Source of the DNA: an uncultured Verrucomicrobiae bacterium
GTDB lineage: Bacteria > Verrucomicrobiota > Verrucomicrobiia > Chthoniobacterales > JAFAMB01
NCBI GenBank assembly: GCA_963762565.1
Contig: CAVXLD010000005.1
Location: forward strand, 224,001-288,000
Direction of reading: 5' to 3'
Length of the DNA stretch: 64,000 nt
The position numbers were made by a program, and so were the translations under genes. The stretch's first letter is position 1. Every line of letters starts with the position of its first letter. Shown here piece by piece: positions 1 to 64,000 of the stretch. Below the pieces are notes generated by a model that ran no database searches, was not told the origin of the DNA, and saw only the letters and a program-made list of their open reading frames with translations.

Positions 1-4
1 GGGC

Positions 5-910
5 ATGCTTCCCGTGCTCATTCTCATTTGTATTTTGTTTGCAGTTCTCACCCCAAATTTTCTGACGGAGAACAATATTATCAACGTCGTGCGCCAGGCT
101 TCGATCAACATCGTGTTAGCCGCAGGAATGACGTTTGTGATTCTCACCGGTGGAATCGATCTATCCGTCGGCTCTGTGCTCGGGCTTACCGCGGTGATTG
201 CGGTCGTGGTTTCCTTGGTTCCACAACTCAGCTGGGCGGCTGTTCCGGCGGCTTTGTTGGCCGGATTAGTGATCGGCGTATTAACCGGGGCAATCGTCGC
301 CTACATGGGATTGCCGCCCTTTATCGTTACACTTGGGACCTACACCGCCATCCGGGGCGCCGCCTACCTGGCCGCGGGAGGCACCACGGTTATTAATAGT
401 AACATTGACTTTGCTTGGATCGGGAATGGTTACTTTGGGCCGATTCCCTGGTTAGTCATCCTTGCGCTTATCACCATCGCAGTCAGCGCGTTTATCCTGC
501 AGGGCACAGTTTTGGGGGTGCATGTGTATGCGGTGGGTGGCAACCCGCAAGCTGCCCGGCTGACGGGCATCCCAGTCTCGTCCGTATTAATCTTTGTGTA
601 CGGCGTCAGCGGGCTACTTTCCGGCCTGGGTGGAGCGATGAGCGCGAGTCGTCTATATAGCGCTCAAGGTCAGCTAGGTATCGGCTATGAGTTGGATGCG
701 ATCGCGGCAGTGATATTAGGTGGTACCAGTTTCTCGGGCGGGATTGGGAATGTTTTCGGGACTTTGGTTGGTGCACTAATTATTGCTGTGCTCAATAATG
801 GCCTAACTCTGCTGAACGTCTCGTTCTATTGGCAACTGGTCATAAAAGGAGCGGTTATCGTCCTGGCGGTTGCACTCGATAAACTGCGGACCCGCGGCCA
901 GGCCGCGTAA
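5..910 (+). CDS. Monosaccharide (ribose/xylose-type) ABC transporter permease, probably 5'-truncated by the window edge
   Basis: RbsC-family motifs GMTFVILTGGIDLSVGS, YAVGGNPQAARLTGI and YELDAIAAVILGGTSFSGG. Confidence 0.9.
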   Translation: MLPVLILICILFAVLTPNFLTENNIINVVRQASINIVLAAGMTFVILTGGIDLSVGSVLGLTAVIAVVVSLVPQLSWAAVPAALLAGLVIGVLTGAIVAYMGLPPFIVTLGTYTAIRGAAYLAAGGTTVINSNIDFAWIGNGYFGPIPWLVILALITIAVSAFILQGTVLGVHVYAVGGNPQAARLTGIPVSSVLIFVYGVSGLLSGLGGAMSASRLYSAQGQLGIGYELDAIAAVILGGTSFSGGIGNVFGTLVGALIIAVLNNGLTLLNVSFYWQLVIKGAVIVLAVALDKLRTRGQAA

Positions 911-1082
911 GGGATGAAGGTTTAACACTTTAACTCGGAGCATTTATGCCAGCACTTTTCGTTTCGTGGATTGCAATGACTGTCCTGATGACAGCCGCGC
1001 TTGTTCACGCCCTGAGAAGGGACTAGTGATCCGCAGAGATTTTTGCAAAGCGGTTTCGACCAGCCGCGAAGCGGCTATAGAC

Positions 1083-1295
1083 GGGGAGGGCGCGCTGCCT
1101 GTCCGCCATAGCTTTAGCGACGGAGGATCCCCGCGCGCCGCGAGGACATGCCACGACCCCAGGCGTATTTTCGTGTACGACCGTGAGAGTCCCCAGCTCC
1201 GTTAACAACGGATCGCGAGGATCCGACGTCGCCAACATCTCGAAGAAAAGAGCCTGAAGGCAGAAGGCTATGTCGGACAGGCAGCGATCCCTCCC
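1083..1295. repeat. REPIN-like doublet (family A); both arms carry a nested hairpin insert
   Basis: Left arm gggagggcgcgc..tccccgcgcgccg, ~70 bp semi-conserved spacer, right arm cggatcgcgagga..gcgatccctccc; homologous copies at 2930, 3889, 5662, 32827, 54779 and 60493. Confidence 0.85.
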
Positions 1296-1452
1296 GGGCG
1301 TTGGGCGGCACGCAATCCCAGGAAGAAGCGCCTCCCGAGTGGCGCTCGACGTCGGTACGATCATTCGAACGGCCAGCATTTCGAGCGATTAGGCTTCGCA
1401 ACCGAGAATCTATAACCTGCACATATTCAGCAAGTTATGATTATGAAGCCAG

Positions 1453-1469
1453 TTGGCACAGAAAGTGAT
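1453..1469 (+). promoter_or_regulatory. Sigma54-like -24/-12 motif TTGGCACAGAAAGTGAT
   Basis: TGGCAC -24 box with GA instead of GC at -12; near-identical copy on the minus strand at 2530-2546; IHF-like attcagcaagtta just upstream. Confidence 0.5.
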
Positions 1470-1513
1470 CCAAGGTTTCAGAAACAGAAGATTCATTGAG
1501 GAGGAGCCTCATT

Positions 1514-1639
1514 ATGATAATCCGTTCAACCATCAAAAACATTTACTATCCAAGACCAGAAAAAGGCGGACGCATTGTCCACCGAAGCGGAAGAATTCGT
1601 TACGTTCACGGTGCGCTCGTGGTGCAGTCGAAGGGCTGA
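1514..1639 (+). CDS. Small basic hypothetical protein, 41 aa (MIIRSTIKNIYYPRPEKGGRIVHRSGRIRYVHGALVVQSKG)
   Basis: GAGGAGGAG Shine-Dalgarno 7 nt before the ATG; downstream of a sigma54-like motif; below the ORF-track cutoff. Confidence 0.5.
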   Translation: MIIRSTIKNIYYPRPEKGGRIVHRSGRIRYVHGALVVQSKG

Positions 1640-1646
1640 TCGGCTC

Positions 1647-1840
1647 TTCGTTCTTGTCCTTCCGCCTTCGCCGACGCCCTGGTTGTGGAGCGCGCCTCGC
1701 TTGCGAGGCCGACATTGGGCGGTCGGCAACGTAGAGCGTGGGCTACGGCGGACGAGCTGTCCTCGAATCCAGGCGAGCAGAGTGACTGAGTATTGGAGTA
1801 CTGCGCTAGTTGGAATTACCCCCGCGGTCGCGGGGTTGGG
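1647..1840. repeat. Composite ~200 bp repeat containing a GTGG-type REP (gtggagcgcgcctcgcttgcgaggcc)
   Basis: Colinear homolog at ~54360-54570; the REP core also occurs at 2875, 23672, 23828 (inverted) and 54924. Confidence 0.85.
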
Positions 1841-1972
1841 TTGCTGAATGGGCACACCGACGGGTGCTCAGTCTAATCGCTTCCCTCGTCGCCCTTGCAG
1901 ACTCGTTGTTGTGGAGCGCACCTTCCCGCGGCCGCTGGATGAGGCCGATCTTGGCCAGATCTTAACGCGGTG

Positions 1973-2072
1973 CTCCAATGCTCCATTACTCCATTACTCC
2001 ATTACTCCATTACTCCACTACTCCACTACTCCACTACTCCACTACTCCACTACTCCACTACTCCACTACTCC
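1973..2072. repeat. Tandem octamer array: CTCCAATG x1, CTCCATTA x4, CTCCACTA x7, plus a partial unit
   Basis: Read directly from the sequence; complementary to gagtattggagta at ~1788-1800. Confidence 0.95.
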
Positions 2073-2198
2073 GCTCGGCTGGCTATCTAGTGCGGCTCGC
2101 AGAACGTATCCTACCCGGCAAGTGCCAGGCAGAAAAGAAAGGCCGACATGCAGAGGAGTAGAATAAAGGTCTCCATTGTTAGGCGCTAAATGGCTGGT

Positions 2199-2510
2199 CT
2201 AACAGCTTGCATCTAAACCGTAGCCGCGTGCGACCCACTCGCAGAATCGTTTGGCTTCACCGACGGTCTTGGCAGAGCTGAGTACGGCATAACAATCTCC
2301 GGCAAAAGAAAACATCGCCGAAAACATGCCGCCGACTCCGGAGTTAATCTCGAATTTTGCCGGTCCGATTCTGCCGACGAAATACTGAGCCTGCTCGTGA
2401 TTTTCCCAGCTTATCCGTCGACCAGGCCTCAGGTTTAAGCCTTCGGTGCGGCCGTGTGAATCCTCGGGTCCCAGTTCGGCGACAGGATGGGCTTTTGGTT
2501 CGTCTTTCAT
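2199..2510 (-). CDS. Hypothetical protein (103 aa)
   Basis: Protein-like composition, lies in non-repeat DNA, sigma54-like motif ~20 nt upstream. Confidence 0.55.
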   Translation of the reverse strand: MKDEPKAHPVAELGPEDSHGRTEGLNLRPGRRISWENHEQAQYFVGRIGPAKFEINSGVGGMFSAMFSFAGDCYAVLSSAKTVGEAKRFCEWVARGYGLDASC

Positions 2511-2529
2511 TGCTTTCAGTCACAGTGAC

Positions 2530-2546
2530 ATCATTTTCTGTGCCAA
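2530..2546 (-). promoter_or_regulatory. Sigma54-like motif TTGGCACAGAAAATGAT
   Basis: 16/17 identical to the motif at 1453-1469; oriented toward ORF 2199..2510. Confidence 0.5.
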
Positions 2547-2929
2547 AGTCGTGGACATCTACAACACTCTCATAGTGTTGTCCTTATAAGGTTTGAGCCG
2601 ATAGGTTACTCAGAACGAAAAACGGGAAGTTCTGAGAATCGTCTCTCGGTTCCACGCTCGGGCTTCGTGTTCGTCCTCGATTCGGCTCCTGGGGGACCGA
2701 CATGTGCAAGACGTCAGACGGGGCCGGGGAGCCGCGGCGGTCCTGGAACTGGGACGGCTGATGCCGATTTTGTAACGGTTTGGTAGCCGTCGATCCTGGC
2801 ACAGTAACGTCAACACCTGTGATCACCTCGTGTGGATCCCCGGGGCGCGATCTTTCAGTTTACGTTGCCGATTTGTGTAGCGCGCCTCGCTTGCGAGACC
2901 GACTTCGAGCGTTCGGCAACGTAGAGCGT

Positions 2930-3052
2930 GGGGAGGGCGCGCGTCCCCGCGCGCCGCGAGGACCTGCCACCAGCTGGCGGCGTATTTTCGTCTCCGATCA
3001 AAACACGTCCTCGGTTTCAATCAAAACGGATCGCGAGGACGCGATCCCTCCC
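2930..3052. repeat. REPIN-like doublet (family A) without nested inserts
   Basis: gggagggcgcgcgtccccgcgcgccg ... cggatcgcgaggacgcgatccctccc. Confidence 0.9.
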
Positions 3053-3107
3053 GGCGATGGACCCGAAAAGCATCCGCCTTGGCGGCTTGTAGATGCTGAA
3101 GGAATAG

Positions 3108-3142
3108 TTGAAAAGCAAGGCTGATGCGATAGCATCTGATGC
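3108..3142 (+). promoter_or_regulatory. Putative leaderless sigma70 promoter and operator of the TA operon
   Basis: TTGAAA-N16-TAGCAT ending 7 nt before the ATG; overlapping GATGC/GCATC inverted repeats, as expected for antitoxin autorepression. Confidence 0.5.
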
Positions 3143-3388
3143 ATGCGCACTACGCTAGACGTCGATGATGACGTGCTACAGGCCGCCAAGGAACTCGCGC
3201 GGCGACACAAGAAGACTGCCGGGAAAATGCTGTCTGAGTTGGCTCGGAGAGGTCTAACCCTCCCGCAAGTCGGTTCGACAATCTCGACGGAGCCAGCCTT
3301 TCTCGGTTTTGAGCCGTTTCCCCGTCGCGGAGGTGTCGTCACAAACGAACTGATCAACCAGATCCGCGCCGCGGAGGCAGGGGAGTGA
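3143..3388 (+). CDS. vapB: VapB-type antitoxin (ribbon-helix-helix/CopG-like)
   Basis: MRTTLDVDDDVLQAAKELA N-terminus and VVTNELINQIR C-terminus; overlaps the PIN toxin start (GTGA). Confidence 0.85.
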   Translation: MRTTLDVDDDVLQAAKELARRHKKTAGKMLSELARRGLTLPQVGSTISTEPAFLGFEPFPRRGGVVTNELINQIRAAEAGE

Positions 3389-3816
3389 GACGTGCCCTGC
3401 TCGACATCAATATTCTGATAGCGTTACTCGATCTTGATCATTCCCATCACCAGGAAGCCAGAAAGTGGCTTGAACGAGAAGCCAAATACGGTTGGGCGTC
3501 CTGCCCAATTACGCAAAACGGCTGTATCCGGGTGATGTCTCAGCCGAGCTATTTGAACCCGTTGCCGGCCAGATCTGTAATTGCTCGATTAGCAGTCGCA
3601 ACTCGCTCGAACTATCATGAGTTCTGGCCCGACGACATCAGCATTCTGAACGAGTCTTTGGTCCGAGCCGAACGGCTGCACGGACCGAAACAACTGACCG
3701 ATATTTATCTGTTGGCTCTAGCGGCGCATCATGATGGGCGGTTCATCACCTTTGATGGAACTGTGCCGGCATCGGCTGTGGTGAACGCCCGGAAGAATCA
3801 TCTGGTTGTTATTTAG
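3385..3816 (+). CDS. vapC: VapC PIN-domain toxin
   Basis: LLDINILIAL, QLTDIYLLALA and FITFD motifs of PIN ribonucleases. Confidence 0.9.
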   Translation: MRRALLDINILIALLDLDHSHHQEARKWLEREAKYGWASCPITQNGCIRVMSQPSYLNPLPARSVIARLAVATRSNYHEFWPDDISILNESLVRAERLHGPKQLTDIYLLALAAHHDGRFITFDGTVPASAVVNARKNHLVVI

Positions 3817-3888
3817 GCGGGCGTGTGGAGCGTGGCGTCCCGCGGCCGCGCCTGCGCGTCAACATAAGCGTTCGAGGAGCCCCTGACA

Positions 3889-4072
3889 GGGAGGGCGCGC
3901 GTCCCCGCGCGCCGTGATGGTGTTCTCGAAGCCAACGGTGTATTTTCCGTCCTTGATTAGGCTAGGCTGTGGGCTTCGGGAACGACGGATCGCGAGGATC
4001 CGACGTCGCCAACATCTCGAAGAAAAGAGCCTGAAGGCAGAAGGCTATGTCGGACAGGCAGCGATCCCTCCC
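3889..4072. repeat. REPIN-like doublet (family A); right arm carries a 60-nt insert identical to 1222-1281
   Basis: Direct sequence comparison. Confidence 0.9.
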
Positions 4073-4121
4073 AGCGCTGGGTCGGCAGCCGCCACCTGCT
4101 CAAGAGCCGAGTGGAATTGGA

Positions 4122-5690
4122 ATGATTCAATTTTCTGCAAAAACAGCGCGGATGGCATTCGCTGCTTTGCTTCTGTTTGCCAATGCAGATTGGGTTACCG
4201 ATTCGGCGGCATCGCCGGCCTCACTGTCAGTATTCGTCAAAAAAGCAGACGACGCCTACCGAAATCTTCCAGGCTCGATTGCGACTTACAATCTTGCCAT
4301 GCGAGAACTTTGCCTGGAGATGGAGGTCGAAAGTCCCCGGCAATTCGCCTCGAATTTAAGGAGGTTGGGGGTAGAGTTCGATTCGCCAAAGGTCGCGCTT
4401 CCGCTGAGGCGTATTCAGGTTGCCGCCTTTTCACCCGGATCGGATTGGAAACAGATCGGTGTTCCGTTAGTAGTTGGTTATGAAACGAAAGACGCGCCGC
4501 TTTATCCACCGGAGGGTCTTTTCGTGGACGGTACCGCAATCTATGAGCGGGCAAGGGGACACGCGAAATTTTTGATAGTCTCCCACAAGAACGATGTCCT
4601 GCTCAACGGGCGTTCTTATTCACTTGCTGCAAATCACAATGCGGCCGGCGATCACTTAAAGCTCAGGGCAAAACGTCTCGCGGCCTCGGGGTTTGCGGGC
4701 ATGATCCGTCCGCTCTCAGCGTCGCGGAAGCCGCAGATTTATCTCCTGGATCCGTATGATCCGAACAAAATACCACTGTTGATGGTGCACGGTTTGCAAT
4801 CGACGCCGGTGGGATTCGCCGCGCTCGTGAATGCGCTTCGCGATGATCCGGAAGTTCGGGCCAAATATCAGATCTGGCAGTTCTATTACGCGAGTGGCAC
4901 CCCTGTTTTGCTTAACGCTTTGGAGCTTCGAGACAGTCTGAAGGAGACGCTCCAGCGGCTTGATCCAAAAGATCGCGATGCTGCCACGAAGCGGATCGTG
5001 GTGCTTGGGCATAGTATGGGTGGCGTTATTTCACACACGCTGGTGAGTTCTAGCGACGATCGAGTTTGGGGAAGTGTCTTCCGAGTTCCTCCGGATCACC
5101 TGAAAGGCGATCGCGAAACAATTCATGAATTGGCGCGCATTCTCTTTTTCCGCCGGAACCCGCGTGTCGTACGGGTGATTTTCATGGCGGCGCCGAATCG
5201 CGGCAGCCCGATAGCCGATTCGTTGGCGGGGTTAATCGGCAACTCTCTTACCCGCGAGGCTCCGATGCTTGAACACGGATTCAGCCAGTTGGCCCGTTTG
5301 AATCCGCAAGCGATGACTCCGGAGGCAGCGGTTTACTATCGGGGCCGATTTTCCGCAGTGCGAACGCTTTCGCCGCGAAGCCCGGCGCTAATAGCGGTTT
5401 CCAAGCTGCCAATAGAAGTTCCTTACCACAGCGTGATCGGACAGCATTATTCAGGTCCGAAGGACCGAGGATCGGATGGGGTAGTGCCATACTGGAGCAG
5501 CCACCTGGACGGATCCCAATCTGAGCTGATCGTGCGGAGTGGACACGGAGGCATCATCTCCAACCGCGACGCACTGGGTGAGACCATTCGGATTCTGCAT
5601 GTCGAAGATCGTCTCAGGAGACTGCCCATCCTGCGGCCCGATTCACCGAAGCACGAAGGGTGGGGAGGGCGCGCTGCCTGTCCGACATAG
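4122..5690 (+). CDS. Probably secreted alpha/beta hydrolase (esterase/lipase)
   Basis: VHGLQS, GHSMGG nucleophile elbow, DGVVPYWSSHL; start moved from 4047, which lies inside a repeat; C-terminus reads into a repeat. Confidence 0.8.
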   Translation: MIQFSAKTARMAFAALLLFANADWVTDSAASPASLSVFVKKADDAYRNLPGSIATYNLAMRELCLEMEVESPRQFASNLRRLGVEFDSPKVALPLRRIQVAAFSPGSDWKQIGVPLVVGYETKDAPLYPPEGLFVDGTAIYERARGHAKFLIVSHKNDVLLNGRSYSLAANHNAAGDHLKLRAKRLAASGFAGMIRPLSASRKPQIYLLDPYDPNKIPLLMVHGLQSTPVGFAALVNALRDDPEVRAKYQIWQFYYASGTPVLLNALELRDSLKETLQRLDPKDRDAATKRIVVLGHSMGGVISHTLVSSSDDRVWGSVFRVPPDHLKGDRETIHELARILFFRRNPRVVRVIFMAAPNRGSPIADSLAGLIGNSLTREAPMLEHGFSQLARLNPQAMTPEAAVYYRGRFSAVRTLSPRSPALIAVSKLPIEVPYHSVIGQHYSGPKDRGSDGVVPYWSSHLDGSQSELIVRSGHGGIISNRDALGETIRILHVEDRLRRLPILRPDSPKHEGWGGRAACPT

Positions 5691-5875
5691 CCTGAGGCAA
5701 CCAATCGATTTTTCTCCCAGCGGGGCGACGTCGGATCCCCGCGCGCCGTTAGGAGGACGTGCCATGACCCAAGGCCATATTTTTGTCCGCGATTACAACC
5801 CGTCCGCGGCTTCGTTGACGAAGCGGATCGCGAGGACGCGATCCCTCCCGGGCGCGCGGGGACGCGCGCCTCCCC
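5662..5875. repeat. REPIN-like element (family A) with a 59-nt nested insert in the left arm and a third arm
   Basis: Arms at ~5662-5748, 5824-5849 and 5850-5875. Confidence 0.85.
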
Positions 5876-5906
5876 AATTTGCACCTGCGCGAGAGTTTCC
5901 TACCCG

Positions 5907-6767
5907 CTAACCTTTCGCGGATGGGCCACCAAGCTGCCCGACATAGTATCCCAGTCGAGTTTCCACATCGCCGGCCCGGTGGAAGCCGAGCTTCATCAAA
6001 GCCTCAAGTCTAGTTTTGGCGGCTGGGCGCCCAACCGAGGCAACAAAGGCATCCCATTCGGGCACGATTTCCGCGTCTTTTGGCAGGCTGGCAACATCGA
6101 CCAGCCGTTTTGTTTCGGCGAGGGCTTGTTTGTCGAAGGAAGAGATTCGCACCGCAAGCGCTTCCACAAAAGAATCGAGCTCTGCGTCCGGGAAAGCACG
6201 ATTCACATAGCCGTAACGCTCGGCGAGATCTCCTGGAATATCGTCTGCTCCCAGCAGCACTTCTAACGCACGTCCACGACCGATTAGACGAGGCAAGCGC
6301 GCCATGGGGCCGCCCCCTGGAACCAAGCCGGCGCCGACCTCCCATTGCGATAAGATGGCTTTTTCCCGACTGGCAAAACGCATATCACATGCGAGCGAAA
6401 GCTCGCTTCCAACGCCGGTAGCCCGTCCCCGAATCGAGGCAATGGACACGACATGGGCGCGGCTCAGGCGCGCAAACATGTCGGGAAGCGGCTGCAGACC
6501 TGTCGGGCCGGGAGACATGCCTGGGTCGTCTTCCGGCTTAGCTAGGAAATCCCAGTGGGTTATAAAGAAGCCTTCAACCGCGCTGTCAAAGACCACCACC
6601 TTTAGCTGCTCATCAGTTTCGATTTTGGAAATAATCTTGTTCAACGGGGAAAGGTTTTTCGGGCCGAAGATGCCCACTGGCGGAAGGTCAAAAGTAACCC
6701 GCCAATAAAATGGCGAACGTTGTTCCAGACGGATCTGTCCGCCGTCCGCGATAGGTGTTTCGTTCAT
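5907..6767 (-). CDS. Enoyl-CoA hydratase/isomerase family protein
   Basis: IASIRGRATGVGSELSLACDMRFAS and EVGAGLVPGGG crotonase motifs. Confidence 0.9.
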   Translation of the reverse strand: MNETPIADGGQIRLEQRSPFYWRVTFDLPPVGIFGPKNLSPLNKIISKIETDEQLKVVVFDSAVEGFFITHWDFLAKPEDDPGMSPGPTGLQPLPDMFARLSRAHVVSIASIRGRATGVGSELSLACDMRFASREKAILSQWEVGAGLVPGGGPMARLPRLIGRGRALEVLLGADDIPGDLAERYGYVNRAFPDAELDSFVEALAVRISSFDKQALAETKRLVDVASLPKDAEIVPEWDAFVASVGRPAAKTRLEALMKLGFHRAGDVETRLGYYVGQLGGPSAKG

Positions 6768-6797
6768 CCTCTGAACGACGCCTATAAGCGTTGTTGT

Positions 6798-6822
6798 ATC
6801 TATTAGACCTACGTATCGGTTC
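6798..6822. promoter_or_regulatory. Candidate regulatory motif atctattagacctacgtatcggttc
   Basis: Near-identical to 23893-23916 (atctattagaccaaggtatcgttc); both lie in divergent intergenic regions. Confidence 0.45.
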
Positions 6823-7091
6823 GATGATTTTCCCGTTCTCTTGTCCTAAGAGACTCAGCCGGGCTTTCGCAGCCTGACGACGGGACGAAGTTCTGGCTTT
6901 CCTCCACCAATACTTTGGTACAATGGATTTGCCCGCAAGTCTCCGCTTAATTCGATCAGGCGATCGAACGCCTAACTTTTATAACTATCGCAACCCCCAG
7001 CACGCGGAAGGACTCTAAGACCGGTTCACAAATTCTGGTGAGGCCATTCTCGAACGAGCCGCTGCCGCGTTGCAGATAACCAGCGAAAACT

Positions 7092-7916
7092 ATGAGCCAC
7101 ATCACAACCAAAGACGGAGTACAAATCTACTATAAAGACTGGGGCAACGGCCAACCGATCGTGTTTAGTCATGGCTGGCCGCTTTCGGCGGACGATTGGG
7201 ACCCGCAAATGCTGTTTTTCCTCTCCAAGGGTTATCGGGTCATTGCACACGACCGGCGCGGGCACGGCCGTTCGACGCAAGTAGCCGACGGTCACGACCT
7301 TGATCACTATGCCGACGATCTGAAGGCCGTCACTGACCATCTCAACTTGAGGGATCCGATTCACATCGGCCATTCGACCGGCGGCGGCGAAGTGGTGCGT
7401 TATCTGGCCCGCCATGGCGATAAAAACGTGGCCAAGGCGGCGATCATCTCTGCCGTGCCGCCACTGATGGTGAAGACCCCGGCCAATCCGCTAGGCCTGC
7501 CTAAATCGGTGTTCGACGATCTCCAAGCCCAACTCTTCGCCAACCGGGCCAAGTTTTATTACGACGTGCCGGCCGGTCCGTTCTACGGCTTCAACCGTCC
7601 CGGCGTGGAAAAGATCGAGCCTACCGTTTGGAACTGGTGGCGCCAAGGGATGATGGGCGGCGCCAAGGCTCACTATGACGGCATCGTCGCGTTCTCGCAG
7701 ACCGACTTCACGGAAGATCTGAAGAAGATTTCGGTGCCGGTTCTGGTCATGCATAGCGAGGATGACCAAATCGTGCCCTATCAAGCATCCGGCCCACTCT
7801 CGGCCAAGCTCCTCAAGAACAGTACGCTGAAGACATACAAAGACTACCCGCACGGGATGATCACGACACAGGCGGACGTCATCAACGCCGACCTGCTCGC
7901 CTTCCTCAAAGGCTAA
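7092..7916 (+). CDS. cpo: Non-heme chloroperoxidase / arylesterase (alpha/beta hydrolase)
   Basis: [35 protein letters not shown] and PHG motifs. Confidence 0.92.
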
Positions 7917-7920
7917 GTCA

Positions 7921-8248
7921 TCGATTCGCACCACAATACGGAAAGATCACGGCGCGGCATAGCCGGAACCCACGCACAGAAAATCTCACGCAAAGCCGCA
8001 AAGGCGCAAAGGTCAAGAGCATGCAAATGTCGCGCAAAGTACGATGACCATCAGGGAGGTAATAATTCTTAACCAGCGCGTTTTTTGGTGGCTCGGCCAA
8101 TCTTCGCCGGCCAACGCCATCCATTGCTTCGAAAATCAAAAACGCTCAGTCCTGCATGGTTTTAACCTTTGCGTCTTTGTGTGAGATTTTTCTGTGGTTG
8201 GGTTGCGGCTATGCCGCGCTGTGACCTTTCTGTGTTGTGCGAAATCGA
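7921..8248. repeat. Nested multi-layer palindromic element
   Basis: Three stacked inverted layers: cacaatacggaaagatcac / gcgcggcatagcc / cacagaaaatctcacgcaaag, each with its reverse complement. Confidence 0.85.
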
Positions 8249-8419
8249 ATTGGGCCAGCTCCTCATTATTTCTATCCCACGGATAAAGGATGGAAATTCA
8301 ACGGACCGCTGGAAACCGATGAGGCCACCATCGGTACCGGGTTGCATAGACATCAATTCGCTTCTACCCATAGCAAGGCGGACGTAAGAACTAACTAATT
8401 TCGACAAAAGGAGAATGAT

Positions 8420-9832
8420 GTGAGTGCTACAGAGACGAGAATAGAGAAAGATTCCCTTGGCGAAGTCAGGGTCCCTGTCAACCGGTTATGGGGAGCGCAA
8501 ACCCAGCGTTCACTGGAACACTTCAGCATAGGCAAGGATTTAATTCCGCGCGAGATGATCAGCGCGTACGCGATTTTAAAGAAAGCTGCGGCTAACGCGA
8601 ACCATGCCGGCAAACGGCTGGATGAAAAACGTCACCAGCTCATCGTTCAAGTTTGCGACGAGATCCTCGCTGGCCAGCACCACGAGATGTTCCCTTTGCA
8701 TGTGTGGATGACCGGCAGCGGTACGCAGTTTAACATGAATGTTAACGAGGTGATTTCAAACCGGTGCTGTCAACTCGCGGGCACGCCGCTGGCCAGTAAA
8801 GATCCGGTCCATCCGAATGATCACGTCAACATGGCCCAATCATCCAACGACTCGTTTCCCTCTGCGATGTATATTGCGGCAGCGGTCAATACCAAGCAGA
8901 GGCTGATCCCGGCTGTGAAAGCGCTACACGATGCGATCAGGCTGAAGGTTGAGGAGTGGAAAGATGTCATCAAAATCGGTCGCACACATATGCAGGATGC
9001 GACCCCGTTGACGCTCGGTCAGGAGTGGTCCGGTTACGAAGGAATGCTCGCGGATAATGTCGAGCGGATCGAGGATGCGCTAAAGGGGGTCTACAAACTG
9101 GCGCTGGGCGGCACCGCCGTTGGCACTGGCATCAATTCCGCACCTGGTTTTGCTGAAGCCGCCGCGGCCGAGATCGCGCAGCTTGCCGGATTGCCGTTCG
9201 TTACGGCGCCGAACAAGTTTACCGTGCAAGGATCGCATGATGCTTTGGTCCAACTCTCCGGCACACTGCGTACGCTGGCGGTCTCTCTCTATAAAATGGG
9301 AAATGACATCCGGTTGATGTCTTGCGGCCCACGGACCGGGTTCGCCGAGCTTCTCATTCCGGAGAACGAACCGGGCTCGTCTATCATGCCGGGTAAGGTC
9401 AACCCGACGCAAGCCGAGGCCCTGACCATGATCGCGGTACAGGTAATGGCGAACGATGTGGCAGTGGGTTTTGGAGGTGCGGGCGGGTATCTGGAGATGA
9501 ACGTTTATAAACCATTGCTCATCTTCAATATCACTCACTCCATCACAATCATGACGGATGGTTGCACGAACTTCCGCAAGTTCTTGGTTGAAGGTACACG
9601 GCCGAACCTGAAGAAGATCAAGGAGTATGTAGATCGGTCGCTAATGTTGGTGACTGCGCTTGCTCCGGTTATTGGTTACGACAAAGCCTCTCAGATTGCT
9701 CACTATGCTATGGACCATGATCTGACCCTGAAGCAAGCCGCACTAAAGCTCGGCTTTGTAACCGAGCCGGAGTTTGATCGGGTTGTTGACCCCGCAAAAA
9801 TGGTGAAGCCATACGTGGCGGCTGAGAGCTAG
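8420..9832 (+). CDS. fumC: Class II fumarate hydratase
   Basis: [34 protein letters not shown] and the [11 protein letters not shown] signature. Confidence 0.97.
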
Positions 9833-9865
9833 CCGTTGTCCCACAATTTTACGAACTCAACACCA

Positions 9866-10040
9866 GGGTGAAGGTCAAAGGTGAAAAGTGAAAGATGAAG
9901 GCGACGAGCATTGAGGATTTCGTTGAGCTCGGCCGAGGCAAGCTCAAAGCGAGTCGAATGGATTGTTAGTGATTAGTGAAGCATCACTGCTTCTCACCTT
10001 TGACCTTTCACTTTTGGCCCCTTGCGCCTTTGCGCGAGAT
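9866..10040. repeat. Palindromic element with heptamer arms (ggtgaag/ggtcaaa/ggtgaaa ... ctcacctttgacctttcactttt)
   Basis: Inverted degenerate 7-mer arrays. Confidence 0.7.
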
Positions 10041-10092
10041 TTGATTTCTTTCGGACTTTCAAAACTCAAGAACGGCGTAAGGCACCAAGATC

Positions 10093-10788
10093 ATGCAAAC
10101 CGGCCTGGGAGACAGTGCCTTCGGAACCTCACTTGGGCTCGCTTTTGTAGGTGGCTATGCAGATGCATCAAGCTTCTTAACTGTTAGTACGTTTACTGGA
10201 CACCTGACCGGGAATTGTGTTCTAGCTGCAGTCAGCGTTGCCACCAAAGAGTGGTATGTCGCTATGGATCGGCTATTGGCGGTGGCCGCTTTTTTGGGCG
10301 GGATTCTAGCAAGCTTGACCTTGAGCCGCTTTCTTCCTGTCTATACAAGACGTTACTCCTTGCCCTTAACCATGTTTATTGAGCTTGTCCTGGTCGGGGC
10401 CGCCTTTGTTTTTCTCTGGAACCATGCGAACAACGAATTATTCATTCTCTGCATGTGCTTGGCACTCGGCATGCAGAACGATGCTCTCCGAAATACCCAC
10501 CGAGTCAGCGTCCATTCCACCTATATGACCGGAATGGTAACAAGCCTCGTGCAGAAAGGTTTCGCCTACTTTTTATCCGAGCGGAATGCCGAAAGCAGAT
10601 CCTCAACAGATTCGGCGAGCACCGCCATTCGGATTCTAGCGCCAATGTGGATGAGTTTCATTCTTGGCGCAGTCGGAGGAGCTGTCATGGTTGCACGTTT
10701 TCACGCGCTCGGTCTCTTGGGAATGGTGCCGCTGCTTCTCGTGCTGATATGCGCAGAGATAAAGGTGAAATTGGCAACTGGCGGGTAG
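10093..10788 (+). CDS. YoaK/DUF1275 family membrane protein
   Basis: LAFVGGYADA, FTGHLTGN, ALGMQN and STYMTG motifs. Confidence 0.9.
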   Translation: MQTGLGDSAFGTSLGLAFVGGYADASSFLTVSTFTGHLTGNCVLAAVSVATKEWYVAMDRLLAVAAFLGGILASLTLSRFLPVYTRRYSLPLTMFIELVLVGAAFVFLWNHANNELFILCMCLALGMQNDALRNTHRVSVHSTYMTGMVTSLVQKGFAYFLSERNAESRSSTDSASTAIRILAPMWMSFILGAVGGAVMVARFHALGLLGMVPLLLVLICAEIKVKLATGG

Positions 10789-10900
10789 CAGGTTGCCGGC
10801 GGTCCAGCTCGTTTTGCGCCTTTTAAGGACGCCCAGATAAGGACAGTCTTGTGAAGAATAGCGAAGTTAGAATAGAAAGAGATTCTCCCAGGCAAAAGTA

Positions 10901-12169
10901 ATGGATGACCATTCGCCATTACCCGTTCGTGACGTGAGACTATCGCAGCCCCAGTTGGCGGCGCTGGATCTAATATTACAATGTGGGAAGCTTCTTTTCG
11001 CGAACGGACAGACAACAGAGAGAATCATCTCCGCGCTGAGAGAGTTGGCTACTGTCGGCGGCTTTCAAGCCGCGGTCTTTGCGGAGTGGGGAGAACTTAG
11101 AGTGCGCCTGGAAAGCGACATAGCCTCGTATTCCGAGACGATCGCCGTAGAACCGGCTGGCGTGGACATGAGCAAGGTGGCCGCCACGATGAACTTGATC
11201 GATAAGGTGTGCGAGGGAAACATGGATCTCGGCGTCGCGGGATCTGCTTTACAAAAAATTTCTGCATCGGGGCCGGTTCCATTGGTGCGCTTCGCCGTAT
11301 TAGCAGGAGCTGGCGCCGCGGCTCTAGGTGTAATTTTTGGTGTAGATCATCCAGCAGGCCTGGTTCTGATTGCGCTTATTGCTGGTGCCGGCGCTTGTCT
11401 GCGGAGATGGCTGTCTAGGCTAAGTCGTAACCTGTTCGTACAGCCGTTTTGCGCCGCTTTTTTAGCCGGCGTCGCCGGAGCGATTGCCGTCCGCCTGAAC
11501 CTTGGCTCCGACCAAAGACTAATTGCGGTCTGCCCCTGTATGATCCTGGTTCCAGGCCCGCACCTTTTGAGCGGCGCGCTGGACCTAGCCCGGGCTCGAA
11601 TCCCCCTCGGCATCGCCCGAATCGTCTACGCTACTGTGGTTACCCTCACCATCTCGACGGGGCTGGTATTGGGACTTGCTTTGGGAGGTGTTGGACTGCC
11701 GCCGTCAGGTGCCTTGGGGGCCATACCATTTGGATATGATGTTTTGGCGGCCGGAGTGGCCGTTGCGGCATACGGCACTTTTTTTAATATGTCATGGCAG
11801 ACATTGCCGATCCCTATAGTGGTCGGAATGCTCGCACACGGATGCCGTTGGGGCGCAATCACTCTGGCAGGCGTGAACCCGGCAACCGGAGCACTGCTAG
11901 CGTGTCTGATCGTCGGGACTCTAATGACGCCGATTGCTGATCGTTTGCGACTGCCGTTTGCGGGGCTCGCTTTCGCATCAGTCGTCTCCTTGATTCCGGG
12001 GTCCTACCTTTTTCGGATGGCCGGTGGAATGGCTAGTGTGCTCGCCGCCGGGGCAAAGGCTAGTCCCGAGCTTTTCTTCCAAGTTATGGCTGACGCAACC
12101 AGCGCGATTCTAATCGTCGTGGCGATGACCTTTGGCTTGGTCATTCCTCGTCTCCTGTCCGATAAATAG
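10901..12169 (+). CDS. Threonine/serine exporter (ThrE) family protein
   Basis: GKLLFANGQTT N-domain, MILVPG and SLIPG repeats, about 10 TM helices. Confidence 0.85.
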   Translation: MDDHSPLPVRDVRLSQPQLAALDLILQCGKLLFANGQTTERIISALRELATVGGFQAAVFAEWGELRVRLESDIASYSETIAVEPAGVDMSKVAATMNLIDKVCEGNMDLGVAGSALQKISASGPVPLVRFAVLAGAGAAALGVIFGVDHPAGLVLIALIAGAGACLRRWLSRLSRNLFVQPFCAAFLAGVAGAIAVRLNLGSDQRLIAVCPCMILVPGPHLLSGALDLARARIPLGIARIVYATVVTLTISTGLVLGLALGGVGLPPSGALGAIPFGYDVLAAGVAVAAYGTFFNMSWQTLPIPIVVGMLAHGCRWGAITLAGVNPATGALLACLIVGTLMTPIADRLRLPFAGLAFASVVSLIPGSYLFRMAGGMASVLAAGAKASPELFFQVMADATSAILIVVAMTFGLVIPRLLSDK

Positions 12170-12402
12170 CATGGCTTTCGCCGCGCTCTAGCTTGACCAC
12201 GGGTACTACGGACACGGAACGACTTTTTGGTCGCACGATATTTCGACCTTTTTTTTAGCCGCAGGATATAGGTGTAAGATGCTAAGCAAGAGCATCTTAT
12301 GAATTGATTGAGTTCTTGGCACGTTACCTGATTAAGGGTTTGGCCGTACCGAAACGATACCTCAACACGAAATCGCTTCCCCAAAAAACAAGAAAAAACG
12401 CG

Positions 12403-14085
12403 ATGAAGTACTCGATGAAAATCAACGTTCCTGCCGGACTCCGGGGGATGGATCTGTTGGATACGCCGCTGTGGAATAAGGGAACAGCGTTTAGTGACAA
12501 TGAACGGGTGACGCTTAGCCTGGAAGGGCTCTTGCCGCCACAGATCGAATCGATTGAGGAACAGTCAGCCCGTGCTTACGAGGCGTACCAGGCAAAGACG
12601 ACGGATCTCGAGCGCCATATCTATTTGCGCCAGTTGCAAGATGCGAACGAGGTCCTGTTCTATCGCCTGATGCTGGATCATGTCGAGGAAATGATGCCGA
12701 TGGTTTACACACCCACGGTTGGCCTGGCCTGCCAGCAGTTTAGTCATATTTACCGCCGACCGCGTGGTCTATTTGTTTCCTATCCTTTGCGCGACTCGAT
12801 TCCTACCATTTTGCGGAATCGACCTAACCCTGAGGTTGATGTCATCGTAGTGACGGATGGCGAGCGAATCCTGGGACTAGGGGACCAGGGCGTTGGGGGC
12901 CTGGGTATTCCCATTGGCAAGCTATCGCTTTACACTTTGATTGGTGGAATTCATCCATCAAGGACTCTGCCGATCGTTTTGGACGTCGGTACGAATAATC
13001 AAGAACGATTGAATGATCCTGAATACCTCGGTTGGCGTCACGAGAGAATCGGTGGGCAAGAGTATCTCGATTTCGTAGACCGCTTCGTGCAGGCCGTGAA
13101 GCAGGAGTTACCTGATACCTGTCTGCAATGGGAGGATTTTGCGACTCCCCATGCCCGTCCATTGTTGCTACGTTATCAAAACGATCTTTTGACCTTCAAT
13201 GACGATGTCCAAGGGACGGCCGCGGTCGTCTTGGGAGCCGCTGTAGGCGCATCCAAAGTCGCCCAGAAAAACATGAAGGATCACAAGATCGTTTTCGTTG
13301 GCGCCGGCTCAGCGGCAATCGGTGTAGCCGATTACCTTCGCTTTGCCATGATCGAAGAAGGCCTTTCCGACAAGGAAGCTCGTGCTCGCTTTTGGATCAT
13401 CGACAGAGAGGGGCTGTTAGATAGTGATCGCCGGAATCTTTCGGATGAGCAAAAAACTTATGTGCGAGATCGGAACGAAACCGCCAATTGGCCACGCAAT
13501 CCGCATGGTCAAGTTGGTCTAACGGAGGTGATCGGTCAGATCGACGCTACCGTGTTGATTGGCTTATCGACCGTGAAAGGTATTTTCTCTGAGTCGATCG
13601 TTCGGGAGATGGCTCGAAAGACTGAACGACCGATTATCTTTCCTCTGTCGAACCCTACGAGCCATTCCGAGGCCGAGCCTGGGGAGCTTTTGGCCTGGAC
13701 TGATGGTCGAGCGCTGGTTGCCACCGGGTCTCCGTTCGCGCCGGTGAAATACGGGAGTAGGAGTATCGCAATCGCCCAATGCAACAATGTCTTTATCTTC
13801 CCTGCAGTAGGCCTCGGCTTGGTCGCTTCAGAAGCTCGGAGGGTGACAGATAAAATGATGCTGGCAGGAGCGAAAGCCCTCGGTGAGCAGTCGCCCGCAC
13901 TAAAAGATCCATCGGCTTCTTTATTACCGAACGTCGGGACGATCCGAGCAGTCGCGCTTGAGGTCGCTTATGGCGTTGCGCGGAGAGCGCAGGAAGAGGG
14001 TTTGGCGGCTGAATCTAAACCGGAGGCGCTTCGGCAAGCCTTGGTTGAGAGTCAATGGAGCCCGGAATACGCGGTTGAAGCGTGA
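12403..14085 (+). CDS. maeA: NAD-dependent malic enzyme
   Basis: NKGTAF, VYTPTVG, TDGERILGLGDQG, FNDDVQGT, GAGSA and PLSNPT motifs; start placed at MKYSM. Confidence 0.95.
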   Translation: MKYSMKINVPAGLRGMDLLDTPLWNKGTAFSDNERVTLSLEGLLPPQIESIEEQSARAYEAYQAKTTDLERHIYLRQLQDANEVLFYRLMLDHVEEMMPMVYTPTVGLACQQFSHIYRRPRGLFVSYPLRDSIPTILRNRPNPEVDVIVVTDGERILGLGDQGVGGLGIPIGKLSLYTLIGGIHPSRTLPIVLDVGTNNQERLNDPEYLGWRHERIGGQEYLDFVDRFVQAVKQELPDTCLQWEDFATPHARPLLLRYQNDLLTFNDDVQGTAAVVLGAAVGASKVAQKNMKDHKIVFVGAGSAAIGVADYLRFAMIEEGLSDKEARARFWIIDREGLLDSDRRNLSDEQKTYVRDRNETANWPRNPHGQVGLTEVIGQIDATVLIGLSTVKGIFSESIVREMARKTERPIIFPLSNPTSHSEAEPGELLAWTDGRALVATGSPFAPVKYGSRSIAIAQCNNVFIFPAVGLGLVASEARRVTDKMMLAGAKALGEQSPALKDPSASLLPNVGTIRAVALEVAYGVARRAQEEGLAAESKPEALRQALVESQWSPEYAVEA

Positions 14086-14288
14086 CTCCGCCTGCATGGG
14101 CGCCGCCTATTAAAACCGATGTTTAGCCGGATTCCGCAAAAGATTCGCGACCGATAAGACCAATACTTTTGTCCACTAGATTTAGCCGCAATTCTCCGCT
14201 TAGTTCGGTCGGGTAGTCGAAATCGCGTTCACCAAGAGCTAGGTCATTCTTTTCGTTCACTGCGGTTAGTGGCCAAAAAATCCCTCGT

Positions 14289-15656
14289 ATGGAAGCTTCA
14301 TTAACAGATGCAGCCTTCTGGCATCGAGTCCAATTTGGATTCACCATCACTTATCACTATCTATTTCCCCAACTTACTATGGGGCTTGCGTGGTTCCTGG
14401 TTTATTGGAAATGGCGAGCTCTGCGAACCGGGGACGAGAAGTATAATCGAGCGGCGCGATTCTGGGCCCGAATCTTTGGACTCAACTTTGCCGTCGGTGT
14501 GGTCACAGGGATCCCGATGGAGTTCCAGTTCGGCACTAACTGGGCTGAGTTCTCCAAGTATTCCGGGGCGATTATTGGTCAGACGCTCGCGATGGAGGCA
14601 ATGTTTGCGTTCTTTCTCGAGAGCGCTTTCATTGGCGCATTAATCTGGGGCGAGAAACGGCTTGGGCCGCGAAACCATTTCTTGGCCGCCGTCGGCGTTG
14701 CTACTGGTAGTTGGTTGTCCGGGTTTTTTATCCTGGTCACGAATGCCTTTATGCAGCACCCAGTCGGATACGCGATCACGCCTGATGGCACCCTCGCGCT
14801 GACGGATGTCTGGGCGTTTGTCCTCAATCCCTGGGCCCTGGTTGAGTACTCACACAATCAGTGCGCAGCTTTGGTGACTGGGGCATTTGCCGTCTCCGGA
14901 TTGGGAGCATTCTACGCTTTGCGCGGGATCCATTCTGAACAAGCCAGTGTTTACCTGAAGACGGGAACATTGGTCGGCCTAGTTGCTTCTGTGCTGGTCG
15001 CGTTTCCGACCGGTGACTCTGAAGCGAAGATGGTCGGAAGCTATCAGCCGGCGACTTTGGCATCGATGGAAGGGCTTTTCCACGGTACGCGTCTCGCTGA
15101 TGTCAGCATGATCGGTCAACCGAACGTTGGTCAACAGCGTTTGGAAAATCCTATCGGATTCCCGGGCGCATTGAGCTTCTTAGCCTACGGAACCTTTCAG
15201 AGTTATGTCAGGGGGCTCGATGAGTTTCCCAAGGACGATTGGCCCGACAATATCGAGCTAATCTATTATGCTTTTCATATTATGATTACGCTGGGCACGA
15301 TCTTTATCCTGATCATGGCCTGGGCCAACTGGAAACGCTGGCGCGGCCGCTTGGAATCAAGCACTGCTCTTCTTTGGGTCCTTATGCTGGCGTTTCCGTT
15401 TCCTTATATTGCGACTAGCTTGGGTTGGATGACCGCGGAAATGGGCCGGCAACCTTGGCTGATTCATGGCTTGTTCCGGACTAACAGCGGCTATAGCCAC
15501 GTTGTGAGCGCCGGCGATACCATCTTCACCCTCATCGGTTTTGTCGGACTCTACTTTGTGCTCGGTCTTCTCTTTCTTTATCTTACAGGGCGCGAGATTT
15601 ATAAAGGTCCGGACGCAGAACACGGCGTCCCTGGACACCAGGAGGTGTCAGTATGA
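14289..15656 (+). CDS. cydA: Cytochrome bd oxidase subunit I
   Basis: HYLFP, EFQFGTNW, NAFMQHP and GWMTAEMGRQPW motifs. Confidence 0.96.
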   Translation: MEASLTDAAFWHRVQFGFTITYHYLFPQLTMGLAWFLVYWKWRALRTGDEKYNRAARFWARIFGLNFAVGVVTGIPMEFQFGTNWAEFSKYSGAIIGQTLAMEAMFAFFLESAFIGALIWGEKRLGPRNHFLAAVGVATGSWLSGFFILVTNAFMQHPVGYAITPDGTLALTDVWAFVLNPWALVEYSHNQCAALVTGAFAVSGLGAFYALRGIHSEQASVYLKTGTLVGLVASVLVAFPTGDSEAKMVGSYQPATLASMEGLFHGTRLADVSMIGQPNVGQQRLENPIGFPGALSFLAYGTFQSYVRGLDEFPKDDWPDNIELIYYAFHIMITLGTIFILIMAWANWKRWRGRLESSTALLWVLMLAFPFPYIATSLGWMTAEMGRQPWLIHGLFRTNSGYSHVVSAGDTIFTLIGFVGLYFVLGLLFLYLTGREIYKGPDAEHGVPGHQEVSV

Positions 15657-16702
15657 TCGCGCTCTGGTACGGAATTCTGGCGTTCATGTTGACGACTTAT
15701 ATTGTGCTGGATGGCCGCAATTTCGGGGTCGGCGTCCTGCATTGGATCGTAGCTCGTAATCAGCAAGAAAGGCGGCAAGTGATCGCTGCCATCGGACCGT
15801 TGTGGTCTTGGCACGAAGTTTGGTTAGTGGGTACGGGCGGCGTCATGATAATGGCTTTTCCTCGCTTGATGTCGGCCTCATTTTCCGGGTGTTATCTGGC
15901 CTTGATGCTGATACTTTGGTGCCTGTTGCTGCGTGGCATCTCCATCGAAGTGGGAGGCCATATGCCGGACCGGCTTTGGCAGGAATTCTGGGATGCAGTT
16001 TTCGTTTTCAGCAACGTCTTGCTGTCGGTGTTATTCGGTGCGGCGTTTGGCAATGTCGCTCGGGGGGTACCCCTGACCACCGATAGCACATTTTACCTAC
16101 CATTCTTTACTAACTTCGGCATTACCGGGAATGTCGGTTTGCTGGATTGGTACACCGTGCCAATAGCGCTTTTTTGCGTTCTCATCTTGGCCGCTCACGG
16201 AGCAACCTACCTTACCATGAAAACTACAGGGACGGTTCACGAGCGATCAGTAAAGTTAGCTCGCAGACTTTGGGTAGGAGTGGGTCCTGCTTTTATCATC
16301 ATCACCATACTGACTTGGCTTGTGCGCCCGGAATTATTGGAAGGGATTGCGGTTCGTCCGTTGTCCTGGGTAACGCTCATCATCGTCGGGGCAAGCGTCT
16401 GGGCACTTGTGACCGGTCTGCGCTACGCGCGCGAACGCCTGGCTGTGCTGGGCTCTAGTTTTTTGCTGTTTGGAATCTTGATGACGGGAGCGGCTGCACT
16501 ATTCCCTGTCATGCTGTTCTCAACAACGGATGCCGGTCTTCGATTGACAGCCGCTGAATGCGCCGCGCCCACATTTAGTCTGGCAATTGGCGTTGCTTGG
16601 TGGATCCCGGCGTTAATCCTGGCGTTTGTGTATCTCTATATCATTCAGAGACATTATTCAGGTAAAGTGAATGTCTCGAAAGACAATCAAGGGCTCTACT
16701 AA
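15653..16702 (+). CDS. cydB: Cytochrome bd oxidase subunit II
   Basis: YIVLDG, IGPLW..HEVWL and LRGISIE motifs; ATGA overlap with cydA. Confidence 0.93.
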   Translation: MIALWYGILAFMLTTYIVLDGRNFGVGVLHWIVARNQQERRQVIAAIGPLWSWHEVWLVGTGGVMIMAFPRLMSASFSGCYLALMLILWCLLLRGISIEVGGHMPDRLWQEFWDAVFVFSNVLLSVLFGAAFGNVARGVPLTTDSTFYLPFFTNFGITGNVGLLDWYTVPIALFCVLILAAHGATYLTMKTTGTVHERSVKLARRLWVGVGPAFIIITILTWLVRPELLEGIAVRPLSWVTLIIVGASVWALVTGLRYARERLAVLGSSFLLFGILMTGAAALFPVMLFSTTDAGLRLTAAECAAPTFSLAIGVAWWIPALILAFVYLYIIQRHYSGKVNVSKDNQGLY

Positions 16703-16883
16703 CGCCGAACTCGCTGAGGCTCGTTCGGAATAGCAGATAGCAGATAGCAAATAGCAGATGGCGCTGTGAGTTACCCCGCATTGGGTAGCTAGGACTATCT
16801 GTTATTTGCTAATTGAAGGAGCCTCAGCGACTGAAACGGGTCCGGATTTCGGACGTCCCAAATTTCAGCCCGGCGATCATTCA
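16700..16883. repeat. MITE-like hairpin element (family B), copy 1
   Basis: 16 bp inverted repeats tcgctgaggctc(g/c)ttc / gaaggagcctcagcga enclosing ATAGCAG heptamer arms; direct homolog at 20155. Confidence 0.88.
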
Positions 16884-16938
16884 ATCCTGTATTGCCTAAT
16901 TGCCTGAAATACAACGAGTTATGAGGTTGTGCTGAGAG

Positions 16939-16953
16939 TGGTGCGCAACCTGC
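16939..16953 (+). promoter_or_regulatory. Sigma54-like motif TGGTGCGCAACCTGC upstream of emrA
   Basis: Correct GG-N10-GC spacing; homologous to 20422-20436; IHF-like tacaacgagtta upstream. Confidence 0.45.
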
Positions 16954-17052
16954 GTTGCCACATCGGCCATGAAGATGAGCCCTTTAAAGGTAGCGGAGCA
17001 AAAACCGAGGGTAAGCAAGGATCAGCGGGTAAGGGGAGGTTCTTAATGTCAC

Positions 17053-18537
17053 ATGGACCCCTCCATGAAAAAGAGCTCCGATTCGTCTGCGTCATCTAAT
17101 CAACATGCGGTTTCGGACCAGCCATCGAACCCAACGGTCAAGCTGCCGCGTAAGCGTCGACGTTGGCCGATCTTAGTCGGGATAGTAGTGGGGGCGATCG
17201 TCCTTTTCATTGGAATCCCGCTTGTCATCCGCGCGTTTAACACCATCTCGACCGATGACGCCTATGTGAATGGGTATGTGACCTTCGTCGCCCCGCGAGT
17301 CAGCGGTCAGGTAACCCGTGTTTTAGTCGAAGACAATAATCGGGTGAAAAAAGGCGACGTGCTCGTTGAGCTTGACCCAAAGCCGTACCAGGTGCAGGTC
17401 GCGATTAAACAGGCAGCGGTTGATACCGCCCAGGCGAACCTGGCGTTAGCGCAAGATAACGTGCGAGGCTTGATCGGCCAGGCGCGGAGCAACCGTTTCA
17501 AACTCGCTCACGCCATCGAGGACGTCGACAATCAGATCGCGTTGCTCCGAGCCCGGGTTGCCACCTGGGAGCAAGAAAAGGCAACTCTGGTACTGGCCCA
17601 GCAGGAGTTTGACCGGGCTGAACGCTTGCTCGCAACGAAGGTCGTGAGCCAAGAGGACTATGACGAGAGGCGAGAGGCACTGGAGGTCGCCAAAGCACGG
17701 GTGGCGCAGGCGCTGGAGTCGGTTTACCAGGCGCGCGTTGCTCTCGGGCTGGAACCCCAACCTTCCGAAGGAAAGACGCTGGCCGATGTGCCGGAAGATC
17801 TCGACCAGACGTTCTCCTCGGTTCGCCAAGCCCAGTCAGAGCTTCGTCAAAGCGCTGCTCAGCTTGGTGTCTTTCCATCGTCTTACGATCTGACACCCAA
17901 GCAAATGTTGGACGAGTTCCATCGGCGCGATCCTGGCGGGAGCCTTGATCGAATCTATGCCGAGATCGTCAAGACTGCCCCAACTCTAAAAGTAGCTGAA
18001 ACGAATTTGGTACAGGCCCAAAGCGATTTGGATGACGCAAATCTCAATCTAAGCTACTGCACAGTCTACGCGGAAATTGATGGCGTTATTACCCGCCGCA
18101 ACGTGAATCCCGGCGATAACCTTGAGGCCAGACAAAGCGTCATGGCCATCCGTTCGCTGCGCGATATCTGGATAGACGCGAATTTCAAGGAGACCCAGCT
18201 CCGGGAATTGCGGATTGGCCAACACGTAGATCTGGAACTGGATATGTATGGCGGCAAACACCTGTTTGAGGGACGCATCTCCGGGTTCACTTTCGGTACT
18301 GGCTCTACGTTGGCATTACTGCCGCCAGAGAACGCCACCGGTAATTTCGTCAAAGTAGTACAGCGACTGCCGGTTCGAATCGACGTGATCAATTACGATC
18401 CCGACAAGCTGCCACTCTTCGTTGGGCTGTCGGTAACCCCAACCGTGGATTTGAGGAGCGCTCCTACCGGCCCGAATGCCGGAAAGTTTCTTCAGGCGCC
18501 GGAACAAAGCGTGGGGTCCGTTAGCCCGACGCCATGA
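17053..18537 (+). CDS. emrA: HlyD/EmrA family efflux adaptor protein
   Basis: STDDAYV, VAPRVSGQV, ANFKETQL and LLPPENATGNFVKVVQRLPVRI motifs. Confidence 0.92.
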   Translation: MDPSMKKSSDSSASSNQHAVSDQPSNPTVKLPRKRRRWPILVGIVVGAIVLFIGIPLVIRAFNTISTDDAYVNGYVTFVAPRVSGQVTRVLVEDNNRVKKGDVLVELDPKPYQVQVAIKQAAVDTAQANLALAQDNVRGLIGQARSNRFKLAHAIEDVDNQIALLRARVATWEQEKATLVLAQQEFDRAERLLATKVVSQEDYDERREALEVAKARVAQALESVYQARVALGLEPQPSEGKTLADVPEDLDQTFSSVRQAQSELRQSAAQLGVFPSSYDLTPKQMLDEFHRRDPGGSLDRIYAEIVKTAPTLKVAETNLVQAQSDLDDANLNLSYCTVYAEIDGVITRRNVNPGDNLEARQSVMAIRSLRDIWIDANFKETQLRELRIGQHVDLELDMYGGKHLFEGRISGFTFGTGSTLALLPPENATGNFVKVVQRLPVRIDVINYDPDKLPLFVGLSVTPTVDLRSAPTGPNAGKFLQAPEQSVGSVSPTP

Positions 18538-20157
18538 ATACCAGTAGCCCTGCCGTACCGGTGCCCTTTGAGCCCGCCGGTGCTCGAGTATTTAACCCGT
18601 GGCTCATTGCACTCGCAGTGGTGGTGCCGACTTTTATGGAGGTGCTCGATACCACCATTGCCAATGTGGCGCTGCGCTATATTGCCGGAGGGCTCTCTGC
18701 AGCCGTTACCGATAGCGAATGGGTCATTACTAGTTATCTGGCTGCTAACGCGATCATCCTGCCGATCTCCGGTTGGCTTGCCGCGTATTTGGGACGCCGG
18801 AACTATTTTCTGCTCTCCATCGCTGTCTTTACCATCAGCTCCATGATGTGCGGCATGGCGACGAGTCTCGACCAGTTGATCTTCTTCCGGGTGCTGCAAG
18901 GTCTCGCCGGCGGTGGTCTTCAACCCTCCAGCCAGGCGATTCTGCTGGATAGCTTTCCTCCCGAAAAGCAGGGCGCCGCCCAGACTCTCTTTGGCGTTGC
19001 GGCATTGCTGGCGCCGGTGATCGGACCAACCCTGGGGGGTTACATCACCGATGCGTATTCCTGGCGGTGGATCTTCTATATCAATGTGCCGGCGGGTGCG
19101 CTCGGCATTGTTTCTCTGCTGGATCATGGTGCAAGACCCCGACTACCTCCGCGACCAACGGAAAGGACTCAGGAAGCAGCCGCTGAATTTCGATTTCATT
19201 GGCCTTAGCCTCCTGGTGCTCACGATCGTCTGCTGGGAAGTGGTGTTAAGCAAGGGGCAGGAGTGGGATTGGCTCAGTGACGCTTTCGGACGCGTGCAGG
19301 TTTTACTCGCCCTTTTTTTAATTGCCGGCGCCAGCCTGGTGTTTTGGGAAACGCGTCGCGCTAGCCCCATCGTCAATTTCCGGCCGCTCCGTGATCGGAA
19401 CTTTATTTTTTCTTCGCTGATTATTTTCCTTTCCTTCGCCGTGCTCTACGGGACTAGCACCCTTTTGCCGGCCTTATTGGAATCGCTTTTTGGCTACGAC
19501 GCTTTCCATGCCGGCCTCGTTCTTTCTCCATCCGGCGTTTCTGCGATTCTGGCCCTGATCGTCGTTGGCGCTTTGCTGGGTCGCAGAGTAGATGCGCGCT
19601 GGCTGATTGCCGCCGGCTTATTGATTCTCGCCGCTGGTAATTACTGGATGTCGCAACTCAACCTGAATATTTCCCCTTGGCAGGCCGTGTGGCCGCGAGT
19701 GGTCATGATAGCCGGCTTGGGTATGATCTTCGCCCCGCTGAATGTTGCGGCTTATCTCTACATCCCGCTTCCCTTGCGCGGTGCGGCCGTCGGCCTCTTC
19801 GCGCTGCTCCGGAACGAGGGCGGTAGCTTCGGCACTTCGATGGGCCAGACTATCATCGAACGCCGCGAGATATTCCATGCGCTGCGGCTGAACGAACACC
19901 TCGGTCGGCTGAACCCCGCAGTGCGTTCCTACTTTGGCCAGGTCCAACCAGGCTTCCTGCAACAAACAGGAGATCCAGCGGCTTCGCACTGGATGGCTCT
20001 ACAGTCACTTGAAGATCTCCGCGAACAACAGGCCTCGGCTCTTGCCTATTTTGACGCGTTTCTGATTTTCGCGGTGGTTGCCGTTGTACTCGCCTTTCTG
20101 GTGGTGCTGATGAAACGCTCCGTTGCTGAAAAAGGGGCCCGTCTCGCCGCTGAGTAA
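18534..20157 (+). pseudogene. emrB: DHA2/EmrB MFS efflux pump split by a +1 frameshift near 19104
   Basis: N-half (FMEVLDTTIANVAL, WRWIFYINVP) is in the 18534 frame and C-half (D.IGL, LRNEGGSFG) in the 19051 frame; removing one G in ctcggcattg gives a continuous ...GALALFLCWIMVQDP. Confidence 0.85.
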
Positions 20158-20365
20158 CGCCGAACTCGCCTGAGGCTCCTTCGGAATAGCCAATAGCCAA
20201 ATAGCCTATAGCCAATAGCAGATAGCGTTATGAGCTGCCACGCGTTGGGTAGCTCGGACCATTGGCTATCGTATTGGCTATTGGCTATTGGCTATTGGAA
20301 GGAGCCTCAGCGACTGACCGGTCCCGGATTTCGGACGTCCCAAACTTGGGCCCTGGCGAGCATTG
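20155..20365. repeat. MITE-like hairpin element (family B), copy 2
   Basis: Same inverted repeats as copy 1, with ATAGCCA/TGGCTAT heptamer arms. Confidence 0.88.
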
Positions 20366-20421
20366 AGGTCTACCCGACATAATAGACTGATGTCCAGCGA
20401 GTTACGACTTTGTATAGAGCG

Positions 20422-20436
20422 TGGCCCGCAACCTGC
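20422..20436 (+). promoter_or_regulatory. Sigma54-like motif TGGCCCGCAACCTGC
   Basis: GG-N10-GC spacing; 15 nt upstream of the ATG at 20451. Confidence 0.5.
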
Positions 20437-20450
20437 ATTTCACTGCGCGT

Positions 20451-20786
20451 ATGAAAATTAACTCGTCACACTCTCCGGAAACGGGCCAACGTCTTCGACG
20501 GTCGCCAGAAGGCACGACGATTCTGAAAATTGTCGCCGCTGGTGTAACCGGGACGGCCTCGTACGTCGCTGCGGTCTTAACCACTGTCGTAGAATCAGGT
20601 GGATTCTGGCAGTATTTCTGTTTGGGCGCCTGTATTCTTTTCTTCGTTTGCGCTGTGTCTCTTGTCATTATGGCGAGCAGAGAGGGGCTGCGCATCGATC
20701 ACACTGGGCTTAGCTTCGAAACGCATGACACCTCACCCGTAGCGGAGCAAAAAGTGAGTATCGGCGACAATGATCGGGTAATGTGA
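20451..20786 (+). CDS. Small hypothetical membrane protein (two hydrophobic segments)
   Basis: Two TM-like stretches; sigma54-like motif upstream. Confidence 0.5.
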   Translation: MKINSSHSPETGQRLRRSPEGTTILKIVAAGVTGTASYVAAVLTTVVESGGFWQYFCLGACILFFVCAVSLVIMASREGLRIDHTGLSFETHDTSPVAEQKVSIGDNDRVM

Positions 20787-20818
20787 GACGCTGGACGCGA
20801 CCGGGCGAGAACCCGTTA

Positions 20819-21024
20819 CCCAATTCGATTCTCACAATACGGAAAGATCGCAAAGGCCACAAAGACACAAGGCTTTTTACAGAAGTTAACGAAGTCAACC
20901 AAGGGCAAAGGCGTTCAATCTCAGTGTAGAGGTTTCCCCGTGGGCAGACCTTTGTTTGTTTCGTTAGCTTCTGTCGGAGTTTCTGTCTTTGCGATCTTTG
21001 TGATCTTTACGTATTGTGATTTGA
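20819..21024. repeat. Nested palindromic element with 9-mer arms
   Basis: Outer layer cacaatacggaaagatc shared with 7921 and ~62042-62075; inner acagaagttaacgaa/ttcgttagcttctgt. Confidence 0.8.
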
Positions 21025-21049
21025 GGATTTTAAGACGTTCAGAAAAGTA

Positions 21050-23296
21050 CTACAAAGCGTAATCGCCCCAGTAGCGCTCAATCCGTAGCTCGCGAATTAA
21101 CCGTGAGCACTCCTCCAGATCGTCTGCGATTAGGTGGTAGCGTCCTACGAGATCCAACATTCGTAAGGGTTCGGTTACTTTATGTACATTTAAGATTCCG
21201 CTCTGGCGGATGTCGCGGACCACTTCATCCATGGCGTTCACCGCACCGTGCAGGGTTGGAAACTCACGCCGGCAATCGCCTAGCCGGAAGCATGCAGAAA
21301 AAGTGTCTAACATCTGATGAAACTCGGTTTCAAGGCTTTCCAGTCTTGGCCGCAGCAGTGGTTCAGCAGCTTTCGGCAGGTTCTTTCGGTAAGAAACAAG
21401 ATGTCCGACCCGAGGCGCCATGGCTTGCAATTGGCGTAACAAAGCGCTGAGACCAGCTTTCTCGTTCGCAGAACACCGGGGCATCCGAATCCTCTGAATC
21501 ACTTGTTGAGCCTCCACCGATCGAAGGGTCAATTTTGCCTTAATTCTTTCTTGATGGGGATCTTCTCGCAGGAGACCCCTGATGCCAGCGAAAAGATCAA
21601 GTAGATTGTCTCGGAGCAGTTTTTGGGGCAAGACGGGCCAGATCAATCGACTCACCAAAGCCCCGAGAAACATTCCCGTCATCAAACCAATGAACGAGTC
21701 GATGATGTTCTGTGAGTCGACCGGTTGTTGCGGATTTAGTCCCACAAAAACGCTGACGAATAACCAGGTGAGCAGGACCCAAAGATTGACCCCGGCATTC
21801 CGCGCGGTCAGGAATCCTAGGCCGAAAAGAATAGCAAACAGCGTCAGATTCATAACCAGATAATTGGCGAGAAACGGGGTGGTCAGCAGGAGCACAAAGA
21901 TGCATCCAGTTAGAACCAGAGAGCCGAAAAACGCGTTTTGAATAATTCCCCTGTCGCCAGTGCCTCCCGCCCGGACAAATGGTCGTGTCAGTACGGTCTG
22001 GATCCAGGCCATGAGCGGAAGTGCGGCCGATCCGGGAGGATGAATCCACTTGAGCAGGGTTATCCCGATGACGCCGACCAACCCGCTCTTGATACCAACC
22101 TTTACCCAGAACCAATCGATGTTGGGTAACAGGTCCCAATGGGGTTTGGCTTCAGGCAACGGCTGGCCAAAGCGCGGCAGCCCTTGGGTCACATTCCGGA
22201 TGTTGAGTAATTCGTCCCGCAGTGAACGTATGGCGGCGAAATGGGTCCCGAAGACAATGGCCTTATCGGTCGGTTGCGTGGCGAAGAAACCCTGATCACG
22301 AAGTTCCTCGGTCTTTTTTATCAAGATCGCAAAGGCATCCTGCAAAGAACCGAGTGGCAGCTTCTCACCCGGACGATAGGATGCTGACAAAATATTAGCT
22401 TCCTCAGAAATGGCCTTGCTTACGAGCGTTAGTTCGGTGCGCAGGCGTTCCACAATAGCGGCATCGACCTTGCGCCAACGGGTTAGTAGAAGTGAGCCTT
22501 CAAAAAGGCTAATAAGCGACGACAGATAAGCATTGTAGTTGGAGAGACGAGCGGCGAAAAAGGTGCTCTCCATCGATCCGGCTTGCAGCAGATTCCTGAG
22601 AGCTGACAGTCGCGCTGGAAATGTCTGCCGGATTTCTTCCACTTTGGCGGGGGATTCGGTGCCGAGCGCGAACGCTTCGGTTTCACTGGATATCAATTGG
22701 CCAATTGCTTCGAGACTCTCGCGGCTGGCGGCAACAAATTCTTCGCGGGCGGAACGAGGCCATAAGACAGTTGATACGAGGAGCGCGACCGTTGATCCGA
22801 GCAAGATCTCCTCCGTCCGATCTATACCGACCTGCCAAGCTTGATCCGGAGTAGCGATCCCATTTGTAACGACACTGAGTGTTGTCAACCCTAGCAGATA
22901 GTAGGCATAGGGGACCTGCCGCGCGCCGAACTGGCCGTATTTGTAACTCGTGATCGCCAGCACTAAAAAAAAGAGCAGCAAAAAAATCATCGGCGCGGAC
23001 GTATAATCGCCGACCAGCCAGACCCCAACGATTCCACCAGCAATAGTTCCGACCGTCCGCAGAATCGCTTTAACCGCAATCGAACCGGTATACTGAGTCG
23101 TCATCATGACCAGGACCGTCAAGATGGCCCAATTGTCATGGGGTAACGGCAGAACTTGCGTCAGGTACAAGGACAGAGTGCCGGCCAGCCCCATTTTTAT
23201 GCCTTGTCTCACTCGCAAGTCGCGAAACACTCCTCCAAGTGGCCAGCGCCACTTTCGCGCTGACGAGAGGAAATGATTCTTAACCGCCGTACTCAT
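21050..23296 (-). CDS. FUSC (aromatic acid / fusaric acid resistance) family membrane protein
   Basis: WAILTVLVM, RTVGTIAGG and R.EEILLG motifs, two TM clusters, LIWPVLPQ; start placed at MSTAVK because the longer ORF reads through repeats. Confidence 0.85.
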   Translation of the reverse strand: MSTAVKNHFLSSARKWRWPLGGVFRDLRVRQGIKMGLAGTLSLYLTQVLPLPHDNWAILTVLVMMTTQYTGSIAVKAILRTVGTIAGGIVGVWLVGDYTSAPMIFLLLFFLVLAITSYKYGQFGARQVPYAYYLLGLTTLSVVTNGIATPDQAWQVGIDRTEEILLGSTVALLVSTVLWPRSAREEFVAASRESLEAIGQLISSETEAFALGTESPAKVEEIRQTFPARLSALRNLLQAGSMESTFFAARLSNYNAYLSSLISLFEGSLLLTRWRKVDAAIVERLRTELTLVSKAISEEANILSASYRPGEKLPLGSLQDAFAILIKKTEELRDQGFFATQPTDKAIVFGTHFAAIRSLRDELLNIRNVTQGLPRFGQPLPEAKPHWDLLPNIDWFWVKVGIKSGLVGVIGITLLKWIHPPGSAALPLMAWIQTVLTRPFVRAGGTGDRGIIQNAFFGSLVLTGCIFVLLLTTPFLANYLVMNLTLFAILFGLGFLTARNAGVNLWVLLTWLFVSVFVGLNPQQPVDSQNIIDSFIGLMTGMFLGALVSRLIWPVLPQKLLRDNLLDLFAGIRGLLREDPHQERIKAKLTLRSVEAQQVIQRIRMPRCSANEKAGLSALLRQLQAMAPRVGHLVSYRKNLPKAAEPLLRPRLESLETEFHQMLDTFSACFRLGDCRREFPTLHGAVNAMDEVVRDIRQSGILNVHKVTEPLRMLDLVGRYHLIADDLEECSRLIRELRIERYWGDYAL

Positions 23297-23355
23297 TGCT
23301 GGGTGATGCGGGTAATGTGAGTTTCGATTTTGCGGACACGTGTGAAGGAGGTTTT

Positions 23356-23569
23356 TTGTCCCGAAGGGACTACAGGACTCAGCCTGGGGTTTCAACCCCA
23401 GGTACGCACAAAGAAAAGGCGCGCCCTGAAAGGGCGGTAGAACGGTCGCCTCAAGGTACCGGAACGAGCCCTCGATAAAAACTCTCTGGCGCCCCTTCAG
23501 GGCAGCGCATTTTTTTAAATTATCTGGGGTTAAAACCCCAGGCTGAGTCCTAACGTCCCTTCGGGACAA
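23356..23569. repeat. Long palindromic REP cluster/MITE (family C)
   Basis: gtcccgaagggac..ggactcagcctggggtt..cgccctgaaagggcg followed by the mirror image; same architecture as 61760-62027. Confidence 0.88.
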
Positions 23570-23671
23570 TAAAGCAGCATTGCGAGACGAAGCCGATTTT
23601 ACGATTAACTTGACTTGCTCACAACTGCGAGATCGCGTCGACGACCTCACTGGTTGTCTGGGCGGCAGTCC

Positions 23672-23854
23672 GTGGAGCGTGCCTCGCTTGCAAGGCCGAC
23701 TGTCAGCAGGGCTGAGGGCTTGCCAGGCCCATCGTCGGACTAGGCGCTTATCGGTCGAGAGGTGGACGTCGTGACAGAGCGTGGCGAGGCAATAATATGC
23801 CAGGCACGGTCTTCCCTTGCTCACCACGGCCTCGCAAGCGAGGCAACGCTCCAC
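23672..23854. repeat. Inverted doublet of GTGG-type REPs
   Basis: gtggagcgtgcctcgcttgcaaggcc ... ggcctcgcaagcgaggcaacgctccac. Confidence 0.85.
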
Positions 23855-24081
23855 AAAACTCAACGCCGACAACTATCCGAAACGAAGAGGCGATCTATTA
23901 GACCAAGGTATCGTTCAGTCCGAAAAATCGTACCTCGATTTACCGGGACAAACATTTCGTAAGACCCTCATAATCAGGGAGAAACGCCTCGAACGCCAGG
24001 TTGGTACACAACTTGTTATTGTCTCTCTTGCTGTCCCCAGGAGCTAACCGCGAATCGACCGAATGAAAGCCGACAAAAACC

Positions 24082-24176
24082 AACCGCAGATTAACGCAGA
24101 TGCACGCAGATTGAAGGCCGTTGCGTGTTCGCAGCCGCTGACCGGAATCTGCGTAAATCTGCGTCCATCTGCGGTT
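24082..24176. repeat. Hairpin with acgcagat-type repeat arms (family D, short form)
   Basis: aaccgcagattaacgcagatgcacgcagat ... atctgcgtaaatctgcgtccatctgcggtt. Confidence 0.9.
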
Positions 24177-24267
24177 AGGCTTTCAGTTTCTTGTCCATTT
24201 GCGTTGGCTCCTCGATCCTCAATTGAACGAGCCGGAGCTTATCCCCACAACACCGAGGTGCGCGATT

Positions 24268-24927
24268 ATGATTCTAGTGAACACATTTGAGCATGAATCG
24301 ATACTGTCACCGGCTCTGATGCCGATTGTCTTCATCGTGGACGATGATGTTTCTGTCCGCGAATCATTGGAATCGCTCGTCCGCAGTGCCGGCTGGCGAG
24401 CCGAGACCTTTGCCTCTGCCAAGGATTTCCTGGTTCGCCCCCGAGCCTTCGGTCCCAGCTGTTTGGTGTTGGATGTTCGGCTTCCGGATCTGAGCGGTCT
24501 CGACTTACAGAAGCGCGTTGTCGATCGGATCGATATGCCGATCATTTTCATCACCGGCCATGGAGATGTGCCGACGATCGTTCAGGCCATGAAGGCTGGA
24601 GCCGTCGAATTCTTGACCAAGCCCTATAGCAGCGACGTGATACTGCCTGCGATACAAAATGCCATCGAACGCAGTCGCGCGGCGCTTGGCCGCCAGGCGA
24701 AAGAAAGGTCGATCAGGGACCATTACGAATCACTTAGCCGCCGTGAACGGGAAGTCATGGCGTTGGTGGTATCCGGCCGCTTAAACAAGCAGGTCGGCGG
24801 CGAGCTCGGCATCAGCGAGATCACCGTTAAGGCTCACCGAGGTAATGTCATGCGAAAGATGAAGGCCGGGTCGATCGCCGATCTGGTGAGAATGGCTACT
24901 AGCCTCGAAATCGTGCCCGCACTGTGA
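24268..24927 (+). CDS. FixJ/NodW-type response regulator (REC plus LuxR HTH)
   Basis: IVDDD, CLVLDVRLP, FITGHGD, AMKAGAVEFLTKP, LNKQVGGELGISEITVKAHRG. Confidence 0.93.
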   Translation: MILVNTFEHESILSPALMPIVFIVDDDVSVRESLESLVRSAGWRAETFASAKDFLVRPRAFGPSCLVLDVRLPDLSGLDLQKRVVDRIDMPIIFITGHGDVPTIVQAMKAGAVEFLTKPYSSDVILPAIQNAIERSRAALGRQAKERSIRDHYESLSRREREVMALVVSGRLNKQVGGELGISEITVKAHRGNVMRKMKAGSIADLVRMATSLEIVPAL

Positions 24928-24961
24928 GCGTGGCTAGGCCGAAGGCAAACAGAAAAAAGCC

Positions 24962-25290
24962 AACCGCAGATGGACGCAGATTTACGCAGATAAGAAAGGG
25001 CGGACGGGCAATACAAAAGAGCGAAACATTTCGCTAGGCCGAACAACGCCGTGCAGAGGGGATCATCCGCAGATTACACAGATTTCGTTCTGAGGTGAGT
25101 TTAGCACCGCGAGGTAAAGGAGAACTGTAGGTATGAAAGATTTATTGATCTAGCTGGTCGTATCAAAGCTCCAAACGTAATCTGCGTAATCTGCGGATCG
25201 TTTCTGTTTTTGCCGGCGTTGCCTGATCCGGCGCTTGTTCCGCTATTTTGTTGCCCGTCCGCCCGTCCCCAGCTGCGTAAATCTGCGGTT
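24962..25290. repeat. Nested palindrome (family D, long form), copy A
   Basis: Outer and inner cgcagat/atctgcg arrays; homologous to 28966-29336. Confidence 0.85.
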
Positions 25291-25332
25291 AGAGTTTTTT
25301 TTGCGTTCTTTTGCCGCTATTTGTTCCGAATC

Positions 25333-26049
25333 ATGTTCGAAGATTTCGGCCGTTATGAATTTGTCGGTACTCCCGGCTTACGCATGCCCTACCGGCTGCT
25401 GGAGCCGAGTGATTTGAGCTCTCACGCCAAATATCCACTGGTCATCCTTCTCCACGGCTCAGGTGAACGAGGGGACGACAATGAAAAGCAGTTAGTCTAT
25501 GGGGTAGAGAGATTCGCCAGACCGGAATCCCGGGCCCAATATCCGTGTTTTGTGCTCGTGCCGCAGTGTCCAACGGATTTGGACAACCAATCGATCTTCT
25601 GGACTGGCGAACGTGAAAAGGTGCATCTTTTGAAGTTAACCCCTGAACCTGCGGCTCCAATCCGGACTGCCCTAGAGCTCTTATTCATGGTTCAGGGGAA
25701 GTATCCAGTCGACCTGGACCGTGTTTATATTACCGGGATTTCCATGGGTGGTTTCGCCACCTGGGAAGCGTTAATCAGACATCCACAGAATTTCGCAGCC
25801 GCTGTCCCGGTTTGCGGCGGTGGAGATGTGAGCTACGCCGACCGGTTTAAGCATGTTCCCGTGTGGGCATTCCATGGTGCGGAAGATCCGATCGTACCAG
25901 TTACTTATAGCCAGTCGATGATCGAGACCCTCAAGCAGACCGGCGGTCACCCGCGTTATACTGAGTATCCCGGGGTCGGACATAACTCCTGGGATCCTGC
26001 CTATGCCGAGCCGGAACTGCTTTCCTGGCTCTTTGCCCAAAAAAGATAG
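25333..26049 (+). CDS. Predicted peptidase/carboxylesterase (alpha/beta hydrolase)
   Basis: YPLVILLHGSGERG, GISMGG, WAFHGAED and GHNSW motifs. Confidence 0.88.
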   Translation: MFEDFGRYEFVGTPGLRMPYRLLEPSDLSSHAKYPLVILLHGSGERGDDNEKQLVYGVERFARPESRAQYPCFVLVPQCPTDLDNQSIFWTGEREKVHLLKLTPEPAAPIRTALELLFMVQGKYPVDLDRVYITGISMGGFATWEALIRHPQNFAAAVPVCGGGDVSYADRFKHVPVWAFHGAEDPIVPVTYSQSMIETLKQTGGHPRYTEYPGVGHNSWDPAYAEPELLSWLFAQKR

Positions 26050-26207
26050 ATCTCACTCGCGAGGACGCGCGCCCTCCCGCCGCTGACAGACGGGGCACCC
26101 CGTGGAGATTTGCTGTTCGCGAAGCGCCCCTGGCTTCGGCTCTCGACTTTCATTCGCCGCATTTTATGTTTTTACCTGTGCACCTCCATGGGAATCAGAG
26201 AACAAGA

Positions 26208-27092
26208 ATGACAGGGGTACTCAGGGTCAGTCGCATCAAAATGGTAACCGCTCTGATAATGGCAGCTTCAGCATCAGCGTGGGCTGCCAATCAGACGGTT
26301 AACGTTCTTTACGCTGGCTCGCTAGTGAATTTGATGGAACGGGGCGTGGGCCCTGCATTCGACCAGACGAGCGGCGATCGGTTTCAGGGATATGCCGGCG
26401 GTTCTGTTAAACTTGCCAACGAGATCAAAGGTAAGCTCCGGCGCGGGGACGTATTTATCAGCGCCAATCCGAAGGTGAACGACCAGCTGATGGGACAGGC
26501 TAACGGGAACTGGGTACAATGGTACATCACCTTCGCCCAGTCGCCGTTAGTAATCGGTTACAATCCCTCTAGCCGGTTCGCGAATGATCTGAAGAATAAA
26601 CCCTGGTACGAAGCGCTGGCCGAACCGGGACTGAAGCTCGGAAGAACCGATCCAAAACTTGATCCTAAGGGCGCACTAACGGTTGAACTTTTTAAGCGAG
26701 CAGAAACCTTGTACAATAACCCCAATCTTTCCCAACAAATTCTCGGCGATCCGGAAAATCCGGACCAGGTGCTACCGGAGGAAACGCTGGTCGGACGCTT
26801 ACAATCTGGACAGCTCGATGTCGGATTCTTTTACTCAACAGAGACAACCGACGCCAAGATCCCGGCGATTGACCTTCCCGGACAAATCGCACTGCAAGCC
26901 CGCTACACCATCACAATCCTGCAAGGTGCGCCAAACCCATCTGGTGCTGAAGCATTTCTTAGCTTTCTTGTCGGCGCCGATGGTCGCGCTCTGCTCAAGG
27001 AACATGGCCTTGAATCGGTTAGACTAAAAGTGAGCGGCGCTACTGACGTAATACCTAATGCGATAAAATCGCTCGTCGGCGGTACCCAGTGA
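26208..27092 (+). CDS. Molybdate/tungstate ABC substrate-binding protein (ModA/WtpA-like)
   Basis: Signal peptide, LYAGSL, GGSV.LA, DVFISA, GRTDPKLDPKG; adjacent to a permease-ATPase fusion. Confidence 0.82.
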   Translation: MTGVLRVSRIKMVTALIMAASASAWAANQTVNVLYAGSLVNLMERGVGPAFDQTSGDRFQGYAGGSVKLANEIKGKLRRGDVFISANPKVNDQLMGQANGNWVQWYITFAQSPLVIGYNPSSRFANDLKNKPWYEALAEPGLKLGRTDPKLDPKGALTVELFKRAETLYNNPNLSQQILGDPENPDQVLPEETLVGRLQSGQLDVGFFYSTETTDAKIPAIDLPGQIALQARYTITILQGAPNPSGAEAFLSFLVGADGRALLKEHGLESVRLKVSGATDVIPNAIKSLVGGTQ

Positions 27093-28939
27093 TCCGGCGT
27101 CCTCCTGCGCCGCTGCCGTGGCTAGCGGCATTGCTAGCGTGTTACCTGTGCGCCCCTTTTGTGGCCGCAGTGCAGCAAGCCTGGCTCACCGATTGGCATT
27201 CGGTAAACGCGACCGAGCTTTGGCGCGCCCTCGCAGTGTCAGTAGTTAGCGCCACAGTGTCCGCCACTCTAATCCTCATCGGCGGTGTGCCACTCGGTTA
27301 CTGCCTGGCGCGCGTGCCCGGGCGCAGAATGGCCTTGCTCGGTTTTATTGTGCAATTGCCCTTGGCGATCCCGCCTTTGGCGAGCGGCATCCTTTTGCTC
27401 TTTTTGATCGGACCCTACGCGCCACTTGGCCAGCTCGGGCACGGAGCACTCACCGACTCGTTTGCCGGTATTGTGCTTGCCGAGACTTTTGTGGCGGCGC
27501 CTTTTTCGATCGTTGCTTCGCGCTCAGCCTTCGCTTCGGTCGATCCTGTCCTCGAAGATGTAGCCGCTACCATGGGACGAGGAAGGCTGGTGACATTTGT
27601 AAAGGTTAGTCTTCCACTCGCTTGGCCAGCCATTCAAGCGGGTTTGCTTCTCTCTTGGTTGCGCGCCTTTGGTGAATTTGGGGCGACAGTCATGGTTGCC
27701 TATCATCCTTACTCACTCCCGGTCTATACGTACGTCGCGTTTGGGAGTCAGGGTCTGCCGGTGATGATGCCCATATTGCTTCCCGGCTTGGCGGCAGCAA
27801 TTGCGGTTTTTGCTCTCAGTACCATTCCTAACGTAAGGCCGCGGCGTGTGAGCGTCCCTCTCCGTCCATCGGACGCTCCGGTGGGGCACATTAGCGCATC
27901 GAGAACAACTCGTACACCAAGCTCAAGGGACATCTCGAAAGGCGGCCTTAGCTTTCAATTTCATCGCCACCTCGGTACCTCCTTCGAGTTGAATGTCAGT
28001 TGGACGACCCGCGCTCGACGTCTCGTTATCCTCGGTCCTTCGGGATCGGGAAAGACGCTCACGCTGCGTTTGTTGGCTGGACTCGACAGGCCAGACAGCG
28101 GTGTCTTCCGTCTCGGCCTAACCGACCTGTCCAGCCTGCCTCCGGAAGCTCGCGAGATAGCCTATGTCCCGCAGACTTACGCGTTGTTTCCTCATATGGA
28201 CGTGTTTGCCCAACTACTATTTCCAGTTGGTGCAGAAGCGCGCACCGCGCACCACTGGATCGAGCGGCTTGGCCTCGCCAATCTTGAGCATCGACTCCCG
28301 GCAACTTTGTCGCTTGGACAGCAACAGAGGGTGGCCTTGGCGAGAGCTCTGGTTCGGCCGGCAGACCTCATTCTACTTGATGAACCCTTATCCGCCCTGG
28401 ACGCGCCGCGGCGGCGCCGGCTTCGGAGAGAATTGCGTCAGTTGCAGCACGAAATCGAAGCAACCATGGTGATCGTTACCCACGACCCGGACGAAGCAGC
28501 CCTGCTTGGCGACGAAATCCTGATACTAGATCAAGGCCGCGTTCTTCAGACAGGCACAACCGAGGCGGTATTCACACGACCTGCAAGCGAAACGGTGGCT
28601 CGCCTGCTTGGTGCAGAAAACATCGCTTTTGGTGTCGCCGTGGACGACGAGCACATTGAGATCGGGGACGGCGTAAAACTTCATGTGACAGGTCCGCCTC
28701 TCCCGCCAAACGAACGTGTGGGTTGGACTGTGCGACCAGAGCACATATACCTTAATAGCAACGGCCCCTATGCAGCCATCATCGAAGACATCGTTCCATT
28801 CGGGAGCAGGCTGCAGGTCTATGTCAGGCTTGGTCACACTTCGTTGCTTGTGCTGACCAACGAACAGGTGGCTCAAATCAATGAAGTATGTCGCTTGGAC
28901 ATCGATCCGCGATCTATCCAGGTTTGGAAAGCCCCATGA
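27089..28939 (+). CDS. Fused molybdate-type ABC permease + ATPase + TOBE (ModBC-like)
   Basis: LPLAIPP and RAFGEFGAT permease motifs; Walker A GPSGSGKT, LSLGQQQR, LLDEP. Confidence 0.88.
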   Translation: MIRRPPAPLPWLAALLACYLCAPFVAAVQQAWLTDWHSVNATELWRALAVSVVSATVSATLILIGGVPLGYCLARVPGRRMALLGFIVQLPLAIPPLASGILLLFLIGPYAPLGQLGHGALTDSFAGIVLAETFVAAPFSIVASRSAFASVDPVLEDVAATMGRGRLVTFVKVSLPLAWPAIQAGLLLSWLRAFGEFGATVMVAYHPYSLPVYTYVAFGSQGLPVMMPILLPGLAAAIAVFALSTIPNVRPRRVSVPLRPSDAPVGHISASRTTRTPSSRDISKGGLSFQFHRHLGTSFELNVSWTTRARRLVILGPSGSGKTLTLRLLAGLDRPDSGVFRLGLTDLSSLPPEAREIAYVPQTYALFPHMDVFAQLLFPVGAEARTAHHWIERLGLANLEHRLPATLSLGQQQRVALARALVRPADLILLDEPLSALDAPRRRRLRRELRQLQHEIEATMVIVTHDPDEAALLGDEILILDQGRVLQTGTTEAVFTRPASETVARLLGAENIAFGVAVDDEHIEIGDGVKLHVTGPPLPPNERVGWTVRPEHIYLNSNGPYAAIIEDIVPFGSRLQVYVRLGHTSLLVLTNEQVAQINEVCRLDIDPRSIQVWKAP

Positions 28940-28965
28940 TCGAACGGAGGCGAAAATGGAAACCT

Positions 28966-29336
28966 AACCGCAGCCCCGAAATCCTCCGGGGCGAAATGGA
29001 CGCAGATTAACGCAGATCATCAAATCGCCAGTCTATACGATAGAGCGAAACACGCGCAGGATGGGACAATGCCAGCAAAAACAGGAACGATCCGCAGATT
29101 AACGCAGATTACGCAGATTACGCTTGGCGGCGGCTCAAGAAGACGAGGTAAAGGAAAACGTGTCGCCTACGAAAGTTTTGTTTCTCTCCCCGGCCGTATC
29201 AACGCTCAAAACGAAATCTGCGTAATCTGCGTAATCTGCGGATGATCCCCTCTGCAGGGCGTTGCTCGGCCTAATGAGATGCTTCGCTCTACTGTGTTGC
29301 CCGTCGGCACTTTCTCATCTGCGTTCATCAGCGGTT
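28966..29336. repeat. Nested palindrome (family D, long form), copy B
   Basis: Flanks are the reverse complement of copy A flanks, while the core is colinear with copy A. Confidence 0.85.
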
Positions 29337-29394
29337 CGGTTCCTATGGCACCCCTCAAAAAAATGTTGCTGTTAACCAACATATTCAGCTTTCC

Positions 29395-32300
29395 TTGGTT
29401 GAAACGGCTCTCGGGCTCAGAGAAGATACCGAAGAACGCCCAAAGTCAGGATGGCGGTTGATCGACATCCTGGAGAGGAAGCTGGTGAACCAAATCGATT
29501 TTGCCGGAGGCACTGAGCACGCTGGAACAGCGTCCACCGCAGCACAGGGCCAGCATCATGAATTCGATGAGCCGGCGCCGGTTGCGATCAGCCCGCTCAT
29601 TGGCCGGGATGCAGAGCTCAGGTTGCTGGAAGATCGTTGGGAACAAGCTTTGGAAGGGCAAAGCCAAACGGTCCTGGTATTAGGAGAGGCGGGTTTGGGC
29701 AAGTCGCGCCTGGTACGGACCATCGCCCGTCTTATTCGAGAAGGCAGCGGCGAAGAGACCGGTACGGGCGATAAGCTTCAGATTCAGGTTGTCGAATGGC
29801 GTTGTGCTGAGCATTTCAGGAATTCTGAACTCCACCCGGTTTCGGGGTTTATGAACCATTTCCTCGGCTTTGGTGCTAACGATACGCCGAGTCTTCGGTT
29901 TGAGCGTTTGGCCCGGCATTTAGAAGAGTACGGTCTGAATTCGCCGGAAAGTGTCGGTCTTTTTGCAAAATTGCTTTTTCTGCCGGAGGACGAGCGTTAT
30001 TTGGCTGCCGGGTTAACCCCTGCTCGGCAGCGAGAAGAAACCTTTCGTCTGCTGCGCAGGTGGCTTGATGCCGGTTCCGCTAAGCGACCCACTCTATTCA
30101 TCGTGGAGGACCTGCACTGGAGCGATGCCTCAACCCTGGAGTTTCTTGGCCAATTGATTGGTGAGAGACAATCCGAAAAAATCCTCACGGTTCTAACCTT
30201 TCGTCCGGAATTCAAAGTCCCGTGGCCGGCCGCCCCGCATCAAACCATCCTGGCCCTGAACCGGCTTAACCGGAGGCAACTGGCGGAGTGGATGCGGATC
30301 GCCTCGAACCGGCCGTTACCGGACTCTCTAATCTCGCAGATCTATCAACGCACCGGCGGTGTTCCGCTCCTGGTAGAAGAGTTTACCCGAATGGTTTGTG
30401 AGTCGGCAGAGGTCCCGGCTACTCTCCAAGATCTGGTGATTGCGCGCTTGGATCGCATGGCTTGTGATCGGGAGGTCGTTTTATTGACCTCAACGTTAGG
30501 GCACCAGTTCGACTATGAATTGCTGGCGTCGACAGCGTCTATCGACGAAGAACGGCTACGAACCGAACTAGCCAAGCTGGTTTCAGCCGGCATCTTGTAC
30601 AGCAAAGGTGAATGGCCCCACTGTAGTTACCGATTCAAACATGCGCTGCTTGAAGAAGCGCTTTACACGTCCATCGACGAGTCGAAGCGCCGCGAATTCC
30701 ATCGACGAGTTGCCGAGACCATGGAAGCCCGGTTTCCAAAGGTGGCGGAGACGCAGCCGGAATTGCTGGCCGAACATTTTACTAAAGCGGGTCAGGTATT
30801 AAAGGCGATCGGGTATTGTTTGAAGGCCGGGCTACGTTCGCGGGACCGGTTTGCCAACGTCGAGGCGGTCAGTCATTTTAAGAAGGGAGTCCACCTCCTG
30901 GAGAAGCTGGAGCCATCGGCCAGGCGAGACGCGCTCGAACTGGAGTTGCTGGGCCCGCTGAGTACAGCCTATATCGCCTGGCGAGGTTATGCCGATCCGG
31001 AGGTAGATCCGATTCTCAGCCGAGCTCACGCACTTTGTGAGCGGGTTGGGGAAACACCTCAGGTGTTCGCGGTCATGTGGGGGAATTTTGCCTATCACAT
31101 TGTGAGGGGTGATTTCCGGATGTGTGCTGCCCTAGCGGAAGAAGCGATTGCCTTCGCCGAACGCCTTAATCATCCCGGGATCCTGATGGAATCTCTTTTC
31201 CTGAGGGGTATTACCTTTTTCTATCGCGGAGACTTTAGCAGCAGCCGGAAGACGTGTGCGGATGCTCTCGCTCGGTTCGATGATCGGGAACGCGCCGCCT
31301 CGTTAGCCAAGCTCATTGGCGAAGATCCGGGTATTACTTGCCGGTGCTATCTGTCCCTTGCCTTGTGGCATCTAGGGTTTGCCGATCAAGCTCTCGAGCT
31401 CAGTCGGCAAACGGTCGAACTGGCCCGCTCGATCAACCATATTTTTAGTTTGGAGTACGCGCTACATCATGCCGGCTGGCTGCTTCAGCATTGCCGCCTT
31501 GGGACCCAAACTCAGGTTGTCGCCGAGGAACAGGGACAGATTGCCAGCGAGCAGGGGTTCCTTTTCTGGCAAGCCACCGGAACTCTTTACGCCGCCGGCG
31601 GGTTGCTTCTACAAGAACGGATCGACCGCGGGCTGCCGTTGCTCGAGAAAGGGCTCCAAGCTTATCGAGCCACGGGCGCTCAGTTGGGGCTTCCGTACTA
31701 TTTCAGTATGTTAGCTGCCGCCTGCATACGGGTGGGCCGCTTTGCTGATGCCGGGAATGCTTTAGGGGAAGCACTCGATTTAGCAAACCAGAACGATGAA
31801 CGTTTTCAAGAAGCGGAACTGTACCGGCTCAAGGGCGAATTGTTGCTAGCTGAGTCCAATGATCAAGCCGGAGCCGAGGAATGGTTCAACCGGGCAATTG
31901 AGACGGCTGAGCGACAGGGGAGCAGAGTATGGAAGCTTCGGGCAACGACCAGTTTAGTGCGACTCTGGCAGAAACAAGGTCAGCGGGAAAAAGCTTTTAC
32001 CTCTCTCAGCGCGGCATACGGTTGGTTCACGGAAGGTAGGTCGACACCGGATTTGGCCGATGCGGCGGCCCTCTACGAAAGCTTGGTCGATGAACGGAAT
32101 CGGGCGGAGTTCGCGGCCGGTCTCAAGTATGTGCGCGAGTGTATACCGCCTCCCATGCATGGCGCCCTTTCAGTGGATTGGCGTTATGTCCCGGCGTCTA
32201 CCCTTGGGGGCGATATCATCGGGTACCATTGGCTGGATCGGGATCATTTAGCGTTTTATCTGATCGATGTTACCGGCCATGGCTTAGATTCAGCACTTCT

Positions 32301-32823
32301 CTCCGTCACTTTAACCAACATTATCCGGACCGGAGCACTCTCTGGAGTCGATATGAAGCGGCCTGATCAAGTGCTGGCGCAGTTGAACGAGACGTTTCGC
32401 GGCCAGCAACACGGAAATAAGTATTTCACCATTTGGTATGGGGTGTACCAATCGACAACCCGTACCCTGACTTGGTCTGGGGGCGGACATCATCCCTCCG
32501 TGCTGCTTCTTCCGGGGGAGCCCGACCCCACAGTGCTCTCTTCTGATGGGCCGATGATCGGCGTGATCACCCAAGCGGAATTTCCCGCCCAATCCTGTCA
32601 GATTCCCGCGGATGCGCGGTTGCTTATCTTCAGTGACGGCGTGTTCGAAATCTTTCAGGACAAACGTCAGATGTGGAATCTCACGGATTGCATAGCCCAT
32701 CTCGGCGTCCTTGCTAAACAAGGAGGCAATCTGATGGACGCCCTCCTGAATCATGTGCTGCGGCTTCGCGGATCGCCTCATCTGAATGATGATTTCTCGA
32801 TTATCGAAGCGAGATTTCGTTAA
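29395..32823 (+). CDS. AAA/STAND-like ATPase + TPR-like helical region + C-terminal PP2C (SpoIIE-type) phosphatase; start uncertain
   Basis: LIGRDAEL, GEAGLGKS, VEDLHWSD, GGVPL, FKHAL; PP2C motifs LGGD, IDVTGHG, YFTIWYG, FSDGV, DDFS. Confidence 0.85.
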   Translation: MVETALGLREDTEERPKSGWRLIDILERKLVNQIDFAGGTEHAGTASTAAQGQHHEFDEPAPVAISPLIGRDAELRLLEDRWEQALEGQSQTVLVLGEAGLGKSRLVRTIARLIREGSGEETGTGDKLQIQVVEWRCAEHFRNSELHPVSGFMNHFLGFGANDTPSLRFERLARHLEEYGLNSPESVGLFAKLLFLPEDERYLAAGLTPARQREETFRLLRRWLDAGSAKRPTLFIVEDLHWSDASTLEFLGQLIGERQSEKILTVLTFRPEFKVPWPAAPHQTILALNRLNRRQLAEWMRIASNRPLPDSLISQIYQRTGGVPLLVEEFTRMVCESAEVPATLQDLVIARLDRMACDREVVLLTSTLGHQFDYELLASTASIDEERLRTELAKLVSAGILYSKGEWPHCSYRFKHALLEEALYTSIDESKRREFHRRVAETMEARFPKVAETQPELLAEHFTKAGQVLKAIGYCLKAGLRSRDRFANVEAVSHFKKGVHLLEKLEPSARRDALELELLGPLSTAYIAWRGYADPEVDPILSRAHALCERVGETPQVFAVMWGNFAYHIVRGDFRMCAALAEEAIAFAERLNHPGILMESLFLRGITFFYRGDFSSSRKTCADALARFDDRERAASLAKLIGEDPGITCRCYLSLALWHLGFADQALELSRQTVELARSINHIFSLEYALHHAGWLLQHCRLGTQTQVVAEEQGQIASEQGFLFWQATGTLYAAGGLLLQERIDRGLPLLEKGLQAYRATGAQLGLPYYFSMLAAACIRVGRFADAGNALGEALDLANQNDERFQEAELYRLKGELLLAESNDQAGAEEWFNRAIETAERQGSRVWKLRATTSLVRLWQKQGQREKAFTSLSAAYGWFTEGRSTPDLADAAALYESLVDERNRAEFAAGLKYVRECIPPPMHGALSVDWRYVPASTLGGDIIGYHWLDRDHLAFYLIDVTGHGLDSALLSVTLTNIIRTGALSGVDMKRPDQVLAQLNETFRGQQHGNKYFTIWYGVYQSTTRTLTWSGGGHHPSVLLLPGEPDPTVLSSDGPMIGVITQAEFPAQSCQIPADARLLIFSDGVFEIFQDKRQMWNLTDCIAHLGVLAKQGGNLMDALLNHVLRLRGSPHLNDDFSIIEARFR

Positions 32824-32826
32824 CAA

Positions 32827-32930
32827 GGGAGGGCGCGCTGCCTGTCGGCCATAGCTTTAGCGACGGAGGATCCCCGCGCGCCGCGAGGATGTGCTACTAC
32901 CCAATCGCGTATTTTCGTCCCGATCGCGAC
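32827..32930. repeat. Family A left arm with a 30-nt insert plus partial spacer
   Basis: Near-identical to 1083-1175. Confidence 0.85.
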
Positions 32931-33347
32931 ACGTCATCGCCTCGTCGCTACCGAACAACTCTTTTGGGAATCGACCGGAGGTCAACCCTGGATAAAGCTG
33001 CTTGTCCAATTAACCCAACAAATCCATGGCGGAAGACAGAACACGAACAGACATTTGGCGAAGAGCGCAGAAGGGTCACATCTTAGACGTGACCCTTACT
33101 TACCAAGCATGCCGGCAACTTAACGATTGGGAAACCAGGAATCTTTAAAGACGCCATCGGTGCCCTTCATTTCGTATAATTCTTTACCGTGATTGTCGAC
33201 GAAGACGTTTCGTCCGGCGAGAACTGCGGTTGCCCGTTAAGACATGACCCCCATCGATCACTTCCTATGATGTGATCTTAGTTAGTAATGGTCGAGGCGA
33301 GCGCTTCTGGGTGGTCCGGTCCGGAAGCGCTATCTCATTCATGTAAA

Positions 33348-34628
33348 CTACCCGTCGCTCAGTTTCATCGTCGCTACCGTCACATGTGGCCAGAGCACAC
33401 CGTTGAAAATTAAAATCACAAGCTGCGAGTATTGAAGCTGCAGGTGTGTCGAATGTTCCCAGAACGGCTCGAGCTCCACGATCGCCCCGGACGGACGACC
33501 CGGGCCCTCATGTAGCGGTATCGGAGGCCCACCTGGGTTTCGCACCCATTCTATCCAGAAGGTTGCGCTGGCCGAATAGACAAAGGCATTGGGAATAGGC
33601 GCCGCTTGAAAGGCTGATGGCGCGGGTGACCCAGCCGGAGGGGGCGTTCGGGTAGCAACCCCTAAGAACGGGATGTTGCTCACTGTCTCGTACAGGCTGC
33701 CAATGCCTTCGGTAGGCTTGCCATCCGCCGACAAGGTATCTGTAGTGAGATGGATCTCGATATGCCCAAGGATATCCTGATCCTTGATCGCATGCCGGAG
33801 CACCGAGTTGGGATCATCGACGAAGTGCTGGAAGTGTTCTGGGAATGGCCCGCTGCTGAGAGAGGGCGGCACCAGCGTGTCCAGCGCGATATTGATCTCC
33901 GGCACGAAATGCGCGGCGCCGTCAACCGTAACTGGCTGGATCCCCATCCCCGGTGGGTTGGGCCCGGGAGGAACCGGAGGAGGTGCGGTGTAAGGCGGGA
34001 AGGACGCAGCAGTCACCCCAGGATACCCAGTGAAAGGCGTGAGTTTCGGAATGTCCGGCTTGCCGTCCTTGGGTTTGCTGTCGGGGCTCGGCCCCTGCAT
34101 CAGCACGGTGGTCCCATGCGGGATGCTCCCCATCCGCACGATGGACTTTTTGTTCACGATCGGGACGGGGGGGTCGCCGGTATTGGTTTGCTTGCTCGCA
34201 GGCACAAGCATGAACAGTCCCGGCTCGATATGCAGCGCCTGGCCGGCCGTTTGGGAATATCCGTGAGGATGCACGCTTGGCGACGGTGCCGGATCCGCGT
34301 CGCTCACCCGCTGCAGGTAATGCAAGCCGTAAAGGCCGAGATCTTTCTGCGGGTCCAATCCACGGTTCGGCACTACCCCTGGAATGACTTGGAAATGAAA
34401 GCTGTCATCCGTAAGGTTGAGCTCGAGGAAACGCTTGGTCGCATTTCCGACCGGGTCCGATTTCTGATTATGGGGCCGCCAGATTGCGTTGAAGCCTGGC
34501 CCTCGCCAGCTGCCCGCCAAGAATGCGAGCGGACCGAGCTGCAAAGCGGTTGTGATCGGCCCCTGCTGGAACCGAGGGGGCACTGACGGATCCAAATTCT
34601 CACGCGTACTGTCATTGATTGAGGGCAT
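33348..34628 (-). CDS. Conserved protein, probably heme-binding / FMP-type peroxidase family
   Basis: LGPL..L.G.W.G.GFN, VPNRG, YLQRVSD, LHIEPG, IPHGTT, TFWIE, LQYSQ..L.F..WPHVTVAT motifs; family assignment recalled from memory. Confidence 0.65.
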   Translation of the reverse strand: MPSINDSTRENLDPSVPPRFQQGPITTALQLGPLAFLAGSWRGPGFNAIWRPHNQKSDPVGNATKRFLELNLTDDSFHFQVIPGVVPNRGLDPQKDLGLYGLHYLQRVSDADPAPSPSVHPHGYSQTAGQALHIEPGLFMLVPASKQTNTGDPPVPIVNKKSIVRMGSIPHGTTVLMQGPSPDSKPKDGKPDIPKLTPFTGYPGVTAASFPPYTAPPPVPPGPNPPGMGIQPVTVDGAAHFVPEINIALDTLVPPSLSSGPFPEHFQHFVDDPNSVLRHAIKDQDILGHIEIHLTTDTLSADGKPTEGIGSLYETVSNIPFLGVATRTPPPAGSPAPSAFQAAPIPNAFVYSASATFWIEWVRNPGGPPIPLHEGPGRPSGAIVELEPFWEHSTHLQLQYSQLVILIFNGVLWPHVTVATMKLSDG

Positions 34629-35022
34629 ACAAAACTCCTTATACGATCTTGGTTTCGATTTAGAGTGGATCAGCCGATTGGCGATTCTAACTCAGCTTTG
34701 AACATAGGTTGTTTGGAATCAGTGTCTGTACGCGTTAGGGCGTATGTTCGGAGGAACAGTGGAAGTCGGAGCATTCATTGGGCATGCCCAACATCAGTAT
34801 CAACACAATAAGAAAGGATGTATCGATGCCCCTGTTTTCTAGCGTTCTTCCGTTGCGTCCTTTGTGGGACGGATCGCTTTCTTTCTTACAATTCCAGGCA
34901 CTTCGTGCCAGCCTACCATCATTTCGTCCCTCCGGGACTCAGAGACGATACGGCTATCGAGTTTTTCGACAGGCTGCTAGGCGGGCAGGGATCAATTAAT
35001 CTAAGAGTCACATACGGAACTT

Positions 35023-35424
35023 ATGCTCGATCACATCATTTTGACGGTTAGCAACTTCACCGAAGCGGTCGCTTTTTATGAAGCGGTATTGCCGCACCTG
35101 ACAATCGCTGTTCGCCAAGATTACGATGGCAAGGATGGACCTCCGGGGCACCCTGATCTAAAAGGTTTTGGAGCGAATGGCCGGCTATTCTTTTGGTTGC
35201 GGGAAGGCACACCCCATTCCGATGCAGTTCATGTCGGCTTCGTTGCGGATTCGGAAAAGGCGGTCCAGGCCGCTTATAGCGCAGCCCTGGCCGCAGGAGC
35301 AACCAGTACGCACGTTCCTGGTCCGCAACTACATTACGATCCTCGATACTACGCAGCTCAGGTCGTTGACCTGGATGGTTACACCCTTGAGTTCGTCTAC
35401 AAAAGCTGGCAGCGCGTAGGGTGA
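35023..35424 (+). CDS. VOC/glyoxalase family protein
   Basis: MLDHI.L.V, HVGF.A, YYAA.V.D.DG..LE motifs. Confidence 0.9.
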   Translation: MLDHIILTVSNFTEAVAFYEAVLPHLTIAVRQDYDGKDGPPGHPDLKGFGANGRLFFWLREGTPHSDAVHVGFVADSEKAVQAAYSAALAAGATSTHVPGPQLHYDPRYYAAQVVDLDGYTLEFVYKSWQRVG

Positions 35425-35427
35425 GAG

Positions 35428-35488
35428 GTGAGCACTGAGCAGTCAGCAGTCAGCAGTCAGCAGTGAGCTGTAAGCAGTAAGCAGTGAG
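35428..35488. repeat. Degenerate heptamer tandem array (AGCAGTC / AGCAGTG / AGCAGTA)
   Basis: About 8 units read directly. Confidence 0.85.
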
Positions 35489-35723
35489 AAGGTGCGGGGA
35501 TCGGGCTAGTTAGTCTGGGGGATCCCTTTGCTATCTGCTATTTTCTGTTTGCTATTCCGGGGCGAGCGCCGGCCGCGCCCAGAAAAACCTTCGTTTGCTT
35601 CGTTAGCTTCCGTAACGTTCGTTTTCTTTTTGTCTTTGTGGCCTTTGTATCCTTCTGTGAGATTCTGTTCCTCCCGGGGGAAGCTTAACTCCAAACGAGA
35701 CCCAACAACACCGTCGCAGTTTT

Positions 35724-37082
35724 ATGATCACATCTATCAAACACGCCCTTTCGGCCAGCGCCGAGCAGAACATTGAGATCGCGGGTTGGATCCGATCCCG
35801 GCGAGATTCCAAAGCCTTTTCGTTCCTTGAAGTTAACGACGGTTCCTGCCTGAGCAATCTGCAGGTGATCGTCGACCAGGAGGTGCCGGGTTATGAGCAG
35901 GTGCTCCACGCCACCACCGGTAGCTCGGTGCGGGTGGCGGGCCGGCTAACTGCGTCTCCCGCCGCCGGCCAAAAATGGGAGCTTCGCGCCACCCAGGTAG
36001 AAATCATCGGAGTGGCCGACGCGAGCTATCCCCTGCAAAAGAAAGGGCACACCGTCGAGTTCCTTCGCACCATCGCGCACTTACGTCCGCGATCCAATCT
36101 GTTCGGCGCGGTTTTCCGGGTTCGGAGTCGTCTGGCGTATGCGGTGCATCGATTCTTTCAGGAGCGAGATTTTGTGTATGTCCAGACGCCAATCATTACA
36201 GCCAGTGATTGCGAAGGCGCGGGCGAATTGTTTCGCGTCACCACACTGAAACAGGGCAAGGACAAGGCTGACGAACCCGACTTTTTCGGTAAGTCCACGT
36301 ACCTGACGGTCAGCGGGCAACTGGAAGCCGAAACGTTCGCCTGCGCATTGTCAAAAGTATACACCTTCGGGCCTACTTTCCGGGCTGAGAACTCGAATAC
36401 CTCTCGGCATGCGGCGGAGTTTTGGATGATCGAACCGGAGATGGCCTTCTGCGATCTACGGGGGGATATGGACCTCGCCGAGGAGTTCGTAAAAGCAATG
36501 GTGCGACACGCTCTGGAGCACTGCCCGGATGAGCTGGGCCTGTTTACCAAGTTTGTGGACAAGGAACTGGTGGCGCGGCTCACTCTCGTGGCTGAACAAC
36601 CGTTCCAGCGACTCTCTTACGCCGACGCGATCTCGATTCTTAACGTCTCCGGGCGGACCTTTGAGTATCCGGTCACGGATGGTATGAGCCTGCAGTCGGA
36701 ACACGAAAGGTTTCTGGCCGAAGAGCATTTCCGGGTGCCCGTGATCGTCCATGATTATCCGCGGCAGGCTAAACCGTTCTATATGCGCGTAAACGATGAT
36801 GGCAAAACGGTAGCCGCGATGGATGTGCTGGTGGCGAGCATCGGCGAAATTATCGGCGGTTCTCAGCGCGAGGAGCGTCTGAGTGTGTTGCAGGAAAACA
36901 TGCGCTCTCACGGCCTGTCCGAAGAAGAGTATTGGTGGTACCTGGATCTACGTCGTTTTGGCACCGTCCCGCATGCTGGTTTCGGTCTTGGTTTCGAACG
37001 GCTCCTGATGTTCCTAACGGGGGTATCCAACATCAGGGATGTGATTCCGTTTTCGCGTACGCCTGGGAACGCTGAATTTTAG
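35724..37082 (+). CDS. asnS: Asparagine--tRNA ligase
   Basis: [39 protein letters not shown]. Confidence 0.97.
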
Positions 37083-37173
37083 TGTCCTGTCCCGCAAATA
37101 AGTAAGAAAAATCTCACGCAAAGGGCGAAGCACATGAGGTAAGACCCGCAACAGGCGGCTGAAGGAGCTGATT

Positions 37174-38637
37174 ATGGCGCTCAGTACCCGAAGACAGTTC
37201 GTCCGGCAAACGGCAGTCGCTGCTGCGACCCTTTGCGGATGCCCGGCTGCTGCTTTTGCCGGATTGCCGCGAACGGCTGAGGAAACCGGTCAGGATCCGG
37301 CCCCAGTCGAGCCGGCCGCGATAAGAAAGCTTGTTTCCCAGGTTCACGGAGACGTCATTATACCGGAGTCGCCTGACTATGACTCCTCACGTCTGGTTTT
37401 CAATCGCGCATTCGATCGGCATCCGGCGCTGATCGTGCGCTGCGCTGACTCGAACGATATCGCGCGGGCACTCGAATTTGCTCAGAAGAAAAATCTGCCA
37501 TTGGCAGTGCGCGGCGGAGGCCATAACCGAGCTGGATTCAGCGTCTGCGATGACGGCGTGGTGATCGATCTCTCCGGGATGAACCGGGTTGAAGTTGACG
37601 CAGACAACCGCGTGGCTCGGGCACAGGCAGGCGCGCTGGTGCGAGACCTGGATCGTGCGACGCAGCGAGTTGGATTGGCCACGACGTCGGGTGGTTGTCC
37701 CACCGTAGGAATCGCCGGCTTAACGCTCGGCGGTGGAGAGGGCCTCCTGATGTCGAAGTACGGCGCCGCCTGCGACAACTTGTTATCGGCCCACCTTGTG
37801 ATGGTGGACGGAAGCCAAGTCGAAGCCAGCCAAAACTCGAATGCCGATCTTTTCTGGGCGATTCGCGGCGGTGGCGGAAACTTCGGAGTGGTGACCGCGC
37901 TCGAGTACCAGCTCCACCCGGTGACCGACTTTCTAGCGGGAACTCTTACTTACCCTCCCGGGCGAAGTCCGGAGCTCCTAAAAGCCTTCCTCAAGTTCGT
38001 CGCCACTGCGCCGGATGAGATGAATGTTGTCGGTGGGGTGTTACCATCCGAAGAGGGGAGCCGGTTCTGGATCCTGGTTGGATATTGCGGTGATCCAAGC
38101 AAAGGCAATGAATTGCTTGCGCCGCTGCGGGCTCTCAAACCGATAGAAGACAAAATCAGGGCTCTATCCTATCTGGAAGCTCAGGCCGGAGCGGGATTTC
38201 TTTCAGCGCCCGTCGCCCATTTTCAAACGGACCTGTTCCTTCCGGAACTCACGGACGCAGCAATTGCAGCGATCACACAGGCAACCAAGGATGCACCACC
38301 AAAAGCCAAAGTATTGATAGTGCCGTTTTACGGCGCTATTACGCGCGTCGCTGTCGATGATACGGCGTTCGCTTTGCGGCGACCGGGTTACGAGGTTGAC
38401 ATCGTAGGACTCTGGAGCGGGCCGGCCGAGAAAACGAGGGCGATAGAATGGGTCAAGTCCCTGCGCAATCAATTGCAACCTTTTGCCCAAGGGGTGTACG
38501 CCAACCAGCTCGGCGAAACGAGCGACGAGCTTGTCCGGGCGGCATACGGTCAAAACTACGCTCGACTGGTAGAAATTAAGAAGAAGTACGACCCCACGAA
38601 CGTCCTGCGGCTCAATCAGAATATCAAACCGGACTAA
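37174..38637 (+). CDS. Tat-exported FAD-binding oxidoreductase (berberine-bridge-enzyme-like)
   Basis: STRRQFV twin-arginine signal, VRGGGH, LFWAIRGGGGNFGVVT, IKKKYDP.N motifs. Confidence 0.9.
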   Translation: MALSTRRQFVRQTAVAAATLCGCPAAAFAGLPRTAEETGQDPAPVEPAAIRKLVSQVHGDVIIPESPDYDSSRLVFNRAFDRHPALIVRCADSNDIARALEFAQKKNLPLAVRGGGHNRAGFSVCDDGVVIDLSGMNRVEVDADNRVARAQAGALVRDLDRATQRVGLATTSGGCPTVGIAGLTLGGGEGLLMSKYGAACDNLLSAHLVMVDGSQVEASQNSNADLFWAIRGGGGNFGVVTALEYQLHPVTDFLAGTLTYPPGRSPELLKAFLKFVATAPDEMNVVGGVLPSEEGSRFWILVGYCGDPSKGNELLAPLRALKPIEDKIRALSYLEAQAGAGFLSAPVAHFQTDLFLPELTDAAIAAITQATKDAPPKAKVLIVPFYGAITRVAVDDTAFALRRPGYEVDIVGLWSGPAEKTRAIEWVKSLRNQLQPFAQGVYANQLGETSDELVRAAYGQNYARLVEIKKKYDPTNVLRLNQNIKPD

Positions 38638-38679
38638 TTTGCGCCAGAAAACCCCTCGAACAAGGCCGGAAGAAAAATG

Positions 38680-38790
38680 TCACGCAAAGACGCAAACGTA
38701 AAACCGGAAAAACACGGAGTTCACAGAAGATCACGAAGGTCACAAAGAGGTCTTGAATTCTGCCTTTGTGATCTTTGTGGCCTTCTGTGG
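38680..38790. repeat. 9-mer-arm hairpin between convergent genes
   Basis: cacagaagatcacgaaggtcacaaag ... ctttgtgatctttgtggccttctgtg. Confidence 0.8.
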
Positions 38791-38854
38791 ATGATTTGTT
38801 TTTTTGCGCTCGTCGGCCACTATTCCAGTTCCGTAGCCCAGCGCCGACGTTTTC

Positions 38855-40690
38855 TCATCCAACCTTTTTTGCGCCGGATGGTTTTGCTGCCTCCTTCGCC
38901 CAGGAGTCCTTGAGTGTGACCGTCCGGTTGAAGACCAGGTGTTCAGACGTGCTGTCCTTGTCCAGGGCGAAGTATCCGATCCGCTCAAACTGATACCTGG
39001 TCTCGCTTCGCGCCTCCCGCAAGCTTGGTTCGCATTTAGCTGCAACGACTTCGAGTGAGGCGGGATTCAAATTGCGCTCGAAGTCGGTTCCGGTCTCGGG
39101 CTCGGCTTCCAGAAAGAGGCGATCGTAGAGACGCACTTCAGCATCGATCGAGTCTGCGGCGCTAACCCAGTGGATCGTCCCCTTGATTTTACGATTCGCG
39201 TTCGCGCCGCCGCTCTTGCTGTCCAAGTCCGCTGTGCAGCGGAGTTCTAAAATGTTGCCAGCTGCATCCTTGATGACCTCTTCGCATTTGATGATGTACG
39301 CATACTTGAGACGTACCTCACCGCCGGGCCGTAGCCGGAAATACTTCGGCGGCGGATCTTCCATGAAATCGCTGCTTTCAATGTAAAGCTCGCGCCTGAA
39401 CGGAACTCCACGCGTACCAGAGTTCGGATCTTCCGGGTTGTTGACCGCATTGAGCGTTTCGCTTTGACCTTCCGGATAATTCGTCAGGATCACCTTGATT
39501 GGGCGCAAGACTGCTAGACGCCGAAGCGCCGTCTTATTCAACTCGTCGCGGATGGCGTGCTCGAGGACTGCGACGTCGGTGAGGCCGTCATATTTAGTGA
39601 TACCGATGTTGTAGGCGAAGGCGCGCAGAGCACTGGCTGTAACCCCGCGGCGGCGGAGTCCTGAGATGGTAGGCATCCGCGGATCGTCCCATCCGGCGAC
39701 GAGCCCCTTTTCAACCAGCTGTATGAGCTTGCGCTTGCTTAGCACGGTATAGGTGAGATTCAGGCGCGCGAACTCGTATTGATGCGGTAGCTTCCGCGGT
39801 AAATCGAGGCTCTCCAGAACCCAATCGTAAAGAGGACGGTGCACTTCAAATTCCAACGTGCAAACGGAATGGGTCACACCTTCGATATAATCGCTCAAGC
39901 AGTGTGCGAAATCATACATCGGGTAGATACACCAGTGGTTGCCAGTGCGGTGATGCGCAGCATGCCGAATCCGGTAGAGCACCGGGTCTCGCATCCAAAC
40001 ATTCGGCGACTGCATGTCGATCTTTGCCCGAAGCGTGGAATGACCGTCGGGAAACTCGCCCGCGCGCATCCGCTGGAAGAGGCTAAAATTCTCATCCGGC
40101 GAGCGTCCACGAAATGGACTCTCCTTTCCGCTTACCCGGTAGCTGTCAGTGTCCGAGGGTGAGAGCTCATCCACGTACGCCTTGCCCTTGGCGATGAGCT
40201 GAACTGCGTATTCAAAAAATTGCTCGAAATAGTCCGAGGCGTAGAATGGCTCCCCGTTGGCCTCGGGTTGCGCTTGGCCGATAGCCGAATTTGCAGCAGC
40301 CTTTTCTAAAACGATCGGCCGCAAAGAAAAGTCGGGTCTGCCGTTGACCTCCTGAACGTCGCTAGTTTTGCCCTTTGATTTCAGCCCGAGAACCTGGTCT
40401 GCCCAGGAGGCGATCAGCCAATTTACGTCCTCCACAATCGACTCGACATACTCGGTTTCCTCTTTGGTCGGGTTCGTGTCGTCCATGCGGAGGTTACATA
40501 CCCCTCCGAATTCACGGGCGATCCCGAAATTAAGGCAGATCGATTTGGCGTGGCCGATATGGAGATAACCGTTTGGCTCTGGTGGAAATCGGGTGTGGCT
40601 AAATGGATATTTACCGGCCTTCAAGTCGTCCGTGACGATATCGCGAATAAAATCTGAAGGTGCGGTTTGTTCTCCGGTCTCTGTGCTCAT
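38855..40690 (-). CDS. glnS: Glutamine--tRNA ligase
   Basis: [44 protein letters not shown]. Confidence 0.97.
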
Positions 40691-40918
40691 GAAAAGATTA
40701 GCAACTTAATCGCGCGCGGCGAACTGTTCAAACGTTGGGCGTTTTCTCATTTTTGCCGCCAACCGGCGGCAAGGGGGAATAAGAGTCAGGTCTAAGCCCT
40801 CAACACAAGCTGAAATGATGTGTTGAGTGTTTGGACGTGGCCCCGTACTTTGGCCCCCAGATTCAAAACCCAACGACACGAGCCAATGACCCGAGTCTTG
40901 ATTTCACTTAGTGTTTGC

Positions 40919-42445
40919 ATGAACCGTCCCACGGCAGTCAGCCTTCGCCTGAGCTGTCTTCTCATTTGCTCTCTGCTTTTCGGATGCGCTCAGACAACCG
41001 CGGTCAGGATTTTTTATCTGCCGAATGCGGTAATTCATCCTCAATTCGACAAGCAGTATACCATCTGGAACGGAGAGCGAGTAGAAGTCAATTGGACGCC
41101 TTCCCTGCGGGCGGAATCGTCCAAATATTTATCCGGGTACGATCGTGTCCTGTTGGCAAACCGAATTCATCAGTTCGGTTTTCGTCACGAGTATAAAATC
41201 GCCGGGAAAGGTACCCCCCTGGTTGTCCGCACCAAAAACCCCAGGCAGACCCCGGAAGAGCTACACTATCCGACAAGCGGCATTACCCTTGGAATAACTG
41301 CCGTCAAAGAGGCGCGTCCCGGGCAAGTACCCTTGCTCAAAATCTATGATTCGTTTGACCCGGTCGTGGTGCGATCCGCCGATGGTCCGGATCCGATAGC
41401 AGCGAACTACACGGCCACTTTGGCGGTATTGTTTTCGCACGCCGGGAGAGTAGCCCAAAGCTCCTTCGAATCGTTTATCAGACCCGATGATCCCCATTTC
41501 GCAACCGGCGTGTACATGATCCATCCTTACGATCCAAATAAAATTCCGATCCTCTTTGTTCATGGCCTGCTTGGTACTCCGCTCTCGTGGCAAAACCTGA
41601 CCAACGACCTTTGCTCAGACCCCAAAATTCTCGAGCATTATCAACCCTGGTTTTTTCTTTATCCAACCGGCCAGCCCATGCTGGAAAGCGCGGCCCAACT
41701 TAGAGAGGACCTAGTTGCGACCCAGCGCTTATTCGATCCAAGCGGCAATGCGATTGCCTCGCATCACGTCGTCGTTGTTGCTCATAGCATGGGAGGTTTA
41801 TTGGCCCATACTTTGGTTTCGGACTCAGGCGAGGCTCTTTGGAACGCCTTCGCGACCAAGCCGCTGAACAGTTTGAAACTCCCTCCGGACGTAAAAGCTT
41901 CAATCCTGAAATATTTCTACTTTCGGCATCAGCCTTCTATCGATCGCGTTATCTTTCTTTCGGTCCCACATCGAGGCAGCGTATTGGCCGGTGGTCTCGT
42001 TGGCACCATTGGCAACCGAATCATCCAGCCTTCCAAAACTCCGACCCGCGTTCTGAAAGACCTGGCCGCACAATACCCGGGTCTTGTGACTCCCTACTAT
42101 GCTCGAGCTACCGCAAGCGGCGGCCCAACCAGTCTGGTTTCAATTACGCCCAACCCCTTATTGGACAGTCTCGCTAGTCTGCCGATTAAAGTTCCCTTTC
42201 ATAGCATCATTGGACATATCGGACCGATAACGGAACTTGGCAGCACCGATGGACTGGTCGACTATCATAGCTCGCATTTGGAAGGGGCCGAATCAGAGAA
42301 GTTAGTTCCATCCGGTCACTACCTGATGGACCATCCACAAACCGTTGCCGAAATTAAACGGATTTTGGAGGAGAATATCACGCGCGGAAGACGACCCTTT
42401 AAACCGCCGGTCACGCTTGCGTCCCAGACCGACTCGGTGCATTAG
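40919..42445 (+). CDS. Putative lipoprotein alpha/beta hydrolase, paralog of 4122..5690
   Basis: LLFGC lipobox-like motif, PYDPNKIP.LFVHGL, AHSMGG, DGLV.Y.SSHL. Confidence 0.8.
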   Translation: MNRPTAVSLRLSCLLICSLLFGCAQTTAVRIFYLPNAVIHPQFDKQYTIWNGERVEVNWTPSLRAESSKYLSGYDRVLLANRIHQFGFRHEYKIAGKGTPLVVRTKNPRQTPEELHYPTSGITLGITAVKEARPGQVPLLKIYDSFDPVVVRSADGPDPIAANYTATLAVLFSHAGRVAQSSFESFIRPDDPHFATGVYMIHPYDPNKIPILFVHGLLGTPLSWQNLTNDLCSDPKILEHYQPWFFLYPTGQPMLESAAQLREDLVATQRLFDPSGNAIASHHVVVVAHSMGGLLAHTLVSDSGEALWNAFATKPLNSLKLPPDVKASILKYFYFRHQPSIDRVIFLSVPHRGSVLAGGLVGTIGNRIIQPSKTPTRVLKDLAAQYPGLVTPYYARATASGGPTSLVSITPNPLLDSLASLPIKVPFHSIIGHIGPITELGSTDGLVDYHSSHLEGAESEKLVPSGHYLMDHPQTVAEIKRILEENITRGRRPFKPPVTLASQTDSVH

Positions 42446-42457
42446 ATTGGTAGTTCC

Positions 42458-43006
42458 GTGAAAAAGGCGCTCTTTTCCGTCCTATTGCTGGCGGGGGCCT
42501 TAACTCAGGTAGCAGCGGCTTCCGAAACGTACGAGATCAATCCGGAAAATTCTTCCGTGCTATTCAAGATTCGCCTTCTGTGGACCACCAACATCCAAGG
42601 CTGTTTCTGCGGAGGCGTTTCTGGAACGGTCTCACTTGATCCCGACGCTCCCCAAAAATCGACCGTTAAACTCGAAATCAAAACTGACACGTTAGACACC
42701 GGACTCACGCAGCTCAATAGCGAGATTAAGGGAGCGGGGTTTCTGGACGTGGAAAAATTTCCGCTGATCACTTTCAAGAACACGTCGGCCCAAAAGGTTA
42801 ACGACCAGCAGTACGACTTGACTGGAGACTTAACCTTCCATGGGGTCACAAAACAGCTGACGCTTCGGTCCAACCTCATTGGCCAAAGTAAAAATTCGAA
42901 AGGCTCCGACATTTATCTTGTCATCAAGCGGAGCGAGTTCGGCATCAAGGGCGACACACCAGCGGTCGGAGACGAGATTTTCTTGACCATACGCGTTCGC
43001 AATTAA
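42458..43006 (+). CDS. YceI family protein
   Basis: Signal peptide, SSVLF, FLDVEKFP.ITF, GDLT.HGVTK, I.RSEFGI. Confidence 0.9.
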   Translation: MKKALFSVLLLAGALTQVAAASETYEINPENSSVLFKIRLLWTTNIQGCFCGGVSGTVSLDPDAPQKSTVKLEIKTDTLDTGLTQLNSEIKGAGFLDVEKFPLITFKNTSAQKVNDQQYDLTGDLTFHGVTKQLTLRSNLIGQSKNSKGSDIYLVIKRSEFGIKGDTPAVGDEIFLTIRVRN

Positions 43007-44409
43007 CTATCCCCGATTGCTGGCTTGGGACTGGCGAGCTTGGCGCCTTCCATCGCTTCCATTTGGGCAATGATATTTCCCAACGCTGTGGCTTCAGGCG
43101 GACCCAAAACCAACGGAAGAGCGGTTGCTTGCTCGGTAAGTCGATTCAACGTCCGGTTCTGCGAGCCGCCTCCCATAACACAGATACGCTCTATTTTCAC
43201 GCCTGCCGCCTGCTCAATGTTGCGAATCGTCTCGGCGTATGCGGCAGCTATACTCCGTACGACCGTCGACATGATTTCTCTATGCCCTGTTGGAACGGCG
43301 AATCCGTTGTCGCCACAGAACCTTTTGATTCGGTCCGTCATTTTGTCTACCATTGTTCCCGGGGCGATAAACTCTTGGGCGTTGACGTCGATTATGGATC
43401 CAATGTTTCCACTGGACTCCGCAAGCTCGGCAAATTCTTCATTTGAATAGACTACGCCCTCCGATGCCCATTCTCGCCTGCATTCCTCGACCAACCACAT
43501 TCCGGTGATAATCTTGAGTAATCGATTTGTGCCGTCGATCATTCCTTCGTTGGCGAGATTGTGCTCGAAAGAAGCCGCATTGACCACCGGACTCTCAGTG
43601 ATTAGGCCAAGCAGAGACCAGGTCCCAGAACTCAGATACGCAGTCGCCTTGTTGCTCGGCTGTTCCAAATACTTGTGGGCAGCATAGAATGAGCATGCCG
43701 TGTCATGGCACCCAGCTAGAACTACCTTTGTGTCTTTAGGGGCTTCGATTTCAGCGCACAGGTCCGGCCGCAGCTCTCCGAGAATCATGCCTGGCATGAC
43801 GATCTGGCCGAAGAGATCTAACGGAACGTCAATACGCTCAAGCAGCAGTCGCGACCATTCTCGATTCTCCCATGACATCAACTGAGACATTGATGCGATA
43901 GTATATTCGTTCGCGATTCGGCCACTTAGCCAATAGTTTAACAAATCCGGCAGCATCAAAAAATGCTTGGCCGCTCTGAAAACCTCGGGACAGCTTTGAG
44001 CGTGATCGAACAGCTGGAAAAGGGTACCTGATCGAATGAACTGAGCTCCTGTCTCCCGGTAGAAATCTCGCCTGGACACCCTTTCCAAGAGCTGATGGAC
44101 GATACTGTCCGTCCGATTGTTACGGTAGTGAAAGGGATTTTGAAGAAGGCTGCCGCTCTTATCGAGCAGGCCGTAACTTCCGCCAAAGGAATCGACTCCT
44201 ATGCTGGTGATAGAAGGGCCATGGCGCTTGAATGCTAATTTCAAGCCTTCTTTGATTTCCCGAAACATATCGAGAATGTCCCAAAACATTTCTCCGCCGG
44301 CGGCAACCCAGCGGCTCGGGAAGCGATGCACAACGTCAAAAGTCTCTCTGTTGCCGACTATGACACGACCATTGGACGCTCCAAGGTCAATAGCGATGTG
44401 TAATCTCAT
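43003..44409 (-). CDS. Rhamnulokinase/fuculokinase-like FGGY sugar kinase
   Basis: IAIDLGASNGR, HDTA, YLSSGTWSL.G, GGGSQN, EATALGN. Confidence 0.9.
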   Translation of the reverse strand: MRLHIAIDLGASNGRVIVGNRETFDVVHRFPSRWVAAGGEMFWDILDMFREIKEGLKLAFKRHGPSITSIGVDSFGGSYGLLDKSGSLLQNPFHYRNNRTDSIVHQLLERVSRRDFYRETGAQFIRSGTLFQLFDHAQSCPEVFRAAKHFLMLPDLLNYWLSGRIANEYTIASMSQLMSWENREWSRLLLERIDVPLDLFGQIVMPGMILGELRPDLCAEIEAPKDTKVVLAGCHDTACSFYAAHKYLEQPSNKATAYLSSGTWSLLGLITESPVVNAASFEHNLANEGMIDGTNRLLKIITGMWLVEECRREWASEGVVYSNEEFAELAESSGNIGSIIDVNAQEFIAPGTMVDKMTDRIKRFCGDNGFAVPTGHREIMSTVVRSIAAAYAETIRNIEQAAGVKIERICVMGGGSQNRTLNRLTEQATALPLVLGPPEATALGNIIAQMEAMEGAKLASPKPAIGDS

Positions 44410-44416
44410 GACTAGC

Positions 44417-45268
44417 CTATCCTTTGACAGCCCCGGCTATCATTCCTCTGGTCAAGTATCTCTGCATTAAGATGTAAATTACTAATACAGGAATCGTGAT
44501 CAGGGCCAAGGTAGCAAACATTACTCCCGGTCTGGCCATGAACTGACCACTGTACATCAATGGTACCAGCGTCAGCGGCTTTAGCTCGTTTCGATCGATC
44601 GTCACGAGCGCTAGCACAAACTCGTTAAACGAAGCCATAAACTGAAAAATAATTACCACTGCGATCGCTGGCCAACTGATCGGCATGACGATCCGCCAGT
44701 AAATTCCGAGCTTAGAACATCCGTCCACTTTCGCCGCCTCTTCGACCTCAAGGGGGAGACCTTCGAAGAAACTCCGGAAAATGATTAGCGCAAAGGAGGT
44801 TCCGAAGGCTGCATACGGGAAGATCAAGCCGAGATAATTGTCTAAAAGACCTAAGCTTTTGTTTACCTGAAAAAGGGGCACGATCATCGTCGGTATCGGC
44901 AACATCAACGCACTGATTAGTAAGAAGAACCAAGTCTGTTTCCAGCGAATTCGCAAACGGGCAAAGGCGTACCCGGCGAGAGATCCGAAGAGAACAACCA
45001 AAAAAACCGAAGAGCAGGCAATTATCAGGCTATTCGCCAAATGCCTGAGAATCGGGGCATCCGAAAACACGGTGCGGTAGTTGTCGAGACTAACGCCATT
45101 GATCAGCAATCCGCCAAACTTAGGCGCGCGCTGATTTGGCGGCATGAACGAGACTGCTAGCATCATCACTACTGGAACCAGCCAGACTAACGATACCAGG
45201 CCAGCAAAAATAAACCCGAATGACTTACTTAATTTTACGTTTGGCATGGACAGATTGACAGGGCTCAA
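44417..45268 (-). CDS. Carbohydrate ABC transporter permease
   Basis: EAA loop EVEEAAKVDGC; AGYAFAR; GAVKG C-terminus. Confidence 0.93.
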   Translation of the reverse strand: MSPVNLSMPNVKLSKSFGFIFAGLVSLVWLVPVVMMLAVSFMPPNQRAPKFGGLLINGVSLDNYRTVFSDAPILRHLANSLIIACSSVFLVVLFGSLAGYAFARLRIRWKQTWFFLLISALMLPIPTMIVPLFQVNKSLGLLDNYLGLIFPYAAFGTSFALIIFRSFFEGLPLEVEEAAKVDGCSKLGIYWRIVMPISWPAIAVVIIFQFMASFNEFVLALVTIDRNELKPLTLVPLMYSGQFMARPGVMFATLALITIPVLVIYILMQRYLTRGMIAGAVKG

Positions 45269-46194
45269 GTGGCGAAACGCGAGCCAAATATCTTCATCTG
45301 AAAGGCGCTTAAGCCAAGGGCCAGGAGCAACAGAATGACCGACAACGCGGACGCATAACCGACAGCCTGCAAACGGAATGCCTGGGTAAAGATGTAGTTT
45401 GGGAGCATCTCCGTCGCATGATTTGGACCGCCCTGCGTCATAACGTAAATGATGGGAAACGTTTGCAGCGTCCCGATTATCCCGAGCAGGATCAGAGTTA
45501 GATGAACGTGGCGCAACATCGGCCAGATGATGCGGGTAATGCGTTTAAACACGCCCGCGCCATCGAGAGTTCCGGCCTCCAGAATCTCCTCTGGGATTGT
45601 CTTCAGCCCCGCCACGTACAGTATCATAGAGTACCCGGTCCACTGCCAAATATTGACTACAATTACCGAGAAAATTGCGATCTTAGGGTCCGAGAGAAAT
45701 GGGATCATTAAAGCCGGGATGTGCCACGCCGCGCCGATATCCGAGAGTAATCCTCCAAACGGATTATAGATTCGTTGCCAAACGATGCCGACAACGATGG
45801 GCGAAACAATCGCGGGAAAATAAATTATCGCACGGAAGAAAGATTGGAACGGTACGCCCGAGGTTAGAATATAGGCGAGCGCGAAACCCATAATCATCTG
45901 GGCTACGATAGTTAGGGGGGCCCAATAGAGTGCATTCCGTATAGCAAGCCAGAATCCATAATCGCGTGTCAGTATCTCGATGAAGTTCTTCAACCCAACA
46001 AATGTCGCCGGATTCACCCCATCCCATTGGTACACACTTCGGAAGAAGATGGAACAGAAGGGATAAAGAACGAAAAGAGAAAACAAACTTAAGGCAGGAA
46101 TAAGGAACAGAAAATCCCAGTTCCACTTCTGCACGGTTCTCGTCCGCGGGGAATCAGGTTTGAAACCCGCGCCCGAGGATCGAGTGACCAACAT
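45265..46194 (-). CDS. Carbohydrate ABC transporter permease
   Basis: FVGLKNF, WQWTG, EAGTLDGA, MTQGGP. Confidence 0.93.
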   Translation of the reverse strand: MLVTRSSGAGFKPDSPRTRTVQKWNWDFLFLIPALSLFSLFVLYPFCSIFFRSVYQWDGVNPATFVGLKNFIEILTRDYGFWLAIRNALYWAPLTIVAQMIMGFALAYILTSGVPFQSFFRAIIYFPAIVSPIVVGIVWQRIYNPFGGLLSDIGAAWHIPALMIPFLSDPKIAIFSVIVVNIWQWTGYSMILYVAGLKTIPEEILEAGTLDGAGVFKRITRIIWPMLRHVHLTLILLGIIGTLQTFPIIYVMTQGGPNHATEMLPNYIFTQAFRLQAVGYASALSVILLLLALGLSAFQMKIFGSRFAT

Positions 46195-46241
46195 ATGCGC
46201 TATTTGTGGGAAGAAAATGCGTACGCAGGAATTCTTCCTGC

Positions 46242-47534
46242 TCAGCGAACCTTGTCAGCAGCAGTTTGGATTCGCTCCATTGCTTTTTCTGGTGACAATT
46301 CACCGGCGGCTACCGCCGCGAGGGCGTCCTCGAACGCCTGCTTTACTTGAGGTTTCTGCAACTGACGTGCGTATTTCACCTTTGGGAGCCAATCATTCAC
46401 TAACATCTGCCAAACTCGCTGCTCATTTTCCGTTTCGAACTTTTGCGGAGACAACCCCTTGACGGCGGGTAAGTCATTGAAAGTATTGATCAATGCCTGC
46501 GCGCCTGCTCCATCAATCCAGTCGGCGACAACCCTAAATGCTGCTTCCGGGTCTTTGGCGGATTTGGAAATTCCGAACATAACATCGATGCCGCCCAAGC
46601 AGTCGTCTGGCTGCCCCTTGCCCGTGACATCCGGGAAACGCATTGGCGCAAACCCGGACAGCCCCTTCGATAAAGGCGGCGGGTTGGGACGCGTGGCCTG
46701 CTGCATCCACCAGGCTCCCATGGGGAACATAGCTGCACGTCCGGCTTCGATCAGTTCCATTGATCCGGGGTAGGCGGAAAGCCCCAAAGCGCCAGGTTGG
46801 ATGATTCCATCATCAAACAATCGTTTCCACCAGTGCATGGCGGAGACAAACGGCGGATCAGTGAATTTCGCTTCACCCGCTTCGGCTTTATAGATCAATC
46901 CGGGTGTGATATTGTGGATCAGTTGCATGTAGATATCGCGCCGCATCCACCCATCGGCGGCCCCTACTAGCAAAGCGGCCTTGCCCTTCGAATGAAGGGT
47001 CTGCGCGATTTTTAATAGTTCGTCATATGTTTTGGGAGGCTGGAGATTGAGTTCTTGTAAGACCGGAACTGTGTACCAGAGGTTTATGGTCTGGGTCAGG
47101 ACGGGTAATCCGTAGAAATTCTCATCTTCTTTGGCGTTACCCAGGCGGGCCTGCTCGATGGCAATAGGATAGAACTTTTCTTTCCAGTTACTGCCCCATA
47201 CCTTCGCGGCTAAGTCCTGCAGCGGAAGTAGGAACTGCTTGTATTGCTGGGTGAGCGCGCCGGGTTCAAGACCGATGATATCCGGAAGTGAGTTACCGGC
47301 GGCTCGAGTCTGCAGATCTACAAGGTAGTCTGGATAGTTGAAGATCTCCGCCTCGATTTTGATATCTGGATTCTTTTGATTAAACGCCGCGATCATTTGA
47401 TTCGTTGTTTCGATGATCGGGCTCCAGGAACGAAAGGTAACAGTTTTCTCGGCGGCGGTTGCTGGTCTGTCACCAGCGATGAGCGCAAGGCTTAATGGTA
47501 GCAAACACCAAACATTTGTTGGCTTTTTAGGCAT
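46242..47534 (-). CDS. Carbohydrate ABC transporter substrate-binding protein
   Basis: Signal peptide, NPDIKIE, PKTYDEL, GRAAM; operon context. Confidence 0.9.
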   Translation of the reverse strand: MPKKPTNVWCLLPLSLALIAGDRPATAAEKTVTFRSWSPIIETTNQMIAAFNQKNPDIKIEAEIFNYPDYLVDLQTRAAGNSLPDIIGLEPGALTQQYKQFLLPLQDLAAKVWGSNWKEKFYPIAIEQARLGNAKEDENFYGLPVLTQTINLWYTVPVLQELNLQPPKTYDELLKIAQTLHSKGKAALLVGAADGWMRRDIYMQLIHNITPGLIYKAEAGEAKFTDPPFVSAMHWWKRLFDDGIIQPGALGLSAYPGSMELIEAGRAAMFPMGAWWMQQATRPNPPPLSKGLSGFAPMRFPDVTGKGQPDDCLGGIDVMFGISKSAKDPEAAFRVVADWIDGAGAQALINTFNDLPAVKGLSPQKFETENEQRVWQMLVNDWLPKVKYARQLQKPQVKQAFEDALAAVAAGELSPEKAMERIQTAADKVR

Positions 47535-47585
47535 ACAACTTGTTCTGGGGGGTAGACTTTTTTAGTCCCGATAACTTTCTGTCTT

Positions 47586-48215
47586 TCAGGGAAAGGTTGG
47601 CGACGGCAGATCGTCGATTGCGGACTGGGGAAGTGGTTTGACTCCACCTAGCGCTGAGGCGGCCCATACCGTTTTAGCGTAGGCTTCAACGACTTCCAAG
47701 CGTTGATAAGCTTCTAAAACGGTCCTTCCAACCGCCGTCGCGCCGTGATTCTGAAGCAGGAAGACATTGTGCTTGCAGCAATACGGCGAGAGGGCATCCG
47801 CGAGCTTCGCGCTGGATGGACGTCCGTAGGGGACTAGTGGTATGTCACCAATTGTGGCAATGAGCTCAGGCAAGATATTTTTCGGCAACGCCTGGTGCGC
47901 GGCGGCGAACGCCGTGCAGAAGATAGGATGCCCATGTGCGACGCCGCCGACACCGGGACGTTGTCGATAAAACTGAAGATGCATGAACTTTTCAGAGGTA
48001 GGCTCGAGATCTCCTTCGAGAATCTTCCCATCGAGACTGAGTCGAACGAGCATTTCCGATTCGATCTCTCCCTTGTTCAGGCCTGAGGGCGTCACCAGGA
48101 TCGTGTCATCCTTATCGCGAGCGCTAAGGTTACCTTCGGTGCCTGCAACTAACCCTTTCGCGGCCATCAGCCGGCAACAGTCCACGAGTTCTTCACGCAG
48201 ATTGGAATGCTTCAT
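47586..48215 (-). CDS. Class II aldolase/adducin (L-fuculose-phosphate aldolase-like)
   Basis: GNLSAR, VTPSG, PTSE..MH, HGHP, LLQNHG. Confidence 0.92.
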   Translation of the reverse strand: MKHSNLREELVDCCRLMAAKGLVAGTEGNLSARDKDDTILVTPSGLNKGEIESEMLVRLSLDGKILEGDLEPTSEKFMHLQFYRQRPGVGGVAHGHPIFCTAFAAAHQALPKNILPELIATIGDIPLVPYGRPSSAKLADALSPYCCKHNVFLLQNHGATAVGRTVLEAYQRLEVVEAYAKTVWAASALGGVKPLPQSAIDDLPSPTFP

Positions 48216-48356
48216 AATGATTCGAATTGAATGATATTTCTAATTGTTCCGGGGACGGGTCATTCTTCCGTTGTTCGCACCTTCAGCCGAAGAAAAATCA
48301 AATCATCGGTACCCGATTGGCGGGTTGAGCCCAGGTGCCAAGCGAAAAGCTTGCGT

Positions 48357-51300
48357 TTAGGTTGGGGGATCGGTCTTGGCTGGCTTGCTCTCATCACGAA
48401 TCGGCAGCGTAAATTGAAAAACGGCGCCTCGGGATGAATCGGCGGTGGCCGATAGCCGTCCCCCGTGAGCTTCGACAATTGAACGGCTGATTGCCAGACC
48501 CATGCCAAGGCCTTGAGGCTTAGTCGTGTAGAAGGCGTCGAAAAGGCGGTCAAGATTGTTCGGATCTAGCCCTGGGCCTGAATCTCTGACCGCTATCAGT
48601 ACGTGGGTCCATTCAGCACCCGCCAGGGCCTTGTCGCCAAACCTGTCTTCCCCTCGGGTCTCGTTTATTTTCTGCGAACTGACCAACAGCTCTCGCGGAC
48701 CGTCGCCTGCTGCACTCATGGCTTCGAATGCGTTGAGCATCAGATTGAGAATCACTTGTTCCAATTGGATTCGGTCTCCCATAATGAGTGGCAAATCACT
48801 GGTAAACTGAGTTTGCAGTGTTACCCGATTCCGCTTCACTTCGCTCTGTGCGAGAATCACAGCTTCTTCAATGACTCCGTTTATATCCAATCGTTCCTTA
48901 GCCGTACTAGCCTTCTTAAAGAGAGATCGCATCCGTGAGATGACCTCGCCGGCCCGCTTTCCGTCGCGAGTAATGCGGCGGATCGCTTCACGGGCTTCGA
49001 CCAGGTCCGGTGAATCTCCAGACAACCAGCGCAAGCTGGCGTCGGCATTCGTTACGACTGCGGCCAGCGGCTGGCTGATTTCATGCGCGATTGAGGCGGT
49101 CAGTTCTCCCATCGTAGTTAGCCGACTAACATGAGCCAGGTTGGATTGCGCTTCGCGCAAGGAGACCTCCTTCTGACGCAGCTCTTTCTCCGCCCTTTTA
49201 CGCTCGGTGATGTCGATGCCCAACCCCATGATTTCAACGAGATCGCCGGATTCACTGAAAACGGGATGGCCTACTCCGTAAAGGTGCTTGATCTCGCCGT
49301 CCGGAAGAACGACTCGGAACTCGAGGTCGGAATCTCGCCCTGCACGAATTACGTCTTCGGTGTTTTCAAGCCACTTTCTCCGATCCTCGGGATGAATTCG
49401 CTGGAGAATCGCCTCAAATGGCGGGATACCTGCATTCGGATCAAATCCAAACAGGCGGTAGCGTTCCTGCGACCAGTGGGTGACCTCTTTCGTTGCGGGA
49501 TTCAAGGCCCAACTGCCGCTTTTACTCAGCGCCTCCGCTTCCGTTAAGTAGGCCTCGCTACGCCGCACGGCGGCTTCTGCGCGGAGCCGCTCGCTGATCT
49601 CACGCTCGAGCCTTGCGTTGGCGCGGCTTAGCTCTGAGTACAATCGGGCATGGTCCAACGAGATCGCAGCCTGAGAGGCCAACAGCTCCAGCATGGCTAC
49701 CCGCTTTGGAGTAAACACCCTGGGCGCTAGATTGTTCTCCAAATAAAGAACGCTTATCAGCTTCGATTGTTTGAGCAGCGGCAGGCAAAGAACCGATTTG
49801 GGATGTCTCTGCCGGAGGTACTCATCCTCTGAAAACAGGGTATGGGTGGACGCATCATCCAGAATGACCTTCTCTTGGCTTCGAATCACATAGCGCAAGA
49901 GCGACTCGGGCAGCTCAGATGAGGACACTGGTGTCTGTCGCAGCCGAACATCCACTTGGCAAGCGCCCGGCCCGATTTCGGCCTCAATCCGATACTGCTC
50001 ACCATCCGGCAGAACCAGAAGACCGCGCTCAGCGCCCGCGTGCTCAATAGCTGTGCGCATCAGTGTGTCGATTAGTTTCTCCAGGACGATCTCGCTCGAC
50101 ACTGTTTGCGAGACTTTGATAACGGTAGCCAGGTCCAGATGTTCGACCGATGCACCGATCGTGCTGGTGGGAGCGGGAACTGGCTCTTCCTCCCTGAGAT
50201 GCGGATATAGTTCGTCGAGTTGCTGCACCTTCCCATCGGCTCCCCAGCGGAGGTAGCCGTACCGAGCGTCATGGAAATACGCGTTTGCTATCCTTTCGAA
50301 ACCGCGCGCGACGTAAAAGCGAGCGGCGAGCTCGTTAGCGATGGCCTCATTGTGGACAAAGCCGTTGTCGCGGGCCGAGCGGATGGCCTGTTCGTATAGC
50401 TGCTCGGCGTCGAGCACGCGGCCTTCGAGGCGAGCGATCTCAGCGCTCACCAGCGCCGCGCGGTTTGCAAAATTCTCCGGGCAATTCTCCGCCCAGGTTT
50501 CGAGCTGCTGCTGATGTTCAGCCAGGACCTTTAAATGCTCCTCCTTCGCCAAGGCTATGGAGGACAAGTCGCCTTTGCTATCCGCCGTTTCGGAATCGGA
50601 TAGGGCAGCCCGAGCTAGGGCGCTATAGAAGTGATACTCCGCCGATTCGAAAAACGATAGTGATGTCCAAAGCAACCGTTGCCCCTTCAGTGAAGCATCG
50701 ACAGCCGAAGCATAGTCCCCGGCAAAGAAGCGAGCTTGCAGCTTCCGGATCCAATACCAACACTCCGGCAGTGCTAATGCAGGGTGACTTGCCAAGTGGC
50801 GCTCGAATTGACACTCCTCAAACTCACCCTCGTCAAAGGAACCGAATCTCGACGTCAGCCCGCGAAGGGTCCGGATAAGTCCGAGCTGAGCAGTAATGAC
50901 GTCACTGACCCGACCGAACCGAGCCTTCTGGGCAAACTCGAGAGCATGCTCAGCTTGGCGCTGCGCCTCAACCAGTGGATCGCCCGCTGCCAGCAAGTTT
51001 GTATTTAGGTTGTCGCCGCTGTACGCTGCAAATGTTAGATCGCCGACTTTGTTTGCGGCCTCAAACGCCCGACGGATCAGGTCTCGGCAGGCACTGACAT
51101 GTTTCGTCCATGGTACGACAAATTGGGCGAACCAGTGATAGGTACGAGCCTGGAATCGCTCCAACCCACGTTTCTCGACCAGTTCATAGCCGAGCTGACC
51201 GAATCGAAATCCCGCTTTATAGTCGCCAAAATGCGGTCCGGCTATCTTGCCGAAGAACACATACGCGACGCACGAGCCGTCGCCATGGCCTCGTTCCAGG

Positions 51301-54068
51301 CTAAGATTGACCGCCCGACAGGCCGTCATAGCGAGAAGATTCGCCTGCGTCGCATGCAAAGCAGCAGGCAAGACCCTGGTCAGCACATCCAGAGTCGCGA
51401 GGGATACTGGGTCGCTCATCAAGGGTAGATCAACAAGCTCCTCGATCGTACGGCTCCCAACGCTTATCCAGATCCGCTCGTATTCGCGTCGCGCTTCCTC
51501 TTCTGTCAGATGAGGCGACCAGTCGACGCCGAGATGCCGGAGGTAGTCGAGACAGGCGCCAACCGCGCGATCGGTCTGGTCAAGAGTCGTGTACAAATCG
51601 ATACGTAAGCACTCGACATTCGCTCGCTCCATAGCATTTGCCGCGTGGGATGAAAGCATCGTCAAGCGCTCTTCTGCAGCGGCCAGTTCACCAGTCAGGA
51701 ACTCGCATTCGGCTCGGTACAATTCCAAGGCGAAGGTGAGCTCACGGCGGCGCGCCCAAGAGTCGCTCGCTAACAGCGCTGTGCCGACGATGAGATATTT
51801 GAGCGCCGAGGCGTAAGCCGTAGAGGCCCTGGCGCGCTTGCCTGCCAAAAGGTTGAACTCGGCCAGCTGCTCACGTTCGTCTCGTGAGCTAATCAACAGG
51901 ACCCCGCGGTTGAGTTGATTAACGATCTCGAACACGGCCTCTTCAAGCCTCTCTGGGGGAGTGCGCGCCGTCAGCAGCCGCCCCATTCGCAGATGGGCCT
52001 CGGCGCGTAATTCTTGCGGGATCAGTGAATAGGCAGCTTCCTGGATGCGGTCGTGGACAAACTTATAGGAGCCATTCAGACGCACAACGAACTCCAGACG
52101 CAGAGCCTCCCACAAATCCGACTGAACTTCCTCTTCCGATGTCCCGTGAACGATGGAAAGCGTGGTGAGCTCGGCAATGTTTCCAAGACAGGCAAACTCC
52201 TTCAGTGTCTTCTGGGTTTCGACCGGCAGGCGGTTCAACTTCCCAACCATGAGGTCGACGACATTGTCGGTGTAGCCTTTCGCGTGAATCTGCATGAGGT
52301 CCCAAGACCATCGCCCCGAGCCATGGTCAAAGGTGAGCAGCCCCTCTTCGGCCAGCGCAGAAGTAAACTGGATCGCGAAAAACGGGTTGCCGCCCGTCTT
52401 TTCGTGCACTAGCAGCGCCAGCGGCGCTACGCGCTCCGGTGGGCAGTGGAGCGAATCGGCCATCAAGCCTTCGAGGTCTTCCTTGGTGAGCGGCGCCAGC
52501 GTGATCTTCTGTACGAGCGCGCCCGCTCCGTGGGTCGTTTCCAGCTTGCGCAGCAGCGGATGGGTGGCGTCGACCTCGTTGTCTCGGTATGCGCCGATCA
52601 ACAGCAAGTACTGCACATCCGGCTGGATCAGCAGATCCTCGATCAGATCGAGGGTGGCTGCATCGAGCCATTGCAGATCGTCGAGGAACAGCGCCAACGG
52701 ATGTTGCCGCCTTGCGAATACGCCAATGAAGCGCCGGAGCAATAGCTGGAAGCGGCGTTGTGCTTCCTGTGGTGGAAGTTCTGGGAGTGGAGGCTGCTCG
52801 CCGAGAATGAGCGCCAGTTCGGGGACCAGGTCCACCATGAGCCGTCCGTTCGGGCCCATCGCCTCCCTAAGGGCGTCGCGCCAATGGCTCAGCTCGGCGT
52901 CGCTCTTACTCAGAAGGGGACGGATTAGGCCCTGAAAGGCCTGAGCTAAAGTGGCATAGGGAATGTCACGCTTATACTGGTCGAACTTGCCCGACGCAAA
53001 GAGGCCGCGGGGCAGAACCAACACTTTTTGGAGCTCATTGACGACAGATGACTTGCCGATGCCAGAGTATCCCGAGACAAGCACCAACTCCGGCACGCCG
53101 CCGGCCACGATGCGGTCGAAGGCAGCAAGCAAGGTATCGATCTCGCGCCTTCGTCCGTACAATTTCTCGGGGATCAATAGCCGGTCGGGAGTGTCGTGCT
53201 CGCCCAGCGCGAATTCCTGAATTTGGTGGGGCGAGGCTCCTGCCGAGCCGTGCTCCCAATCTACGAGGCAACGTCGAAGATCACTCTCGACACCGGTCGC
53301 CGTCTGGTACCGTTCTTCCGCAGTCTTGGCCAGCAGTTTCATGATGATTGCAGAGACCGGGGCCGGGATCGCCTCAAACCGCTCGCTCGGCGGCACCGGC
53401 TTTCTCGCGATGTGGCAATGTACCCACTCCATCGGATCGGAAGCCATGAAGGGAAGACTTCCGGTCACCATTTCATAAAGCGTGACGCCGAGGGCATAAA
53501 GATCGCTCCGGCAGTCGACGCTGCGATTCATACGTCCAGTCTGCTCCGGCGCCATGTAAGCGAGCGTCCCCGCGAGAAACTCCGGAGGTTCGGCCGGCTG
53601 GCGCTCGCGTGGAAGCCTCGAAGCGATGCCAAACCCCCTTAGCCAACACTGGCCGGTTACGGGGTTCACGAGAACATTGGCCGGTTTGATGTCCTTGTGA
53701 ATAATGCCGCGCTCGTGCAAGTGGTCGATCGCGGCTGAAAGGCTCACAGCCATTCGCAAGAAAAGCACCAGGTCTAATGGACGCCCGAGCAATTCATCTA
53801 GAGGCACACCGCCTGGATCCTCCAACTCGAGGACCGTGCGGTCCGAGTGGCGCGCCACTGCGATCGGTCGGGCCGACCATGCGGGATCCAGCACTTCTTT
53901 AAGAGAGCATTCGTGCTCCAGCCGCTTCAGACTTTCAGGCGTGGGATGCTCCGCGACAGGCGAAAGTACAAGGATCCGAGACGCATCGCCCTGATTCCGC
54001 CCGCGATAAAGGATAAACTCTTCGTCCTTTCGCAGCGCCTCGAGGGAATATCTTGATAGCTCAATCAC
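48357..54068 (-). CDS. Trifunctional Ser/Thr kinase + AAA ATPase + GAF + PAS + histidine kinase
   Basis: HKDIKPAN, YMAPEQTGRMN, GYSGIGKS, DDLQW, GAF (LYLENN), PAS, AHEISQPL, DSGPG, GMGLAIS; start placed at GTG (VIELSRY), uncertain. Confidence 0.92.
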   Translation of the reverse strand: MIELSRYSLEALRKDEEFILYRGRNQGDASRILVLSPVAEHPTPESLKRLEHECSLKEVLDPAWSARPIAVARHSDRTVLELEDPGGVPLDELLGRPLDLVLFLRMAVSLSAAIDHLHERGIIHKDIKPANVLVNPVTGQCWLRGFGIASRLPRERQPAEPPEFLAGTLAYMAPEQTGRMNRSVDCRSDLYALGVTLYEMVTGSLPFMASDPMEWVHCHIARKPVPPSERFEAIPAPVSAIIMKLLAKTAEERYQTATGVESDLRRCLVDWEHGSAGASPHQIQEFALGEHDTPDRLLIPEKLYGRRREIDTLLAAFDRIVAGGVPELVLVSGYSGIGKSSVVNELQKVLVLPRGLFASGKFDQYKRDIPYATLAQAFQGLIRPLLSKSDAELSHWRDALREAMGPNGRLMVDLVPELALILGEQPPLPELPPQEAQRRFQLLLRRFIGVFARRQHPLALFLDDLQWLDAATLDLIEDLLIQPDVQYLLLIGAYRDNEVDATHPLLRKLETTHGAGALVQKITLAPLTKEDLEGLMADSLHCPPERVAPLALLVHEKTGGNPFFAIQFTSALAEEGLLTFDHGSGRWSWDLMQIHAKGYTDNVVDLMVGKLNRLPVETQKTLKEFACLGNIAELTTLSIVHGTSEEEVQSDLWEALRLEFVVRLNGSYKFVHDRIQEAAYSLIPQELRAEAHLRMGRLLTARTPPERLEEAVFEIVNQLNRGVLLISSRDEREQLAEFNLLAGKRARASTAYASALKYLIVGTALLASDSWARRRELTFALELYRAECEFLTGELAAAEERLTMLSSHAANAMERANVECLRIDLYTTLDQTDRAVGACLDYLRHLGVDWSPHLTEEEARREYERIWISVGSRTIEELVDLPLMSDPVSLATLDVLTRVLPAALHATQANLLAMTACRAVNLSLERGHGDGSCVAYVFFGKIAGPHFGDYKAGFRFGQLGYELVEKRGLERFQARTYHWFAQFVVPWTKHVSACRDLIRRAFEAANKVGDLTFAAYSGDNLNTNLLAAGDPLVEAQRQAEHALEFAQKARFGRVSDVITAQLGLIRTLRGLTSRFGSFDEGEFEECQFERHLASHPALALPECWYWIRKLQARFFAGDYASAVDASLKGQRLLWTSLSFFESAEYHFYSALARAALSDSETADSKGDLSSIALAKEEHLKVLAEHQQQLETWAENCPENFANRAALVSAEIARLEGRVLDAEQLYEQAIRSARDNGFVHNEAIANELAARFYVARGFERIANAYFHDARYGYLRWGADGKVQQLDELYPHLREEEPVPAPTSTIGASVEHLDLATVIKVSQTVSSEIVLEKLIDTLMRTAIEHAGAERGLLVLPDGEQYRIEAEIGPGACQVDVRLRQTPVSSSELPESLLRYVIRSQEKVILDDASTHTLFSEDEYLRQRHPKSVLCLPLLKQSKLISVLYLENNLAPRVFTPKRVAMLELLASQAAISLDHARLYSELSRANARLEREISERLRAEAAVRRSEAYLTEAEALSKSGSWALNPATKEVTHWSQERYRLFGFDPNAGIPPFEAILQRIHPEDRRKWLENTEDVIRAGRDSDLEFRVVLPDGEIKHLYGVGHPVFSESGDLVEIMGLGIDITERKRAEKELRQKEVSLREAQSNLAHVSRLTTMGELTASIAHEISQPLAAVVTNADASLRWLSGDSPDLVEAREAIRRITRDGKRAGEVISRMRSLFKKASTAKERLDINGVIEEAVILAQSEVKRNRVTLQTQFTSDLPLIMGDRIQLEQVILNLMLNAFEAMSAAGDGPRELLVSSQKINETRGEDRFGDKALAGAEWTHVLIAVRDSGPGLDPNNLDRLFDAFYTTKPQGLGMGLAISRSIVEAHGGRLSATADSSRGAVFQFTLPIRDESKPAKTDPPT

Positions 54069-54295
54069 ACGGGGGCCAGATGGCACAATGTACACAATTC
54101 TTCTTATGTTCAGCCAGCAAAACACAGTTTGTTGCTCCACCCGGCAAAAGAGCGGGCACGAGTTTGGGAACGGACGAGATTTCGCCCGCAAGACGAATCG
54201 CGAGGACGCCCGACAAAGGTTATGGCCGCGGAACGTCTTGTTCAGCTGCGCCAACACCTGATCAGGCTGCTTTCTGGCTTTGATTGATCAGGTTC

Positions 54296-54702
54296 CACGC
54301 CTTAATAAACAACTCATGTTACTTGCTAACGGGTTGTTGCCTGATTATCTCACAAGGTGCTTCGTTCTCGTCCTCGTCGTCGTCCTTCCGCCTTCGCCAA
54401 CGTCCCGGTTGTGGAGCGCGCCTCGCTTGCGAGGCCGACTTCCAGCGGTTGGCAACATAGACCATGGGCTTCGTCGGACAGGCTGTCCTCGAATCCGGCC
54501 ACGCGGAGTGATGGAGTGTTGGAGTACTGCGCCAAGTCCGAAAAGCACCCGCGTAGCGGGTTGGAGATGCAGCACCAAAGAAAAGGGGTCGCATCTAAAT
54601 CTTCAACACAGTCGAAAATGATGTATTTAAGGTTTAGACGTGACCCCTGTCGGGCGCCTTCTCTTTAAAGGCGCGAAGCGTTTACCCCGGAGCATTTCGG
54701 GT
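54296..54702. repeat. Cluster of nested repeats: family E shell interrupted by a ~314 bp composite
   Basis: Shell segments match 59150-59207 and, in inverted form, 59535-59582; the insert includes the homolog of 1647-1840. Confidence 0.75.
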
Positions 54703-54778
54703 CTGATAGATTATAGCCTAGGCCGGCAGTTGCCCATAGGCGTCAACATAACGAAATTGTATGACCGGCACCTGACGA

Positions 54779-54909
54779 GGGGAGGGCGCGCCTCCCCCGC
54801 GCGCCGGGAACGGGTCTATAATTGTGGACATAGCCTAACGCTGGATCGGGTCTGTCCGTGGGCTTCGAGAACAATCCGGCGGCTGCCGGACGGGGACGCG
54901 ATCCCTCCC
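54779..54909. repeat. REPIN-like doublet (family A variant)
   Basis: ggagggcgcgcctcccccgcgcgccg ... ggggacgcgatccctccc; shares aacaatccggcggctgccggacg with the 60493 copy. Confidence 0.85.
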
Positions 54910-55284
54910 GGTTCCGGCTCCCTTGGAGCGCTGCCTTGCTTGCGAGGCCGAGTCGGTCGGAGCCGTGTTAGCGGCAGTAGCAGGCAAAGCGCTTGCGGCA
55001 CCAAACACGATCGAGAAGAGTGCAGCGAGCGTTACAGTTTTGCTTCGACGCCATTGGGCGTTTTCGGTTGAATCGACCGGAGCTGTCCGATCCTCCATCT
55101 TGAGTAAGCTATCCATAGGGTTTTTTCCGATGCCCGGGCGTCTCAGCTGGAGGGAGAAATTTGCGTGCAAATCTCGTTGTTAGCCTGAGTAGCCGGGCAA
55201 AACCGTCTCGTGTATCATTGATTCGAATAGCGGGACAAGGTTTTTTCTTCTCAATCACCGAATAGCCCCAGAAAAGCGAAAGCC

Positions 55285-56418
55285 ATGAGCGGAGCGTCTG
55301 TCAGTATCAGGAACTTAGTGAAGACCTATCTAGACGCTCGCGGGAAGCCAACGTTCACCGCGGTCAAGGATATCAGCTTAGATATCGATGCCGGCGAATT
55401 CATGGTTCTGGTGGGGCCGTCCGGCTGTGGAAAATCGACGACACTACGGATGATCGCCGGACTCGAGCGTGTAACGAGCGGAACGATTTTGATTGATGGA
55501 AAAGTCGTCAACCACTTGGAGCCCAAGGATCGAGAAATCGCAATGGTTTTCCAGAGCTATGCACTCTACCCCCATTTCACTGTCTTCAAGAACATGGCGT
55601 ACGCGCTCACCCTGGTGAAGAGGACAAAAGAGTTTATTTCGGACATCGTCACACGGACCGCAAAAGCGCTCCAATTGAACCATGTGGTGGAGCGCAAGCC
55701 ACAATCGCTTTCCGGTGGTCAACGCCAACGAGTCGCGCTCGGCCGTGCCATTGTACGTGACCCCAAAGTATTTCTTTTTGATGAACCGTTATCGAACCTG
55801 GACACAAAATTGCGCGTCCAGACGCGGTCCGAGATCACGCAGTTACATGGAGAACTCGGCGCGACCGTGATCTACGTTACCCATGACCAGGTTGAAGCCA
55901 TGACCATGGGTGATCGCATCTGCGTCATGCGGGACGGTACAATTATGCAGGTAGCAGATCCGTTGACGCTTTATCTCTACCCGGACAATCTTTTCGTGGC
56001 TGGTTTCATCGGTAGTCCGCCAATGAATCTGTTGAAAGGCAAGGTTCAGCGGCGCGATGGTCGTCTTCATTTTGTCGAAAATGGAGAAAGGGATATTCTG
56101 GTGATTCCCTTTCACGGCTCCCTCCATAACTTGGCGAGCCGCTACATCGACAAAGAAATTATCTTTGGCATCCGGCCTGAAAACATCACGAATGAGCCAA
56201 AACCAGGGGCAGGGACACCGACCCCGATGACAGTTGCGATCGCTGAGCCAATGGGCGGGGAATCGTTGGTCTATTTCAAATCAGGGACCGGGAACTTACT
56301 GGCCCGGATCCGGGGCGAACATCTTTTTCAGTTGAATGAAGAAGTCGCCATCCAAATCAACGTGGACAAGGTGACCCTATTCGACCCTGATACAGAAAAG
56401 GCCATTCGCTATGAATAA
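55285..56418 (+). CDS. Sugar ABC transporter ATP-binding protein (UgpC/MalK-like)
   Basis: GPSGCGKS, FQSYALYPH, LSGGQRQR, FDEPLSNLD, FIGSPPMN. Confidence 0.95.
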   Translation: MSGASVSIRNLVKTYLDARGKPTFTAVKDISLDIDAGEFMVLVGPSGCGKSTTLRMIAGLERVTSGTILIDGKVVNHLEPKDREIAMVFQSYALYPHFTVFKNMAYALTLVKRTKEFISDIVTRTAKALQLNHVVERKPQSLSGGQRQRVALGRAIVRDPKVFLFDEPLSNLDTKLRVQTRSEITQLHGELGATVIYVTHDQVEAMTMGDRICVMRDGTIMQVADPLTLYLYPDNLFVAGFIGSPPMNLLKGKVQRRDGRLHFVENGERDILVIPFHGSLHNLASRYIDKEIIFGIRPENITNEPKPGAGTPTPMTVAIAEPMGGESLVYFKSGTGNLLARIRGEHLFQLNEEVAIQINVDKVTLFDPDTEKAIRYE

Positions 56419-56769
56419 TATTGTGACCTAACTCCTTCAGCTCAGTCTGGGCCTTAAAAGGGTTCGCGTCTAAATGATCTGTTGATCTATCGTGATCCAT
56501 CACCGAAACGGAGGGGAGCAGCATTCCGCGTTCTGTTGCCGCTGGCATCGTTCCATACACGGGCGCTCCGTGTTCCAACCGCGTGTTAGCTGCGGCTCCC
56601 TTGATCGTGTGACCAGACCACCAAACGTGCAACCTCAAGCGGCGTGGTACAATTCTCGGGGCGTCGCAGTTGTGGTACAGGACAAACGTTGCGCTCACTC
56701 TTAGGTCGCAGATGCGCTCGGCATGGCAACCCTGAATGCAACGCCCCTCCGTTCTCGGATCATTCCGCA

Positions 56770-57777
56770 CTACTCGTGGTAGGCAGATGCATTCTGGAAA
56801 GGATTGTAGAAGCCGCAGCTATTCCGGTCCGGGGCGTACGCAAATCCGTAGAGATCTTTTTTGATATCAACCGGTTCGAGGATGAGCCCCCTGTCCCGAA
56901 CCGCCTTGGTGTATTCGATCAGAACTCGGGCGGTCCCATTGATGCCCCACATCTTGAATCCCGTATCCAGAAATCCACCGGCAGGGAACACTTGTTCCAG
57001 CCCTTCCATTGCATGGAAACAATTGATGGCCACTAGATCCTTGCGGGTAAGGCGGTCATCGGCTTTATATTTGATAGTTCCTCCGTCGAGCAACAGCTTC
57101 CGTTTCACACCAAGATCAAACGCCTCTTTTTTGATCTCGTAGGGTCCCCACATGCCGACGGCGCCTTTCTCATTCAGCGCGATCGTCAGCGTCTCATCCA
57201 GCCTGAAATTTCTCCCGACGACGATAGGACATGTGTTCCAGGTCGGAAAGATGCGGCTGCCGAAGCCGCCGAAAACGCACACCGGTTTAATACCAAAATC
57301 GTGAGGCGCCCAGCTGATGGTAAATGCTTCAAATTCTCGGTTCTTGAATTGCCCTCGCCTGAGTCCCGGTATGAGCTTGGGCTGTTTTTCATCACCGAGC
57401 ACGCGTATCACGGATATGAACGAGTGCGAAAACTGCGCATGATTCCACCTTTTTTGGAATGCGAACGGAACAATAAAATAGCGGTCCTGGGTATTTACGC
57501 CCTTTCCCAATCGAGCTGCAACCTTGTCCTTGATGCGGTTGACGATCTGCTGGAATAACGGTGTATCATAGTTCGAGAAGTTGACATCCGGCTTTAGCCA
57601 TCCTGCGTGAACCGGAACGCACGGGCTCAAGAGGAAAGCGCAGGTTGCGATCCAACTAACAAGAGGTGTGATTCGCCGGCTGATTTTGCGTTGCGTTCCG
57701 CAGCCGATAGGAGGGAGCAGGCACGAGCCTCGGTTGTTCACGGTTTTATCGTAACAGCGCAAAGCCGTGCCGAACAA
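56770..57777 (-). CDS. Hypothetical, probably exported protein; start uncertain
   Basis: Long ORF with a signal-like segment (AFLLSPCVPVHA) and protein-like motifs SHSF, TISW, WGPYEI, NCFHA. Confidence 0.7.
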   Translation of the reverse strand: MFGTALRCYDKTVNNRGSCLLPPIGCGTQRKISRRITPLVSWIATCAFLLSPCVPVHAGWLKPDVNFSNYDTPLFQQIVNRIKDKVAARLGKGVNTQDRYFIVPFAFQKRWNHAQFSHSFISVIRVLGDEKQPKLIPGLRRGQFKNREFEAFTISWAPHDFGIKPVCVFGGFGSRIFPTWNTCPIVVGRNFRLDETLTIALNEKGAVGMWGPYEIKKEAFDLGVKRKLLLDGGTIKYKADDRLTRKDLVAINCFHAMEGLEQVFPAGGFLDTGFKMWGINGTARVLIEYTKAVRDRGLILEPVDIKKDLYGFAYAPDRNSCGFYNPFQNASAYHE

Positions 57778-57908
57778 CTTACAAACACGACCGGTGAGTC
57801 GTTCCTTCAGGCGCCGTGAAGTGTCTTACGGAGCATGCTCATTCTGGTTCCGCCACTATTGCGGAATGATCATGCTATATGTCAATCACTCGATTCCCCC
57901 TACCGACC

Positions 57909-57957
57909 CAAACGCCAAACGCCAAACGCCAAACGCCGAACGCCAAACGCCAAACGC
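57909..57957. repeat. Heptamer tandem array CAAACGC x7 (one unit CGAACGC)
   Basis: Read directly; abuts the stop codon of the hydrolase. Confidence 0.95.
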
Positions 57958-59024
57958 TATCCGCCGAGACGCTTTGAAAAAAAAGCAGCAATGAATTTGC
58001 TTGCCTCTTTCGACTCGGGTAGATCTGGATTGTGCCAGAAAGCGTGAGGCAACGCTTCAAAAACGATTAGCTGTGCGTCAACGCCTGCTCGAAGAAAGGC
58101 TCGGTGCAGAATGCTGGTCGCGCTGAGTACAACGTCGCGAGTACTGGTTATGAATAAACTCGGCGGAAATCCTCTGAGGTTAGAGTACAGCGGTGATAAG
58201 ACCGGATCTTTTGGATCGGCGGAGCCAATATAATCGGTGTCTAGATCATTCAGCCCCGCTGGGTCGATCGGCTCGGATAGACCTTTCAGATCAAAGAGGG
58301 CCTCAGAATCTCCCGCCATGCTAGCGTCGCCGCCGGCAGCAAAAATGCCGAGCGCACCGGGCAATGGCAATTTTAGCTTTCGCAGCTGAGCCGCTACTTC
58401 TGCGGTCAATGCCGCACCGGCCGAAGTGCCGTAGATGCCGACCTTTCCGGGTTGGTAAGTCTTTATCAGCTCTTTATAAACCGCGACGGCATCGTCGATC
58501 GCTGCTGGGAATTTATTGTCCGGTAACAGCCGATAGAGAACAGAGACAACCTTGATACCTGACAGGTTGGCGATCGGGACCGATTCGGACAACGAGCCGG
58601 CATCGAATCGGAAACCGCCGCCATGCAGATTGATTAAAACCTTAGAAGCATTCTCCGGAGCGATGGTAAATGGAGTTACTGCGCGTACGGGAACACCCGC
58701 AATTGTGTCGGTCTTGGTGTTGGCCGGGTAAAGGTTCAGTGCCTCAGTGCCCATTGCAGTCGCCCATTTCTCCATCGCTTCCCGACGCTGTTGGAAAGTC
58801 GCCTGAGAACCGGAAGCAACTTTGCTGTTTTTCAACTCCTCCTGCGCCGCCAGGCTGATGGTCTTTGGAACCGGAACCACACGCGTTACTGTAACCGTTC
58901 CATCGGCGGCGATGGCAACGGTAGGAGTCGCAGCCGGTTGAGCATTCTGGGAGTAGATGGGCGAGGCCGACAGCAGCAAGGCAACGAGGAGCGGAAGACG
59001 GCGGAGATGCGGGTGCATGCTCAC
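57957..59024 (-). CDS. Secreted HSL-family esterase (alpha/beta hydrolase)
   Basis: HGGG, GTSAG, D..LSP and PHAF motifs; signal peptide. Confidence 0.9.
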   Translation of the reverse strand: MSMHPHLRRLPLLVALLLSASPIYSQNAQPAATPTVAIAADGTVTVTRVVPVPKTISLAAQEELKNSKVASGSQATFQQRREAMEKWATAMGTEALNLYPANTKTDTIAGVPVRAVTPFTIAPENASKVLINLHGGGFRFDAGSLSESVPIANLSGIKVVSVLYRLLPDNKFPAAIDDAVAVYKELIKTYQPGKVGIYGTSAGAALTAEVAAQLRKLKLPLPGALGIFAAGGDASMAGDSEALFDLKGLSEPIDPAGLNDLDTDYIGSADPKDPVLSPLYSNLRGFPPSLFITSTRDVVLSATSILHRAFLRAGVDAQLIVFEALPHAFWHNPDLPESKEASKFIAAFFSKRLGG

Positions 59025-59235
59025 ACTAGAAACACAAATTTGACCTCTACAAATGTAATCTCAGGGGCTGACTTTCACACTCTATTTACTAAGCGTTTAC
59101 GATTCAGTCAGGTCCATTCGTAACGAGGAATAAGAGTGTTGTTGACCAGGGGGCTGTTGCCCAATTATCTCAGAAGGCGCGAAGCGTTTATCCCGGAGCA
59201 TTTCGGGGCGAACGAGCGAAAAGGGCGACAAGCAT

Positions 59236-59511
59236 CCGGAGGGGAGCCGCTTTGGTGCGTGTCTAAAAATCACGGCAAATTTGCTCTGTCATGAGCGCGG
59301 CTGAGAAGTGTGCTAAACAGGCGGCTCCCGCGAATAGCCCAGCGCTGTGCAATTTTACCGCTCGCGCAGAACACGAATCAATGACGCGGTGGGTGGAACA
59401 TCGCGCTGGCTAATTCCCGGGAGCCGCCTGCTTTTACGCTTTCAGGTCAGGCTCGAAAAACAACGAACACCACGAGGTCGTAAGGCGAGCACCAAAGCGG
59501 CTCCCCTCCGG
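59236..59511. repeat. Large two-layer palindrome within family E shell segments
   Basis: ccggaggggagccgctttggtgc / gcaccaaagcggctcccctccgg; inner caggcggctcccg / cgggagccgcctg. Confidence 0.85.
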
Positions 59512-59618
59512 GCGCTCCGCGCCTCCATAAACAATTAGGCGCAGCCCGTTAACAAGTAACCCGAGTTGTTTATTAAGGCGTGATCCTGGTAGATGCCGGT
59601 AAATTTATCTACCGACCG

Positions 59619-60374
59619 CTACAGGCCACAGTGACCCCAGTAGCGGTGGATCTTCAGAGCACCAATTAAACGCCTGCACTCTTCTAATGCTTCGGCGGTC
59701 GCATGATAATGGTTGGCGAGCTCAAACACCCGCATGGATGATGCCGTCGTCTCCGGGCCGTTTAGGGATTCGCTCTCTGGAATACTTTCGGTGGGATCTT
59801 CTATTTCGCTCAATGCACCATTGAGGCTGGGGATATCTCGCCGGCAATCACCTCGACGAAAGCATTCGGCAAAAGCGTCCAGCATCTGCTGAAACTCTGC
59901 CTCCAGCCACTCGAAGCGCGGTCTTAGAACTGCTTGCCCGCTTTCCGGCAAGGTCTGTCTGCCAGAAACTAGCATTGTTGAGCGGGTCACCAAGGTTTGC
60001 AGTGCTCTAACGAACGCACCAAGCCTGGCCTTCTCCTGTGGTGTACACCCGGCAATGCGAATCTGACGGCTTGCCCTAAGAGCCTCTGCCGGCAGAATGG
60101 CCAGTTGGTTGTGAATTTTTTCTTGATACCGCCCTCTGTTTAGCAACGCTTTAATTTCCTCAAATACTGCCAGCAAGTTATCTCGCATTACCATTTGAGG
60201 CAGGACCGGCCAGAACAGTCTTCCCACAACGGTTGCTATCGCAATACCGGTCATGAACCCGACGAAAGTATCAATCATCGTTCCCGTCGGTACCGGCTGT
60301 TGTGGGTTAAGTCCGACAAAGGAGTAGATGCAAGGAGACCCATTGCCGGAAACATCAGGATTGCGCGCAGATAG
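59619..60374 (-). pseudogene. 5'-truncated FUSC paralog
   Basis: FVGLNPQQPV..IDTF.G.MTG..LFWPVLPQ..RDNLL..CFRRGDCRR..RYWG aligns to the C-terminal third of 21050..23296. Confidence 0.82.
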
Positions 60375-60492
60375 AGTGTTTTGCTGACTAATTTTAAATC
60401 CCTCATGCCCTTAGTTACGGGCAAAACGGAGGTAAACCATAATAGGATGTTATGATTACATATCACGATTTATGATAGCCCGAGGGGCCGCC

Positions 60493-60624
60493 GGGAGGGC
60501 GCGCGTCCTCGCGCGCCGCGAGAACGTGCCACGACCCAAAGGCGTGATTTTCGTTTGCGGTCATAACCCATCCTCGGCTTCGGTAACAATCCGGCGGCTG
60601 CCGGACGAGGACGCGGTCCCTCCC
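60493..60624. repeat. REPIN-like doublet (family A)
   Basis: Arms and spacer are homologous to the 1083, 2930 and 5662 copies. Confidence 0.88.
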
Positions 60625-61759
60625 CCATCGACTCAGCCCATCCCGCTCAAACTCGCTCTCCCTGAGTGCAGATGGAACCCGGCATTTTCCCTTCAAAAGT
60701 CCGCAGCGCACTCGCTTAAGATGATGTTCCGTCCGTCGCGTCCTTTGTGTCCTCTGCGCGAGGCTCGTTCTGGCTTCGCTGAGGGCGGCCTGTCGAGCGG
60801 CAATGATCTAGCGGGCTAGGTCAGGGGAATATTTCCACCGGCCCACTGGTAGTAACTCATAGCGGACCGTATTTACCCCGCGTTTTTAGATTATAGTTTT
60901 TATGTCGGACGACCTCGTAAGCAACAACGATCGAAATCTCTTCCACCAGGCCCCTGGTAGATGTCGCTTTGCCGCAAGTTGTATCCAACGCTGCAAGTTC
61001 CGGACTGGCGCTAAAACTAAGGATCTACCGCCGGAGAAATCTGAATTGGCGAGCGCCGAACCGATGGAAGGAAAGTCGTTTTTATGGCAGCGCTCTGTTG
61101 GCTAGCCAACGCAGCCGTCTGGCTCGTTACGGGCCTGATTTGGTTCAAGGTATTCCAGGCGCTCCTGCGACGCGGCTAATCCGTCGCTTATCCGAGAGGC
61201 ATTTCGCTCATGCAGTCATTTCTAATATTCACAGCTGAGTTTCAGGCGGCGAAGAGACGATTGCTCAACAACCTCGAAGCGTCCGACGATGGCAGGTTGT
61301 CTGTCGAAAGTGACGGAGACGCTCGGGAAGGCGGCGCGCGAAAACCAGCAAATTTTCCGAAAATACACCGATGTATGAAAGTACAGAAACTACTTCGCAC
61401 GGAGTGCTACCGGACATGCTCCGTTCCAAGCAAAACTGAATCAGTTAGTTCGAATATACCTTGTGTCCAACGCCGTTCATTTTTGAGCCGTCTCGGACGT
61501 ATCCGGGATTGGCGCTCGGCCGGCAACGGCCAGAAGAGGTCTTGATCTGTCAATCGATATTGCCAAGGGTGATCTTGGCCCAGTTATTCAGCTTCCAAAA
61601 GTGTGAGGGATGACCTTCTCGGCAAGGGCTGGCGCTATGAGCAGGACGGCAGTTCCTCAACACCGCTTACAAATTCACGCTCATCGGGCGGTACTATCTT
61701 CTGAGCTGCAGCCCAACAATGTTGTTTATTAAAGACGTGACGCTACTCAGTGCCGACGC

Positions 61760-62027
61760 TTTGCCGCGAAGCGGCTACACAGAATAGCCCAGGGCTTCAG
61801 CCCTGGGTTAGTCGCGTTATAAGGCGCGCCCTGAAAGTGGCGTCCGAAATAGGATCGGCAGGTATAGCATGTAGCACAGTCGAGCACCGAGGTTCGCGCG
61901 ACCGATTCAATCAACACGCCAAACCTTGAACACATTTCCGTCGGTCGCCACTTTCAGGGCGCTTTTCCCGACGCCAGCACCCAGGGCTGAAGCCCTGGGC
62001 TATTCTGTATAGCCGCTTCGCGGCAAA
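61760..62027. repeat. Long palindromic REP cluster/MITE (family C variant)
   Basis: gccgcgaagcggcta..agaatagcccagggcttcagccctggg..gccctgaaagtggcg followed by the mirror image. Confidence 0.9.
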
Positions 62028-62117
62028 TTCCCTCTTCTGTCTTTGTGATCTTTCCGTATTGTGCAAATCGAATTGGGGCAACAGCCCGTTAAGACTTGAC
62101 CCCTGTGTTAAGTCTCT

Positions 62118-62228
62118 TTTCTTCGAAACGGACGCTTCGATCGCGTGTGTCAGGGTATCTATCCCTACCTGCGCTGTCAGTGCAGCGGGCATAGTTAATG
62201 TGAGTTCATAGTCAACTATGGAAGTCGC
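62118..62228 (-). pseudogene. Fragment of an iron-containing alcohol dehydrogenase
   Basis: SIVDYELTLTMPAALTAQVGIDTLTHAIEASVSKK matches the Fe-ADH G.D.L.HA.E signature region. Confidence 0.7.
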
Positions 62229-62363
62229 TGCACGATATCAGTACGTCATTCTACGTATTGCCTGACCGCGTGGTCTCCATATGTTGGGGAATTTACGGAG
62301 CAATAGATCACGCCGGCTCCGATATTCTAACACAGATAGGTAGTTCGCCATTAATTTTAAGTC

Positions 62364-64000
62364 ATGAAAACCACCAAAAAAGCGAAAAAAACAAACAGGG
62401 CCACAGAGCACCCGCCGCCCGGGGGGACGGTGCATCATGTTTCGTCCATACTCAAAACAGGTGGAGATGTCATTTTTCCCTCAGGAGACACGAATTACCC
62501 GGTAACCGGCACCACCGATGGAGGAGACCCACTCCTGACCAATGTGGAAGTGACAATTATTTTCTGGGGCGATTATTGGAACCAGACCTCTCCGGCGCCG
62601 AGCGTGTCTGTCGCTGAGTACTACAGCGCGTGTTCCGGCGTTGTGACCGGCCCCTATATGACACGGCTGAATCAATACCGGGGTGTCGGCCCGGGCACGA
62701 TGTTGGGCCAGTTTATTGTGCCTTCCGCACCAAACGCGAGCAATGTTACCGCCCCATATGCTGGATACACCAATGCGGATGTCGTGAACATGCTGAACAC
62801 CTTTTTCCAAAATAATTCGGCAGTAGCCCCGGCAAACGGCCATAACCGGTTTTACGCGGTTTTTTCCCCGCCGGGACTCAACAACTCGAGTAGTTTTGGC
62901 GGCCAGCACCAAACCTTGAGCTACAATAATATTGGATGCGTCTATGCGTGGGTGGATAGCAACGATAGTCTTTCGGACACCTTGGTGTTCGGACACGAAT
63001 TAGTGGAAGCCTGCACGAATCCGCTTTTGGGCGGTTCATCCAGCGGGAACGGGATAAAAGTTCCCGGCCAGGGCGCCTCGGACGGGGAGGACGAGATAGG
63101 TGATGTGTGCGAGGTGGCCTCGTCCACAGTGTGGATAAACCAGCTTCAATGCTCCCTGCAGGGTTATTGGAGCAAAGCCGACAACGCCTGCGTGCTGCCG
63201 CTGGGTACGGTTACGCTCTTGATGAACAAAAACTCCTTTGGAGAGGATGAAGTCAAGGAGGCGATAAAGAACGCGGGCACGGGTGCGACGCAGGCGGTGT
63301 TTTCCAGCGCCTTCTGGGTGGCGCTGGATGAGTACAGCCAGAATACTTTCGGCTCGTTTGCCATCACGGTGCCGACGCCGACTTTTACCGATCTCAACAG
63401 CAATCCAGTGACCCCGACGGGGTTCAGCATACAACTGACTCCCGCAACCGCTGCGGCGCCCAATCCCGTGCTGGAGGCGCCAGGCGACAACACCAGCATA
63501 CAGCGGATGAGGTGGTCTTATGACGTGGTCTTTGATATTCCGCTGCAAGGGACCTTCCCGTCGAGTTACTTGTTAAATGCCACTTTTCTCATGAATGGCA
63601 ATCAACCGCCGGGAGGCACAGCGGGCCATTCGCAGGATGTCGCGAATTTTGATTTGCTCCCCGGTGCCGATCCCTATTTTTCCAACATCGACATTGAGGA
63701 CAGTAGCGCGGTTTCCTACTTGAGCCAGGATTTGCGGGTGTGCGTGGCCAGCGCCGGAAACTCACTGCTGCCCAACGACGCCAATGCCCCGGTCTTTTCG
63801 GCCGGTGAATCGCCTTACACCTATATCCAGACGCTGCTGGCTTATTTGAACGGCTCCACTGAGTACACGGTTCCCGTGCCGCCGACATCGCCCGATCCGC
63901 TGAACGGATTGACCAACCAGTCAGGATATGAGACGGGGCTGACGTCGGTGACGGCGCTGGATAGCAACGGAGATCAGAATTATAATTTCGCCATCGCCAG
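62364..64000 (+). CDS. Large uncharacterised protein, 3'-truncated by the window edge (at least 545 aa); N-terminal PHI-1/EXORDIUM-like domain
   Basis: Hand translation shows no stop to the window end: IIFWGDYW, YM..LNQY.GVG.G, YAWV, GHELVEACTNP, EIGDVC, QGYWSKADNACV, then KNSFGEDEV, FWVALD, ADPYF, LSQDLRV, YNFAIA. Confidence 0.85.
   Translation, partial: MKTTKKAKKTNRATEHPPPGGTVHHVSSILKTGGDVIFPSGDTNYPVTGTTDGGDPLLTNVEVTIIFWGDYWNQTSPAPSVSVAEYYSACSGVVTGPYMTRLNQYRGVGPGTMLGQFIVPSAPNASNVTAPYAGYTNADVVNMLNTFFQNNSAVAPANGHNRFYAVFSPPGLNNSSSFGGQHQTLSYNNIGCVYAWVDSNDSLSDTLVFGHELVEACTNPLLGGSSSGNGIKVPGQGASDGEDEIGDVCEVASSTVWINQLQCSLQGYWSKADNACVLPLGTVTLLMNKNSFGEDEVKEAIKNAGTGATQAVFSSAFWVALDEYSQNTFGSFAITVPTPTFTDLNSNPVTPTGFSIQLTPATAAAPNPVLEAPGDNTSIQRMRWSYDVVFDIPLQGTFPSSYLLNATFLMNGNQPPGGTAGHSQDVANFDLLPGADPYFSNIDIEDSSAVSYLSQDLRVCVASAGNSLLPNDANAPVFSAGESPYTYIQTLLAYLNGSTEYTVPVPPTSPDPLNGLTNQSGYETGLTSVTALDSNGDQNYNFAIA

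Follow-up and report, generated by a model that had tools for sequence, protein, structure and literature searches.

Several REP-type hairpin arms in the genome of a soil Verrucomicrobiota bacterium (G000; 6.1 Mb, 54% G+C) are interrupted by a second hairpin of about 30 nt, which raises the question of whether this hairpin is an insertion unit in its own right and what, if anything, recognises and spreads it. The stretch of DNA analysed, referred to here as the window, comprises 64,000 nt (G000:C5:224001-288000). An earlier note on this stretch had listed five copies of the hairpin, which we call the clamp; all five were found where they had been placed, with a single shared interruption point in the REP arm, and three additional copies bring the number in the window to eight. 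The copies and the empty arms are as follows.

1083..1139, plus strand: REP-L hairpin arm GGGGAGGGCGCGC ... TCCCCGCGCGCC with a short clamp, compared with empty arms
1096-1127, plus strand: the short clamp insert in this arm, 32 nt, a TGC linker and CTGTCCGCCATAGC-TTTA-GCGACGGAGGA (hairpin 1098-1127)
1210..1295, minus strand: REP-R arm GGATCGCGAGGA ... GCGATCCCTCCC with a 34-nt-loop clamp, insert 1222-1283
1661..1755, minus strand: F70-type clamp whose ~70-nt loop contains the REP3 hairpin GGCCTCGCAAGCGAGGC; new relative to the earlier list
3999..4060, minus strand: 34-nt-loop clamp in a REP-R arm
5675..5735, plus strand: 33-nt-loop clamp in a REP-L arm, 61 nt
32839..32870, plus strand: short clamp with a TTTA loop and two stem mismatches in a REP-L arm (hairpin 32841-32870)
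50539..50568, minus strand: free-standing 30-nt clamp CTTGTCCTCCATAGCCTTGGCGAAGGAGGA with a perfect 6-bp stem; new relative to the earlier list
54387..54481, minus strand: second F70-type clamp, 70-nt loop containing REP3; new relative to the earlier list
2931..2955 (plus strand), 3889-3913 and 60493-60517: empty REP-L arms, loop G
3028-3052 and 5825-5849: empty REP-R arms

The empty arms that had been proposed were borne out at 2931, 3889 and 60493 and have the sequence GGGAGGGCGCGC-G-TCCCCGCGCGCC. Compared with the empty form (GCGCGC-G-TCCCC), a clamp insert takes the place of the one loop G and brings a TGC or AGC linker at its start. The insertion sites given previously stand, but their exact bounds do not: the true inserts are 1096-1127, 1222-1283, 3999-4060, 5675-5735 and 32839-32870. 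The two minus-strand hairpins at 1222-1281 and 3999-4058 are letter-identical, as had been claimed, and the 33-nt loop of the clamp at 5677-5735, which had been called unrelated to theirs, belongs to a separate loop cluster.

The clamp consensus reads C-YTGTCC-NN-C-RWA-GC, then the loop, then GC-GAM-G-NN-GGA, about 30 nt in all, and is built from an outer stem of 6 bp and a short inner stem, separated by a conserved 3x3 internal loop. At the variable outer-stem pairs we counted GA/TC 157 times, GC/GC 33 times, TC/GA 6 times and TT/GA 3 times; at both variable positions, pairing holds in 201 of 251 cases. When the partners were shuffled 1000 times, this count averaged 128 and never exceeded 149; the measure is inflated by related copies. 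The two sides of the internal loop are likewise coupled (ATA/GAC 118, GAA/GAA 55, GTA/GAA 47). The particular stem pair that had been quoted as evidence of covariation is absent from the five copies first listed, and its tcctcc/ggagga member occurs in the clamp at 50539-50568; the short copies at 1098-1127 and 32841-32870 have tccgcc/ggagga (one mismatch) and tcggcc/ggagga (two mismatches), respectively. Across genera the arms are kept and the loops differ. Predicted DNA folds showed no extra stability relative to shuffled sequence (z from -1.1 to +0.5), and since the arms are nevertheless conserved, the constraint looks like recognition by a protein rather than stability.

The clamp pattern is far more abundant in the genome than expected by chance. 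The exact pattern TGTCCNNCRWAGC-N2-40-GCGAMGNNGGA has 132 matches, against none with the pattern reversed, and a looser clamp motif has 197 matches against 22 in the reversed genome. When up to 2 mismatches in the arms and loops of up to 100 nt were allowed and 5 or more of the 6 outer-stem pairs were required, the census yielded 248 clamps. Their loops measure 4 nt in 35 copies, 7-23 nt in 17, 31-37 nt in 125, 68-72 nt in 65 and 87-100 nt in 4, with one copy each at 42 and 60 nt; the lengths fall into discrete classes (4, ~33 and ~70 nt) and not into the continuous distribution that the earlier note had named as speaking against a defined element.

The host contexts of these copies are REP-L arms (67), REP-R arms (52), REP3 hairpins (5), the F70 family, in which the clamp itself encloses a REP3 hairpin (76), the inside of a sibling clamp (7), the word CATTCGC (2) and other surroundings (39); the last three rows are pooled below as a class of 48. 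A scan of 716 left halves of REP arms found 432 of them empty; inserts measure 30-39 nt in 19 and 60-69 nt in 95. A single junction is common to all REP-L and REP-R copies. The flanks form a stem of at least 6 bp around 59 of the 67 REP-L copies, 46 of the 52 REP-R copies and 4 of the 5 REP3 copies (109 of 248 overall), compared with 72 of 5000 random positions. The proposal that the clamp nests in the hairpin loop of another repeat is thus upheld for REP-L, REP-R and REP3 and fails for F70 (0 of 76) and the pooled class (0 of 48); targeting of hairpin loops is not general, as 124 of the 248 copies lie outside such loops. Layered arrangements also occur: on the minus strand of contig C14, at offset 3326, an F70 clamp has a REP3 loop inside it and a 30-nt short clamp innermost, so that its loop measures 100 nt (70 + 30). 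Stop-free frames of at least 250 codons contain 39 of the 248 clamps, most of these frames probably being chance frames in GC-rich DNA. One short clamp outside the window, at C5:384914, lies in the C-terminal tail of a helicase-like frame and may be a second coding insertion beside the one described next.

The 30-nt clamp is a separate insertion unit that enters its hosts without duplication, and it has done so in hairpin loops of three REP-type families, in other repeats and in one coding gene. The earlier view of a minimal, gene-less and independently inserting unit is therefore sustained by three lines of evidence: an in-frame 30-nt insertion, filled and empty REP3 hairpins, and hosts that differ between sister species. 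The clamp at 50539-50568 is an exact 10-codon in-frame insertion in a 1966-codon ORF (48357-54257, minus strand), and its ten codons are absent both from the ortholog in the relative G001 (82% identical across 210 aa) and from 7 of 8 further homologs. In the DNA comparison the gap spans exactly 30 nt, its ends are ambiguous by 2 nt (GA), and no target duplication is seen; a length of 30 nt allows ten codons to be added without breaking the frame. A paralog of the 1966-aa protein in a relative (L307, G002:C37:29801-30427) has a different 10-residue insert at the equivalent place, so the spot seems to be insertion-tolerant.

The REP3 hairpin, GGCCTCGC-NN-GCGAGGC, occurs 435 times empty and 23 times filled. 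Two variants act as fillers, the TTGTCC form (n = 5) and a bulged-G sibling, CTGTCGCGCC-GTAG...GAAG-GCGGA (n = 18). At the filled sites the left junction varies (A, TA, AA, GAA), the right junction is constant, and the insertion point lies between two A's, without duplication. Host preference differs in related species: of 15 short clamps sampled in G002, G004 and G005, 9 are in REP3, 3 inside another clamp, 3 elsewhere and none in REP-L, whereas the short clamps of G000 include 18 in REP-L and 5 in REP3.

Sequencing data point to polymorphism at one site of the window. In a contig from run X5, position 5674 is joined to 5736 by one G, which is the empty-arm form of the 5675-5735 site, and a related strain probably has this site empty; the reading comes from one contig, which is tied to its unique flank only through an equal depth of 8.41. 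The flanking DNA of the X5 strain is ~95% identical, and the second X5 contig of this depth, which continues from 5736 into unique DNA, shows 32 differences. The 5' arm of this clamp contains a TAG (5688-5690) that is the stop codon of a 547-codon ORF (4047-5690, plus strand), so that the protein end would differ in the X5 strain, apparently devoid of the clamp. Run X1 also gave contigs with joints across clamps (for example, 3997 to 4061), but as these fall inside repeated arms they were set aside as not assignable to a locus of the window. In species-level relatives, the coding flanks of REP-hosted copies are ~75-82% identical and synteny is broken, which leaves no empty/filled comparison for these copies.

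Independent insertion accounts for a minority of the copy number, since the loop sequences indicate that most of the ~250 clamps have multiplied passively with their composite host repeats. The three large clusters of loops are each specific to one host (REP-L for 32 of 32 members, REP-R for 22 of 25 and REP-R for 15 of 15), so the reservation, voiced before, that some copies had travelled with the host arm applies to most of them. The suggestion that the clamp captures spacer-sized sequence in its loop fared less well. Many single loops are similar in length and unrelated in sequence; when the 125 mid-size loops were compared with the genome by BLAST, 108 had no other match and 17 matched four loci, at least one of which (C5:84.1 kb) resembles a degenerate clamp missed by the filter. 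A search of a phage collection with the 60-nt unit gave no match. The loops form families that diverge in place and do not look like captured foreign sequence. An autonomous parent, sought as arm pairs up to 6 kb apart and as REP halves split by long inserts, was represented only by truncated relics on C9 and C8, and alongside 7 matches to IS110-family genes in the genome no long insert with clamp ends was found.

The partner of the clamp is probably a tiny nuclease gene rather than a transposase. Of 14 loci of a GIY-YIG subfamily, drawn from Verrucomicrobiota, Bacteroidota, Cyanobacteriota and one alphaproteobacterium, 12 have a clamp-class hairpin on the strand of the gene and no more than 300 nt upstream of it, compared with 1 of 14 in the reversed control. 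Among Chthoniobacterales relatives, a strict scan found the clamp hairpin at 5 of 21 gene loci (control, 0 of 21), and inspection by eye added 6 of the 21 in which a bulged-G variant, GTCGCGCC-GTAG...CGAAG-GCGGAC, directly precedes the start codon. This variant beside the relatives' genes is the one that fills 18 REP3 hairpins in G000. The intact 83-aa GIY-YIG gene of G002 has a clamp 55-60 nt upstream, and a truncated copy of the gene in G000, at C12:58345, has one at 147 nt. An intact candidate nuclease gene was not found in the G000 assembly (93.7% complete), which has two fragments only (C12:58345-58482 and C12:36012-36125), and its clamps may therefore now be immobile relics.

Across 41 genomes, clamp and gene occur together in 10, the clamp alone in 5, the gene alone in 5 and neither in 21. 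The gene is present in 10 of 15 clamp-positive and 5 of 26 clamp-negative genomes (p = 0.006, uncorrected for kinship), and within the sole clamp-bearing family the corresponding counts are 10, 5, 3 and 7 (Fisher p = 0.11); the co-occurrence is weak once relatedness is considered.

The 83-aa protein matches PF01541 over residues 2-70 of 83 (E = 3e-13), and an NCBIfam search assigned it to no family. The nearest PDB chains are UPF0213 BH0048 (E = 6e-6) and Slx1. With a tRNA-linked alphaproteobacterial protein it shares 39% identity across 79 aa, and with an Ssn homolog flanked by NTS repeats 32% across 34 residues (E = 0.001). The reference Ssn homologs used here are NTS-flanked proteins from Proteobacteria other than Neisseria: in two Neisseria genomes examined, the only small GIY-YIG protein had no NTS nearby, and a further locus with two inverted NTS copies (L114) had no such GIY-YIG ORF. 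An intact 84-aa GIY-YIG gene of G000 (C1:180071-180283) is more Ssn-like, its product sharing 33% identity across 79 aa with an NTS-flanked Ssn homolog; the gene is located between tRNA gene copies and fragments, some of which have a GC hairpin replacing the anticodon region.

Proteins of the Ssn family cleave single-stranded DNA next to NTS/SRM hairpins (Chenal et al. 2025, PMC11893778) and bind these hairpin repeats only as single-stranded DNA; the authors liken the NTS-ssnA-NTS arrangement to an insertion sequence and to REP/RAYT systems (PMC11893778). The clamp resembles this system, exemplified by SsnA of Neisseria meningitidis, in that a single-domain GIY-YIG protein of ~80-95 aa lies beside short hairpin repeats which are fixed in orientation, dispersed in tens to hundreds of copies and mainly intergenic. 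The published SRM pattern, HGTCWYN(0-2)YYVSBRHN(0-5)WNVSBRGN(0-2)RNCYNB, was defined on 29 genomes, none of them from Verrucomicrobiota or Bacteroidota; a table of the paper lists a cd10448 homolog for Chthoniobacter flavus with an SRM enrichment of 0.96 (PMC11893778). In contrast to SRM repeats, 0 of 248 clamps fit this pattern on either strand, and the genome as a whole has 30 matches against 25 in the reversed control. The clamp-class hairpin also stands on one side of its gene, upstream, whereas NTS stands on both, and the 83-aa protein is only distantly similar to NTS-flanked Ssn homologs. Hairpin nesting, discrete loop sizes and in-frame insertion in a gene have no counterpart in the portions of PMC11893778 consulted here. 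By analogy, the clamp and the GIY-YIG gene may work like the Ssn/SRM pair, a likeness short of established membership. At an alphaproteobacterial locus (L240, G043:C1:994970-998188), regular arrays of NTS-like copies, at least 17 of them, stand on both sides of an Ssn-type gene, and the exact Neisseria NTS motif is present in at least 129 stretches from many phyla. A literature search returned no description of this hairpin, of its nesting, or of GIY-YIG genes tied to REP-type nesting.

Taken together, we consider it an even call that the clamp is a ~30-nt mobile module of a cross-phylum hairpin class beside an ~80-aa GIY-YIG gene, and that this nuclease would be the likeliest recogniser and initiator of its spread. 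Under this proposal, the class would consist of hairpins directly upstream, on the same strand, of an ~80-aa single-domain GIY-YIG gene, often behind tRNA genes; the nuclease, by analogy with Ssn, would recognise the folded hairpin and start its spread, and joining at the new site would presumably be left to host repair or replication. A nuclease alone leaves the joining at the new site unexplained, which counts against this best explanation. A fuller scheme can be held only tentatively, with doubt outweighing belief: the 30-nt hairpin would be a self-contained mobile unit that is cut by the GIY-YIG enzyme, needs no transposase and is reinserted without duplication, preferring single-stranded spots. 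Once the 80-residue nuclease had cut, the clamp would leave its site, or be copied from it, as a folded single strand of DNA; it would favour single-stranded targets, for instance the loops of other hairpins, and insertion into loops would build up the layered 'hairpin in hairpin' repeats of the gene spacers. The junctions observed are CGA^, GCA^ and GT^, followed by AG. We know of no bacterial transposable element as small as the 30-nt clamp.

The earlier note had looked to HUH/Y1 enzymes for the partner, and a REP- or REPIN-like clamp moved by a RAYT or an IS200/IS605 TnpA deserves attention, as such an enzyme would bind an imperfect hairpin formed by single-stranded DNA, cleave at the base of the hairpin and reinsert it with no target duplication, in line with the duplication-free insertion of the clamp. 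The genome has 10 Y1_Tnp matches above the Pfam cut-off, out of 12 at E <= 0.001. A GTAG-type head 5' of a palindrome is a hallmark of REPs; the RTAG of the clamp 5' arm recalls it, and the RAYT-flanking REPs of G000 also start with RTAGCC. In the clamp, RTAG or GAAG sits inside the 5' arm, within the internal loop, and not at the 5' foot. Against a Y1 partner, the five RAYT-like genes of G000 are flanked by their own, different hairpins, and behind a 352-aa Y1 gene at C1:531.7 kb stand six REP3 units in tandem rather than clamps. Only 1 of 8 Y1 loci in G000 and 1 of 23 in five relatives have a clamp at a distance of up to 1.5 kb, and no Y1 gene is bracketed by clamps; the relative G025 has 23 clamps and only partial Y1 matches (model positions 37-121 of 121), and G001 has a RAYT and no clamp. 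A Y1 partner was accordingly not substantiated and is a poor prospect. The 352-aa protein (G000:C1:531.6-533.0 kb) carries its Y1_Tnp domain N-terminally and is a candidate partner of the 435+ REP3 hairpins; the last REP3 unit behind its gene holds a nested sibling clamp. The clamp shares with REP/REPIN elements the short imperfect intergenic palindrome, high copy number, retention within a lineage, and arrays and composite (BIME-like) structures, and G000 has such systems, but the clamp is a single 30-nt hairpin rather than a REP doublet and brackets no RAYT/Y1 gene. With MITEs and IS200/IS605-derived palindromic elements it has in common the lack of a gene, inverted-repeat ends and many copies; it departs from MITEs in inserting without target-site duplication (at the coding site, with at most 2 nt of GA ambiguity, and at the REP3 site), and from IS200/IS605-derived elements in having one hairpin only and no second, distinct end hairpin. 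No parent IS or long element with clamp ends was found in the genome, and at 30 nt the clamp is, to our knowledge, shorter than any bacterial MITE. In-frame insertion in a coding gene is shared with Rickettsia palindromic elements, which are tolerated in frame in protein-coding genes (PMC10969869) and are, unlike the clamp with its 30 nt and one clear coding insertion found, ~150 bp long.

Spread without a dedicated enzyme, through host processes such as template switching at stalled forks, hairpin-loop cleavage and repair, or gene conversion between paralogous repeats, is unlikely on balance. On such an account the shared insertion point of the REP arms would be one old event that was later copied, which agrees with the one junction common to all REP-L and REP-R copies, with host-specific loop clusters, and with the finding in G000 of neither an intact partner gene nor an autonomous element with clamp ends. 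It fits poorly with arms and an internal loop that are conserved across genera while the loops drift, a pattern that points to recognition by a protein, with a 30-nt unit in unrelated contexts, including a unique coding site and the differing host repeats of sister species, and with the linkage of the hairpin class to a nuclease gene across phyla. That the hairpin acts at the RNA level, as a stem-loop that serves the nuclease gene as leader or regulator and has an internal loop (GUA/GAA) resembling loop E, its dispersed copies being by-products or RNA-level signals, is very improbable, even though it stands upstream of the gene on the same strand, sometimes ending ~10-20 nt from the start codon, and its internal loop is conserved and covarying. 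Composite host repeats hold clamps in both orientations within ~150 nt, so that any transcript would contain one antisense copy; a search of Rfam with window positions 1-6500 (E <= 1) gave two chance-level matches, neither on a clamp, and the insertion polymorphism would be left unexplained. Least tenable of all is the idea that the clamp is a mere internal part of larger composite repeats (family A, F70). Although 195 of the 248 copies are in the three host families REP-L, REP-R and F70, the 432 empty arms among the 716 left halves, the 435 empty against 23 filled REP3 hairpins and the 48 copies in other contexts speak against it, and the free-standing in-frame insertion at 50539-50568 in our view already refutes it.

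A module recognised by the GIY-YIG nuclease, if this preferred reading is correct, bears on questions beyond this genome. How NTS/SRM repeats multiply, and what role they have outside Neisseria, is left open by PMC11893778, and G000 offers clean natural evidence on repeat spread, with a related class that inserts as exactly 30 nt, without duplication, into the loops of repeats and that can lie in frame within a gene. As the SRM pattern misses the clamp class entirely, nuclease-hairpin pairs in Verrucomicrobiota and Bacteroidota are probably under-counted. Such pairs also point to new combinations of enzyme and recognition site for single-stranded DNA tools. Within G000, clamp insertion provides a concrete route to the nested palindromes that crowd its gene spacers.

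Other short repeats were observed in the window. At 1973-2076 there are about 12 tandem copies of an 8-nt word, CTCCATTA and then CTCCACTA, and tandem 7-nt repeats (CCAAACG) lie at 57908-57963. Palindromes of 7-nt words (ATCTGCG and its complement) occupy 24059-24183, 24939-25297 and 29081-29343; elsewhere in the genome, at C12:326818 and C12:335549, clamps are found between words of the ATCTGCG type.
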